From a virus (Duplodnaviria; Caudoviricetes), in the IMG/VR virus record IMGVR_UViG_3300035321_000146, positions 1 to 44,999 of that record: a stretch of 44,999 nucleotides of DNA. One strand, given 5' to 3'. Below, piece by piece: positions 1 to 44,999 of the stretch (its first letter is position 1; every line of letters begins with the position of its first letter). The notes under the pieces are model-generated. The model saw only the letters and a list, made by a program, of their open reading frames with translations, was not told the origin of the DNA and did not search any database. The position numbers were made by a program, and so were the translations under genes.

Positions 1-239
1 GGCATAAACCATTCACTTTGACATACACCGTCAAAAGTCTTTTGATCTACATCTAATGGGATATACTTTTGTAGTTTGTCAAAGCCTTGTTCTTCCATAG
101 CAGCATTGAACTTATCTATATCATCTGATTCTTCGCATAGAACTACGTGGCATTTTTCTACATTGCCACTATAAATCATATCTATAAGATCGTGATTCGT
201 AAATCTCGGAACACCGAGAGAGTCTGTTTTCATAAGCAT
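1..239 (-). CDS. Partial ORF running off the window (MLMKTDSLGVPRF...QSEWFMP); probably the N-terminal part of a phage split DnaE (Pol III alpha)-like protein
   Basis: Open frame read by hand from ATG 239, with a sigma70 promoter just upstream. The W-F-M-P motif recalls phage DnaE-fragment proteins, but the diagnostic GRGS motif would lie outside the window. Confidence 0.45.
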   Translation of the reverse strand, partial: MLMKTDSLGVPRFTNHDLIDMIYSGNVEKCHVVLCEESDDIDKFNAAMEEQGFDKLQKYIPLDVDQKTFDGVCQSEWFM

Positions 240-245
240 ACTCTT

Positions 246-274
246 ATTTTAGTTTATATTTATTAATTTGTCAA
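246..274 (-). promoter_or_regulatory. sigma70-type promoter TTGACA-N17-TAAAAT
   Basis: -35 at 274-269, -10 at 251-246, ATG 6 nt downstream. Confidence 0.7.
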
Positions 275-503
275 GAGGAGATTCTTCAGAATCGTGTGTT
301 TGTTGTGCTTTTAATTGCTCACTAGCAATTCTACTATGTAATTCTACTTTATAGATATCAATAAATGTAACAATTTGATCCTGCATTGCTGGATTTGCCG
401 CAGACATTTGGTATTTACGTGATAATTCTGCAACTTTTAATTCTAGTTCGTTTATACTATATTCTGCTAAGTCTTTTTGAAAAGGACTAAACACTATATT
501 CAC
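249..503 (-). CDS. Hypothetical protein (84 aa)
   Basis: ORF track; overlaps the end of the upstream gene in the same minus-strand run. Confidence 0.65.
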   Translation of the reverse strand: MNIVFSPFQKDLAEYSINELELKVAELSRKYQMSAANPAMQDQIVTFIDIYKVELHSRIASEQLKAQQTHDSEESPLDKLININ

Positions 504-1098
504 CTGTTATTGTAGCAAATGTTGTAAGCCCGCCGTCATTACTTTCAAACTCTATTATAATAAATTTATTATTATCATCAGCATTCAGTTCAAAGTCTGC
601 CCATAGTGCATTTCCGTCGTTATATAAAACATTACCGGCACCCACATCCCAAGTTAGGACAGGCTTTGCTGCGGCCGCTGCTGCTAGTGTAGGATCCATT
701 TGAACTAATACTTTCATTACACTGTGTGCTGGCGTAGAAGATGCTCCTGGCAGGTTTCTAATTTGTAGTGTACAATTAGCAGAAAATGTTAATTGATAAT
801 AAGCAGCTTCTTCAAAGTCTAAAGTCTTTGTAGATGTTGTATTACTTACAGCACCAATTTGTGCATTTTCAGATATTTGCACTAAATTTGCATTTACAAT
901 ATTATTACCTGCATGATTATTTGCTTCGTCAGTTTTTGCAGTATGGTCTTGCAAAGTAGCAATGTAGCCAGCTGCACCAGTTAAGCTATCTTTAATTGCT
1001 GAAAAATTATTTCTAAAACCTTGACTATCATTATCCTGTCCAGCTACTGGAAAGGCAATGTCAACGCTTCCTGGTGTTATGTTAGTTGTATCACTCAC
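487..1098 (-). CDS. Putative virion baseplate/tail protein
   Basis: N-terminal FPVAGQDNDSQGFRNNF motif typical of phage structural proteins; GGAG Shine-Dalgarno; TATAAATA upstream. Confidence 0.7.
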   Translation of the reverse strand: MSDTTNITPGSVDIAFPVAGQDNDSQGFRNNFSAIKDSLTGAAGYIATLQDHTAKTDEANNHAGNNIVNANLVQISENAQIGAVSNTTSTKTLDFEEAAYYQLTFSANCTLQIRNLPGASSTPAHSVMKVLVQMDPTLAAAAAAKPVLTWDVGAGNVLYNDGNALWADFELNADDNNKFIIIEFESNDGGLTTFATITGEYSV

Positions 1099-1116
1099 TT
1101 TATTGCTCCTTACATA

Positions 1117-1124
1117 TATTTATA
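1117..1124 (-). promoter_or_regulatory. T4-type late promoter TATAAATA
   Basis: Exact T4 gp55 late consensus upstream of a structural gene. Confidence 0.6.
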
Positions 1125-1128
1125 TGTT

Positions 1129-3639
1129 TTATACATTTGATTCATTTCTTGTGAACAGTATGTACTGATCATCTTCTTTTTCTAATGTTCCTGTTATTAG
1201 ATAACGGTCTACATCTAAGTTTAACTTTTTAAAGTCAAATTGACTGTTTTTAATTGCAGCTTTGATATTTATTGCTTCTCCTACTTTACAGTAACAAAGT
1301 GGTATGCATAATGTAAATCCTGGATATGCTATTGTTCCTGGTTGTTGACTACGCATCCATAACGGTAAAAACTCATTATCAGTGTCACCAACTTCACGTA
1401 AACGTTTACGCATATTTCTTGTATTTGATATAAAACGTTCTCTACGATTAGTATCACTTACACGCACTAGATCGCTATCAGTTTTAATTGTATTTCCATT
1501 TGGTCTAAATCTAAATGGCGCACTGTCATTTTCTTTAGTTTCTACTGTAACATCACTGTTGCGTCCTTCAATAACTAAATTGCCATTGTTGTCAAACTTA
1601 TCAATAACACTTGTGCCGTCACGTTGTATAACTTCAATACCACCGTTACTCTGTTCAACTTGTCTTACACCGCCACTGTCTATTGTTAGTTCTATTACGT
1701 TATCGCCTTCGCCTACTGCGCTAGAATCCATTAATGTGCTATACTCTACACTATCAGCTGTAATTGCACGTTGCACCCAATTAGTAAAACTATTTGCAGT
1801 TTTCTTATCACCGGTGTTATCTGGGTCAACTACATTTACATACACAACTTCATAGATTGCATCATCTGTGCCGGGTGTATATGCTATAGCTGTTTCAACA
1901 GTGCCAAATAGGTATTTCTTTCTTTTGTGATTTCTTCCTGCTGCTGCAACATATCTTTCTAAATTTTGTTTTTCAATGCCTGCATATAACAGCATCTTAA
2001 TATCACGCTGTGTACCAAATGCAGGATCGTTTGGTCTGTATAGTTTTGTAACATCAAAAATATCGCCGTTGTTTATAAAACTTTTAAATAAACTACGTTC
2101 ACTTTGTTTAAGCATTGGCTTTAGATATAAGTCTGTATACAGCGTTCCGTTTGGATCATTGATAACGATTTTAAATTCTTTTGTAACAGCACTGTAACCT
2201 AGTTTGTCTTTTGCTTCTATTGTAAACGTATATGACCTATCAAATGTAGTTACACCTTTATCAAAGGTTGTCTTGCTACTATCAAAAATAACTAAACCAC
2301 CTTCAGTTGCATTTGCAAATTGTCTTACATTTCCTATTATTTCGCCTCTAGGATCTAATCTTAGTCCCGGAGGTAAAGATCCTGATTTTATTTCATAATA
2401 AATCCAATTACTAGGCAGTGTTGTGTTAGCTTGGACCTTTAACATACTTAATGCGTTAGCATTAATTTTACCTAACAGTGTAGGACTCTTCCAAGTTATA
2501 ACACTTTCAATCTCGCCTAATATTTTAACTGTGAAAGTTTTATCTTTAAATGATTCTTCTGGTGTACCTTGTCTTATAGCTCTTAAAGTAAACTTATATT
2601 CTTTTGTTACAGCCGGCTGATAAGGAACACGCCCTGCAATCTCTCCGTCTACTGAGTCTAAGCTCATACCAGGAGGAAGTGTGCTTGTTGATCCATCAGG
2701 ATTAGTAGGACGTAACTCATATCCAATATCACCTGCTACATTAACAGGATCTAAAGTTTCAAAGAATAGTGTAATATAATTATTTGCTCTGCGTATTCCT
2801 ATGTCTGCAGGAGTAAGCCAAATAGGCGTTCTTACATAAGTGTTATCTGCTGTAAATATACCTGTGCCAACTTGCATAATTGTGTTATCGGCACGTAAGT
2901 AATCATCGCCAACAAGATAAATTATAAACTTGCGTTTCTCTACTGTATCGCCGTCGGATACACTTACTATAAATTCATAATATCTATTAAGTTTACGTGG
3001 AACTTTTGTTCTAATACTGTAATCATATAGTTCAACATCATAGTAAAAACTCGAGTACCCATTATGACTTCTTACACTAAAGTCAAATGCATATGCTCCG
3101 TATCCTTGTGTGTCATAACCACCGTCACCAGCATCTTTATCTAGTGCAAGTAAAGGTTCAACAACACCTACTAATTGCCCTTCTGGTAATAAACGCACTC
3201 CTGGAGGCAACACACCGTCACCATCCTCAATCCAATACTCTAACCGTTCACCTGTTGGAATATCAGGGTCAATAACTTGTAAATGAAAATCAACAGGTTG
3301 ACTATCTAAGATAAAGTACTGGTTATTTGGACCAATTTGCAAAGTACCTTGAGGTGTTACCCATACAGGAGCATCAGCACCTTCTATTGTAATAGTGTAT
3401 GACCTATCCTCAAAGTCTTCTGTTCCTGAAGCACGTAGACAAAAAGTAAAATCAGTTGTTCTTGCAACTTCGTAGGGTGTTCCTACAATGCTTGTATCGT
3501 CAAGTCGTAATCCCGGAGGTATATTTCCACTAATTTGTACAATATTATTTGTGTTTACAGGCAGTGCAATATCAAGAGTAGTGCCTTCCTGATATGTACC
3601 TAAATTTGTACCTGTTTCAGCTGTCCAGTACATATGCAC
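1129..3639 (-). CDS. Putative baseplate wedge-like protein with repeated Ig-like (He_PIG-type) domains
   Basis: Four LPPG(L/V/M)xL...G..G repeats, each followed by F.i.a beta strands; structural gene context. Confidence 0.7.
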   Translation of the reverse strand: MHMYWTAETGTNLGTYQEGTTLDIALPVNTNNIVQISGNIPPGLRLDDTSIVGTPYEVARTTDFTFCLRASGTEDFEDRSYTITIEGADAPVWVTPQGTLQIGPNNQYFILDSQPVDFHLQVIDPDIPTGERLEYWIEDGDGVLPPGVRLLPEGQLVGVVEPLLALDKDAGDGGYDTQGYGAYAFDFSVRSHNGYSSFYYDVELYDYSIRTKVPRKLNRYYEFIVSVSDGDTVEKRKFIIYLVGDDYLRADNTIMQVGTGIFTADNTYVRTPIWLTPADIGIRRANNYITLFFETLDPVNVAGDIGYELRPTNPDGSTSTLPPGMSLDSVDGEIAGRVPYQPAVTKEYKFTLRAIRQGTPEESFKDKTFTVKILGEIESVITWKSPTLLGKINANALSMLKVQANTTLPSNWIYYEIKSGSLPPGLRLDPRGEIIGNVRQFANATEGGLVIFDSSKTTFDKGVTTFDRSYTFTIEAKDKLGYSAVTKEFKIVINDPNGTLYTDLYLKPMLKQSERSLFKSFINNGDIFDVTKLYRPNDPAFGTQRDIKMLLYAGIEKQNLERYVAAAGRNHKRKKYLFGTVETAIAYTPGTDDAIYEVVYVNVVDPDNTGDKKTANSFTNWVQRAITADSVEYSTLMDSSAVGEGDNVIELTIDSGGVRQVEQSNGGIEVIQRDGTSVIDKFDNNGNLVIEGRNSDVTVETKENDSAPFRFRPNGNTIKTDSDLVRVSDTNRRERFISNTRNMRKRLREVGDTDNEFLPLWMRSQQPGTIAYPGFTLCIPLCYCKVGEAINIKAAIKNSQFDFKKLNLDVDRYLITGTLEKEDDQYILFTRNESNV

Positions 3640-3641
3640 TC

Positions 3642-4391
3642 CTATACTATTGTGCCAAAGTCTAATACTCTTCCGTCGGGTGATTCAATTGTGCCAAAGT
3701 CTACATTTGCAGTTTGTACTAGCCAATCTAGCAATCTAGGTGCTGCACCTGTTGCACTACCAAAGTCAAAGTTTAATGGATCAATTAAAACATTAAAATC
3801 ACGCACGTCGATGCCATATACATTACCTGCTAATGGCCCGTTAAATTGTGTTCCAGTTATTGTACCACCGTTATTTACATCGTGAAAGTTTGCATCTAGA
3901 TTTCCACCTAATGTAGGTGTTGTATCTGCTTTTAGTTTTGGATTTATACGGAATTCAATCTCTCCACTATCACCATTATAGCTTATGAATACTTGATCAA
4001 CTCCGGGTGCAATAGCATCTGGATATGGTACGCCTTTAAGGTGTATTATTTGATTAGCAATACTATCTTCTAATAAATCTGTACCACTGTTAGTTACAAA
4101 TCTCCAATCACCACCAATTGCATCAATAGATATATTTTCATCTTGCTCCTCAACTATTATACGTTGCCCTGGAGCTGGCTTTATACGTCTAAACTGAAGA
4201 TCATATCCTAATTTTTGTTTAAACACATCAGCACCTGTGCCTGCATCGCCTACATTACTTGCAGATGTTTGTTCGTCATTACGTAGGTCTAAGTCTTCAA
4301 AGTTTTGATTTACTTTAACAAACGCTTCTCGGAGATCATCACCGGTTCCGTCGTTTGCAAAGTTACCTAAGTTAATTAAATTTACAGCCAT
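3642..4391 (-). CDS. Baseplate/tail fibre connector protein with T4 gp9/gp10-like N-terminus
   Basis: NDGTGDDLREAFVKVNQNF motif. Confidence 0.7.
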   Translation of the reverse strand: MAVNLINLGNFANDGTGDDLREAFVKVNQNFEDLDLRNDEQTSASNVGDAGTGADVFKQKLGYDLQFRRIKPAPGQRIIVEEQDENISIDAIGGDWRFVTNSGTDLLEDSIANQIIHLKGVPYPDAIAPGVDQVFISYNGDSGEIEFRINPKLKADTTPTLGGNLDANFHDVNNGGTITGTQFNGPLAGNVYGIDVRDFNVLIDPLNFDFGSATGAAPRLLDWLVQTANVDFGTIESPDGRVLDFGTIV

Positions 4392-4402
4392 TTATTTCTC
4401 CA

Positions 4403-5632
4403 TTAAGCCACTGATGATAAGTTTGTCCAAATTGCGCCATCGTAAAATACAACATATGGTCTAGAACCTCCTGATGTAAGCGGATCCCAATTTGTTTTGT
4501 CTGCAACACAAATCATTCCTGCGGTTGGACTTGCAGGCTCTGCTGATAATGGCGTTAGTGACATTATATCTGTTACTACACCTACTGATGTTACAGAGGC
4601 TTTAGTTGCACTTCCAATTTGTAGTTGAATTTCATTTGTTGCATCTAGGACAATATTAGTTGCACTTTCTAAAGTTGGTGTACCTGTTCCGTTACTTACA
4701 AAGTCCGTTGCTGTTACTGTACCAGTTACTGTAATGTTACCTGTGCCTGTAACATTGTTACTATTAAGATCTAAGTCGCCACCTAGTTGCGGTGTAGTAT
4801 CACTTGATACTTCTGCGATACCTCCGCCTCCGCCTGCAATAGTTTCAAATGTAAAACTACCTGCGCCATCAGTCATTAAAAACTGTCCATTAACACCTTC
4901 TACTATACCTAAGTCTGTTAACGCTGCGGTAATACCGTATCCTGATAGTGTATTAGGTTTTCCTGTAAGGCTTGCAAAAGTGCCGTCAAACGCATCTGTA
5001 ATACCATAACCTGCTACTGTAGTAGGTGTACTTGTTAGATCTGCAAATGCTACACTTGTTAAGTAGCCAGCTGCACTGTGATCGCCCCAACTATAGGCTG
5101 TATCCCAATTAGTTGCTTCAGTACCTGATACTACACTACTTGGTACATTTCCATTTACTCCGTCTACGAGTAATGTACTATTATCTGCAAAAACACTACC
5201 TTGTAAATCACCTGTAGGGTTAACAGTTATTTCTCCTGTTACATCTGCAAGTGTAATAAAGTTAGTATCGTTATTCAGCGAGCTAAGGTTGCCTCCAGGT
5301 TGTATTGCACTGTCGGCTTTTTGTCCTTGTACTATTGTAGCAGCATCAGTAATTCCGTAGCCTGCTAGTGTAGTAGGTTTACTAGTTATATCATTAAAGT
5401 CTCTACTAATTGTAAGCCCAATGTCGTTAGTTAAATCACTTAACTGTGTAGGAGCATTTGGTATGTCTGCATAGGTAACTGCTGCACCTAGCGAGCCTCC
5501 GTTTATAGTAATTGATGTAGCAGATATATGATCCGCTCCAACTATACTTGATCCAGTTAAATCTAGATCATCGATGCTAGGTAGTTCACGTATTTCATTT
5601 GAACTTAATACTAACGGAAATCTATTTGCCAT
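4403..5632 (-). CDS. Tail fibre protein
   Basis: Three fibre repeats (KPTTLAGYGITDA, TPTTVAGYGITDA, KPNTLSGYGITAA); PQLGGDLDLN motif; Gly/Thr-rich. Confidence 0.75.
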   Translation of the reverse strand: MANRFPLVLSSNEIRELPSIDDLDLTGSSIVGADHISATSITINGGSLGAAVTYADIPNAPTQLSDLTNDIGLTISRDFNDITSKPTTLAGYGITDAATIVQGQKADSAIQPGGNLSSLNNDTNFITLADVTGEITVNPTGDLQGSVFADNSTLLVDGVNGNVPSSVVSGTEATNWDTAYSWGDHSAAGYLTSVAFADLTSTPTTVAGYGITDAFDGTFASLTGKPNTLSGYGITAALTDLGIVEGVNGQFLMTDGAGSFTFETIAGGGGGIAEVSSDTTPQLGGDLDLNSNNVTGTGNITVTGTVTATDFVSNGTGTPTLESATNIVLDATNEIQLQIGSATKASVTSVGVVTDIMSLTPLSAEPASPTAGMICVADKTNWDPLTSGGSRPYVVFYDGAIWTNLSSVA

Positions 5633-5655
5633 GTTTGTTCCTAACTTTTATATAT

Positions 5656-7218
5656 TTATTTTCTAAGATTAATTGCCGCATTGTTTACCGCCATCCCATT
5701 TTTAACTGTACCGTCTTGTGCTACTCCAAACTTGTTAAAGAGCATCCTATTTCCACTACCAAATAAACCATTCGTTACATTATAAGTGCTAGTAGTAGGT
5801 TCGTAAATAACATCTTTAGAATCTGCTTGAATAGCCGTCCTTAGTTGATCCATATTCCATTTGGGATTAATTTGTAAATACAAACTAGACAGTCCGGCTA
5901 CCTGCGGACTTGCCATACTAGTTCCACCTATGTTAACTTGTTTGTAATTACTATCTTTATGATAAGCGACAGCATTCATTACGTTTGTGTTACTACATGC
6001 ACTCATTATATTGTGTCCAGGCGCCCATATATTTACACCTGGTCCGCTAAGGCTTGTAGATCTTTTTTCATCTGCGGTTCCGTTTAGTGAAGTATCTGTA
6101 ATACTGCCTACTATAAATGCTTGATCGTCGAAAGGACTGCTACCTCTATGGTAAGGTGTAGTTACGCTAGAAAATCCTTGCACTGTACCTGTTACAGTAT
6201 TATTATAATCATCACCACCTGCAACATCAGCTTTTAAATAATGGTTTCCAGATGCTATGCAAACTATAATTCCTGCATCTATCATTTCTTGGATTTGCGT
6301 ATCTACTGATGATAAACGGATGCTGGCCTTCCAATTGCCGAAAACCCATGGGCCAACGCCGTAGTCTCTATATACAGTTGAATCATTTGAGTAACCCCAT
6401 CCATTGCCTCGATAGTTTCCATTAGTGACTTGCGTATATGTCCTTGTATATCCCCAACTCATATTTATAATAGTTGGTCTGCCATTTGTCTTTGCATTGT
6501 GCCATGCAATTATAGTATCTGTACAGTTGTCTAAACTAATACCTCCGTTAGGGTCAGAGCTACCTTCAAGTCCATCTAATTTTTGTGAATAAATGTGAGC
6601 ATTTTTACCCCAGCCGTATGTTTTACCAGCAGCTATACCTGCAACATGAGTGCCATGTCCATGATAATCTGAATAGTGTCCGCTAGGCATTGAACCACTG
6701 ACACCACTTGCTGTAAACCAATTAATTTGCTGTAGTCTAGAAGTTCCATCTGCATCTTCCCATTCTGGATGGTTTGCTTCTATACCGCTATCCTGTATAA
6801 CAATATCAACTCCTGTGCCATCAAGCACATAATCATAACCACCTGGCGCAGTATTTCCGTTGCCATAAATGTTAGTTGCTTCGTTTACTCTGCGTAAGCC
6901 CCAGTTTACATAAGAACCACTATCGCTTGTTGTTTGAGTAAAGTCTCCATCTTGGGTAGCAGTTCTTTCTAGTGTAATATCGTCTCTATTATACACAGGT
7001 TCCTCAACACCGTATATCCTATCGTCTGCTTCTAGTGCTGTAGCTTCTTCTTCTGTAAGCATAAAATGCGTTTGACGTTTAGATACAGGACGTTGGTTTG
7101 CAATGTCTACTGCTCTATTTGGTATCGGTCCTGAACCAGATGATGCAGTTAGTTCGGCTTCTACCTGTTCAAGGTCAACACCTCTATTTACTGATACAAC
7201 GTATTCTTTTTCGCTCAT
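5656..7218 (-). CDS. Subtilisin-like serine protease (peptidase S8), probably virion-associated
   Basis: Catalytic triad motifs IQDSG, HGTHVAG and GTSMASP; oxyanion Asn in ASGN; N-terminal propeptide-like region. Confidence 0.9.
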   Translation of the reverse strand: MSEKEYVVSVNRGVDLEQVEAELTASSGSGPIPNRAVDIANQRPVSKRQTHFMLTEEEATALEADDRIYGVEEPVYNRDDITLERTATQDGDFTQTTSDSGSYVNWGLRRVNEATNIYGNGNTAPGGYDYVLDGTGVDIVIQDSGIEANHPEWEDADGTSRLQQINWFTASGVSGSMPSGHYSDYHGHGTHVAGIAAGKTYGWGKNAHIYSQKLDGLEGSSDPNGGISLDNCTDTIIAWHNAKTNGRPTIINMSWGYTRTYTQVTNGNYRGNGWGYSNDSTVYRDYGVGPWVFGNWKASIRLSSVDTQIQEMIDAGIIVCIASGNHYLKADVAGGDDYNNTVTGTVQGFSSVTTPYHRGSSPFDDQAFIVGSITDTSLNGTADEKRSTSLSGPGVNIWAPGHNIMSACSNTNVMNAVAYHKDSNYKQVNIGGTSMASPQVAGLSSLYLQINPKWNMDQLRTAIQADSKDVIYEPTTSTYNVTNGLFGSGNRMLFNKFGVAQDGTVKNGMAVNNAAINLRK

Positions 7219-10200
7219 TAAACTCTTCCTACAACTACTTCAACAACACCTCTGTCGCCGTCTGTTTTGTTTGCTACTGCTTTACCTATAACTGTACCTA
7301 CGCCTGGATTATTATTAACTATAGCATAACCTGGTATAGCACTTGTTACTAACATATCGCCTTTTCGTACAGCACCAATCACCTTACACGGCACTCTACC
7401 TTGTAGTGCAAGTGCAATAACATTACTACCTTCTAATTTGCTATTCATTAAGTATGCAGGATCTGTTGAAACAACACCTGCTACTCTATGGTCACCTTTA
7501 ACATTAGTTACTGTGATTTCAGCATCACCGCCAAATACAACAACAGTTCCTGGTTCGTATGCTTCGTCACCTAGATAGTTTTCTGCCAAGTCAGCATATT
7601 GTGCAGATGTAGCAGTACCATCAAATGTTGTTGCATAAACAGTGTTAAATTTGTTGCTTGAAGTACCAATGTTATGTGCAGTACCACCTGTTACAATGTC
7701 ACCGCCTACTGTAATAGTTGTACCATCTAATCCTATTAGTTTAGTACCGCCTTTACTGTATATATTATGACTTGTGCCAGAGTAGTCTATAACAGTTACG
7801 CCGTCCATCCCAAAACTAGTACCAACAACTTCACCAGTACCGGTAGTCTTTACAACCTTATTAGCCTCACCTGTTGTAGTAAAGTCACCGCCATTGTCAA
7901 AAATATGTGCAAACGTTACTTCTTGCACAGGCCCATTAGCTACACCTGCTTCTCTTGCTAGAGCAGTACCTGCTGTGCTATCTTCAAGTTTTGCTCGTGT
8001 AATACCACCGTCTTGTATACTTGCCCAACCACTTGTTACATCAAACTGTGCTTCATCAAAACTTGCTAAACCACTAGCTGCTTGAATTTGCGCTGCTGTT
8101 CCTGTAGGTGCTGCCGCTGCTCCAGCTGCTAAGTTCATATTTAATTTAGACTGTTCAATTGCAGCATTTGCAGCAACATGGTTGTTGAATATTTTACCAT
8201 CTTCAATTGTAAGAGCTGCATAACTGTCTGGACCTGGTGCATTAGGACCGTTGCGTGTAACAGATATTGCAATATCACCGGCTGTTGTATCTACATGCAC
8301 GTTTGCATATTCATCTACAGGTATACCACCTGGACTTATAATCTGTGCATTCACACCGCCACTATAACTAACAGTGTCTGTGTTTGGAAACTGAGGACTT
8401 CCTGCGTCTAATTCGTATGTTAAAATAGTTCTAGCGTCACCTCTTATTAATGTATCTACAGCGTCAATTAGTACACCTGTTGCACCGCTACTAGTTGTTA
8501 ATGCTTCAGTAACATGATTTTCCCAGTCACCGTCAACAGTATTGTCAACTATAATTCTATAATAACCTGTAGCAACTAATAAGTCACCGCTTGTACTATT
8601 AACAATCTCCATGTTACGTAACTCTGTAAGCTCGTTATATGCTTCTAAGTTTGCATCAACATATGCTTTGTTTACAGCAACACTATCATCGTTATAGTCT
8701 GGGTCAATGTCGGGTACGTTAATAATATGGTTATCAAACATATTGAGTGAACCATCCATTGTACCGCCATCTAATTTTAAATATCCACCAAATGGACTTA
8801 ATGGATTAGGAACAGCAGAACCGTCTGCTGTAAACCCTAAGCGTCTGTTTACATATCCAACAACAGCACTCTGTGTTGGCGCAGCGTCTGTTGCATTATC
8901 TACCATTGCTGTATCTGTTAAGAACGCTGTAATAGCAACACCACGTTTAAAACCAATACCGTCTAAGTTACTTAGAGCAATACTTGCACTAAATGTAACT
9001 CTACCAGTACCTTGGTCAACTGTAAAGAATCTACCTACACGGAAGAAACCATCTTGATCTGTACTTACATAGAACACTCGTCCTTCTGTACGCTCTTCAA
9101 CTTCTCGTGCTTGACTATTTTGTATTACTGGTTCCCCAAGTACAACATTAGGATAGTTACTATCATTATAGCTACCAGTACCAATGTCAAGGAAGTCATG
9201 TCCTGTTGCACGACAGGTTGAAATCTTAAATGTAATTGTTGCATTTGTTACTTCAGTTGTAAGTGCAGTATCAACCTTACCTTGCAAGCCAGCTCGTAAT
9301 GTAATGTCATAATCTGCTCTTGTTAAAGTTGCACCTAATCCTGTTGCACCTGTTTGTGAGCCAACGCTATCTCCTGCATACCTTTGTATTTTGACAGTTG
9401 CAAACCCAGTTCTTTCAACATACTCAAATACTTCATAAATTTGTCCTGCCCACCCAAATATATAAGGTGCTTGTCTTACTTGTCCTGATCCTAAAACAGG
9501 CTGTTCGGCAAGTGCAGTAAGAGCGTTATTATTCAATCTATCAATATCATCTTGTGAACTTAGTATTTCTATAGCTATCATTGTATCGCCAGCTGCTGCG
9601 CCCATTGTGCCAGGATCGCTATCAGCATTTGCATTACCTATTTCACTTTGCTTTACTGCAAGCCTAAGATAATCAAATGTCTGGTCAATAGTAACAATAG
9701 TTTCGTCTGCATTTGTAAGCGCAACACCAGTACCATCTGTAACACCAAATGCAACAGATCTATAAGTAAAGCCTACATACTCGTCTGTAAACTTAACAGC
9801 AGTTGAAGGTCTAATAGGTTGCACTTCTCTAACACCGTCAAATTTAAAGTTTTGATTACAACGTATTGTTACAGGGTCACCTAATGTAGGTTCAACTTTA
9901 AGACCAGTATCACTTGTGCCACCTGTTCCTGCTGTACTAAAATTAATTTTATAGACATTAGTATTTCTAGCATTACTCCCTACAATTAAAGGATCACTAT
10001 TAGTAATGTTTTCTATTGTAACAATTTCATACCGTGTAAGGCCAATTAGTCCACCGTGATCAATTTCAATTTCGCCTCTAGCATGTGGTGTATATAACGG
10101 GCCTGTTACATATATGTATAGTTGATCTACAGGATTAGTATATACTCCACCGTTACTAAACACTTCTGCTTGCTGTACGAAGCTATCAATCAATCCAACT

Positions 10201-13187
10201 GCATCAGGTATTTCGTTAGGATCAGCACCTTCAGCAACTAATCCATATTCACCATATGCGTTCGACCCATTAAGTGATCTAATCTGTCCACCATTACCTG
10301 CATAGTATGCAGTATGACAATAATATGTAAACACACTAACAAGCTCAGATAGTCCACCGTTCATTGTCACAACACCGTAGCCATCATCATTAACTTGTGT
10401 AAAGTCGTTGGCAAGCATACTACGGTTACCGCCTGTCTGAACGAATATACTATAACCGCCTGAACGTTGTGACGGATCGTTTGGATCCGGATCTGTAAAT
10501 GCTGGAATAACTTCTGTAAATCCGCTATTTGCACCAGATGTAGGATCTAATATTAGAACTGCACTACCTTGCGCCTGATCATAATCTGTTACAGCATTAA
10601 CTGTATAACGTATACCATCAATATAGAACGGGGCAGGTAAGCTAGGCTTACGAACAAATAACCCACCCGAGCCAATTGTTTTAACAGTTAATCTAAATGG
10701 CGTATTGGAAGCATCAGTTATAACCTGCATTGGCACATTACCGCACCACGCATCAATAAACATACCTCCTCGGAATGCTTGTTGATTTATACCTTGGCTT
10801 AAACTTGTAGCAGTCTGTATGTACGGTGACTTTGTTAATACTTGGTTATCAGGATCTAGCACACACATAAATCCGCCATGACCGGTAACTGTCATGTTGC
10901 GTAAAATACTTGCATCTCCCATTAAGAACACATCCATTAATGAGTTGTCAATTGGCGCACTTGTAATGTCCGTCGGATCTGACAGATAATGATGTCCGTA
11001 GTAACCACCAGTCACTGGATCAACTACACCTGCACTAGTAAGTGTCAAATTATCAAAAGTTGCATCTCTGTAAAAATACGATTTTGCATATGGAGATGTA
11101 CTTACGCCTTCAGCTGGCCTAACTATAACTCGTCTAAATTCATCACCTTTTATACTAACATTTGATGGAACTTTAATTGGTAGTTGTTCGTAGTAAATAC
11201 CAGATTCTACTCTAATACTAATTTGTGTATCTTTAACTAGATTTCCAAATTCAAGTTCTTCCCCTACTAAGAACTCAATTGGTTCTAGTAGTTGCATTTT
11301 TATTGTATCTTCACTAGCACCATTGTCTACTTCAGCAATACGTCCTAACGCTTTGCTTGTTTTACCACGTATTACTTTACCTGCACGTAAATCTAAGTTT
11401 GAAGGATTTGATTGATCTAAGAAACCAAATCCGCCATTATCTACAACAATAGTATATGTGCTACCTTCAACTATAGGACCTGTAGATGCTAAGCCAGGAG
11501 CATTACCTTGTGCATCACCTTGCATGATTTCAACAATTTTATCAAACTTTGCAAGCACTGCGCCTCTAGCTGTTGCATTTGCAGGAGCACCTGTGTTAAC
11601 TTGTACTTGAGAGTTTCCTGTTGTAGGTGTATGAGCTACATGCTGTAGCACTCTGTCTGCAACTAGTCGTGCATGTTGTATTCCTGCAACAGTTTCAGTT
11701 AATTGCGAACTAACTGCTTTACGTCCACTTACGTTTGAGAAGTAGCGCAATCCTGCTTCTATTGTTAAGAAGTTTGTCGCAGCACCACTGTTAACATCTA
11801 ATTTAATACTGTCTAATATAAGACCTATGTCTCTTGCACAAATTGCTGTATCGTATACAAAGTCAGGATATGTAGCATTTACATGTGCTACAACTTCGTC
11901 CATAATAAACTGACGGTTGTCTGTAAGCAAGGCAAACATATTAGTATACCCTGCACTATTGGTTAGGCCCTTAGCTGTAACTTCTGCAGGTGATACTGTG
12001 TTGTATGTAATAGTTTGCATGTAAGGACCCGGGCGGGCTCTTGTGGTTGCAATTAATTCTTCCGCTAGTTGTGCTGCTTTGTTTATTGATTTAAATGCAC
12101 TACTAGGTGAACGTCCTACTCTATCATATGCTGTATTTGTTTGTAAATCGTCGCCTTGTGTACTAACGTAAATATTTGTTGTACTTGCAAAACTTGTATT
12201 ATCCACATAAAACTTTGTTGCAGCTTGGAAGTCTTCTTCTACACCACTATTTACACCTGAGTATGAACCTGGATGATCATGTAATAACAATGCACCAGTC
12301 ATTTTATCACCTGAACGTTTGGTTACATTTTTACGTGGCAGTGCTTCGTTATCTAAGTAAAAGCCTGGAATATCTTCATCGTAGTTATTATTTGTTAATG
12401 TGCCTGTTGTTGGGGTTAACGCTGCTGTTGCCGATAACGCATTAGCTTCAGATGTAAATAGTTGTAGGTTATCCTCATCTACAACTTTTAGATAGTAGGT
12501 AACACCGTTGGTAAGCCCGTTAGCTGTTGTCCCTGCAAAAGTATAAGGTTTGCCTGTGCTGTATTGGTTTAAACCATGTGCAGTTACAGTTGCATTTAAT
12601 CCGTTCACTGCACTAATAGTTAATGTATATTCTGTTGCATCTACTGGCTCATCTCTGACTGGAATAGGTCTGCCAATACTTGCATAGTTTGTGTCAATAT
12701 ATTTTTTGTCAGGTACTAAGTCGTCAATAGATATTGCGTCTGGTGTACCTGTTAGCCCGTGTGTATTGTTAAACTGTGTAGCAGCGTTTGCAGATATAGC
12801 AATTCTACCTATACTAAATAGGTTAAGACCGTCTAAGTCACCACCTAATGTTGGTTGTATGTCGTTACCAACTGCTGCTCCGTTATTTGTAATTTTAATT
12901 TTCGATGGATCACTAGTGTAATCAACAGTTAGTCCTGAAACTTCTAATGCCCTTAGATCTATTGCAGTACCGTCGCTAGATGATATAGCAAGTAAGTTAC
13001 CATTTCCTTGTGCATCAGTTAGTGTGCTAGGTGTATCACTTAATGAACTAAATCCAATCTGTCCACCTTGTCCAAATACAGCATAAAGTTCCTGGAAGTT
13101 TTCATTTAATTTATTAAATGCTTCACGGATACTATCACCTGTACCGTCGTTGCCCTCTACACCAATATTTACTACTTGTCTAGTCAT
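7218..13187 (-). CDS. Giant tail fibre/spike protein (1989 aa): gp9/gp10-like N-terminus, beta-helix-like core, C-terminal autocleaving chaperone (peptidase G2/IMC-like)
   Basis: NDGTGDSIREAFNKLNENF at the N-terminus; YVSTQGDD..FKSINKA motif; C-terminal YADLAENY...ALQGRVPCKV..KGD. Confidence 0.8.
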   Translation of the reverse strand: MTRQVVNIGVEGNDGTGDSIREAFNKLNENFQELYAVFGQGGQIGFSSLSDTPSTLTDAQGNGNLLAISSSDGTAIDLRALEVSGLTVDYTSDPSKIKITNNGAAVGNDIQPTLGGDLDGLNLFSIGRIAISANAATQFNNTHGLTGTPDAISIDDLVPDKKYIDTNYASIGRPIPVRDEPVDATEYTLTISAVNGLNATVTAHGLNQYSTGKPYTFAGTTANGLTNGVTYYLKVVDEDNLQLFTSEANALSATAALTPTTGTLTNNNYDEDIPGFYLDNEALPRKNVTKRSGDKMTGALLLHDHPGSYSGVNSGVEEDFQAATKFYVDNTSFASTTNIYVSTQGDDLQTNTAYDRVGRSPSSAFKSINKAAQLAEELIATTRARPGPYMQTITYNTVSPAEVTAKGLTNSAGYTNMFALLTDNRQFIMDEVVAHVNATYPDFVYDTAICARDIGLILDSIKLDVNSGAATNFLTIEAGLRYFSNVSGRKAVSSQLTETVAGIQHARLVADRVLQHVAHTPTTGNSQVQVNTGAPANATARGAVLAKFDKIVEIMQGDAQGNAPGLASTGPIVEGSTYTIVVDNGGFGFLDQSNPSNLDLRAGKVIRGKTSKALGRIAEVDNGASEDTIKMQLLEPIEFLVGEELEFGNLVKDTQISIRVESGIYYEQLPIKVPSNVSIKGDEFRRVIVRPAEGVSTSPYAKSYFYRDATFDNLTLTSAGVVDPVTGGYYGHHYLSDPTDITSAPIDNSLMDVFLMGDASILRNMTVTGHGGFMCVLDPDNQVLTKSPYIQTATSLSQGINQQAFRGGMFIDAWCGNVPMQVITDASNTPFRLTVKTIGSGGLFVRKPSLPAPFYIDGIRYTVNAVTDYDQAQGSAVLILDPTSGANSGFTEVIPAFTDPDPNDPSQRSGGYSIFVQTGGNRSMLANDFTQVNDDGYGVVTMNGGLSELVSVFTYYCHTAYYAGNGGQIRSLNGSNAYGEYGLVAEGADPNEIPDAVGLIDSFVQQAEVFSNGGVYTNPVDQLYIYVTGPLYTPHARGEIEIDHGGLIGLTRYEIVTIENITNSDPLIVGSNARNTNVYKINFSTAGTGGTSDTGLKVEPTLGDPVTIRCNQNFKFDGVREVQPIRPSTAVKFTDEYVGFTYRSVAFGVTDGTGVALTNADETIVTIDQTFDYLRLAVKQSEIGNANADSDPGTMGAAAGDTMIAIEILSSQDDIDRLNNNALTALAEQPVLGSGQVRQAPYIFGWAGQIYEVFEYVERTGFATVKIQRYAGDSVGSQTGATGLGATLTRADYDITLRAGLQGKVDTALTTEVTNATITFKISTCRATGHDFLDIGTGSYNDSNYPNVVLGEPVIQNSQAREVEERTEGRVFYVSTDQDGFFRVGRFFTVDQGTGRVTFSASIALSNLDGIGFKRGVAITAFLTDTAMVDNATDAAPTQSAVVGYVNRRLGFTADGSAVPNPLSPFGGYLKLDGGTMDGSLNMFDNHIINVPDIDPDYNDDSVAVNKAYVDANLEAYNELTELRNMEIVNSTSGDLLVATGYYRIIVDNTVDGDWENHVTEALTTSSGATGVLIDAVDTLIRGDARTILTYELDAGSPQFPNTDTVSYSGGVNAQIISPGGIPVDEYANVHVDTTAGDIAISVTRNGPNAPGPDSYAALTIEDGKIFNNHVAANAAIEQSKLNMNLAAGAAAAPTGTAAQIQAASGLASFDEAQFDVTSGWASIQDGGITRAKLEDSTAGTALAREAGVANGPVQEVTFAHIFDNGGDFTTTGEANKVVKTTGTGEVVGTSFGMDGVTVIDYSGTSHNIYSKGGTKLIGLDGTTITVGGDIVTGGTAHNIGTSSNKFNTVYATTFDGTATSAQYADLAENYLGDEAYEPGTVVVFGGDAEITVTNVKGDHRVAGVVSTDPAYLMNSKLEGSNVIALALQGRVPCKVIGAVRKGDMLVTSAIPGYAIVNNNPGVGTVIGKAVANKTDGDRGVVEVVVGRV

Positions 13188-13199
13188 TTTATCCTATCC

Positions 13200-13559
13200 T
13201 TAAAACTGTGGAATTGCATCCATATCGAAATTTACACTTACGCCGCATCCACAACTACTTTGTGCATTTGGATTATTAATTTCAAAGTTTGCTCCGACTA
13301 TGCTCTTAACATAATCTACTTCTGTGCCAATTAAAAACATTAAACTGTGCGATCCAATTACAAAAGCACAGCCTTCTGCTGTTTTTACAACTTCGTCGTC
13401 ATCATTTAATTCATTAGGTAAGTTTACAAAGCCCCATTCGTATTCAAACCCAGCACAGCCACCGCCTTTAATGTTTAGACTAATGCCATAAACTTCATTT
13501 TCATCACATAATTTATTAATTTGTGCTTCTGCTGCTGGAGTAAGTGTACATACGCTCAT
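13200..13559 (-). CDS. iscA: A-type Fe-S cluster carrier (HesB/IscA/ErpA family)
   Basis: GGGCAGFEY and NPNAQSSCGCGVS motifs with the three conserved Cys. Confidence 0.9.
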   Translation of the reverse strand: MSVCTLTPAAEAQINKLCDENEVYGISLNIKGGGCAGFEYEWGFVNLPNELNDDDEVVKTAEGCAFVIGSHSLMFLIGTEVDYVKSIVGANFEINNPNAQSSCGCGVSVNFDMDAIPQF

Positions 13560-13621
13560 AGTTTTTACCTCTCTTATTGATATTTATCGTATTTTTTTAT
13601 AATCTTAATGTAAATATAGTT

Positions 13622-13909
13622 ATGTATATAAGAGAATATAAACAACAAACAAGGCACAGCCGTACATCTAAGTGCGGTAAAATGCATGAATATACAAGAC
13701 AGCGCACCTATGTTCAATTACGCTGTGATAACTGTGATACAGAGTTTATTCGTAGTAGAGGAAGTATGGATCCTGCTAGATTGAGTAATAATTACTTTCA
13801 CGTATGTAAGAACTGCGATAGTAAAAAATTTGCTCAGAAGAAGGGGATAGAAAAAAAGCAGATATGGAATATATCTGCTTCAAGTAATTTATCTATTAGT
13901 AAACTCTAG
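13622..13909 (+). CDS. Small basic Zn-ribbon protein (CxxC...CxxC)
   Basis: CDNC and CKNC motifs; start placed at ATG 13622, 5 nt after TAAATA. Confidence 0.7.
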   Translation: MYIREYKQQTRHSRTSKCGKMHEYTRQRTYVQLRCDNCDTEFIRSRGSMDPARLSNNYFHVCKNCDSKKFAQKKGIEKKQIWNISASSNLSISKL

Positions 13910-14067
13910 TTACGCCAAATAGTATAGGCGCCATATGCTATTGCACCATATGCAATTGCTTGTGCTAATCCTGAAAATATAATTATAACTGCACCTGCTA
14001 CAACCATAAGAATTCCGTCCATTGTTGAACGCTCGTCGAGTTTTGTTTTGATCCAATTTTTAATCAT
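13906..14067 (-). CDS. Small membrane protein, 53 aa (MIKNWIKTKLDERSTMDGILMVVAGAVIIIFSGLAQAIAYGAIAYGAYTIWRN); not in the ORF track
   Basis: Hand-translated; AGGAG Shine-Dalgarno; two hydrophobic segments. Confidence 0.7.
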   Translation of the reverse strand: MIKNWIKTKLDERSTMDGILMVVAGAVIIIFSGLAQAIAYGAIAYGAYTIWRN

Positions 14068-14317
14068 TGCCCATTCTCCTTACTTGTTTTTCTAAATTTG
14101 TTAATCGTGCTTCTGTAGTTCGCAACTTATTTTCTAATCCTTGCACATATTTTGTACTAGGTATAGTATGTTCAGTACCATCTTCGCCTAGTACTTTCAT
14201 CGTATCTACACCCTGCCCACGTAGTCCGCCTAACACTCTATTGGGATTTTTATCCGAATGCTGGGACGTAGGATTTGGTGACTTGTTCCGTCCGTACATG
14301 CTCTTTAAGTAACTCAT
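14060..14317 (-). CDS. Hypothetical protein with C-terminal coiled coil
   Basis: AAGGAG Shine-Dalgarno before ATG 14317; TATAAATA upstream. Confidence 0.7.
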   Translation of the reverse strand: MSYLKSMYGRNKSPNPTSQHSDKNPNRVLGGLRGQGVDTMKVLGEDGTEHTIPSTKYVQGLENKLRTTEARLTNLEKQVRRMGND

Positions 14318-15383
14318 TACTTGTCTCCTTATAGTATTTATATAGTTCAATACTTGCTAAGTTTTTTGCTTTGCTTTCGACCATGATATCTGCATAAGGT
14401 AAAAAGCTCAATGCCCAATCATTAACAGCTGAATTCCACATGTAATCACTGTGTGCCCGAAGTTTTGCTTTCTTACAACCTTGTTCTAATAGTTGCGAGA
14501 AATCTGGTTTAACATCTCGTCTATGTTTAGTAAGGTAATCTTCACGGCTAACGCTGTAATGAATGACAGGACGAACGCCACGCCAACTGTCCATAACACG
14601 TAGGAATTTATCATCATTAGGATCAATGTATTCCCCTTCTCTACACCAATTATGATGTATGTCTAATACAAGAGCAACGTCATCTGCTAGTTCTAAGCTA
14701 CTATCGAGACCCCATTTGTTTTCGTCGTTCTCGATTGTGATGGTGTTTCTCGCTTCTGGCGATAGGCGTTTAAGTGCGGCTTTGATACCGGCTGGACCTT
14801 GCCTACCTGATATGTGGACATTGCATTTAAAGTCTTGGAAGGTCTTGCCGTATCCCATCCAGCGCAAGACATCGGTGTGATATTCAAATTCTTCTATGCT
14901 CCTATCTACAATTTCGGGGTTGTCGCTTGCAAGTACAGTGAATTGACCCGGGTGCATCGATAGCCGGACATCAAGGGCTCTTGCCGTTTCACCGACTTTT
15001 GCAAACTCTCTTTCCGCATATTGTACCACGTCAGGATGCTTCCAATAATAACTCCACTCGTGCTGGGTATAAACAGGAAGAACATCAGAGCCGAGTCGAA
15101 CCATCCGAAGTTCAAGTGGAAGAGATCCCACATATTCAATCAACCTTTTGTAGGACGCAATGTTATGGACCATAATGTCCCACAAGCGTTCTTCAGCAAC
15201 ATCACGTGTTTGTCTATTAAGCCACTGTACTGTTGTGCTACGAGTATTTAGCGGACGTTGTCTTTCTTCTAGTAGTTTCTTCTTCTGCGATTGATCAGGA
15301 TCCATGTACTTACATGCAAAACCTATACGCTGTTGTTGCGATTTCAAAAAGTCACCTGCATTTGTAAATTTAAGATCATTCAT
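14250..15383 (-). CDS. uvsE: UV damage endonuclease (UvsE/UVDE)
   Basis: IGFACK, RLSMHPGQFTVLAS, IENDE, LDIHH, LRAHSD and DIMVESKAK motifs. Confidence 0.92.
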   Translation of the reverse strand: MNDLKFTNAGDFLKSQQQRIGFACKYMDPDQSQKKKLLEERQRPLNTRSTTVQWLNRQTRDVAEERLWDIMVHNIASYKRLIEYVGSLPLELRMVRLGSDVLPVYTQHEWSYYWKHPDVVQYAEREFAKVGETARALDVRLSMHPGQFTVLASDNPEIVDRSIEEFEYHTDVLRWMGYGKTFQDFKCNVHISGRQGPAGIKAALKRLSPEARNTITIENDENKWGLDSSLELADDVALVLDIHHNWCREGEYIDPNDDKFLRVMDSWRGVRPVIHYSVSREDYLTKHRRDVKPDFSQLLEQGCKKAKLRAHSDYMWNSAVNDWALSFLPYADIMVESKAKNLASIELYKYYKETSNELLKEHVRTEQVTKSYVPAFG

Positions 15384-15508
15384 TTGTATATGCCTTCAAT
15401 AGTATAATGTTTACTATTATACACTGCCCAACTTAAACTGTCAAGTCTATTATATCCTTGATTACGTAATTTTTTATACCAGGCAATGTAATTTGTTAGC
15501 CTTTTCAT
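15380..15508 (-). CDS. Small 42-aa protein (MKRLTNYIAWYKKLRNQGYNRLDSLSWAVYNSKHYTIEGIYK), translationally coupled at both ends
   Basis: ATGA overlaps with both the upstream glycosyltransferase stop and the uvsE start. Confidence 0.55.
   Translation of the reverse strand: MKRLTNYIAWYKKLRNQGYNRLDSLSWAVYNSKHYTIEGIYK
15416..15444 (-). promoter_or_regulatory. Consensus sigma70 promoter TTGACA-N17-TATAAT upstream of uvsE
   Basis: Perfect consensus with a 17-nt spacer. Confidence 0.8.
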
Positions 15509-16200
15509 GTCCATCTTTCTATTACCCAAGGGTCTCTACAATCTGCAGGGTTAGGATCTCCATGAAATACTGCAATACTTGTCTCAGGTAATACAACAGG
15601 TTCACCTACATCTTTAAAGTTACGTTTGCCGTGTATCTTAACCATATCTGGTTTACCACGCATTTCCCACTTATAACTTTGTATCCACTCGTCTGGCCAA
15701 TAATTAAAATTAGTCTTTACCTTAGAATAAATCCAATCTTGATCTCCGTGAAAGCGCCTCGCACCGTGTGGATTTTTTATAAACTCTTCGTACACATATG
15801 CATGGTCGCCTGTGTTTAGCCTAAATACACTACTATTCATTCTGTCCCATGTTTGTCTCTGATGGCGATTAAAATCACGTATAATACAAAACTCGTTAGG
15901 CTTGTAAGTAAAAAGTTTGTCAATGTTTTCAAATACAACTACGTCTAAGTCTAGGTATAACAGTGTACCTTCAAGTCCAATATGCGGATTGAAAAAGTAA
16001 GGCTTATACCACCAACCTGTTAGTCTAGGATCAAGAAACAAAGGTAAGTGCGTAATCTTTTTGTTTAATCCGTCTGCGTTTTCAGTCAAGCAGACAAATT
16101 CAAAATCTATAGTTAGATTACGACTTACCATAGCAAAAAGCCTATTGACGTAGTCAGCTGAATACTTGGTGCCGTGTTTTAGACAAACAATGTAATTCAT
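15505..16200 (-). CDS. GT-A fold glycosyltransferase-like protein
   Basis: YLDLDVV (DxD), NSSV, GDQD and VFHGDPNP motifs; start at 16200 by TAATG coupling to queD. Confidence 0.8.
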   Translation of the reverse strand: MNYIVCLKHGTKYSADYVNRLFAMVSRNLTIDFEFVCLTENADGLNKKITHLPLFLDPRLTGWWYKPYFFNPHIGLEGTLLYLDLDVVVFENIDKLFTYKPNEFCIIRDFNRHQRQTWDRMNSSVFRLNTGDHAYVYEEFIKNPHGARRFHGDQDWIYSKVKTNFNYWPDEWIQSYKWEMRGKPDMVKIHGKRNFKDVGEPVVLPETSIAVFHGDPNPADCRDPWVIERWT

Positions 16201-16646
16201 TATTTCTCGTAGATAGCCGAATTTGCTCCGTGTTCTGCGCACTCAACTCGCACACAATAACAACGATTATCAGTTGCTTCTCGAATCAGTTTGTCTGCAA
16301 AGTTAAATGCATGTTCTGCAAACTTCTCTGTACCTACACCGTCAAACACTCTGCATTCTGCTAATCCAAGTTCTTCAAGTTCTTGTAGTTTTACAAGCCA
16401 AGGATCTTTTTTATCTAAACACAATTTGTGATCGAATTTATCTTCTAACCAAGCCTTCAAAGGCTTTAGTCCGCCGAAGTCAACTGCCCAGTTCTTATTG
16501 TCTAGATAATCACAACCAAATGTAAATGTAAATGCTAGACTGTAACCATGTAGCAGATGACAGTGTGAGTGATCTGCATTTGGTTGACGGAACACTGCTG
16601 ATAGTCCAATATTGTGTCCATATGTTTTTGTCGAATAATAACTCAT
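16200..16646 (-). CDS. queD: 6-pyruvoyl-tetrahydropterin synthase / QueD family T-fold protein
   Basis: SHCHLLHGY, VDFGGLK, FDHK, E..A and final E....A.Y motifs. Confidence 0.85.
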   Translation of the reverse strand: MSYYSTKTYGHNIGLSAVFRQPNADHSHCHLLHGYSLAFTFTFGCDYLDNKNWAVDFGGLKPLKAWLEDKFDHKLCLDKKDPWLVKLQELEELGLAECRVFDGVGTEKFAEHAFNFADKLIREATDNRCYCVRVECAEHGANSAIYEK

Positions 16647-16665
16647 TGTATCTCCTTAGCTAATT

Positions 16666-16708
16666 AGTGCCGGAATATTTAACGAGGGACGAACACTTAG
16701 TCCTCATT
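16666..16708 (-). promoter_or_regulatory. Candidate H-type pseudoknot in the queD 5' UTR
   Basis: Stem AAUGAGG-AC/GU-C-CCUCGUU; loop AGUGUU complementary to downstream GGCACU just before the AAGGAG Shine-Dalgarno. Confidence 0.4.
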
Positions 16709-16711
16709 ATT

Positions 16712-16740
16712 ATTATACTATAAGTCGTTCATTGTGTCAA
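16712..16740 (-). promoter_or_regulatory. Consensus sigma70 promoter TTGACA-N17-TATAAT upstream of queD
   Basis: Perfect consensus. Confidence 0.8.
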
Positions 16741-17200
16741 GTGGTTCTATAATTAATAAAATATTACTATACTCTGCTGTTTTTGGAACTTTAAATATCC
16801 AATGGTTGCAAATAAAATCACCATACATGGTAACTCTGTATCTTCCACCAACGTCCATATCTTGAGGACGTTCCATGCTAAACACGTTTGGCACTAGTTC
16901 TCCTGGTCTTGTGTTTCTAAGATATTGTCTTGTAAATGCGTTTAAATCATAACTGTGACTGCCGTCTTCTGCATATGCTACTCCATATACAGCCGTACTA
17001 GCACACTCATATGGCTTATATCCTAGCATGTGGAATTCTATATCATCTTCTTTTGTAATAGGATTGTTTACAATTTCAATTTTTATATCTTGGAAAACAT
17101 GTGCGTTTTTAAAACTCATGTAAGTCACACCAAATATTATACAAATGGCTAGGCTTAGTCCGCTTAGAATATTTAACAATATAATTCTAATTGGTGTCAC
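16718..17200 (-). CDS. Hypothetical protein with an N-terminal membrane anchor
   Basis: ORF track; hydrophobic N-terminus. Confidence 0.7.
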   Translation of the reverse strand: MTPIRIILLNILSGLSLAICIIFGVTYMSFKNAHVFQDIKIEIVNNPITKEDDIEFHMLGYKPYECASTAVYGVAYAEDGSHSYDLNAFTRQYLRNTRPGELVPNVFSMERPQDMDVGGRYRVTMYGDFICNHWIFKVPKTAEYSNILLIIEPLDTMNDL

Positions 17201-17483
17201 TTTTAATCTCCTCTCGAATTTCTTTAAGGTCTTGCTTTACTTCTTCTAAATTGTTGGTTGCTGACGACATTGTCTTGATAACGTATTTAACAGTTATAAT
17301 GGTCCAAAACCACCAAGTCACAGCGGTAAAAGCAAATAAAATCATACCGATATTAAACATTGTGTCAAAAGAGGTTATGCCGATTGTGAGGGATACAGCA
17401 CTTACCAAAAGAAAAATCGTTGGGGCTATTTTTGCATATAGATCCCAACGAGCAACCTGTTGTTCAATTTTTTTATTCTTCAA
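17187..17483 (-). CDS. Hypothetical two-TM membrane protein with C-terminal coiled coil
   Basis: ORF track; two hydrophobic helices. Confidence 0.7.
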   Translation of the reverse strand: MKNKKIEQQVARWDLYAKIAPTIFLLVSAVSLTIGITSFDTMFNIGMILFAFTAVTWWFWTIITVKYVIKTMSSATNNLEEVKQDLKEIREEIKSDTN

Positions 17484-17538
17484 ATTTTTTCCATCCTAGG
17501 CTTTTTTTTAAAAATGGTGTCTATGGATCACCAACTAA

Positions 17539-18120
17539 TTATATTGTATTTATTTTATGGATGCTGATATTAACGTAGCACTTCCACTGTTCAGGCATAA
17601 CAAAATCGTTATTATATATTTTAAATTGAGTATTTTTATAATAGTCAAATACTTTCCCTATTTGATGTATCCAATATCTTGGATCAACAGCACGTTTGTC
17701 ACTTGAATTATAATTACTACTATTTTTATAGATATTATTTGTTTTACCATCTGTGCCATATAAATCAAATCCTATCATTTTTACAATCTTTTCTTGTTTT
17801 GCAGCCAACAAGACTGCGTAAGGACCACTGCCCCACTGAAAGGGATCATCTGCTCTTTGTGTACCTTTGTACCATAACTTAGGTACCTGTCTTATCTTTT
17901 CATTTTTAGGAAATCTAAGCAACCAATCTTTTCTTGTGTAAATATTACTACGCACGTTTGCACCTGCTTTAATTGCTTCACTGACCATACGCTTATCTAC
18001 GCAAATAATATGATCAATGTTAGTATAGTCTCTAAAAATCGCATTGCAACCTACCTTAATACCTGGTATTGCATTTATATCAATGTCTTTACGACTTTCA
18101 CCATTGCCTATAACTAACAT
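17539..18120 (-). CDS. DUF115/MptE- or GT29-like Rossmann-fold protein
   Basis: VIGNGESR, GCNA and MIGFDL motifs. Confidence 0.65.
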   Translation of the reverse strand: MLVIGNGESRKDIDINAIPGIKVGCNAIFRDYTNIDHIICVDKRMVSEAIKAGANVRSNIYTRKDWLLRFPKNEKIRQVPKLWYKGTQRADDPFQWGSGPYAVLLAAKQEKIVKMIGFDLYGTDGKTNNIYKNSSNYNSSDKRAVDPRYWIHQIGKVFDYYKNTQFKIYNNDFVMPEQWKCYVNISIHKINTI

Positions 18121-18170
18121 ACTTTATTTAATAAATACACAGTAGGAATATAAAATTATTGGGATAAGTA

Positions 18171-21100
18171 ATGGCCACACCTAAAATATACGACTTTTTC
18201 AGAAAAATTACAGCAGTAGACGCAACTGATACTCTGGTAGGTACAGCAGAAGCAGATCATACGAGAGATGAGCTTACTATTAAAGGTGGTGACAATATTG
18301 TCTTATCTGTTGACGCTGCGACAGACAAAATTACAATAGAAGCAGATGATACTACATTATTTGTGCCGATTGGAACGACAACATTACGTCATCAGCAAGG
18401 ACTTGACATCCACGATGTGAATCTTGTAGGCGGATACGGAGTAGACATTGTCAGAAATAGTGCTGGAGAATTAGAACTACAAGCAGGTGAAGGCGACACA
18501 AATATTGTTTGGGTTTCAAAGTCACAAGGTAACGATACACATGATGGTATAAATGCACCAGTTGCAACAATTAAAAAAGCATGTCAAATTGCAAGTGAAA
18601 TAGCCTACCAAAGCACAGTAACACAAACAGCATCTCTTACAGGTGCTAGAGAGTTATTAGATGCAAATATAGAATTTATTAAAGATGAAGTTATACAACA
18701 TATAACTGATAACTTTCCTAGTCTAACATACAATACAGACAAGTGTAAAAGAGATACTGGATATATTGCCAATGCAGCATTGTATGATGTGCAGTTTGGC
18801 GGTAACAGCGCCAGTAGATTATCTGCAGAGCTGTATTTTACACAAGGCAGTGCAGAAGTTATTGCTAACCAATTAGCAGAAACAATAAGTGCAAATACAT
18901 TCCTTAAACAACTTGTAATGGATGTACTAAATCAAATTACTGTAACACCATTACAGTCTGTAACAACCCAAACCTTAGATGCTGGCATATCAGTTGCTAA
19001 TAGTGATGTGACATCTATTAGTGCAGGCATACAAATTGTTATTGATGCATTAACTGCGGGTGACACAAACAGTTTACCTGCACTAGTAAAACCTACATTA
19101 TCTATTACACCAACTACAATTAAAATTGCGTCAGGTGATTATTTAGAAGCAAACCCAATTATTGTTCCAGACGGTGTATCACTTGTAGGCGATAGTTTAA
19201 GAACTGTTATTATACGTCCGTTAAATGCAAACAAAAATATGTTTAGCCTACGTAACGGAAGTTACGTTACACAAATTACATTTAGAGATCATTTAGATGC
19301 GAATGGTGCACCTGATTGGACTTGGAACTTTACGTTTGGATTCGACGATATACTAGACTCTGATTATGATAGAGGTTCATACAGAAATCTAAGTTCATTC
19401 AAACCTGTTGTTACAACATCACCGTATATATTTAATAGTTCACTTATATCATTCTTAGGCGGTAGTGGTGTTGATGTTAATGGTGACCTAGTTGAAGAAC
19501 CAAATCAACCTGCGCAACCATTAGAGCTTGAACTTGCTAATGATACAACACCAGGATTACCTAAACAAGGTAAGTCAATGATTGGTGCTGCTTATACAAT
19601 GCTTACATTTGGTGGTACAGGTTGGCTGATACGTAACCAAGCGTATTCACAGTTAGTTAGTTGTTTCCAAATCTTTGCCAAGAACGGCATTTATACACAA
19701 AACGGTGGTTATTGTAGTGTAACAAACTCTGCTACAAATTTTGGACTTTATGCTTTACGCTCAATTGGACAGATGCCTGTATCATTTGAATTTGATAGAC
19801 CTATTATCCATGGTAATGGTATATTCGAAGGTAAACAAAGTTTCAAAGTTGTCGGAAGTAAAAGGGCTGCAACAGAACACTTTATTATAAGAATTATAAA
19901 CGGCATCGGTGCTGACATTACTAATAACCACAGACAAAACGGAGCATCACTGGACTTTGATAGTAGTACAGATATAAACGGTAATCTTATTACAATTGCA
20001 AGCCACGGGTTTATTGGCGGTGAGAAGGTAGTTTACAGAAACGGTGGCAACAAAGATATTGTTGGATTACTAGATAGAAACGAATACTATGTGTTTGTTG
20101 CAAATGCAAATGAAATAGGGTTGTTTGAAGATGTTAATAGTGTTTACAGAGCTGTGCCAATACAAACAAGTACAAGTCAAACACATAACATTGTTACACC
20201 AGACGAAGAATGGTTTGTTGACGAAATTATTGATGAGCATTCAGTGTACCAAGAACTTACACTTGCAGCAGGCACTTATAACTTTAACAAAGGTCAGTCT
20301 ATTACAGGCGACGAAGGTGGTATTCCATTAGCTGCTATCGTTACGGATTGGGACTCAACTACAAGAAAACTTACTATCAGTAACGAAAAAGTACAAATTG
20401 GTGATACTGCGGTAAGAAACTTGTTTAGTTTGACTGCTACTATTACACAGGACCATACTAGTGGTACGCCTGTTACAAATATTAATATTTCTTCGTTTGA
20501 AGACCTAACAAATCTCTACACATCAGAATTTACTATTAGTAGTACATATGGTACTAGCACATTTCAAAATATAGCAAATACTACTACATTAGATATGCAC
20601 TTGCATAGACCTAGTATTGTAAACTCATCTGCACATACATGGGAATATGCAGGATCTGGTATTGACTATAACGCACTACCAGAAAACGGCGGACAAACAG
20701 TTGGCGCTTACCAACAATATAGAAACCAAGAGGGTAGAGTTTATACATCAGGAACAAACGAGCTAGGTGATTTCCTAGTAGGCGACTTTATTACTGCTGA
20801 AAATAAAACTGGTAATATTATATTTAAAAATAAAGTTACAATTACAGAATTAGACAGTCTAAGTTTAACACTGTCGGATGTTACTATTAACGAAATATCA
20901 GATGATATTGGACTAGGTGACAATGACCTAAACGGACCATTGCATAGCAGACTTGTTACACAGTTAGCAGTACGCTCGTTCTTAGATAACAGACTTGGAG
21001 ACTTCATTGATAAGAGTGTAAGCACAAATGCTGTACCTAGTGCTATTGCACAATTAAATAGTGCAGGACAGTTGAACCCAGAGCTTATCCCAGCAACACG

Positions 21101-24100
21101 TAGTTTTGCAAGTTATGTTGTAGACAGCTACGAAGGACGACTAATTATCAGTGAAGATATTCCTGCAGGTGATTCACAAAGTGGCGATATTGCAATTGAA
21201 AACTACCTTGAAGATGTTCTTACTCTTAGTAGTGCAGTTACAGTTGTCAAAGGTGAAACAATAACACAGGCAAACAGTGGTGCTACTGGTGTAGTTAAAC
21301 AAAATCTTACAAGTTCAACTAGTTTAAAACTTGTTTCTGTTAACGGAACATTTACTACTAACAGTGCAGACACACTGTCTGGAAGTACTAGCGGAGCATT
21401 AAGTGCATATCCTACAGTTGTTGATGCTGATACAGAACAGCAAGATAGTTATTTCCTTAACAGGGACACAAGTAGTCAGTTTTTGATCTTAGAAGCAGGC
21501 AGTTATTCCTTTACAAATAGTAATACAGTAGTTGGCGCAGTTAGCGGCGGTGATGGCACAATAACAGATTATGTAACTGGTGTGATTACAGTAGTAAACA
21601 ACGTTGGTCTATCTGGTGGTACTGGATACAATACAGATGGTACATATACAAATGTTGCATTGTCTACAAACGGTTCAGGAACAAATGCAACAGCTGATAT
21701 AGTAGTAAGTTCAGGTGCAGTTTCTAGTGTTGATATTATACGTGGCGGATCTGGATATGCAGCAGGTGATACATTAAGTGCAGCGGATTCAGATATTGGC
21801 GGTAGAACAGCAGGCGCTGCATTTAGTATATCTATTACAGATGTAGAACAACGACTGTTTATTGACTTAGGTGCAGGCGGTATTAAGTTCAGCGCAAGCG
21901 GAGCAAACCCAGACTTTATTAGAGACAATAATAGTACAGCAGTTACATTAGTCCAAAGCTATACTGCAACACAAAGTTTTGATGCAGCAGCAGATGTTGA
22001 CATGACGCCAAACAGAATTACTATTACAGGACATGGTTATACAAATGGTGATCCAGTAAAATACTCAAGTGGAGTAAACTTACCAATTGGTAATCTAGCA
22101 AATAATGCAGTCTACAGAGTAAAAGTAATTGACGCTAATATAATTGAATTATACGACGATTATGATATTACTACACAAAGACTATTTTCAAGTTCGTCTA
22201 GTGGAACACATACCCTTACAATCAACGGTGTAGAAACATTTGGCAGCACATTCTATAAAGCAGCTCATGGGCTAACGACTGGAGATGCATTAGAATATAC
22301 TGCTTCAGTTACTCCTACAGGAATTAGCAGCGGAGAATATTTCTTTGTTGGTAGTGTTACAACAAATTCATTTACCTTACACCCTAGCAGAGCAAATGCT
22401 CTAACAAGTGTAAACGGTATTACATTTGCTAAACAAGCTGTAACTAGCCAAGGTACTGGTAATGCAACTCTTAATATTCATAATGTTCAAGTTACAACAC
22501 AAATTAATACTAGTAGTACTGAAGTAGATAATTGGAGTATACTAAGTTCAGGTAATATTGATGCAAGTAATATTATATCAGGTGTAATTGATAGTACAAG
22601 ATTAGGTACAGGAACAGCAAATAGCGACACAGCATTATTTGGTGATAGCGAATATAAATTAGTAATGAAAGATATTACTAACAATACTGCCGACGACCCT
22701 ATAACCCTTGCTGGTACGTTCTTTACAGACGGCAGCGGCAACGAACATTATTATGGTAGTGTTGACATTAGAGTAGAAGCAGCAGGTGCAGACACAGCAA
22801 TTACAGCAGATGCTAACCAAGCGTATTATTCTAAGGGTGTTGCTAAGTTCCTAAAAGAACACTTTACAAACAGCACAACTGGTGAAATAGGTGTAAAGCC
22901 AAGTACACAAGGTGGTACAGTTGATGCTGCTACACTAGGTGGTGTAGCAAGAGCACATTATGAAAATCCTGAAAACCTAAGTCGTGCTGTACCTATATCA
23001 TTAGGTGGTACAAATCAAACTGCATACACAAAAGGCGATATCCTTTATGCTGCTACTGATATAGATGACGATTTAGATGTTTTAACAAAACTAGGAATAG
23101 GTACAAACGGACAAATACTATATGTCAATACAGATGTACCAGAATGGACGAGTAATCCTGTTTTAGATGGCGCTACATTTGGCAATATACAAATTGCAAT
23201 CACAGATGATAACACAATTGATACAACAACAGGTAATTTAACATTAAGTTCATCCGGTGGCGATATTACTATAGCCGGCAATCTTACAGTGACAGGAACC
23301 ACTACTACAGTTAACACTGAAACAATTAATCTTGCTGATAACATTATTGTGTTAAACAGTAATTTAGGAGCAGGTGTTGCTCCTACACAAAATGGCGGTA
23401 TTAGTATTGAAAGAGGCAGTGCAGCAGACAAAACATTTATATGGAACGAAAGCGATGATAAATGGACTGTTGGTAGCGAAACATTTGTTGCAGGCACACT
23501 TGAAGGAAATTTGGCATGGAGTTATATTACAGACAAGCCAGATCCGCAAATAACTGTAACACTTACAGGTGATGTAACTGGTACTGCAAACACTACCCTT
23601 ACTGATCTTGCTAACGGTACTATTTCAGTTGCTACTACAGTTGCAGCAAATAGCGTTGCATTAGGTACAGATACTACAGGTAACTATATGGTGGATGTAA
23701 GTGCTGGCAATGCAATAACTGTAAGTCATACACCAGGCGAAGGTTCTACGGCAACAATTAATCATGCCGATACTAGCACACAAGCTAGTGTTAACAATAG
23801 TGCTAACGACTTTATACAAGATATTACACTAGATACATACGGGCATGTAACAGGGCTTACAACAGCTACAGTGGACATGGGTGTTGAAAGTGTAGCATCT
23901 GATACTGGTGTAACAGTAAGTGCTGCTACTGGTGCAGTTACAGTTGGTCATGCTGATACTAGCACACAATCAAGTGTAAACAATTCAAATGGTACAGTTA
24001 TCCAAGATGTAACTCTTGATACATTTGGACACATTACTGCGTTAGGAAGTGTTAACTTAGATAGTCGTTATTATACTGAAACAGAATCAGACGGAAGATT

Positions 24101-24851
24101 TGTTTTAGAAACTGGCGATACAATGACCGGTGATCTTACTATGAGTGACGGTACAGGTAACGCAAGAATAATAATTAAAAAAGCAGACAACAACGTATCG
24201 GATCATATACAGTTCTTTAATGGAACAACTCGAATGGGTGAGATTGGTACACAAGATACAACGTGGCTGCGTATTAACCAAGTAACTAACAAAAACATCT
24301 ATACACCGCGTTATATACGTGCAGACAACGGGTTTTATGTAGATGGTACTACATACGGTATCACAGGTGCAGGCGCCTTTAAAACAGCAGATATAACGCC
24401 TAATGCTACTAACACACGCAACGTAGGCACTAGTTCATTACGCTATAATACAATGTACGCAACAACATTTGATGGTACAGCAACAGCAGCACAATACGCT
24501 GACTTGGCTGAAAAATATCTAGCAGATGCAGAATATGAAATTGGCACAGTAATTGCAGTAGGCGGTGAAGCAGAAGTTACAGCAGCTAATCTAAATAATG
24601 CTCACAGCGTATTAGGAGTTGTATCTGAAGCGCCAGCATTTTTAATGAATAAAGATTTAGAGAATGGTACAGCTATTGCACTTAAAGGTCGTGTTCCGGT
24701 GTGTGTTACAGGAGAAGTTAAAAAAGGTGATAGACTTGCTCCTAGCACTATTCCAGGCAAGGCGCATACAAATAATAAAAAAGATGCATGGAGTTTTGCT
24801 ATTGCATTACATGATGCAAAAGACGGAATAGTAGAAGCAGTTATACTTTAG
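18171..24851 (+). CDS. Giant tail fibre/spike protein (2226 aa), paralogue of 7218..13187, with C-terminal autocleaving chaperone
   Basis: WVSKSQGND..ATIKKA motif; three HG(F/Y/L)..G(D/E)...Y repeats; tandem HADTSTQ.SVNNS repeats; C-terminal YADLAEKY...ALKGRVPV..KGD. Confidence 0.8.
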   Translation: MATPKIYDFFRKITAVDATDTLVGTAEADHTRDELTIKGGDNIVLSVDAATDKITIEADDTTLFVPIGTTTLRHQQGLDIHDVNLVGGYGVDIVRNSAGELELQAGEGDTNIVWVSKSQGNDTHDGINAPVATIKKACQIASEIAYQSTVTQTASLTGARELLDANIEFIKDEVIQHITDNFPSLTYNTDKCKRDTGYIANAALYDVQFGGNSASRLSAELYFTQGSAEVIANQLAETISANTFLKQLVMDVLNQITVTPLQSVTTQTLDAGISVANSDVTSISAGIQIVIDALTAGDTNSLPALVKPTLSITPTTIKIASGDYLEANPIIVPDGVSLVGDSLRTVIIRPLNANKNMFSLRNGSYVTQITFRDHLDANGAPDWTWNFTFGFDDILDSDYDRGSYRNLSSFKPVVTTSPYIFNSSLISFLGGSGVDVNGDLVEEPNQPAQPLELELANDTTPGLPKQGKSMIGAAYTMLTFGGTGWLIRNQAYSQLVSCFQIFAKNGIYTQNGGYCSVTNSATNFGLYALRSIGQMPVSFEFDRPIIHGNGIFEGKQSFKVVGSKRAATEHFIIRIINGIGADITNNHRQNGASLDFDSSTDINGNLITIASHGFIGGEKVVYRNGGNKDIVGLLDRNEYYVFVANANEIGLFEDVNSVYRAVPIQTSTSQTHNIVTPDEEWFVDEIIDEHSVYQELTLAAGTYNFNKGQSITGDEGGIPLAAIVTDWDSTTRKLTISNEKVQIGDTAVRNLFSLTATITQDHTSGTPVTNINISSFEDLTNLYTSEFTISSTYGTSTFQNIANTTTLDMHLHRPSIVNSSAHTWEYAGSGIDYNALPENGGQTVGAYQQYRNQEGRVYTSGTNELGDFLVGDFITAENKTGNIIFKNKVTITELDSLSLTLSDVTINEISDDIGLGDNDLNGPLHSRLVTQLAVRSFLDNRLGDFIDKSVSTNAVPSAIAQLNSAGQLNPELIPATRSFASYVVDSYEGRLIISEDIPAGDSQSGDIAIENYLEDVLTLSSAVTVVKGETITQANSGATGVVKQNLTSSTSLKLVSVNGTFTTNSADTLSGSTSGALSAYPTVVDADTEQQDSYFLNRDTSSQFLILEAGSYSFTNSNTVVGAVSGGDGTITDYVTGVITVVNNVGLSGGTGYNTDGTYTNVALSTNGSGTNATADIVVSSGAVSSVDIIRGGSGYAAGDTLSAADSDIGGRTAGAAFSISITDVEQRLFIDLGAGGIKFSASGANPDFIRDNNSTAVTLVQSYTATQSFDAAADVDMTPNRITITGHGYTNGDPVKYSSGVNLPIGNLANNAVYRVKVIDANIIELYDDYDITTQRLFSSSSSGTHTLTINGVETFGSTFYKAAHGLTTGDALEYTASVTPTGISSGEYFFVGSVTTNSFTLHPSRANALTSVNGITFAKQAVTSQGTGNATLNIHNVQVTTQINTSSTEVDNWSILSSGNIDASNIISGVIDSTRLGTGTANSDTALFGDSEYKLVMKDITNNTADDPITLAGTFFTDGSGNEHYYGSVDIRVEAAGADTAITADANQAYYSKGVAKFLKEHFTNSTTGEIGVKPSTQGGTVDAATLGGVARAHYENPENLSRAVPISLGGTNQTAYTKGDILYAATDIDDDLDVLTKLGIGTNGQILYVNTDVPEWTSNPVLDGATFGNIQIAITDDNTIDTTTGNLTLSSSGGDITIAGNLTVTGTTTTVNTETINLADNIIVLNSNLGAGVAPTQNGGISIERGSAADKTFIWNESDDKWTVGSETFVAGTLEGNLAWSYITDKPDPQITVTLTGDVTGTANTTLTDLANGTISVATTVAANSVALGTDTTGNYMVDVSAGNAITVSHTPGEGSTATINHADTSTQASVNNSANDFIQDITLDTYGHVTGLTTATVDMGVESVASDTGVTVSAATGAVTVGHADTSTQSSVNNSNGTVIQDVTLDTFGHITALGSVNLDSRYYTETESDGRFVLETGDTMTGDLTMSDGTGNARIIIKKADNNVSDHIQFFNGTTRMGEIGTQDTTWLRINQVTNKNIYTPRYIRADNGFYVDGTTYGITGAGAFKTADITPNATNTRNVGTSSLRYNTMYATTFDGTATAAQYADLAEKYLADAEYEIGTVIAVGGEAEVTAANLNNAHSVLGVVSEAPAFLMNKDLENGTAIALKGRVPVCVTGEVKKGDRLAPSTIPGKAHTNNKKDAWSFAIALHDAKDGIVEAVIL

Positions 24852-26004
24852 ATATATGTCCAAAAGGTCTCCACTCACCTGGAGTACCTTCAACTATGCA
24901 AATCCAACCTACCCATCCATTAGGATTAGGCTCGTCATTCCAAACAATGTCGCCTCTATTGTATGTACCAGTAGTAGGATAGTTGTGAGCAACTTCGAAT
25001 TTTTTATTTGCAAATTTAATTGACCCTTGAGCATGTATAGATACATCATTGTCGACATTATTAACACCAACACCTAGTTTGCCATGTACGCTTACTTTAG
25101 TTGTGTTATTACCTTTTGTGCCAATACGAACATCACCGTTTGGTGCTACTGTAATTCTTGCTGTATCATCAGTTACAATACGTAATTCGTTTGAAGTAAA
25201 TGTACCAAATTTAAATGCATCATTTTCAGGATCAATAATAAATGTACTGTCATTGCCTGCAAGAGTAAGCATACCATTTGGTTGATCAGTGCGTATTCCT
25301 AAACGCTCTTGATCGCTGTTCCAAAATATCATATTATCGATATTTAGATCACCGGCAGTTTGTAAGTTTTTAAGTCTGCCAACAGCAGTCAGCGAACTAT
25401 GCCTAACACTTGGTCCTAGACTATCTTTGCCTAGTAGCATAGCACCTTCACTCATAATAGTTTTACCACTATGTAGTTCTATGCTTTCGGTGCTAAAAAA
25501 TCTTCCTGGATTAATTTGATATGTTAACTGTTTAGTATAACCGTCACCTACAAACCAAAGTCCTTTACCAGCAAGTGTAGCATCTGGTGGAACATCATCA
25601 CCTGCAGGTTGTCCATGAAATTCCAATGGTCTTGTACGCTCTAACCTTATATCAGAAGTTATTTCATTAACATGTAAACTTTTTGCATTAACTTTGCCAT
25701 CAACTGTTAAATTGCCTTTTACATTAGTGTCACCTAATAATGTATCTACGTCAATTTTATCAGTAAGTATACCGTCGTTATTAATTAAAACTGTAAGCTG
25801 AGTTGCATCATCACGTAGTCCTGTGCTATGAAACTGTTGTATCATGCCACCTTTAATTGCGTTTCCTGTAATGCTTCTATCAGCAATAGGTTTTACAATA
25901 GCCTCTGGCGCAGGCCTTGTTGCTAGTGTATCGATTGCACTTCCAAGAACTGCTAGTCCGTGGCGAATGTTTTTAATGTTATCGTCTGAAATATCTCTTG
26001 CCAT
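24841..26004 (-). CDS. Putative virion structural protein with a spike-type C-terminal module
   Basis: C-terminal PTTGTYNRGDIVWN..GWICIVEGTPGEW; beta-rich; TAAATA late motif upstream. Confidence 0.65.
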   Translation of the reverse strand: MARDISDDNIKNIRHGLAVLGSAIDTLATRPAPEAIVKPIADRSITGNAIKGGMIQQFHSTGLRDDATQLTVLINNDGILTDKIDVDTLLGDTNVKGNLTVDGKVNAKSLHVNEITSDIRLERTRPLEFHGQPAGDDVPPDATLAGKGLWFVGDGYTKQLTYQINPGRFFSTESIELHSGKTIMSEGAMLLGKDSLGPSVRHSSLTAVGRLKNLQTAGDLNIDNMIFWNSDQERLGIRTDQPNGMLTLAGNDSTFIIDPENDAFKFGTFTSNELRIVTDDTARITVAPNGDVRIGTKGNNTTKVSVHGKLGVGVNNVDNDVSIHAQGSIKFANKKFEVAHNYPTTGTYNRGDIVWNDEPNPNGWVGWICIVEGTPGEWRPFGHISKV

Positions 26005-26014
26005 ACTGTATTTA

Positions 26015-27232
26015 TCAACCTATCTTTAGAAGTATGGTATCAGGATTGCATCTACCATTCAACTTCGTGTCAGTAGTATTTATTTCATCCAAGAACTTAC
26101 GGAGTTTTACTTTACCTGCTCCTTTAAAATCTTTAAGTTGATCTTGTGGCTTACGCAATGTTTTTTGTATGCTAAGTGCTTCGTCAAATTGTGTAATAGT
26201 TGTGCCTTTAACACTTAATCCGCTGCCCTCACGACCCATGCCTTTAGGATCAATATTTTTAGCAACATATTTTCCTAGTTTACGTGTCTTAATATTAAAC
26301 ACCCAAAGCTCGTTAGCACCAACAATTTGTTCTGCTGGCACACTTGCAAGTTTAAACTTGTCATCTGTTTTGCAAAACTTTAGCTTTTCAACAAGTTTAG
26401 CAGTGCTTTTTACTTTAGGCTTACGAGGTTTACGTGTTGCTTTCGCACTGTCAATAACAAAGTCTAATGCTGTCATTAGCTCTTCAATTGCTGTAGTAAA
26501 CGCTTTGATATCTGCTTTCTTAAGATGTGCATAGCCTTCTTTAAGCTGTAACCAGTGATCTGCTTGAACCTCGTCCATCTTTTTAAGTTGCCCTGCTGTA
26601 GGATAACGTTCTAGTTCTTTAAAATCATTCAGTTCATTTTCATAAAAGCCTTTAAGTTTACGTGCATGTGCTTGTGTAACACCAGTCTTTTGGAAATGCT
26701 TTTTAAAGTCGAAGCCTTTAGGGTCGAAGTTTTTCTTATCTGTTATAAATCCGTCTAGCCATTCTTCTAATGCTTCTGCTTGCAAGTATGCTTGATCACG
26801 GATACGTTCTTGAATAGTAGGAACATACACGTTTTTCTTTTCTTTTGCTTCTTCTTTCTTTTGCTCAGCTATTACAGCACCTTCTTCATTAAGCTCTGCA
26901 ATCCACTTGTTAAAACTTTCTTTATAATGTGGAGGAACAATTTGTGGCAATGCTTCTAAACAATATGCAGTACACGCCCAATGACTTTTCCCACCAATCT
27001 TCCAATCTGGTAACTTATTAATATTAGACACAATTGTCTTATCAAAGTTTTTCTTAATATATATTTTGACACGTTCTAGCCACTCCTTTGATTCAACTTC
27101 GTAGTGAGTGTAATACTTAGCACCTTCCCATTTAATATTATCAGGCATTAATGGCAACCTGTTTGCGCCACGACGTACTGCTCGTACTGTTTTCTTCTTA
27201 GGTTTCGCCGCTGCTTTATTTGCTCTGGCCAT
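26015..27232 (-). CDS. Hypothetical Lys-rich phage protein (405 aa)
   Basis: Long ORF with AGGAG Shine-Dalgarno and its own sigma70 promoter. Confidence 0.8.
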   Translation of the reverse strand: MARANKAAAKPKKKTVRAVRRGANRLPLMPDNIKWEGAKYYTHYEVESKEWLERVKIYIKKNFDKTIVSNINKLPDWKIGGKSHWACTAYCLEALPQIVPPHYKESFNKWIAELNEEGAVIAEQKKEEAKEKKNVYVPTIQERIRDQAYLQAEALEEWLDGFITDKKNFDPKGFDFKKHFQKTGVTQAHARKLKGFYENELNDFKELERYPTAGQLKKMDEVQADHWLQLKEGYAHLKKADIKAFTTAIEELMTALDFVIDSAKATRKPRKPKVKSTAKLVEKLKFCKTDDKFKLASVPAEQIVGANELWVFNIKTRKLGKYVAKNIDPKGMGREGSGLSVKGTTITQFDEALSIQKTLRKPQDQLKDFKGAGKVKLRKFLDEINTTDTKLNGRCNPDTILLKIG

Positions 27233-27257
27233 ATTAATTCTCCTAATGGTTTATTAC

Positions 27258-27286
27258 ACTATATAGTCATTCGCCGTAATAGTCAA
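27258..27286 (-). promoter_or_regulatory. sigma70 promoter TTGACT-N17-TATAGT
   Basis: Near-consensus with a 17-nt spacer. Confidence 0.65.
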
Positions 27287-27479
27287 GAACTATTTGAAAA
27301 GCATCTCGCAGTTTGGTATGATACTCGTAGTCATCCGGGTGCCCCTTTTGATGTAGCACAAAATTGTCCATAGTTTCCACAGACATATTATAATGATCTT
27401 TGAGACTTTGTGCTGCTATGAGATCTACTATCTCTGCGTCTAGTTCAAAGGTTTTAGGTATGTCATACTTGCGAGCCAT
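27267..27479 (-). CDS. Hypothetical protein
   Basis: ORF track; AGGA Shine-Dalgarno. Confidence 0.65.
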   Translation of the reverse strand: MARKYDIPKTFELDAEIVDLIAAQSLKDHYNMSVETMDNFVLHQKGHPDDYEYHTKLRDAFQIVLDYYGE

Positions 27480-27526
27480 ATTTAATCCTATAAAATGTTT
27501 CTTTTTTCGGGTCCATAGAAATCATC

Positions 27527-27667
27527 TTACCATACTCCGAACATTGCAGTAGGGTGCAGGAATGCTGCTACCCAAATAAGTACCATACCAAACCATACAA
27601 ACAGATCACTCAATATTCCTGTTTGCCACAGCACCAAAAGAATTACCAGCTTGAGCAGCGTTCCCAT
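27527..27667 (-). CDS. Small hydrophobic Trp-rich peptide, 46 aa (MGTLLKLVILLVLWQTGILSDLFVWFGMVLIWVAAFLHPTAMFGVW)
   Basis: Hand-translated; fills a gap in the minus-strand run. Confidence 0.55.
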   Translation of the reverse strand: MGTLLKLVILLVLWQTGILSDLFVWFGMVLIWVAAFLHPTAMFGVW

Positions 27668-27712
27668 CTTACTTCTTGTCCTTTCTTGATTCCAGTATCA
27701 TCTTAACTCCAT

Positions 27713-28093
27713 TTAGCTATCACCAAAGTCGAACAAATCCATGCCAAAGTTGCCCATAGTATTAGCTGGCGGCGGCTTTGGTTTAACTTTTTTATTGCTT
27801 TTTCTTTTCTTAGGTGCAGTTTCTTCACGTAGGCTTTTTAACCCGCCTTCTACTCTACTTGGATATTTTCCAAGGAATGTACCAGCTGTAAGATCATCTT
27901 TTGTAATATACTCTTTATGGAAGTGTTCAATTTCGTCCCAGTGCTTTAACATAATTTTGCCCATCTCATCAAAAAACCCATCTGAAAATATAGCATCGTC
28001 TTGTTCATAATAGGCATATGATGCCATAAGATAATATGGCACCATCATGTTTATATTTTTATCGAACACATCTTGTGCATATGAATCTAACAT
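27713..28093 (-). CDS. Stand-alone NAD+-dependent DNA ligase domain Ia-like protein
   Basis: YLMASYAYYEQDDAIFSDGFFD matches the LigA Ia signature Y-Y..D.P..SD..YD. Confidence 0.6.
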   Translation of the reverse strand: MLDSYAQDVFDKNINMMVPYYLMASYAYYEQDDAIFSDGFFDEMGKIMLKHWDEIEHFHKEYITKDDLTAGTFLGKYPSRVEGGLKSLREETAPKKRKSNKKVKPKPPPANTMGNFGMDLFDFGDS

Positions 28094-28602
28094 TACAAAT
28101 CCTCTATGTGGATAGGTTTATAATTAATTTGCTCTACACATACACACTTGTACGGGCCTTTAGGTACAGGATTAGTGTGGATATGTCCGTGTACGTTTGT
28201 TGCATCGTCTTTCCATCTACCTTCAGCAAGTTGCTGTGCATGTAAAGGAGCATGACTAAACACTACGTTATAATCACTTAGGTTACTCCATAAGGAAATG
28301 CTTTTGAAGAATGGTAGGAGATATTTAGGATTATCATGGTTTCCTAAAATAAGATGTTTCTTACCAGGTAATTTTGAAAAGTTTGCTTCTAACCAATCAA
28401 CCTTGTTATCACCAAATAATACATCGCCTAAGTGGTAGATTGTGTCTTTTGGACCAACTGTGTCTGCCCAGTTATCCATAATGCATTCGTTCATTTGGTC
28501 AACTGTATCAAACGCACGAACAGGTTTACTCACATAATCTTTAAATGTAAGGATAGCTGCGTGGTTAAAGTGCGTATCGCTTATTACCCAAATATTTTTC
28601 AT
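28093..28602 (-). CDS. Calcineurin-like metallophosphoesterase
   Basis: SDTHFNH, HLGD, GNHD, SH.P and HGHIH motifs. Confidence 0.9.
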   Translation of the reverse strand: MKNIWVISDTHFNHAAILTFKDYVSKPVRAFDTVDQMNECIMDNWADTVGPKDTIYHLGDVLFGDNKVDWLEANFSKLPGKKHLILGNHDNPKYLLPFFKSISLWSNLSDYNVVFSHAPLHAQQLAEGRWKDDATNVHGHIHTNPVPKGPYKCVCVEQINYKPIHIEDL

Positions 28603-28628
28603 TATAGTTGCCCTTAAAGTATGTAAAC

Positions 28629-28657
28629 ATTATAGTATCTATTTACTCACTTGTCAA
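28629..28657 (-). promoter_or_regulatory. Consensus sigma70 promoter TTGACA-N17-TATAAT
   Basis: Perfect consensus immediately downstream of tRNA-Trp copy 1. Confidence 0.8.
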
Positions 28658-28666
28658 CCTTTTATT

Positions 28667-28751
28667 TGGCACCGGTGGCGAGATTCGAACTCGCTAATCC
28701 TAAGAACTGGTTTTGGAGACCAGCGTACCTCTCCTACTGTACCGCACCGGC
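28667..28751 (-). tRNA. tRNA-Trp(CCA), copy 1, non-canonical (C8, G1-U72, 12-nt variable arm)
   Basis: Cloverleaf GCCGGTG/CACCGGT, GTAC/GTAC, CTGGT-CTCCAAA-ACCAG, GCGAG-TTCGAAT-CTCGC; G73; encoded CCA. Confidence 0.85.
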
Positions 28752-28762
28752 GTAAAACTCAT

Positions 28763-28797
28763 AAAAAAAGCCCCTAATGAATTAACACTAGGGGCTT
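28763..28797 (-). terminator. Intrinsic terminator (attenuator) AAGCCCCTAGTG-TTAATT-CATTAGGGGCTT with U-tract
   Basis: 12-bp stem ending in a 7-U run, 11 nt before the tRNA 5' end. Confidence 0.88.
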
Positions 28798-28840
28798 GCT
28801 TAAAATAACTTTTTAAAAAGTCACATTCAAGACGTACCCC
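28791..28840 (-). promoter_or_regulatory. Antiterminator hairpin competing with the terminator
   Basis: GGGGU/GCCCC, CUUGAA/UUUAAG and inner GUGACUUU/AAAGUUAU pairings; sequesters the GCCCC arm of the terminator. Confidence 0.75.
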
Positions 28841-28889
28841 GGTTATTCGGTGGCCAACAAGTAATATTTGTTGTACTATTCTTGAGCAT
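28827..28889 (-). CDS. Leader peptide MLKNSTTNITCWPPNNRGTS (20 aa)
   Basis: AAGGA Shine-Dalgarno 8 nt before ATG; single TGG at codon 12; stop codon inside the 5' arm of the antiterminator. Confidence 0.75.
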   Translation of the reverse strand: MLKNSTTNITCWPPNNRGTS

Positions 28890-28920
28890 GTTAAAAATCC
28901 TTATTCCTTATTATGTGTAT

Positions 28921-28949
28921 ATAATACTACATTTATTTATCGTTGTCAA
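28921..28949 (-). promoter_or_regulatory. sigma70 promoter TTGACA-N17-TATTAT for the leader/tRNA-Trp unit
   Basis: Near-perfect consensus. Confidence 0.8.
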
Positions 28950-29106
28950 CATCTTTTTTGTCTGCTCTGCCTTTTTTCCCGCAGTGTGGACAATGAAAAG
29001 TTGTTCGTTCAATGCAATACTTGTCTTCCATAGTAGCGAATGTAAACCAGCCCTTGCATGAAGCACAGGTTAAATGCCATATGATTTCTTTCACTGCATT
29101 AAACAT
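28933..29106 (-). CDS. Small Zn-ribbon protein, 57 aa (CASC...CPHC)
   Basis: Hand-translated MFNAVKEIIWHLTCASCKGW...FHCPHCGKK; TAAATA upstream. Confidence 0.7.
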   Translation of the reverse strand: MFNAVKEIIWHLTCASCKGWFTFATMEDKYCIERTTFHCPHCGKKGRADKKDVDNDK

Positions 29107-29122
29107 TGTAAAAGTATTTAGT

Positions 29123-29284
29123 TTATTTTTCTAATCCTATGCAAGGAATGAGAATTGATTGTTTGCAGTTGTCTGGATAAGCAATAGCTGACCCAAGAAT
29201 AGGCAAACCTACCATACCAATAATAATAATTAAGAATGCCCAACCTAAACCTTTGGTTGTACAATAGTTTGTTTGTTCACTCAT
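29123..29284 (-). CDS. Small membrane protein, 53 aa (MSEQTNYCTTKGLGWAFLIIIIGMVGLPILG...)
   Basis: Hand-translated; directly follows the upstream stop codon. Confidence 0.65.
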   Translation of the reverse strand: MSEQTNYCTTKGLGWAFLIIIIGMVGLPILGSAIAYPDNCKQSILIPCIGLEK

Positions 29285-29473
29285 TTAACTTCCCCACCCT
29301 GCAAATTCATCTTTGTTTTTCATACGTTCATGCCGTGTAGGCAAATAATTTTCTGTTTTACCTAAACATTCCCAGCCTGTTTCAGCAAGCCACTCTACTA
29401 ATTGAGTTTTACTACTAAACCCCATAGAAAATGTTTCGCCAGTATGCGTGTTTAATATTGTATAATCACTCAT
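29285..29473 (-). CDS. Hypothetical protein
   Basis: GGAGG Shine-Dalgarno before ATG 29473. Confidence 0.65.
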   Translation of the reverse strand: MSDYTILNTHTGETFSMGFSSKTQLVEWLAETGWECLGKTENYLPTRHERMKNKDEFAGWGS

Positions 29474-29825
29474 GTTCGCCTCCAACACCTCTGCTATTAA
29501 TAATATTATCTTTAATATACTTGTCTAATCTTTTCGGATTGTTTTCTGCTTGGCGGAATGTTACAGCCGTAATTGTAATGCCGCTAATCAACAAGATATG
29601 GAATGCTGCACTAAGTCCAAAGGCAATATAGCTTCCTACCATAAGTGCAAAGATGCCTGACCAAATAAAGAATAGGCACTGAAATATCATATGTCCTACC
29701 ATAGGGTCTAAATTTCGCAATGGGGATTTTTCTACTGTCATTACGCTGTCCCACATTTCTTTAGGAAGTTTAGCAATTTCAGTTAGTGTAGTCGCCCATC
29801 CAATGGGCTTAGGTGTATTACTCAT
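29466..29825 (-). CDS. Hypothetical membrane protein (119 aa)
   Basis: Start moved to ATG 29825 (GGAG Shine-Dalgarno) because the longer ORF-track start lies inside tRNA-Leu. Confidence 0.75.
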   Translation of the reverse strand: MSNTPKPIGWATTLTEIAKLPKEMWDSVMTVEKSPLRNLDPMVGHMIFQCLFFIWSGIFALMVGSYIAFGLSAAFHILLISGITITAVTFRQAENNPKRLDKYIKDNIINSRGVGGEHE

Positions 29826-29845
29826 TTTACTCTCCGTGTCTGTTT

Positions 29846-29930
29846 TGGTGCGCCTAGAGGGACTTGAACCCCCACGCCGTAAAGCACTAGAACCTAAATC
29901 TAGCGTGTCTACCAATTTCACCATAGGCGC
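29846..29930 (-). tRNA. tRNA-Leu(TAG)
   Basis: Class II cloverleaf; anticodon loop TT-TAG-GT; A73; CCA. Confidence 0.95.
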
Positions 29931-29935
29931 ATTAA

Positions 29936-30011
29936 TGGTGCTCCCACACGGACTTGAACCGCGGACCTACTGATTACAAATCAGTTGCTCTACCAACTGA
30001 GCTATAGGAGC
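29936..30011 (-). tRNA. tRNA-Thr(TGT)
   Basis: Canonical cloverleaf; loop TT-TGT-AA; CCA. Confidence 0.95.
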
Positions 30012-30017
30012 GTTATT

Positions 30018-30091
30018 TGGAGCGGGTAAGGAGAATCGAACTCCTATCATCAGATTGGAAATCTGAGGTCTTACCATTACACAATACCCGC
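30018..30091 (-). tRNA. tRNA-Gly(TCC)
   Basis: Cloverleaf; loop TT-TCC-AA; U73; CCA. Confidence 0.93.
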
Positions 30092-30094
30092 AAT

Positions 30095-30190
30095 TGGCTT
30101 TCCAGCTACCTTAGGAGTCTAATCATATCGGATTAAACTTTACGCTAGGACAGCTTTTAACTGAGAGATCCTAGCAACTAAGACTGGAAA
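30095..30190 (-). ncRNA. Structured 96-nt RNA with a tRNA-like acceptor stem and 3' CCA but no cloverleaf
   Basis: Stems TTTCCAG/CTGGAAA followed by G-CCA, CTTAG/CTAAG, GCTAGGA/TCCTAGC and AGTTTAATC/GATTAGACT; fills the gap between two tRNAs. Confidence 0.75.
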
Positions 30191-30192
30191 CT

Positions 30193-30277
30193 TGGCACAG
30201 GTGGCGAGATTCGAACTCGCTGAGCTAACGCACTGGTTTTGGAGACCAGCATACCTCTCCAACTGTATCGCACCTGC
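30193..30277 (-). tRNA. tRNA-Trp(CCA), copy 2, non-canonical (C8, G1-U72, 12-nt variable arm)
   Basis: Same architecture as copy 1, with compensatory changes. Confidence 0.85.
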
Positions 30278-30290
30278 GTATTTGTTATTA

Positions 30291-30380
30291 TGGCGGACAG
30301 CCAGGGATTCGAACCCTGGGAGGACTTTCACCCTCGTCGGTTTAGTAGACCGGTGCTTTCGACCACTCAGCCAGCTGCCC
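30291..30380 (-). tRNA. tRNA-Ser with the unusual anticodon ACT (A34)
   Basis: Class II body with variable arm GAGGGT-GAAA-GTCCTC; G73; loop CT-ACT-AA; CCA. Confidence 0.88.
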
Positions 30381-30394
30381 CTCATAATAACAAA

Positions 30395-30469
30395 TGGCTC
30401 CGACGGTAGGGGTCGAACCTACGACCAATTGATTAACAGTCAACTGCTCTACCACTGAGCTACGTCGGA
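30395..30469 (-). tRNA. tRNA-Asn(GTT)
   Basis: Cloverleaf TCCGACG/CGTCGGA; loop CT-GTT-AA; G73; CCA. Confidence 0.95.
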
Positions 30470-30487
30470 ATATTTTGTTTTGTATCT

Positions 30488-30523
30488 AAATTTTCAAATA
30501 GCGTTGCAAGCGTCTTTGCTTAC
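30488..30523 (-). promoter_or_regulatory. rrn-like boxB hairpin plus boxA antitermination element ahead of the tRNA operon
   Basis: Hairpin GTAAGC-AAAGAC-GCTTGC followed by CGCTATTTGAAAATTT (compare E. coli rrn TGCTCTTTAACAATTT). Confidence 0.55.
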
Positions 30524-30552
30524 TTAGTTATATCAGCCACCTCACCGTATTT

Positions 30553-31053
30553 CTATTTAGCGTTAATACTTACGCTAATTGGAACGCGGTCGCCGACATT
30601 ATACTGATTGTATGTAAAACTTTTACCTACTACACCGTTCCACTCATAGCGGATAGTGTAATTTTTTATGGTGTTTACACGTTCCTCATTGTAGTAGGTA
30701 TTACATTGCTGCTCTTGACGATAACCAACGATACCTTGCTTCTGTCCTTTGTCGGCAGCAATGATGCCACCAAGGACTGCACCAGCAGCAGCGCCGTTGT
30801 CTTTACCAGTAACACCTTTACCTAACAATCCGCCAATGATCATACCACCTAGTACATCACCACCTGACGCTCCATTACCTACTTGTCCGTAGATAGGCAC
30901 ATCAACTATATTACATTGTTGCACAGGCTGTCTAATAGTCTGCGTAGTGTAATTTGGTGTTACGTTTGTAATTGTAGCATAATTAGTTTGAGCAAATGCT
31001 TGTGTGCCTAATGCACTACCTACAACTGCTACTGTTGCTAACAACTTTTTCAT
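30553..31053 (-). CDS. Secreted glycine-zipper 2TM protein (YcfJ-like)
   Basis: Signal peptide; GMIIGGLLG...GAAAGAVLGG. Confidence 0.8.
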   Translation of the reverse strand: MKKLLATVAVVGSALGTQAFAQTNYATITNVTPNYTTQTIRQPVQQCNIVDVPIYGQVGNGASGGDVLGGMIIGGLLGKGVTGKDNGAAAGAVLGGIIAADKGQKQGIVGYRQEQQCNTYYNEERVNTIKNYTIRYEWNGVVGKSFTYNQYNVGDRVPISVSINAK

Positions 31054-31088
31054 CTAGTTTCTCCGTTACCTTTTTAGCTTATTATAAT

Positions 31089-31117
31089 ATAATAGCACAC
31101 TATTTATTAACTGTCAA
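31089..31117 (-). promoter_or_regulatory. sigma70 promoter TTGACA-N17-TATTAT
   Basis: Near-consensus. Confidence 0.7.
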
Positions 31118-31438
31118 CCATTCTTTTTGATATTCTTCAACATAATCTACACTATTAATCCTGTCATATCGAAAACTTCGCCATCCTTGTGCATTTACAT
31201 CCCAAACACTAATATTTGTATCTGAGACTTTTTTAGGTGCACCTTCTTTTACTACTTCAGTTGGCTTCATGTCTTCACGTAATGTACAGGTCATTACACG
31301 TTTATCACCATTAAGTTTTGTAAAATCAATTACTAAAACGTTTTGTCCTAGCACATTGCGAAGATCTTCCATAGTAGGAATATTTTTTAATGTTGCTATT
31401 GTATCAGCGACTGTGGACGACTTTGTCTGCAAGTCCAT
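31100..31438 (-). CDS. WYL_2/DUF2693-like SH3 barrel phage protein
   Basis: [15 protein letters not shown]...[13 protein letters not shown]. Confidence 0.7.
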
Positions 31439-32021
31439 TTGCTACTGCCTCCTCTGCTGTTAAGAATGTATCAAATTTCATCGTTTCAAATAGTTCTTCG
31501 TAGGTCTTTCCTGCCGTATTGTGTTTTACATAAAGTTCAGTAAGACGCTTGTTAATCTTTTGTGACTCTTCATAGTGTCGTTTAGCATCTTCAAACTGTA
31601 GTTCTTGCACATGAACTGATCCACTTGTACCAGGAGTACCTGAACTTACTCTATGAATCATTGTACGTGATTCTGGCAATACAATACGCTTGCCTGCCGT
31701 GCCTGCTTGTGCTAGGAACGAGCCCATTGAACATGCTTGACCCATTACAATTGTACGTACATCACTTTTGATATATTGCATTGTATCATATACAGCAAGT
31801 CCTGCTGTAACAAGGCCGCCTGGTGAATTAATATATAAATTAATTTCTTTGTCAGGATTATCTGCTTCTAAAAATAATAGTTGTGCTACAATTAAATTAG
31901 CCATATTATCTTCTACAGGACCGTTTAACATTACAATACGGTCTTTCATCAAACGACTGTAAATATCGTATGAACGTTCTCCGCGAGCTTCTTGCTCAAC
32001 TACCATAGGTATCAATGGCAT
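31404..32021 (-). CDS. clpP: ATP-dependent Clp protease proteolytic subunit
   Basis: [19 protein letters not shown] (catalytic Ser) and MIH; start MPLIP by TAATG coupling. Confidence 0.95.
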
Positions 32022-32185
32022 TATAATTCCTCCCAAATTCCGATAAATTCAGCAATAGCAAAAAATAGTGCTAGAGCTACAACTGAGCTAGTAGCGGCTG
32101 CGTATAGGCAACCACCTAATCTTACTGCACTTTTTACTAAACTTAGATAAAAGTGCTTTTTTGAAACATCTACTGGTTCAGGCAT
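32021..32185 (-). CDS. Small membrane protein, 54 aa ([25 protein letters not shown]...[10 protein letters not shown])
   Basis: Hand-translated; coupled to clpP through TAATG. Confidence 0.7.
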
Positions 32186-32366
32186 CTTTTATTTCCGGTA
32201 AAGGTTTGTTGTTAACACTATCATGATAATCGCCGTGTGCATGATAATCTCTACTTGCAGTTTCTTTAATCATCATTCCGTTCTTATAGCGATATGTTAC
32301 AATCTCACGCCGCACAACACCCGCTGTGTCTGCGTCAAATGCACTTTTAAAAGGTCCATCAGTCAT
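32178..32366 (-). CDS. Hypothetical protein
   Basis: ORF track; ATGA coupling. Confidence 0.65.
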   Translation of the reverse strand: MTDGPFKSAFDADTAGVVRREIVTYRYKNGMMIKETASRDYHAHGDYHDSVNNKPLPEIKDA

Positions 32367-32590
32367 CGTCTTCCTTCTTTCATAATGTTTACTGTAGGTC
32401 CGTCACTGGTAAACTCCATGCCGTGTGCATTACCTACATATACTTTTCCATTCCATTTCATTGGAATCTTATTAGTTGCAATAAAGGCATCAAAGTGCTT
32501 ATGCTCTCTAAAGTTATCAACTTCTGCTTCTACACTTGTTTCACTACGAGTGTTAGTAAGCATTGCCTTATTGTCTACAATAGTTTTCAT
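32363..32590 (-). CDS. Hypothetical protein
   Basis: ORF track; ATGA coupling. Confidence 0.7.
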   Translation of the reverse strand: MKTIVDNKAMLTNTRSETSVEAEVDNFREHKHFDAFIATNKIPMKWNGKVYVGNAHGMEFTSDGPTVNIMKEGRR

Positions 32591-32829
32591 TTTGTCCCCA
32601 TCAGTTTAAGATTTAATGCAAAGTTTTCTACCATTAGTTTAACACAAACTGCTTTAAGTGTCAATACATTATCTTCCATTTCTGCCACATGACCAGCCAT
32701 TAAATGAAAGGCTTGCTCTTGTGTTATGTTTAGTCCACTCCAATCAATAGGATCATTATTATCGCACTCTTTAGCAAGATCTGCTAGTAATGCAACTTGC
32801 GGATTAGTTGGGTCAAACATATCAGTCAT
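32587..32829 (-). CDS. Hypothetical protein
   Basis: ORF track; ATGA coupling. Confidence 0.7.
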   Translation of the reverse strand: MTDMFDPTNPQVALLADLAKECDNNDPIDWSGLNITQEQAFHLMAGHVAEMEDNVLTLKAVCVKLMVENFALNLKLMGTK

Positions 32830-33056
32830 TGGTTTGCGAACCTTCCCATTTCCATTTCAAAGTTCTGTCCAGCATAGATATCTTCAAAGTGAAATGTATG
32901 CTCGTACACATCAGTCCATTCTGTCATACTCCACTGATGTCTTTCTAGTTGCCTACGACACCAAGTCTTTCCTTTATCAACTACATCGCTATGGAGTCTT
33001 ACTGTATAGCCAGGTTTCCAGCGTTGCTTGTATTCAAAAATTTCTACAGGTGTCAA
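32826..33056 (-). CDS. Hypothetical protein
   Basis: ORF track; TTG start overlapping the upstream stop. Confidence 0.65.
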   Translation of the reverse strand: MTPVEIFEYKQRWKPGYTVRLHSDVVDKGKTWCRRQLERHQWSMTEWTDVYEHTFHFEDIYAGQNFEMEMGRFANQ

Positions 33057-33244
33057 TGTAACGGTATCCCTTTATTTGCATCAATTCCCCAATATTTTCT
33101 ACAGATGTTTAAAATTACTTCAGGAACATCATCTTCATCTTCTCCGTCAGGAATGAATAAGCCTTTTAACTCGCCGTTTTTACCTATTATAAGGCCCCAA
33201 TCACCATCTGTGAGAGCGTCTTCGAATTCAATCTTCTCTTTCAT
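33053..33244 (-). CDS. Hypothetical acidic protein
   Basis: GAGG Shine-Dalgarno before ATG 33244. Confidence 0.65.
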   Translation of the reverse strand: MKEKIEFEDALTDGDWGLIIGKNGELKGLFIPDGEDEDDVPEVILNICRKYWGIDANKGIPLH

Positions 33245-33836
33245 CCTCTTGCACCTTCTTTGCAATTGTTTTATAAATGCCAGGGTTGACTCTTAAGACA
33301 TGAGGCATCATTTCATGCCTAATATAATTTCTATTATAGCACAGATCTGAATTGCTGTCATCCTCAATATACGGAACACCTTTTAGATCTGCCCATAATT
33401 GCAAATCACGTTTGCGATTAAGTCTAAACGGACGTATCACATAGTTTCTGCGATAAGGAACAATCTTACCTGTACCATGTAAACTGCTAAACAACCAAGT
33501 TTCTACACAGTCGTCTAAATGATGGGCCGTAATTACAGGATGGTCTGTAAAGCGACTTAGAAACTTGTATCTATGCTCTCTCCAATAGTCCTCTCTACTA
33601 CGTCCTAAAGGCAGTGTTCCGTTAATTTGATCAGAATGCATTTCAAGTCGGTTTGATTTACAATACTGCTTTACAAAATGTCTTGCCTTATCAGCGTGAC
33701 CTGTGCCATGATGGAAATGCAATACCCGTACATCATGATTCCGTTTCAAGAAATCAATAGCAACCATACTATCAACACCACCACTTACTGCAATATAAAT
33801 CTGTCGAGGAAGTTTACCTTGTAATTTTATCATCAC
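33228..33836 (-). CDS. tilS: tRNA(Ile)-lysidine synthetase-like protein, catalytic PP-loop domain only
   Basis: AVSGGVDSM, HFHHG, R..RY.F, TAHHLDD..ET, IRP and DDSN...YNRNYIRH motifs. Confidence 0.85.
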   Translation of the reverse strand: MMIKLQGKLPRQIYIAVSGGVDSMVAIDFLKRNHDVRVLHFHHGTGHADKARHFVKQYCKSNRLEMHSDQINGTLPLGRSREDYWREHRYKFLSRFTDHPVITAHHLDDCVETWLFSSLHGTGKIVPYRRNYVIRPFRLNRKRDLQLWADLKGVPYIEDDSNSDLCYNRNYIRHEMMPHVLRVNPGIYKTIAKKVQEDERED

Positions 33837-34020
33837 ACCATTCTGAGTGTTTAATAATTTCTAAATTTTCTCCATATCCATCAGTTTTTAGATAACCGTC
33901 ATTAATTAACTGATCAATAACAGCTTCAACTATTGCTTTTTGTTCATCACGCCTTCCCATAAAATACCCTACTAGAGTAAAAACCACAGCAGTACCGAAT
34001 AGAAATATTTCAAAATACAT
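33814..34020 (-). CDS. Hypothetical protein with N-terminal TM helix
   Basis: ORF track. Confidence 0.65.
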   Translation of the reverse strand: MYFEIFLFGTAVVFTLVGYFMGRRDEQKAIVEAVIDQLINDGYLKTDGYGENLEIIKHSEWCDDKITR

Positions 34021-34023
34021 TTT

Positions 34024-34770
34024 TTACACCTTGTATATTTTCACATAGTTGAGTCTAGTTTCATTAGCACTAAACAATTTGTTTTTGCCTTGAGCTTTTA
34101 CTTTGCCCTTGATGCGTTTCATTGCACCTACTTCGTGTTCAAACTTGTTCATAAAGCTAACAAGGTTGCCATCTGTAGTAACGCAAGTATAATTGTAGCT
34201 TTCCCACTGACTGCTGTAACGCTTGTCAAGGATTGCAATCACTGCTTCTACACTATCCTTCTCTGCCCCCAAATGCTGGCTGTCACGATACTCTACACGA
34301 ATCTCTTTCTTCAATTCGCTTTCGTGACGGTCACGCTTGATAAACTCTGGAGCAAACGCAATACGGCCCATACCTTTAAACGGCACTTCGTCCTTGGACA
34401 GCTCTTTAACCATATCTGCTTTGAAGCCGTCTAGCTCACCCAAGCCAAGCATTACATAACGCTTCATCCACTTGAGTGCTTCTTGTACGCTTGCATAGTC
34501 TGCTTCAGTGGGCTCAAACATTTCAAAGTCTTCTGGAAGGTACTTTGCGTCTGCTGTATCTAACTTCTTTGTCCAATAAAAACGAATTAGACTCTTGTTG
34601 TCAAACTGTGTCTTGTTTTCTTCTGTGCTAAAACGACGAAGGTCTTTGGTGTAAGTTTCGCCGTTGATGCGGTATGCTGCATATGCAACAGCAAGTGCTT
34701 CAGTAATTGATACAGTTTTTACTGGAACTACATCTTTATTTACATAGCCATTATTAACTTCTGTGAACAT
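34024..34770 (-). CDS. Hypothetical protein, possible C-terminal OB fold
   Basis: GAGG Shine-Dalgarno; own promoter; C-terminal IKGKVK...ETRLNYVK. Confidence 0.7.
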   Translation of the reverse strand: MFTEVNNGYVNKDVVPVKTVSITEALAVAYAAYRINGETYTKDLRRFSTEENKTQFDNKSLIRFYWTKKLDTADAKYLPEDFEMFEPTEADYASVQEALKWMKRYVMLGLGELDGFKADMVKELSKDEVPFKGMGRIAFAPEFIKRDRHESELKKEIRVEYRDSQHLGAEKDSVEAVIAILDKRYSSQWESYNYTCVTTDGNLVSFMNKFEHEVGAMKRIKGKVKAQGKNKLFSANETRLNYVKIYKV

Positions 34771-34805
34771 TGTGTGCCTCTGTGTGTTTGCCTAATTATG
34801 TATAT

Positions 34806-34834
34806 ACTATAGCATCAATTAAAGTAAGTGTCAA
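34806..34834 (-). promoter_or_regulatory. sigma70 promoter TTGACA-N17-TATAGT
   Basis: Near-consensus. Confidence 0.7.
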
Positions 34835-35276
34835 CCATACCTTTATAAAAGATGTCCAATTCTTCTCTACTGCCCATATCGCTTTTAAATTGATTTGCTT
34901 TTCTACATACAATTACATAGTTGTTGATTTCATCTTTACCACCCATAGATCTTGCAAGTTTATGATCTACTGTAGGTTGAAAGAATCCATCATAGTTATC
35001 AATATTAGGATTTGTTATCCTATTCAATCCTCTACCATAGTCTAATGGTGTACCAAATATGGGACAGTTATCTGGTGCAATTTTTGCTAGTTGGAAAGGA
35101 TCTCCTTCCCATTTCACAGAGTGTGCCCAAATAAGTTTTAAAAATTGATCTTGCTTTGTAGACTTCTTAAACATTTCAAAAAATGTGCCGTATGTTGAAG
35201 CATCATCTTGTGGATGAAATCTACGTGAGGAGAGAGCCCTAAGGCCCTCTTCTCTAATTTTTATTAAGTCTGCCAT
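34815..35276 (-). CDS. HNH-family endonuclease
   Basis: CPIFG...TVDHKLARSMGG...NNYVIVCRKANQFKS. Confidence 0.8.
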   Translation of the reverse strand: MADLIKIREEGLRALSSRRFHPQDDASTYGTFFEMFKKSTKQDQFLKLIWAHSVKWEGDPFQLAKIAPDNCPIFGTPLDYGRGLNRITNPNIDNYDGFFQPTVDHKLARSMGGKDEINNYVIVCRKANQFKSDMGSREELDIFYKGMVDTYFN

Positions 35277-36731
35277 TTACATAAACTCCGCAAACTTATC
35301 ATCTTCGTGCTTTTGTGCTTTGTTGTTAAAATCATCGACTTCAATAATATTTGTATACTCTGCAACCCTACCGTTAGTATCTGTATATACATAGGGCACA
35401 TCAATATTAAAGTCAGAACCGCCTTTTTCAACAACAGGCAATTTTAAATCATAACCTTTTTGTTTTCCAGGTTGTGACTGAATGTATGCTTCGCGATTAT
35501 CTACAAGAGATTTAATTGCGGCTGCAATCATTAGTCCTCGATTAGCACCTGATGTAAAGCGATGATCTTTCCACTCTGTATACTTGCCAGATTTAGTTTT
35601 TTCAGGATATTGTGAACGAATGCCTTTAAGTACGTCTGACCATACCTTACTGCTTGAACTCCAACGTTCACTCATCACTTGTCCGATTTTAATCAGTAAG
35701 TCATCGGTCACTGACTTCTTAGGCATTTGTGTAAACAGTTCAGTCAATCCCCATACTGGCGCATGATCGATTGCAGAGAAGTTCCATGCATTACGTACAC
35801 ACTTTAGAGCCATTTGAAATGCAAAGCGTTGTGAATAACTATCTTTACAGAACTCTTTAAAATGCTTTTGCATATGTGCAGTATGTTTAGATTGTCCAGC
35901 ACCTGGTGTAGCACTTTCAGGCACAAGTGTAATGTTAACATCACTTAGCACTTTCATAAGATTGTATGCTGGCTGATCTTCTAGTTTTACATCCAAGCCT
36001 GCTTGCAACATTGACATTGCACGGTTGTTACGAACTTTAATAAAGTCGTAATCAGTAATAGGCACTACTTCTGCATTACAAGCAAGGAACTGATTAAAGT
36101 CAATGTATGGCATATCTTTCATACTAAAGCCTACAATAAGAGTCTTTACTCCGTGTAGTGCTAGTGCCATTGAACCCTGCATACCATCATTAAGGAACAC
36201 ACGTTCTTCGTCTGAGGCATAACGTCCTTTTGCACCAAACACAAGACTACTATCAAAGTTCATTGCAATCTCAAACATACGCCATAGGTAAATTACTCGT
36301 TGCGCTTTCATGTTCATTGCAACTAGACTTTGGTCTACTGCAAGTCCATTCATAACTGCTTCGTCTAAGTTATATGATTGTAATTGTACACCGTACAGTA
36401 CAGGCTTGCCTGTTTCAGGATCCATAACTGCATGTAGAGCATCAAGTGCCATTTTAAATGCAGTTACAAAGTCTACAGTACCCATAGATTCTAGGTTTAG
36501 AGCACCTTTGCTTACATTTAAATTAGGAATAGTTGCTCGTTTGATCAGCGATAGTTTACGCTGATAGTCTTCAGGCTCTAAAAATTTAATAGGTGTTCGT
36601 TCTTCTTCTGGACCGAAGAAGATTGATAAGTCTTCTCCATAAGCGGATTTGATGCTGTCAGCATATCCGAAGTTGATTGATTTTTTCCAGTTGTCTACAT
36701 AATTGAATAGACTTACGTATGGTTCTTTCAT
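35277..36731 (-). CDS. Large protein with a possible ParB/DUF262/DGQHR-like N-terminal domain
   Basis: KAQR...RVFLNDGMQGSMAL resembles the QR...DGQ(Q/H)R signature; abuts the HNH gene. Confidence 0.5.
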   Translation of the reverse strand: MKEPYVSLFNYVDNWKKSINFGYADSIKSAYGEDLSIFFGPEEERTPIKFLEPEDYQRKLSLIKRATIPNLNVSKGALNLESMGTVDFVTAFKMALDALHAVMDPETGKPVLYGVQLQSYNLDEAVMNGLAVDQSLVAMNMKAQRVIYLWRMFEIAMNFDSSLVFGAKGRYASDEERVFLNDGMQGSMALALHGVKTLIVGFSMKDMPYIDFNQFLACNAEVVPITDYDFIKVRNNRAMSMLQAGLDVKLEDQPAYNLMKVLSDVNITLVPESATPGAGQSKHTAHMQKHFKEFCKDSYSQRFAFQMALKCVRNAWNFSAIDHAPVWGLTELFTQMPKKSVTDDLLIKIGQVMSERWSSSSKVWSDVLKGIRSQYPEKTKSGKYTEWKDHRFTSGANRGLMIAAAIKSLVDNREAYIQSQPGKQKGYDLKLPVVEKGGSDFNIDVPYVYTDTNGRVAEYTNIIEVDDFNNKAQKHEDDKFAEFM

Positions 36732-36829
36732 TGTTGTCTCCTCAGACTGTTTAAATTATCGGAACGTTTCTGTGTTCCATATCATACAACAGGCTCATCA
36801 CTATTGACTTTTTGCCTTATTGTTCTTAT

Positions 36830-36858
36830 AGTATAGTATCTTTTTTATAAGTTGTCAA
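36830..36858 (-). promoter_or_regulatory. sigma70 promoter TTGACA-N17-TATACT
   Basis: Near-consensus. Confidence 0.7.
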
Positions 36859-37901
36859 CTAAAAAGTTGTCCAAAAGTATTATCGGCTTGTGCCATTGCA
36901 CCGTAGTCGGTTGCTTCATGTACTTCACGTGGTACAAACAAGCGATCCATGTACTTTTTAATTTGTCGATGTTTCATACCTATGTCTTTGCCAAACCAAA
37001 GTCCCCGTTGATCTTTGTTAGCAGGACGTCTGATTGCACTTACACAAACATAATCATATTGTGCCATGTAGTCATACAAGTCTTGCGGATCATAACCAAA
37101 CAAATTACATTGCTTTGGAACAATTTCAACCTGTACGCTAGGACGACACCGTTCGATTGTGTCTTTTGCTCCTTGCATAACTAATAGTTCACTGCCTTCA
37201 ACATCAATTTTTATGCAGTCTACATCTTCAAAATTATAACTGTCAATTGTACGTGCTGGCACTGGCACTAAGTTTTGACTAGGCCGCAGTGTATAGTTTT
37301 CACTGTCTAACACAACATGATTATGTCCACCGTGATCTGTATGATCTAGTATATCAATTGTACCTTCGTTACGATTAGTAGCGGCTACTTCGTGTACAGT
37401 TATGTTTGCAACTATATCCATAGATTGATGTATACCTTTGTATGTATACCAACCTGATACTGCATTTTCGTCACGATACATGTCGCCTTCTACATCAGTG
37501 CCTTTCCAATACACACCTTTGAGCTTTTGTTGCTGTGCGATAGCAATATTTGCTTTAAGCATTTTTAATGTAGTAGGTGTAGGTTCAAACGATTCTACAT
37601 GCTCTGCCCATTCACTATAGGCAATTGTGTTATTACCTACATTTGCACCAACGTCTACAATACGTTTTGCATTAGGATAGATTGTTCTAATAAGTCTTGA
37701 ATTGTTTCCTTGATAATAAACATTGTTGCCACTAAACCGTGGACCTTGTAAATTATCATGTGCTAATAACCAATAGCATCTGCCAAACTTGTTCACAACA
37801 AGTCTAAATAGTGGATCATTATATAATCCACTTGCTTCGTCAAATCCAAAATTTTCTGTAAATTGTTCTGCTGATATTTCAGCTGTAATCTTTTGCGGCA
37901 T
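36855..37901 (-). CDS. FkbM-family SAM-dependent methyltransferase
   Basis: VDVGANVG, SFEP and IKIDVEGSELLVMQGA motifs. Confidence 0.88.
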   Translation of the reverse strand: MPQKITAEISAEQFTENFGFDEASGLYNDPLFRLVVNKFGRCYWLLAHDNLQGPRFSGNNVYYQGNNSRLIRTIYPNAKRIVDVGANVGNNTIAYSEWAEHVESFEPTPTTLKMLKANIAIAQQQKLKGVYWKGTDVEGDMYRDENAVSGWYTYKGIHQSMDIVANITVHEVAATNRNEGTIDILDHTDHGGHNHVVLDSENYTLRPSQNLVPVPARTIDSYNFEDVDCIKIDVEGSELLVMQGAKDTIERCRPSVQVEIVPKQCNLFGYDPQDLYDYMAQYDYVCVSAIRRPANKDQRGLWFGKDIGMKHRQIKKYMDRLFVPREVHEATDYGAMAQADNTFGQLFS

Positions 37902-37932
37902 GTTAATTCCTCCTTAACCAATTTTCGCTATA

Positions 37933-38367
37933 TTATATATGTCGAGTCCACTTCTTGTGACCTAACTTGTGGAGTTCAGCCCAACGGATAAACAGTCCAA
38001 GCTCACGACCGTGTGCTTCTATTTCCCACGGACAGTCCCAATAATCAGTTTTTGTATAAAAATCATTCTTCCAACAATTGGCATAGTCTACGTGTAATTC
38101 ATCACGGGCATACTGCTTTACATGTACCATTTCATGTGCGACAGTTTCTAATAGACGGCGCAAACGTAATGTTCTGTCCACCTCTATTTCGAATGTGCGT
38201 TTATCTTCTGCAAGACAATAACCTAACGCTCCTTTAGGACTACATAACTTTACAGTTATGTCAAGCGTTTTCATTCTTGGCATTAGCATCTTAATACAAA
38301 ATTGTACCATAGATTCAACATACCGATTTTGTCTAGGCTTGCCGCCAGTAACTGTAATAATGTTCAT
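37933..38367 (-). CDS. HEXXH zinc metallopeptidase-like phage protein
   Basis: TVAHEMVHVKQY...PWEIEA. Confidence 0.8.
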   Translation of the reverse strand: MNIITVTGGKPRQNRYVESMVQFCIKMLMPRMKTLDITVKLCSPKGALGYCLAEDKRTFEIEVDRTLRLRRLLETVAHEMVHVKQYARDELHVDYANCWKNDFYTKTDYWDCPWEIEAHGRELGLFIRWAELHKLGHKKWTRHI

Positions 38368-38373
38368 GCTACT

Positions 38374-38401
38374 AGTATAGCATCTACATTATTTTTGTCA
38401 A
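38374..38401 (-). promoter_or_regulatory. sigma70 promoter TTGACA-N16-TATACT
   Basis: Near-consensus; ATG 6 nt downstream. Confidence 0.6.
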
Positions 38402-38410
38402 GTTCTTTGG

Positions 38411-38626
38411 TTAAAGTCTAAAAGTTATTCGACCTTTATCTAGATCGTATGGAGTCATTTCAATTTTTACTCTGTCTCCGGCTACAAGTCTAATTCTAAA
38501 CCTGCGCATTTTTCCACCTGTATAACAAGTAACTATGTGTGAATTCTCTAATTTCACCTTAAACATTTGATTGGGCAGTACATCTATTATCTCCCCTTCA
38601 AATTCGAGTATTCCTTCTTTACTCAT
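38411..38626 (-). CDS. infA: Translation initiation factor IF-1
   Basis: [12 protein letters not shown]...[33 protein letters not shown]. Confidence 0.95.
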
Positions 38627-38816
38627 TTTTCTCCTTTTTTTCTAATTCATCTAAATCTTCTATAATCAATGAACCTCTATCGCCGACAGATAGGCGTATG
38701 CGAGTTCCTTCGCCCCATCCTTTTTCATCCATAATTTCTTGAGGAATAGTCAGTAACATTTCATCCGGATTGTCCGGGTCTATTGAAAATAAATCTTCGT
38801 ATTTGTATTCTTTCAT
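38619..38816 (-). CDS. AbrB/MazE/SpoVT-like DNA-binding protein
   Basis: [21 protein letters not shown] motif. Confidence 0.7.
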
Positions 38817-38845
38817 CTCTTTTATTTACCTTATATAAATACTAT

Positions 38846-39262
38846 ATGCAGGACGCTTATACTAGCGCATTTTATGGCGTTGTTAAAGATACGCAAAAGC
38901 AAACTGGCTACGAGTTACCACATTACCTCGAAGCGTATATAGTTATGCTTCTAGCTTCCTACGTAAAAAATCCTAACTTTGAACCTAACAATTCATTTGC
39001 AGAATCTTACCTTCAAATAGATAGCGTCCGTGATGCAAAAAAACTAGGTGATACATGTTTATTTGTATCTGGAGTCTTTCCGTCTTATGGAGAACGAAAG
39101 GGGTTAAGTCGCAAATATTACAAAGACATAGGACGTAGTTCGTATGCATCAATGCATGGTGAGATCTTTGTAGAGCTCACTACACATTTTGATTTACTTA
39201 GTGATTTTATTGAACTAAGTTCTACGCCGCCCAAATCGCCGCAGAGTAACCTTTTCCGTTAG
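38846..39262 (+). CDS. Conserved-looking helical hypothetical protein
   Basis: Start at ATG 38846, 4 nt after TATAAATA; LGDTCLFVSGVFP motif. Confidence 0.7.
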   Translation: MQDAYTSAFYGVVKDTQKQTGYELPHYLEAYIVMLLASYVKNPNFEPNNSFAESYLQIDSVRDAKKLGDTCLFVSGVFPSYGERKGLSRKYYKDIGRSSYASMHGEIFVELTTHFDLLSDFIELSSTPPKSPQSNLFR

Positions 39263-39950
39263 TATCGCCTCCATTGTTTTCTACTTCAACACCATCGTAC
39301 TCGATTGATGTAATAGTGTCTTCACCGTTCATATATTCTGTAGTATAAACTTTAATTTTCTTAACGTCAAACTCACCAACAGTTTCAATAATACCTTCGA
39401 AAAAACAACCTTTTTCGCTTGAGTACAACTGTGCAATATATTCTGTGCCGTCTGGTGCTTCGTCTTCACAACTCATACTAATCGGTTCAAGTTCATAATC
39501 ACTTGCTTCATCAAGTTCGTTTAGCATATCTTGCAAGTTCTCACCTTCGATAACATCAGCAATATGATTTGACATATAATCGTCTGAATCAACTTCGTCC
39601 ACTACTAAGTATGCACTACCCAATTCTACACCCATTGTGTGTTCAAACTCTGTGTGAGACTCGTACCAAGGACGCTTGTACATATCGTCATCTGGATCAT
39701 TTAGAAACTGTGCTTCTGGTGGAACACTTTTAATGTTGTCGTATTCCGGTTTGTCATCTTCGTCACAGTTCATATATTGAACCATATCGTAATCACCATG
39801 TTCTTCACAGATAGGCTTCCAAAAGTCATGAGCTTCTTTACTAACGCTCATGTATGCACTTTCACCGCCGTATCCATTTAGTTGAATACGGTAAAAACGT
39901 GGACCTTTAAGTGTTTCTACTAGTTCTGTTTTTTCTTCACTTGTTGCCAT
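39222..39950 (-). CDS. Hypothetical highly acidic protein
   Basis: ORF track; start at MATSEEK. Confidence 0.75.
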   Translation of the reverse strand: MATSEEKTELVETLKGPRFYRIQLNGYGGESAYMSVSKEAHDFWKPICEEHGDYDMVQYMNCDEDDKPEYDNIKSVPPEAQFLNDPDDDMYKRPWYESHTEFEHTMGVELGSAYLVVDEVDSDDYMSNHIADVIEGENLQDMLNELDEASDYELEPISMSCEDEAPDGTEYIAQLYSSEKGCFFEGIIETVGEFDVKKIKVYTTEYMNGEDTITSIEYDGVEVENNGGDTNGKGYSAAIWAA

Positions 39951-40167
39951 TTTTCCATTCATCCATTTCAGTTTTGATATCAGTAATTTTATCTGCTGCA
40001 ATTCCTGCTGCTAACGACTGTACTTGTTCTAATAAATGTTTACACGTTGCATAGTCATATTCTTTGTAACTGATTTCTGCAAATTCATTTCTAATCCTAT
40101 GTGCTTGTATGCATAAGTCCTTCATTGCATTAATCCGTTTAATCCATTCCTCTATAGGGTGTTGCAT
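39937..40167 (-). CDS. Hypothetical protein
   Basis: AAGGAG Shine-Dalgarno; TTGACT-N17-TATAGT promoter at 40217-40189. Confidence 0.7.
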   Translation of the reverse strand: MQHPIEEWIKRINAMKDLCIQAHRIRNEFAEISYKEYDYATCKHLLEQVQSLAAGIAADKITDIKTEMDEWKNGNK

Positions 40168-40285
40168 TAAAAACTCCTTGTACTACTTACTATATAATAG
40201 ATTTGCATAGAAGTCAACCATTAAATTGGTGTATTATGACTAAATATATATAGCAAAGCGTGAGGGCGCTTTTTTTGGAGCAGGA

Positions 40286-40564
40286 ATGGATTTTTTATCA
40301 CTCGTATCTGATGTCGGCTTTCCAATTGCAGCAGCTGGTGCAGCTGGCGGTTTTGTTTATCTAACACTGAAGTTTATTTTAGCAGGAGTTACATCTAGTG
40401 TGACTACACTGAAAAACATCATCGGACAATTAGACAACCGTGTACAAACTATGAACAATGATCTTGTCAAAATAGATGCATTACTAAGTTATGCATTAAA
40501 TGTAAGACCAAACGTTGATAGAATTGCTGCTAATGAGGGCAAAGAAGATGCAAGGAGAGACTAA
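40286..40564 (+). CDS. YvrJ/holin-like single-TM coiled-coil protein
   Basis: VSDVGFPIAAA N-terminal TM followed by a coiled coil. Confidence 0.6.
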   Translation: MDFLSLVSDVGFPIAAAGAAGGFVYLTLKFILAGVTSSVTTLKNIIGQLDNRVQTMNNDLVKIDALLSYALNVRPNVDRIAANEGKEDARRD

Positions 40565-40566
40565 AA

Positions 40567-40800
40567 ATGATGTGGATGGATTATGTAATTAATTCTTTAC
40601 CTTTTGGAAGAGGTTTTAAGATCCTCGGCGATTGGGAAGGAGAAGTAATGGGTGTAGATAAAGAAGGAAACACTAAAGACAGCTTCTTATATAAACCAGG
40701 TGATGTGTTTGTTGTAGATGAAGCAGGTTGGTTAATTAAATCAGATCATTTGTCAGCCCTCATGATGAAATATGAGGATAAGAAGAATGGAAACACTTGA
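40567..40800 (+). CDS. Hypothetical protein
   Basis: ORF track; AGGAG Shine-Dalgarno. Confidence 0.65.
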   Translation: MMWMDYVINSLPFGRGFKILGDWEGEVMGVDKEGNTKDSFLYKPGDVFVVDEAGWLIKSDHLSALMMKYEDKKNGNT

Positions 40801-41116
40801 TTTAGGTAAGATAGTTGCAGAGTATGGATTTCCTATTATTGCTACATTCGGAATGGGCTATTTCATATTCTTTATATGGAAATGGGTTACTAATGAAATT
40901 GACGTAGTTATTGGTGAAGCAATGGGTACACTAATTAAACTTGTTGATCGTGTTCGTATGCTAGATAATGATCTTATCCGACTTAATAGTAAACTTAGTA
41001 TGGTGCTAGAGTATCGTGCGAAACTTAATCCTCAAAGACAAGACGAATTACAAAGGTTAGTTGATGAATACAAACACAGTTCCGCTGACAAAACCACCAC
41101 AAACAAAAAAGTGTAA
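40787..41116 (+). CDS. YvrJ/holin-like protein, paralogue of 40286..40564
   Basis: AEYGFPIIA...LVDRVRMLDNDLIRL versus VGFPIAA...LDNRVQTMNNDLVKI. Confidence 0.6.
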   Translation: METLDLGKIVAEYGFPIIATFGMGYFIFFIWKWVTNEIDVVIGEAMGTLIKLVDRVRMLDNDLIRLNSKLSMVLEYRAKLNPQRQDELQRLVDEYKHSSADKTTTNKKV

Positions 41117-41210
41117 AAATTGTGGTCACGACTGCCATTGTTACAAGGTAGATTGTTCCCAATGCATCAATGATGTTTGTGTAAAGTGTGACTGTGTAAC
41201 TACTTCTTGA
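41064..41210 (+). CDS. Cys-rich metallothionein-like peptide, 48 aa; not in the ORF track
   Basis: MNTNTVPLTKPPQTKKCKNCGHDCHCYKVDCSQCINDVCVKCDCVTTS: 9 Cys and 2 His; AAAGG upstream. Confidence 0.6.
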   Translation: MNTNTVPLTKPPQTKKCKNCGHDCHCYKVDCSQCINDVCVKCDCVTTS

Positions 41211-41406
41211 GACCTAATAGTTTTGCTTTTAAATCGTCTGCTTCAGTACGCACAGGTTTTTGCTCTATTTTATGTTGAACTTTTACCTTGTTTGGCTGTA
41301 CAAAACCATTTTGCATAAAGGCAATTCTATCTTTTAAATTTTCTACTTTTTCTTCTAAAGTAAGTTCACTAAAATTTCTATTTTGATGTCGCAATAAAAA
41401 TTCCAT
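41200..41406 (-). CDS. Hypothetical protein
   Basis: ORF track. Confidence 0.6.
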   Translation of the reverse strand: MEFLLRHQNRNFSELTLEEKVENLKDRIAFMQNGFVQPNKVKVQHKIEQKPVRTEADDLKAKLLGLKK

Positions 41407-43432
41407 TCCAGTCCGAAGGTAAGTCCTGTGTTTTCATATACTCACAGCGTTCAATCCACATATCGTAGTAGCCTTCCATCTTGTGGTCAAAGTGTGTATA
41501 CAACATACGACACTTGTCTATAGCATCATCAAAACGCTGCTCACGATAATCTAGGTGCATTTGCTCGTGTTTACGTTGAGCCGCTTTCCATGCAGGGCCA
41601 GTATTATCCAGTACTGTATAAATTGTAAGTCCGACACTTTTACCTTTAACTTGTAAATCGTCTACTTTGAGATAGAAGAAGTCTTCCTTTGTTGCTCTGT
41701 ATGTTGATTCTCCAACAAGTAATACACATCCGTATTCTTTACACTTGCTTTCAATACGAGCTGCTGTACTGACCGAGTCTCCGAGGACGTCATAACTGTG
41801 TCTTGCTGTACTGCCCATCTCGCCAAGATAACCAAGACCAGTATTAATGCCGGCACCCATACCCACAGCTGGCCTACCTTCGCTAGTAATTTTTTCATTA
41901 AATATCTCCACTGCTTTCAACATATCTAATCCACATTGTACTGCTGTACGAGGGTGATGTGGATCTTCTATAGGTGCATTGTGTATGTGCATACTTGCAT
42001 CGCCAATATATTTAATGACCATGCCGTCTGCATCTAGTATTGGTTGCGTAATAGCATCCATGTAGCCATTCATTATTTTTGTAAGGCCTTTTACATCATC
42101 GCCAAATGATTCACCTAATGGTGTAAAGCCTCTTAGGTCTGAAAAGCAAATACTTACTTCTCTCTTCATACCCTCTTTAATAAGCGCAGGATTTTCTTGT
42201 AGCATACGTACAACTGTCGGAGATGCATAGCCTGCGAACTGTTTCTTTATTGCTTGCTTCTGGAAGTATTCTGAAACAAAACGGTTGAACACTGCATGTA
42301 ATCCTACTATAACTACTGTAATTACTGGCATAGTTACATCAAGCAAATAAAGGTACTCTTGCCAAGCATATAACGCTCCGTAAGTAAGGCCACTACCAAA
42401 TAGCAGTATTGACCCACCTACTACATAGTAAGGAGTAAAACGTGCCAGCAGCACTAAGAGTAAACCTAGCACTGCTGTCAACGTTAATTCGGCAAGTAAC
42501 GCCCAATAAGGACGTTCGATTTGATCTCCGTCAAGCACTGTTTGTAGTGTGACTGCCGCAGGCATAAAGTTTGGCTGCGGTCCTGAAGGACTAGCTATCA
42601 TGCCTCCTAATCCCTCTGCGGTTGCTCCTAGTATAACAGTTTTATCTGCTAACATATAAAAGAATTCTTCGTCAGCTATGCTGATTGTTTCGAATTGTTT
42701 ATTCCAACGCAACCAAATTTGGCCGTTTGGATCTGTTTTTACAATAGGATAACCTGGTACACGCACTGCTTCAATTCCACCTTGGTTAGCCTTAACTTGA
42801 TAAGATGGTTGACCTGTAGCAACTCGTATAACCTCCACTGCTAATGCAGGATACGTATCCTCCCCGATACGCATAAGGAGCGGTATTCTTCTAACTACAC
42901 CATCAATTTCAGGAAAAGTATTTAATACCCCTACGCCATCAGCGTTAGCTCCTAGCAACGGAATTGGTCCTAACATCCCCGGCCATTCAAACATAAATGG
43001 CAAAGGATCTCCAATCTTCGCAACGCCTCGTGGGACCGCATTACGATTGGCTGATGTTGTTGTACCTGTTTGTGATATAACAACACCGTTCCCTGCAAGT
43101 GCTTCGGCTAAAACCATGTCGCCGCCTAGGCGATCTGTTTCTGACATTAGAATAGGTATCACAATGACACCTGCACCTGCTTCTCGAAGTTTCCAGATTA
43201 TATCTGCGATAACATCTCGCTTCCAAGGCCATTGTCCATACATTTCAATGGCTGTTTCGTCGATAGCGACTACTGCAATATCTCGGGATTGTATCGGTTG
43301 ATCAGTTTGTTGTAGTAGATCAAATTGCTTCAACCGAGCTGTCTGGACAATTGTGCTATCCCCGTAGTGTATGCTTAACATTACTACGGCCGTAATTAAG
43401 GCGATTGTCCAATGTGTGATCCACTTTGTCAT
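41378..43432 (-). CDS. CHASE2-domain membrane class III adenylate/guanylate cyclase
   Basis: IDE...GQWPWKR and DGVVRR (CHASE2); three TM helices; FSDLRGFT, KYIGDA, GINTG and GDSV..AARIE. Confidence 0.92.
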   Translation of the reverse strand: MTKWITHWTIALITAVVMLSIHYGDSTIVQTARLKQFDLLQQTDQPIQSRDIAVVAIDETAIEMYGQWPWKRDVIADIIWKLREAGAGVIVIPILMSETDRLGGDMVLAEALAGNGVVISQTGTTTSANRNAVPRGVAKIGDPLPFMFEWPGMLGPIPLLGANADGVGVLNTFPEIDGVVRRIPLLMRIGEDTYPALAVEVIRVATGQPSYQVKANQGGIEAVRVPGYPIVKTDPNGQIWLRWNKQFETISIADEEFFYMLADKTVILGATAEGLGGMIASPSGPQPNFMPAAVTLQTVLDGDQIERPYWALLAELTLTAVLGLLLVLLARFTPYYVVGGSILLFGSGLTYGALYAWQEYLYLLDVTMPVITVVIVGLHAVFNRFVSEYFQKQAIKKQFAGYASPTVVRMLQENPALIKEGMKREVSICFSDLRGFTPLGESFGDDVKGLTKIMNGYMDAITQPILDADGMVIKYIGDASMHIHNAPIEDPHHPRTAVQCGLDMLKAVEIFNEKITSEGRPAVGMGAGINTGLGYLGEMGSTARHSYDVLGDSVSTAARIESKCKEYGCVLLVGESTYRATKEDFFYLKVDDLQVKGKSVGLTIYTVLDNTGPAWKAAQRKHEQMHLDYREQRFDDAIDKCRMLYTHFDHKMEGYYDMWIERCEYMKTQDLPSDWNGIFIATSK

Positions 43433-43442
43433 AACGTATTTA

Positions 43443-43661
43443 TTAATGATCGTATATGTAATTACCGTCTTGAACCTTTACAGGCTTACAATATGCTGTT
43501 ATTCTATGCTCTGCCGGTATTAGATACTTTGATCCGTAGTTTCCGTACTGTCTTGGTATGCGTTTAGCATAGTATTGACACACATCAATACTTCTAAAGT
43601 ACATAGGTGAAGGTTGTATGTCTCCACCAATTAATACTACTAGCATAAATGCATGTATCAT
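43443..43661 (-). CDS. Hypothetical small protein
   Basis: ORF track; ATGA coupling. Confidence 0.65.
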   Translation of the reverse strand: MIHAFMLVVLIGGDIQPSPMYFRSIDVCQYYAKRIPRQYGNYGSKYLIPAEHRITAYCKPVKVQDGNYIYDH

Positions 43662-43879
43662 TTGTCTGGATCTCTTTGATGCTGTTTAAATTTTATTTGT
43701 TGGCGCTGTTCAAGTTGAGCTTTAAACATTTGTTGTACTTCAGGTGCATTGCCAGTTGCTGATAAAAATTGTAATATGCCACTCCAACTGTTGCCCATAA
43801 AAAGTATTTTATTATCTTTATATAATATACCTTTGTTGTTTAGATTGTTGTATACAAAATTTTTATAAACATACTTCAA
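43658..43879 (-). CDS. Hypothetical protein
   Basis: ORF track; TTG start. Confidence 0.55.
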   Translation of the reverse strand: MKYVYKNFVYNNLNNKGILYKDNKILFMGNSWSGILQFLSATGNAPEVQQMFKAQLEQRQQIKFKQHQRDPDK

Positions 43880-43880
43880 C

Positions 43881-44363
43881 TTAAATCATTCCTTTTGCCT
43901 TTAGAATAAAGTAAAATAACCCTCCGACCATACAAACTAATGCTCCTAGTAGTAAAAAGATAGCAACACCGTTTATTAATGCTTGCTTTGCTTCTGCTTG
44001 TCTGTATACTTCTCGTTCACGTTGAGCTCTAATTTTACGTTGCATTTCTTTTAGTTCTTCCCATGTACCAAAGCCAAATCGAAAGTTAAGTAACTCACGG
44101 AGTTCTTTTTCCATCTCCATTATTTTCTTTTCGTGTATAAGGAGATTGAGTGCTTCTTCTTCAACTGAACCTGCGGCTAGTAGTTTTCTAAATATAGGAG
44201 GTTTCTTTTGCATCTGCTGACCTTTGCGGAAATCAGATACAGCACCATACCATTTGGACATTTGTCCCATGCAGTTTTCAAATTCTTGACCAGCATGTAC
44301 AAACTTTTTAACTGTGTTGAATGCTGTTGTTGCCGCGGCTACGGCGGTGAACGGATCAATCAT
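43881..44363 (-). CDS. Hypothetical coiled-coil protein with C-terminal TM helix
   Basis: ORF track. Confidence 0.7.
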   Translation of the reverse strand: MIDPFTAVAAATTAFNTVKKFVHAGQEFENCMGQMSKWYGAVSDFRKGQQMQKKPPIFRKLLAAGSVEEEALNLLIHEKKIMEMEKELRELLNFRFGFGTWEELKEMQRKIRAQREREVYRQAEAKQALINGVAIFLLLGALVCMVGGLFYFILKAKGMI

Positions 44364-44405
44364 AACGCCCTACTTTCTGACAGTATTGCCCTCTGTCAAA
44401 AGTAT

Positions 44406-44504
44406 TTATGATATAAAAAGTATAACTGTAGCGCCGCCAATTGCAGTAAGTATCACACCAAGCCAAATATACTGCATTACTGTTGTATCTCTGTGACTCC
44501 ACAT
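44406..44504 (-). CDS. Small TM peptide, 32 aa (MWSHRDTTVMQYIWLGVILTAIGGATVILFIS)
   Basis: Hand-translated; follows the upstream stop directly. Confidence 0.45.
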   Translation of the reverse strand: MWSHRDTTVMQYIWLGVILTAIGGATVILFIS

Positions 44505-44873
44505 TTAATTTACCCTAAACAAAAACTCCAGTCCTATCACTATTCCGTCGCCCAAACCTGTTGCAGTTTTTTCGTAACTAGGTGCTACAAAGTATGTTAT
44601 ATTATTTGTGTTAAAATATGCCCTGCTGTACGGAACAACATCCGTACCTAATGTATCATACCCGGAGACTACACCTACTTCTACACCTATGTTAAAGTAA
44701 TCAGGTCCTACTTCCCAATAACGTCCACCATAAAAACTTGTGTTGTCTTCACTATTATGATATACTCCTGCAACATACTTTTCTGTTTCTAGTCTAGCAT
44801 GAGGGTGAACTTCTTGATACGGATTTTGAAAATTTAAATGCGATGAAAGTGCTATGCCTAATAATAAGTCCAT
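44505..44873 (-). CDS. Small outer-membrane beta-barrel-like protein (PagP-like pattern)
   Basis: GVYHNSEDNTSFYGG...GVEVGVVSGY with alternating beta strands. Confidence 0.5.
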   Translation of the reverse strand: MDLLLGIALSSHLNFQNPYQEVHPHARLETEKYVAGVYHNSEDNTSFYGGRYWEVGPDYFNIGVEVGVVSGYDTLGTDVVPYSRAYFNTNNITYFVAPSYEKTATGLGDGIVIGLEFLFRVN

Positions 44874-44880
44874 ACTGTAT

Positions 44881-44999
44881 TTAGTTTTGCGTCACATTGA
44901 CTGCACAACCATTGGCATTTGTGCAATACTGTGTAAGACTGTATGAGTTTAATCCTGTGTCTTGGTAACTTGATCCAAGTTGATGAACAGTGACCGTAT
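44881..44999 (-). CDS. C-terminal end of a curlin-repeat-like secreted protein (partial)
   Basis: ...YSLTQYCTNANGCAVNVTQN*; Q-terminated beta-strand repeats. Confidence 0.4.
   Translation of the reverse strand, partial: TVTVHQLGSSYQDTGLNSYSLTQYCTNANGCAVNVTQN

Follow-up and report, generated by a model that had tools for sequence, protein, structure and literature searches.

It has long been an open question why phages carry tRNA genes (PMC10264068, available text), and the locus considered here raises it in a particular form: what is the role of a predicted intrinsic terminator, itself preceded by a short Trp-containing reading frame, placed directly in front of a phage tRNA-Trp gene? The locus belongs to a 45-kb virus record with standard code use, analysed as a single stretch of 44,999 nucleotides (the window). 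The source phage is marine, and close DNA relatives of the window are present in seawater datasets. At the protein level its nearest cultured matches are distant: they belong to jumbo and T4-like phages, with Pseudomonas jumbo phages of the PA5oct/Paride group (66% identity for the ClpP of the window) and Sinorhizobium phiN3 as the closest. Auxiliary genes found within 13200-43432 encode an Fe-S assembly protein, UvdE, a PTPS-family protein, ClpP, an FkbM methyltransferase and a CHASE2-adenylate cyclase; a subtilase gene lies at 5656-7218, and 33228-33836 encodes a PP-loop protein, a member of a family that includes tRNA-modifying enzymes.

The sequence-only reading of this locus had described a promoter, a Shine-Dalgarno (SD) sequence, a 20-codon leader ORF with one TGG (28856-28854), a terminator and a tRNA-Trp gene starting 11 nt later (28751-28667), in that order on the minus strand, and each part was found at its place (Table 1), together with a second AAGGA at 28909-28905. 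Equally confirmed was the separate promoter that it had assigned to the next gene. No terminator-like site was listed between position 28667, the end of the tRNA-Trp gene, and this metallophosphoesterase gene, so that read-through may add to its expression; the genes downstream of the cassette differ among relatives. Consensus scans over 10 kb gave matches at chance level, both for promoters (34 versus 33.7 expected) and for terminators (8 versus 7.0), and the fold of the leader RNA beat 200 of 200 shuffles (z -4.1). It is the conservation of the cassette in relatives, described below, that rules out chance as an explanation. Contigs from four of 24 metatranscriptome runs, which derive mostly from relatives or from host tRNAs, give neither a transcript start or end nor the strand; one covers 28726-28824, thereby crossing the terminator, and may be DNA.

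Table 1. Features of the tRNA-Trp locus and its surroundings (positions in the window)
Feature	Position	Strand	Remarks
57-aa Cys-rich ORF	28933-29106	-	two CxxC motifs; no Pfam match; 3' end overlaps the cassette promoter
Sigma70-type promoter TTGACA-17-TATTAT (predicted)	28921..28949	-	11/12 consensus
Shine-Dalgarno AAGGA	28898..28902	-	8 nt before ATG
Leader ORF, 20 codons, MLKNSTTNITCWPPNNRGTS	28827..28889	-	translation inferred
Segment 1 (start codon, UCAAGA, GUAC)	28873..28891	-	pairs with 28837-28823 as the predicted 1:2 helix
Control codons Cys11-Trp12-Pro13	28851..28859	-	last stall codons predicted to leave segment 2 free
Segment 2, GGGGU, 5' arm of predicted antiterminator	28836..28840	-	begins 13 nt after the Trp codon
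Inner hairpin CUUGAA..GUGACUUU / AAAGUUAU..UUUAAG	28798..28833	-	places segment 2 next to segment 3; can form in either state
Segment 3, GCCCC	28795-28791	-	within the 5' arm of the terminator
Intrinsic terminator (predicted)	28763..28797	-	12-bp stem 28797-28768 and seven T at 28769-28763
Gated tRNA-Trp(CCA)	28667..28751	-	85 nt; CCA end encoded; G73, G1-U72, C8; 10-nt D loop; 12-nt variable region
Separate promoter of metallophosphoesterase gene	28629..28657	-	perfect consensus, 12/12
Metallophosphoesterase gene	28602-28093	-	next gene after tRNA-Trp
Second tRNA-Trp(CCA)	30193..30277	-	member of the main tRNA cluster, 13 nt after tRNA-Ser

The window contains seven tRNA genes, two of which are tRNA-Trp(CCA). 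The second copy has neither a leader nor a terminator directly upstream. Both are identical at 74 of 85 nt and share their length, the C at position 8, the 10-nt D loop and the 12-nt variable region, which in relatives resembles a tetraloop closed by a 2-bp stem (GC-GUAA-GC, UC-GCAA-GA); neither gene was picked up by Rfam at its gathering score. The presence of this second copy bears on the idea, part of the sequence-only reading, that the phage would supply a replacement for lost tRNA-Trp: the gated copy is not the only replacement available, and it would rather be a top-up. The anticodon loop CUCCAAA, found in both copies, is common among the phage tRNA-Trp genes retrieved, and evasion of nucleases by a loop change is therefore not evident. 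A role of this odd tRNA in UGA recoding was considered and found unsupported: TGA serves as the stop codon of 8 of 35 long ORFs, and translation with table 11 leaves the frames intact. A scan of the genome collection for long-armed tRNA-Trp gave 120 loci, mostly chance matches, with five tRNA-Trp genes and none of these with a terminator directly upstream. The main tRNA cluster shows two further peculiarities. A tRNA-Ser at 30291-30380 (minus strand), also seen in loci L002 and L003, has the anticodon ACT, with A at the wobble position, which is unusual in bacteria; AGT is the commonest Ser codon of the phage (340/764). Between tRNA-Trp and tRNA-Gly, at 30092-30192 (minus strand), lies a structured 100-nt non-tRNA RNA (z -4.7) without an Rfam match, which is skipped in one metatranscriptome contig, so that some relatives probably lack it.

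The sequence-only reading had proposed to look in related phages for a short ORF with TGG and a terminator upstream of tRNA-Trp. Loci were collected with a pattern for this tRNA type, which took nothing from the leader and matched at least 120 metagenome loci and 75 viral loci; removal of duplicates gave at least 127 distinct loci, of which 15 with less than 250 nt upstream were dropped and 112 kept. Among the matches listed, 22 of the latter are tRNA-Trp genes inside clusters and 90 are cluster-leading or solitary, and 47 of these 90 have a terminator within 130 nt. A leader ORF ends 23-41 nt before the terminator in 46 of the 47 (again, among the matches listed). The rule for choosing this ORF relied on SD and length and did not use Trp; Trp is nonetheless encoded in all 46 leaders among the matches listed, representing 39 distinct peptides, versus one of 46 in each of the other two reading frames, and an SD-like motif is found in 42 of these 46 leaders. 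As for the 43 terminator-less loci among the matches listed, many have a promoter directly before the tRNA, and in one (L523) the terminator tail had been missed by the finder and was seen by eye. The cassette is thus conserved, and Trp was never absent from it among the matches listed.

The converse selection led to the same association. A terminator-only pattern retrieved at least 120 loci, or 117 distinct ones with the window; among the matches listed, a tRNA lies no more than 150 nt from 25 of these 117 terminators, window included. Every one of the 25 is preceded by an SD-led Trp leader, and in 24 of them tRNA-Trp comes first, while inspection by eye found the family leader in none of the other 92 terminators among the matches listed. 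The 57-aa Cys-rich ORF provides a further vantage point, because in relatives it identifies this tRNA-Trp locus whether or not the cassette is present, with a TTGAC-type promoter at the same place in either case. A search with this ORF yielded 30 distinct matches: 13 show the order ORF-promoter-cassette-tRNA, six show ORF-promoter-tRNA without the cassette, and the remaining 11 have no tRNA-Trp nearby or are cut. The existence at one locus of 13 cases with the whole cassette and six without it indicates that leader and terminator are gained or lost together. Among cultured phages, BLAST of the cassette against those in GenBank gave only short matches, mostly at tRNA genes, and neither leader nor terminator was seen in front of eight plus-strand tRNA positions of Paride and phiN3. 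Some relatives carry additional RNAs at this place. Structured RNAs of 60-90 nt lie between terminator and tRNA-Trp in L010 (2394-2483, plus strand) and L418 (520-596, minus strand), with similar inserted RNAs in L011, L071, L110, L405 and L451; two of the inserted RNAs were folded (z -3.5 and -3.9), and by their position they would fall under the same switch. In L058 (593-753, plus strand), two tandem tRNA-Trp genes, one standard and one long-armed, stand behind one Trp leader and terminator.

The structural features were examined in a family set of 54 distinct leaders, for which Trp was a condition of inclusion (one unrelated row was removed). These leaders are 15-23 codons long, and their peptides are highly variable apart from Trp. 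The distance from the start to the G tract stays in one frame in 49 of 54, and 10-19 nt separate the Trp codon from the downstream G tract in all 54. In an alignment of 53, the terminator shows double-sided changes in 6 of its 12 pairs, with 24 cells versus 5.3 in shuffles, a contrast inflated by the relatedness of the family members. The third pairing of the sequence-only reading, between the beginning and the end of the leader (the 1:2 helix), covaries among relatives: UCAAGA/UCUUGA, as found in the window, is replaced by UUAAGA/UCUUAA where the leader stops at TAA, and L011 has UUAGAA/UUCUAA. For this helix, the two segments of one leader average -13.9 kcal/mol versus -10.1 when segments are swapped among the 54 family leaders, and for the whole 2:3 arm the values are -17.5 versus -15.7, both differences being likewise inflated by relatedness. 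Regarding the antiterminator, the same reading had joined two pairings. GGGGU/GCCCC is predicted to compete with the terminator, but CUUGAA/UUUAAG belongs to an inner hairpin that coexists with it, and consequently only the former would be a competitor. The inner hairpin has double-sided changes in 5 of 11 counted pairs, although the count for the whole structure is not above shuffles. The antiterminator core consists of five pairs, paired in 96% of cells and with zero double-sided changes in the family alignment; since one C-run must pair in two helices, no covariation is expected in this core, yet it gives no positive proof either.

A ribosome model, in which the mask extended 10 nt past the A-site codon and the RNA ended before the 3' arm of the terminator, was applied to the same leaders. 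With Trp in the A site the antiterminator forms in 53 of 54 members, versus 8 of 54 with the ribosome at the stop codon, and in 42 of 54 the permissive stretch ends at Trp or at one of the three codons after it. For the window, the modelled probability of the antiterminator stays at 1.0 from codon 2 up to and including Pro13 and falls to 0.2-0.4 for later codons, which places its Trp codon at the 3' edge of the predicted stall window. With E. coli trpL as control, the same script gives a peak at the second Trp and the Arg codon, and in these scans, under the assumed footprint, a ribosome at the control codon frees segment 2 and one at the stop covers it. When no ribosome is present, the model predicts the antiterminator in 50 of 54 members versus values of 0.06-0.07 in E. 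coli trp. In the partial RNA, the 2:3 pairing is more stable than 1:2 (-24.5 versus -21.0 kcal/mol), although the 1:2 helix forms earlier in transcription, and the fold combining the 1:2 helix with the terminator is stable. Once the RNA is full-length, the terminator of the window is favoured by 9.8 kcal/mol even when a ribosome occupies the Trp codon, and its equilibrium margin has a family mean of 7.3, with 4.7 kcal/mol in the E. coli trp control. Equilibrium folding was therefore rejected as proof of switching, the terminator winning in the window, the family and E. coli trp alike, and switching must be kinetic. The upper terminator stem is able to form beside the antiterminator and could act as a toehold.

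These observations can be integrated in a model, probably correct on the evidence of comparative sequence and predicted folding, in which the cassette controls its tRNA gene by ribosome-mediated transcription attenuation. Briefly, a ribosome waiting at codons 2-13 would, according to the folding prediction, leave GGGGU free, and this would capture GCCCC before the 3' arm of the terminator exists. The bottom pairs of the terminator would then be unavailable and the polymerase would read into tRNA-Trp. A ribosome that reaches the last codons would instead cover GGGGU and let the terminator form, and once transcription had terminated, the start codon would be hidden in the 1:2 helix. The signal would be a shortage of usable aminoacyl-tRNA, and the loop one of negative feedback. 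The core of the sequence-only reading, a leader-peptide attenuator whose output is the tRNA, gains comparative support on four counts: Trp occurs in all 46 leaders that were selected by other features, among the matches listed; its codon falls at the 3' edge of the predicted stall window; the 1:2 helix covaries; and at one locus the cassette is either wholly there or wholly missing.

The nature of the signal merits a closer look. It had been proposed that the leader senses the decoding of UGG; Trp is indeed invariant, but sensing of Trp only is unlikely, because other codons are permissive as well and track the downstream tRNAs. In the model, all codons from codon 2 to Trp+1 in the leader of the window permit the antiterminator, and Trp is encoded there by a single codon rather than a tandem. 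Among family members, tRNA-Cys (34/54) and tRNA-Pro (21) frequently come after tRNA-Trp, and Cys occurs in 51 of 54 stall windows. Downstream non-Trp tRNAs have their own amino acid in the stall window in 88 of 103 cases versus a null of 68.5 (sd 3.3, maximum 81), a test whose significance is overstated by the relatedness of the members within which it permutes, and codons after the stall window show no excess match (33 versus 29.9). In tRNA lists that are incomplete, being drawn from flanks of at least 130 nt, Gln, Ile, Tyr, Ser and Cys tRNAs are never found behind a family leader lacking that residue; the tRNAs present without their amino acid in the stall window are Pro (4), Met (5), Gly (2) and Lys (1). 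The leader is thus probably multivalent rather than Trp-only, and across the family the cassette would read Trp always, and Cys, Pro, Gln, Ile, Tyr or Ser according to the tRNAs carried. Locus L418 is instructive in this regard, as it encodes the leader peptide of the window ahead of tRNAs for Trp, Pro, Cys, Glu and Arg. Given that tRNA-Trp alone follows in the window, the Cys and Pro codons of its leader probably remain from an operon that was once longer, and they may still trip the switch. An extra tRNA cannot cure a lack of tryptophan, which would make tRNA loss, be it by cleavage, decay or heavy demand, a more sensible trigger than starvation.

If leaders list the tRNAs behind them, the same should be visible beyond this family. 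An anticodon-blind scan for any G-ended terminator followed by a T-loop gave at least 127 viral loci; among the matches listed, 115 hold a tRNA, and 90 distinct tRNAs have a strict terminator upstream. An ATG ORF of 10-45 codons, ending 15-45 nt before the terminator, precedes 79 of these 90 among the matches listed, and the 79 leaders form 62 clusters that share less than 40% identity. The peptide includes the amino acid of its first tRNA in 61 of the 62 clusters listed, versus a null of 42.1 and a maximum of 53 in 20,000 permutations, and a stricter clustering gave 50 of 51. This amino acid makes up 10.0% of leader residues versus 4.7%, later tRNAs are matched too (9.3% versus 4.9%, n=48), and shifted frames show no match to the tRNAs, all among the matches listed, where 17 amino acids are seen as first tRNA. 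Within the same listed matches, 54 of 62 leaders are switchable in the model, cognate codons occupy 315 of 1093 positions inside the stall window versus 57 of 481 after it, and a weak swap control gave antiterminators in 123 of 184 swapped leader/terminator combinations versus 53 of 62 own ones. No bias towards codons read by the downstream anticodon was found among the matches listed (31/73 versus 31.6 expected). One locus of this broad class, compared with cultured phages, gave no match. Cellular genomes (301 of one bacterial phylum and 401 of one class, 702 in all) gave 15 pattern matches, nine of them at tRNAs; the five tRNA cases with a detected terminator had no leader, a small sample among 702 genomes that does not amount to absence.

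Individual members of this class present some variations. A Leu-rich leader stands before four tRNA-Leu genes (L355), a Lys-rich one before three tRNA-Lys genes (L326), and Tyr/Lys leaders before Tyr and Lys tRNAs (L270, L314); several cassettes occur on one contig in L256-L258 and L328-L330. Leaders before tRNA-Pro(UGG) use mostly CCG, CCT and CCC and not CCA, possibly slow codons chosen for sensitivity. Considering the class as a whole, we lean, on balance, towards the notion that many unrelated phages keep tRNA genes behind programmable codon sensors, whose leaders list the amino acids of the tRNAs behind them, in order to detect which tRNAs the host cut or ran short of and to make exactly those. 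The cassette of the window would then be the Trp/Cys/Pro version, and the leaders a readable record of the tRNAs limiting or attacked in infection.

Three other explanations have to be weighed against attenuation by the decoding of particular codons. The leader could operate as a ribosome-driven attenuator that reads a general slowing of translation (antibiotics, stalling at polyproline or by the nascent peptide, loss of coupling), with Trp being incidental. This would agree with the permissiveness of all codons 2-13 in the model, with the Pro-Pro or Cys-Pro that follows Trp in many members, with the presence of Thr in 53 of 54 stall windows, though tRNA-Thr follows in one, and with the absence of a match to anticodons at the codon level. 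However, many leaders lack Pro-Pro and none of those listed lacks Trp, the Lys/Thr/Asn start is explained by the 1:2 pairing, and the leader residues follow the tRNA cargo both in the family and across the 62 dissimilar leaders among the matches listed, so that we regard a sensor of general slowing as unlikely.

This last observation is left unexplained by the remaining two explanations as well. One of them takes the hairpin for a leaky, unregulated terminator that ends an upstream transcript and damps a strong promoter, with the ORF setting a fixed read-through. No terminator-like site is listed on the minus strand from the main tRNA cluster to 28797, the terminator is dominant at equilibrium and the core antiterminator shows no covariation, all of which would fit; nevertheless, a fixed damper has no need for an in-frame Trp that never varies and sits where the ribosome footprint ends, nor for leader amino acids that match the tRNAs behind, and appears very improbable. 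Alternatively, the tRNA gene might be a passenger and the real product either the 150-nt RNA left by termination or the peptide, with an action in trans as in the case of Sinorhizobium rnTrpL. The stable fold of 1:2 helix plus terminator would suit such an RNA, and action in trans has a precedent in rnTrpL, as described in the available text of PMC6614838. Yet the family cassette was seen only before tRNA genes (25/25 in the terminator-selected set, among the matches listed) and its peptide varies widely apart from Trp. A product acting in trans is moreover compatible with attenuation and not exclusive of it; as a replacement for attenuation, it is hardly to be expected.

Where does codon-dependent attenuation of a tRNA gene stand among known systems? 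T-box riboswitches sense the charging of one tRNA and switch a terminator, binding the tRNA directly and without a leader ORF. They share with the window a terminator switch tied to the status of a tRNA, but the window uses a leader ORF, and no T-box match was found in it by Rfam. Multivalent attenuators such as those of thr and ilvGMEDA read several amino acids with one leader, and attenuators are also found at genes for aminoacyl-tRNA synthetases, namely E. coli pheST and the auxiliary trpRS1 of Streptomyces. As in the window, the synthetase attenuators place a component of translation under the control of how well its own codon is read; the product of these systems is, however, the supply of an amino acid or the charging enzyme, and here it is the tRNA itself. 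The window does not conform to the Trp_leader type of Rfam, having one TGG and a tRNA target, and only tRNAs matched at gathering scores. A close likeness is to E. coli trpL, other amino-acid operon attenuators and, as far as the available text of PMC6614838 describes it, S. meliloti trpE(G), which likewise have a short Trp leader ORF and an intrinsic terminator before the gene, and whose three mutually exclusive pairings have predicted counterparts in the window. E. coli trpL and the window both show a stall-dependent antiterminator in the mask simulation and both favour the terminator at equilibrium. In contrast to the trpL type, the window gates a phage-encoded tRNA and not an enzyme, has one Trp codon in place of a tandem, is permissive over the whole first half of the leader and has an untranslated default that is not clearly off.

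The inducible supply of spare tRNAs has a parallel in the trn operon of Anabaena PCC 7120, a tRNA array whose genes are turned on when translation is impaired, as stated in the available text of PMC8421152. The control proposed there is a promoter repressor that is not codon-specific, as opposed to the attenuator predicted here, and the terms 'attenuat', 'leader peptide' and 'terminator' are absent from that text. Phage tRNAs have been reported to counter host tRNA-cleaving defences by means of anticodon-loop changes (PMC10264068, available text), which gives a reason to top up a tRNA in infection; 'attenuat', 'promoter' and 'Trp' do not appear in the same text. The main text of a genome-wide attenuator survey contains neither 'tRNA gene' nor 'phage' (PMC2965389), and no account of attenuators of tRNA genes was found in titles and abstract starts of the open literature, whose supplementary motif catalogues could hold such elements.

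If the model is true, an attenuator that reads the codon of its own tRNA would mean that the phage treats this tRNA as an on-demand supply, and attenuation would extend from enzymes of amino-acid metabolism and synthetases to the feedback control of a tRNA gene. The cassette, of only 150 nt, would constitute a compact, codon-specific sensor of tRNA status. The rival ideas about why phages carry tRNA genes, that is, codon compensation, replacement after attack by host nucleases and starvation, would then be reduced to the question of which insult opens the switch.
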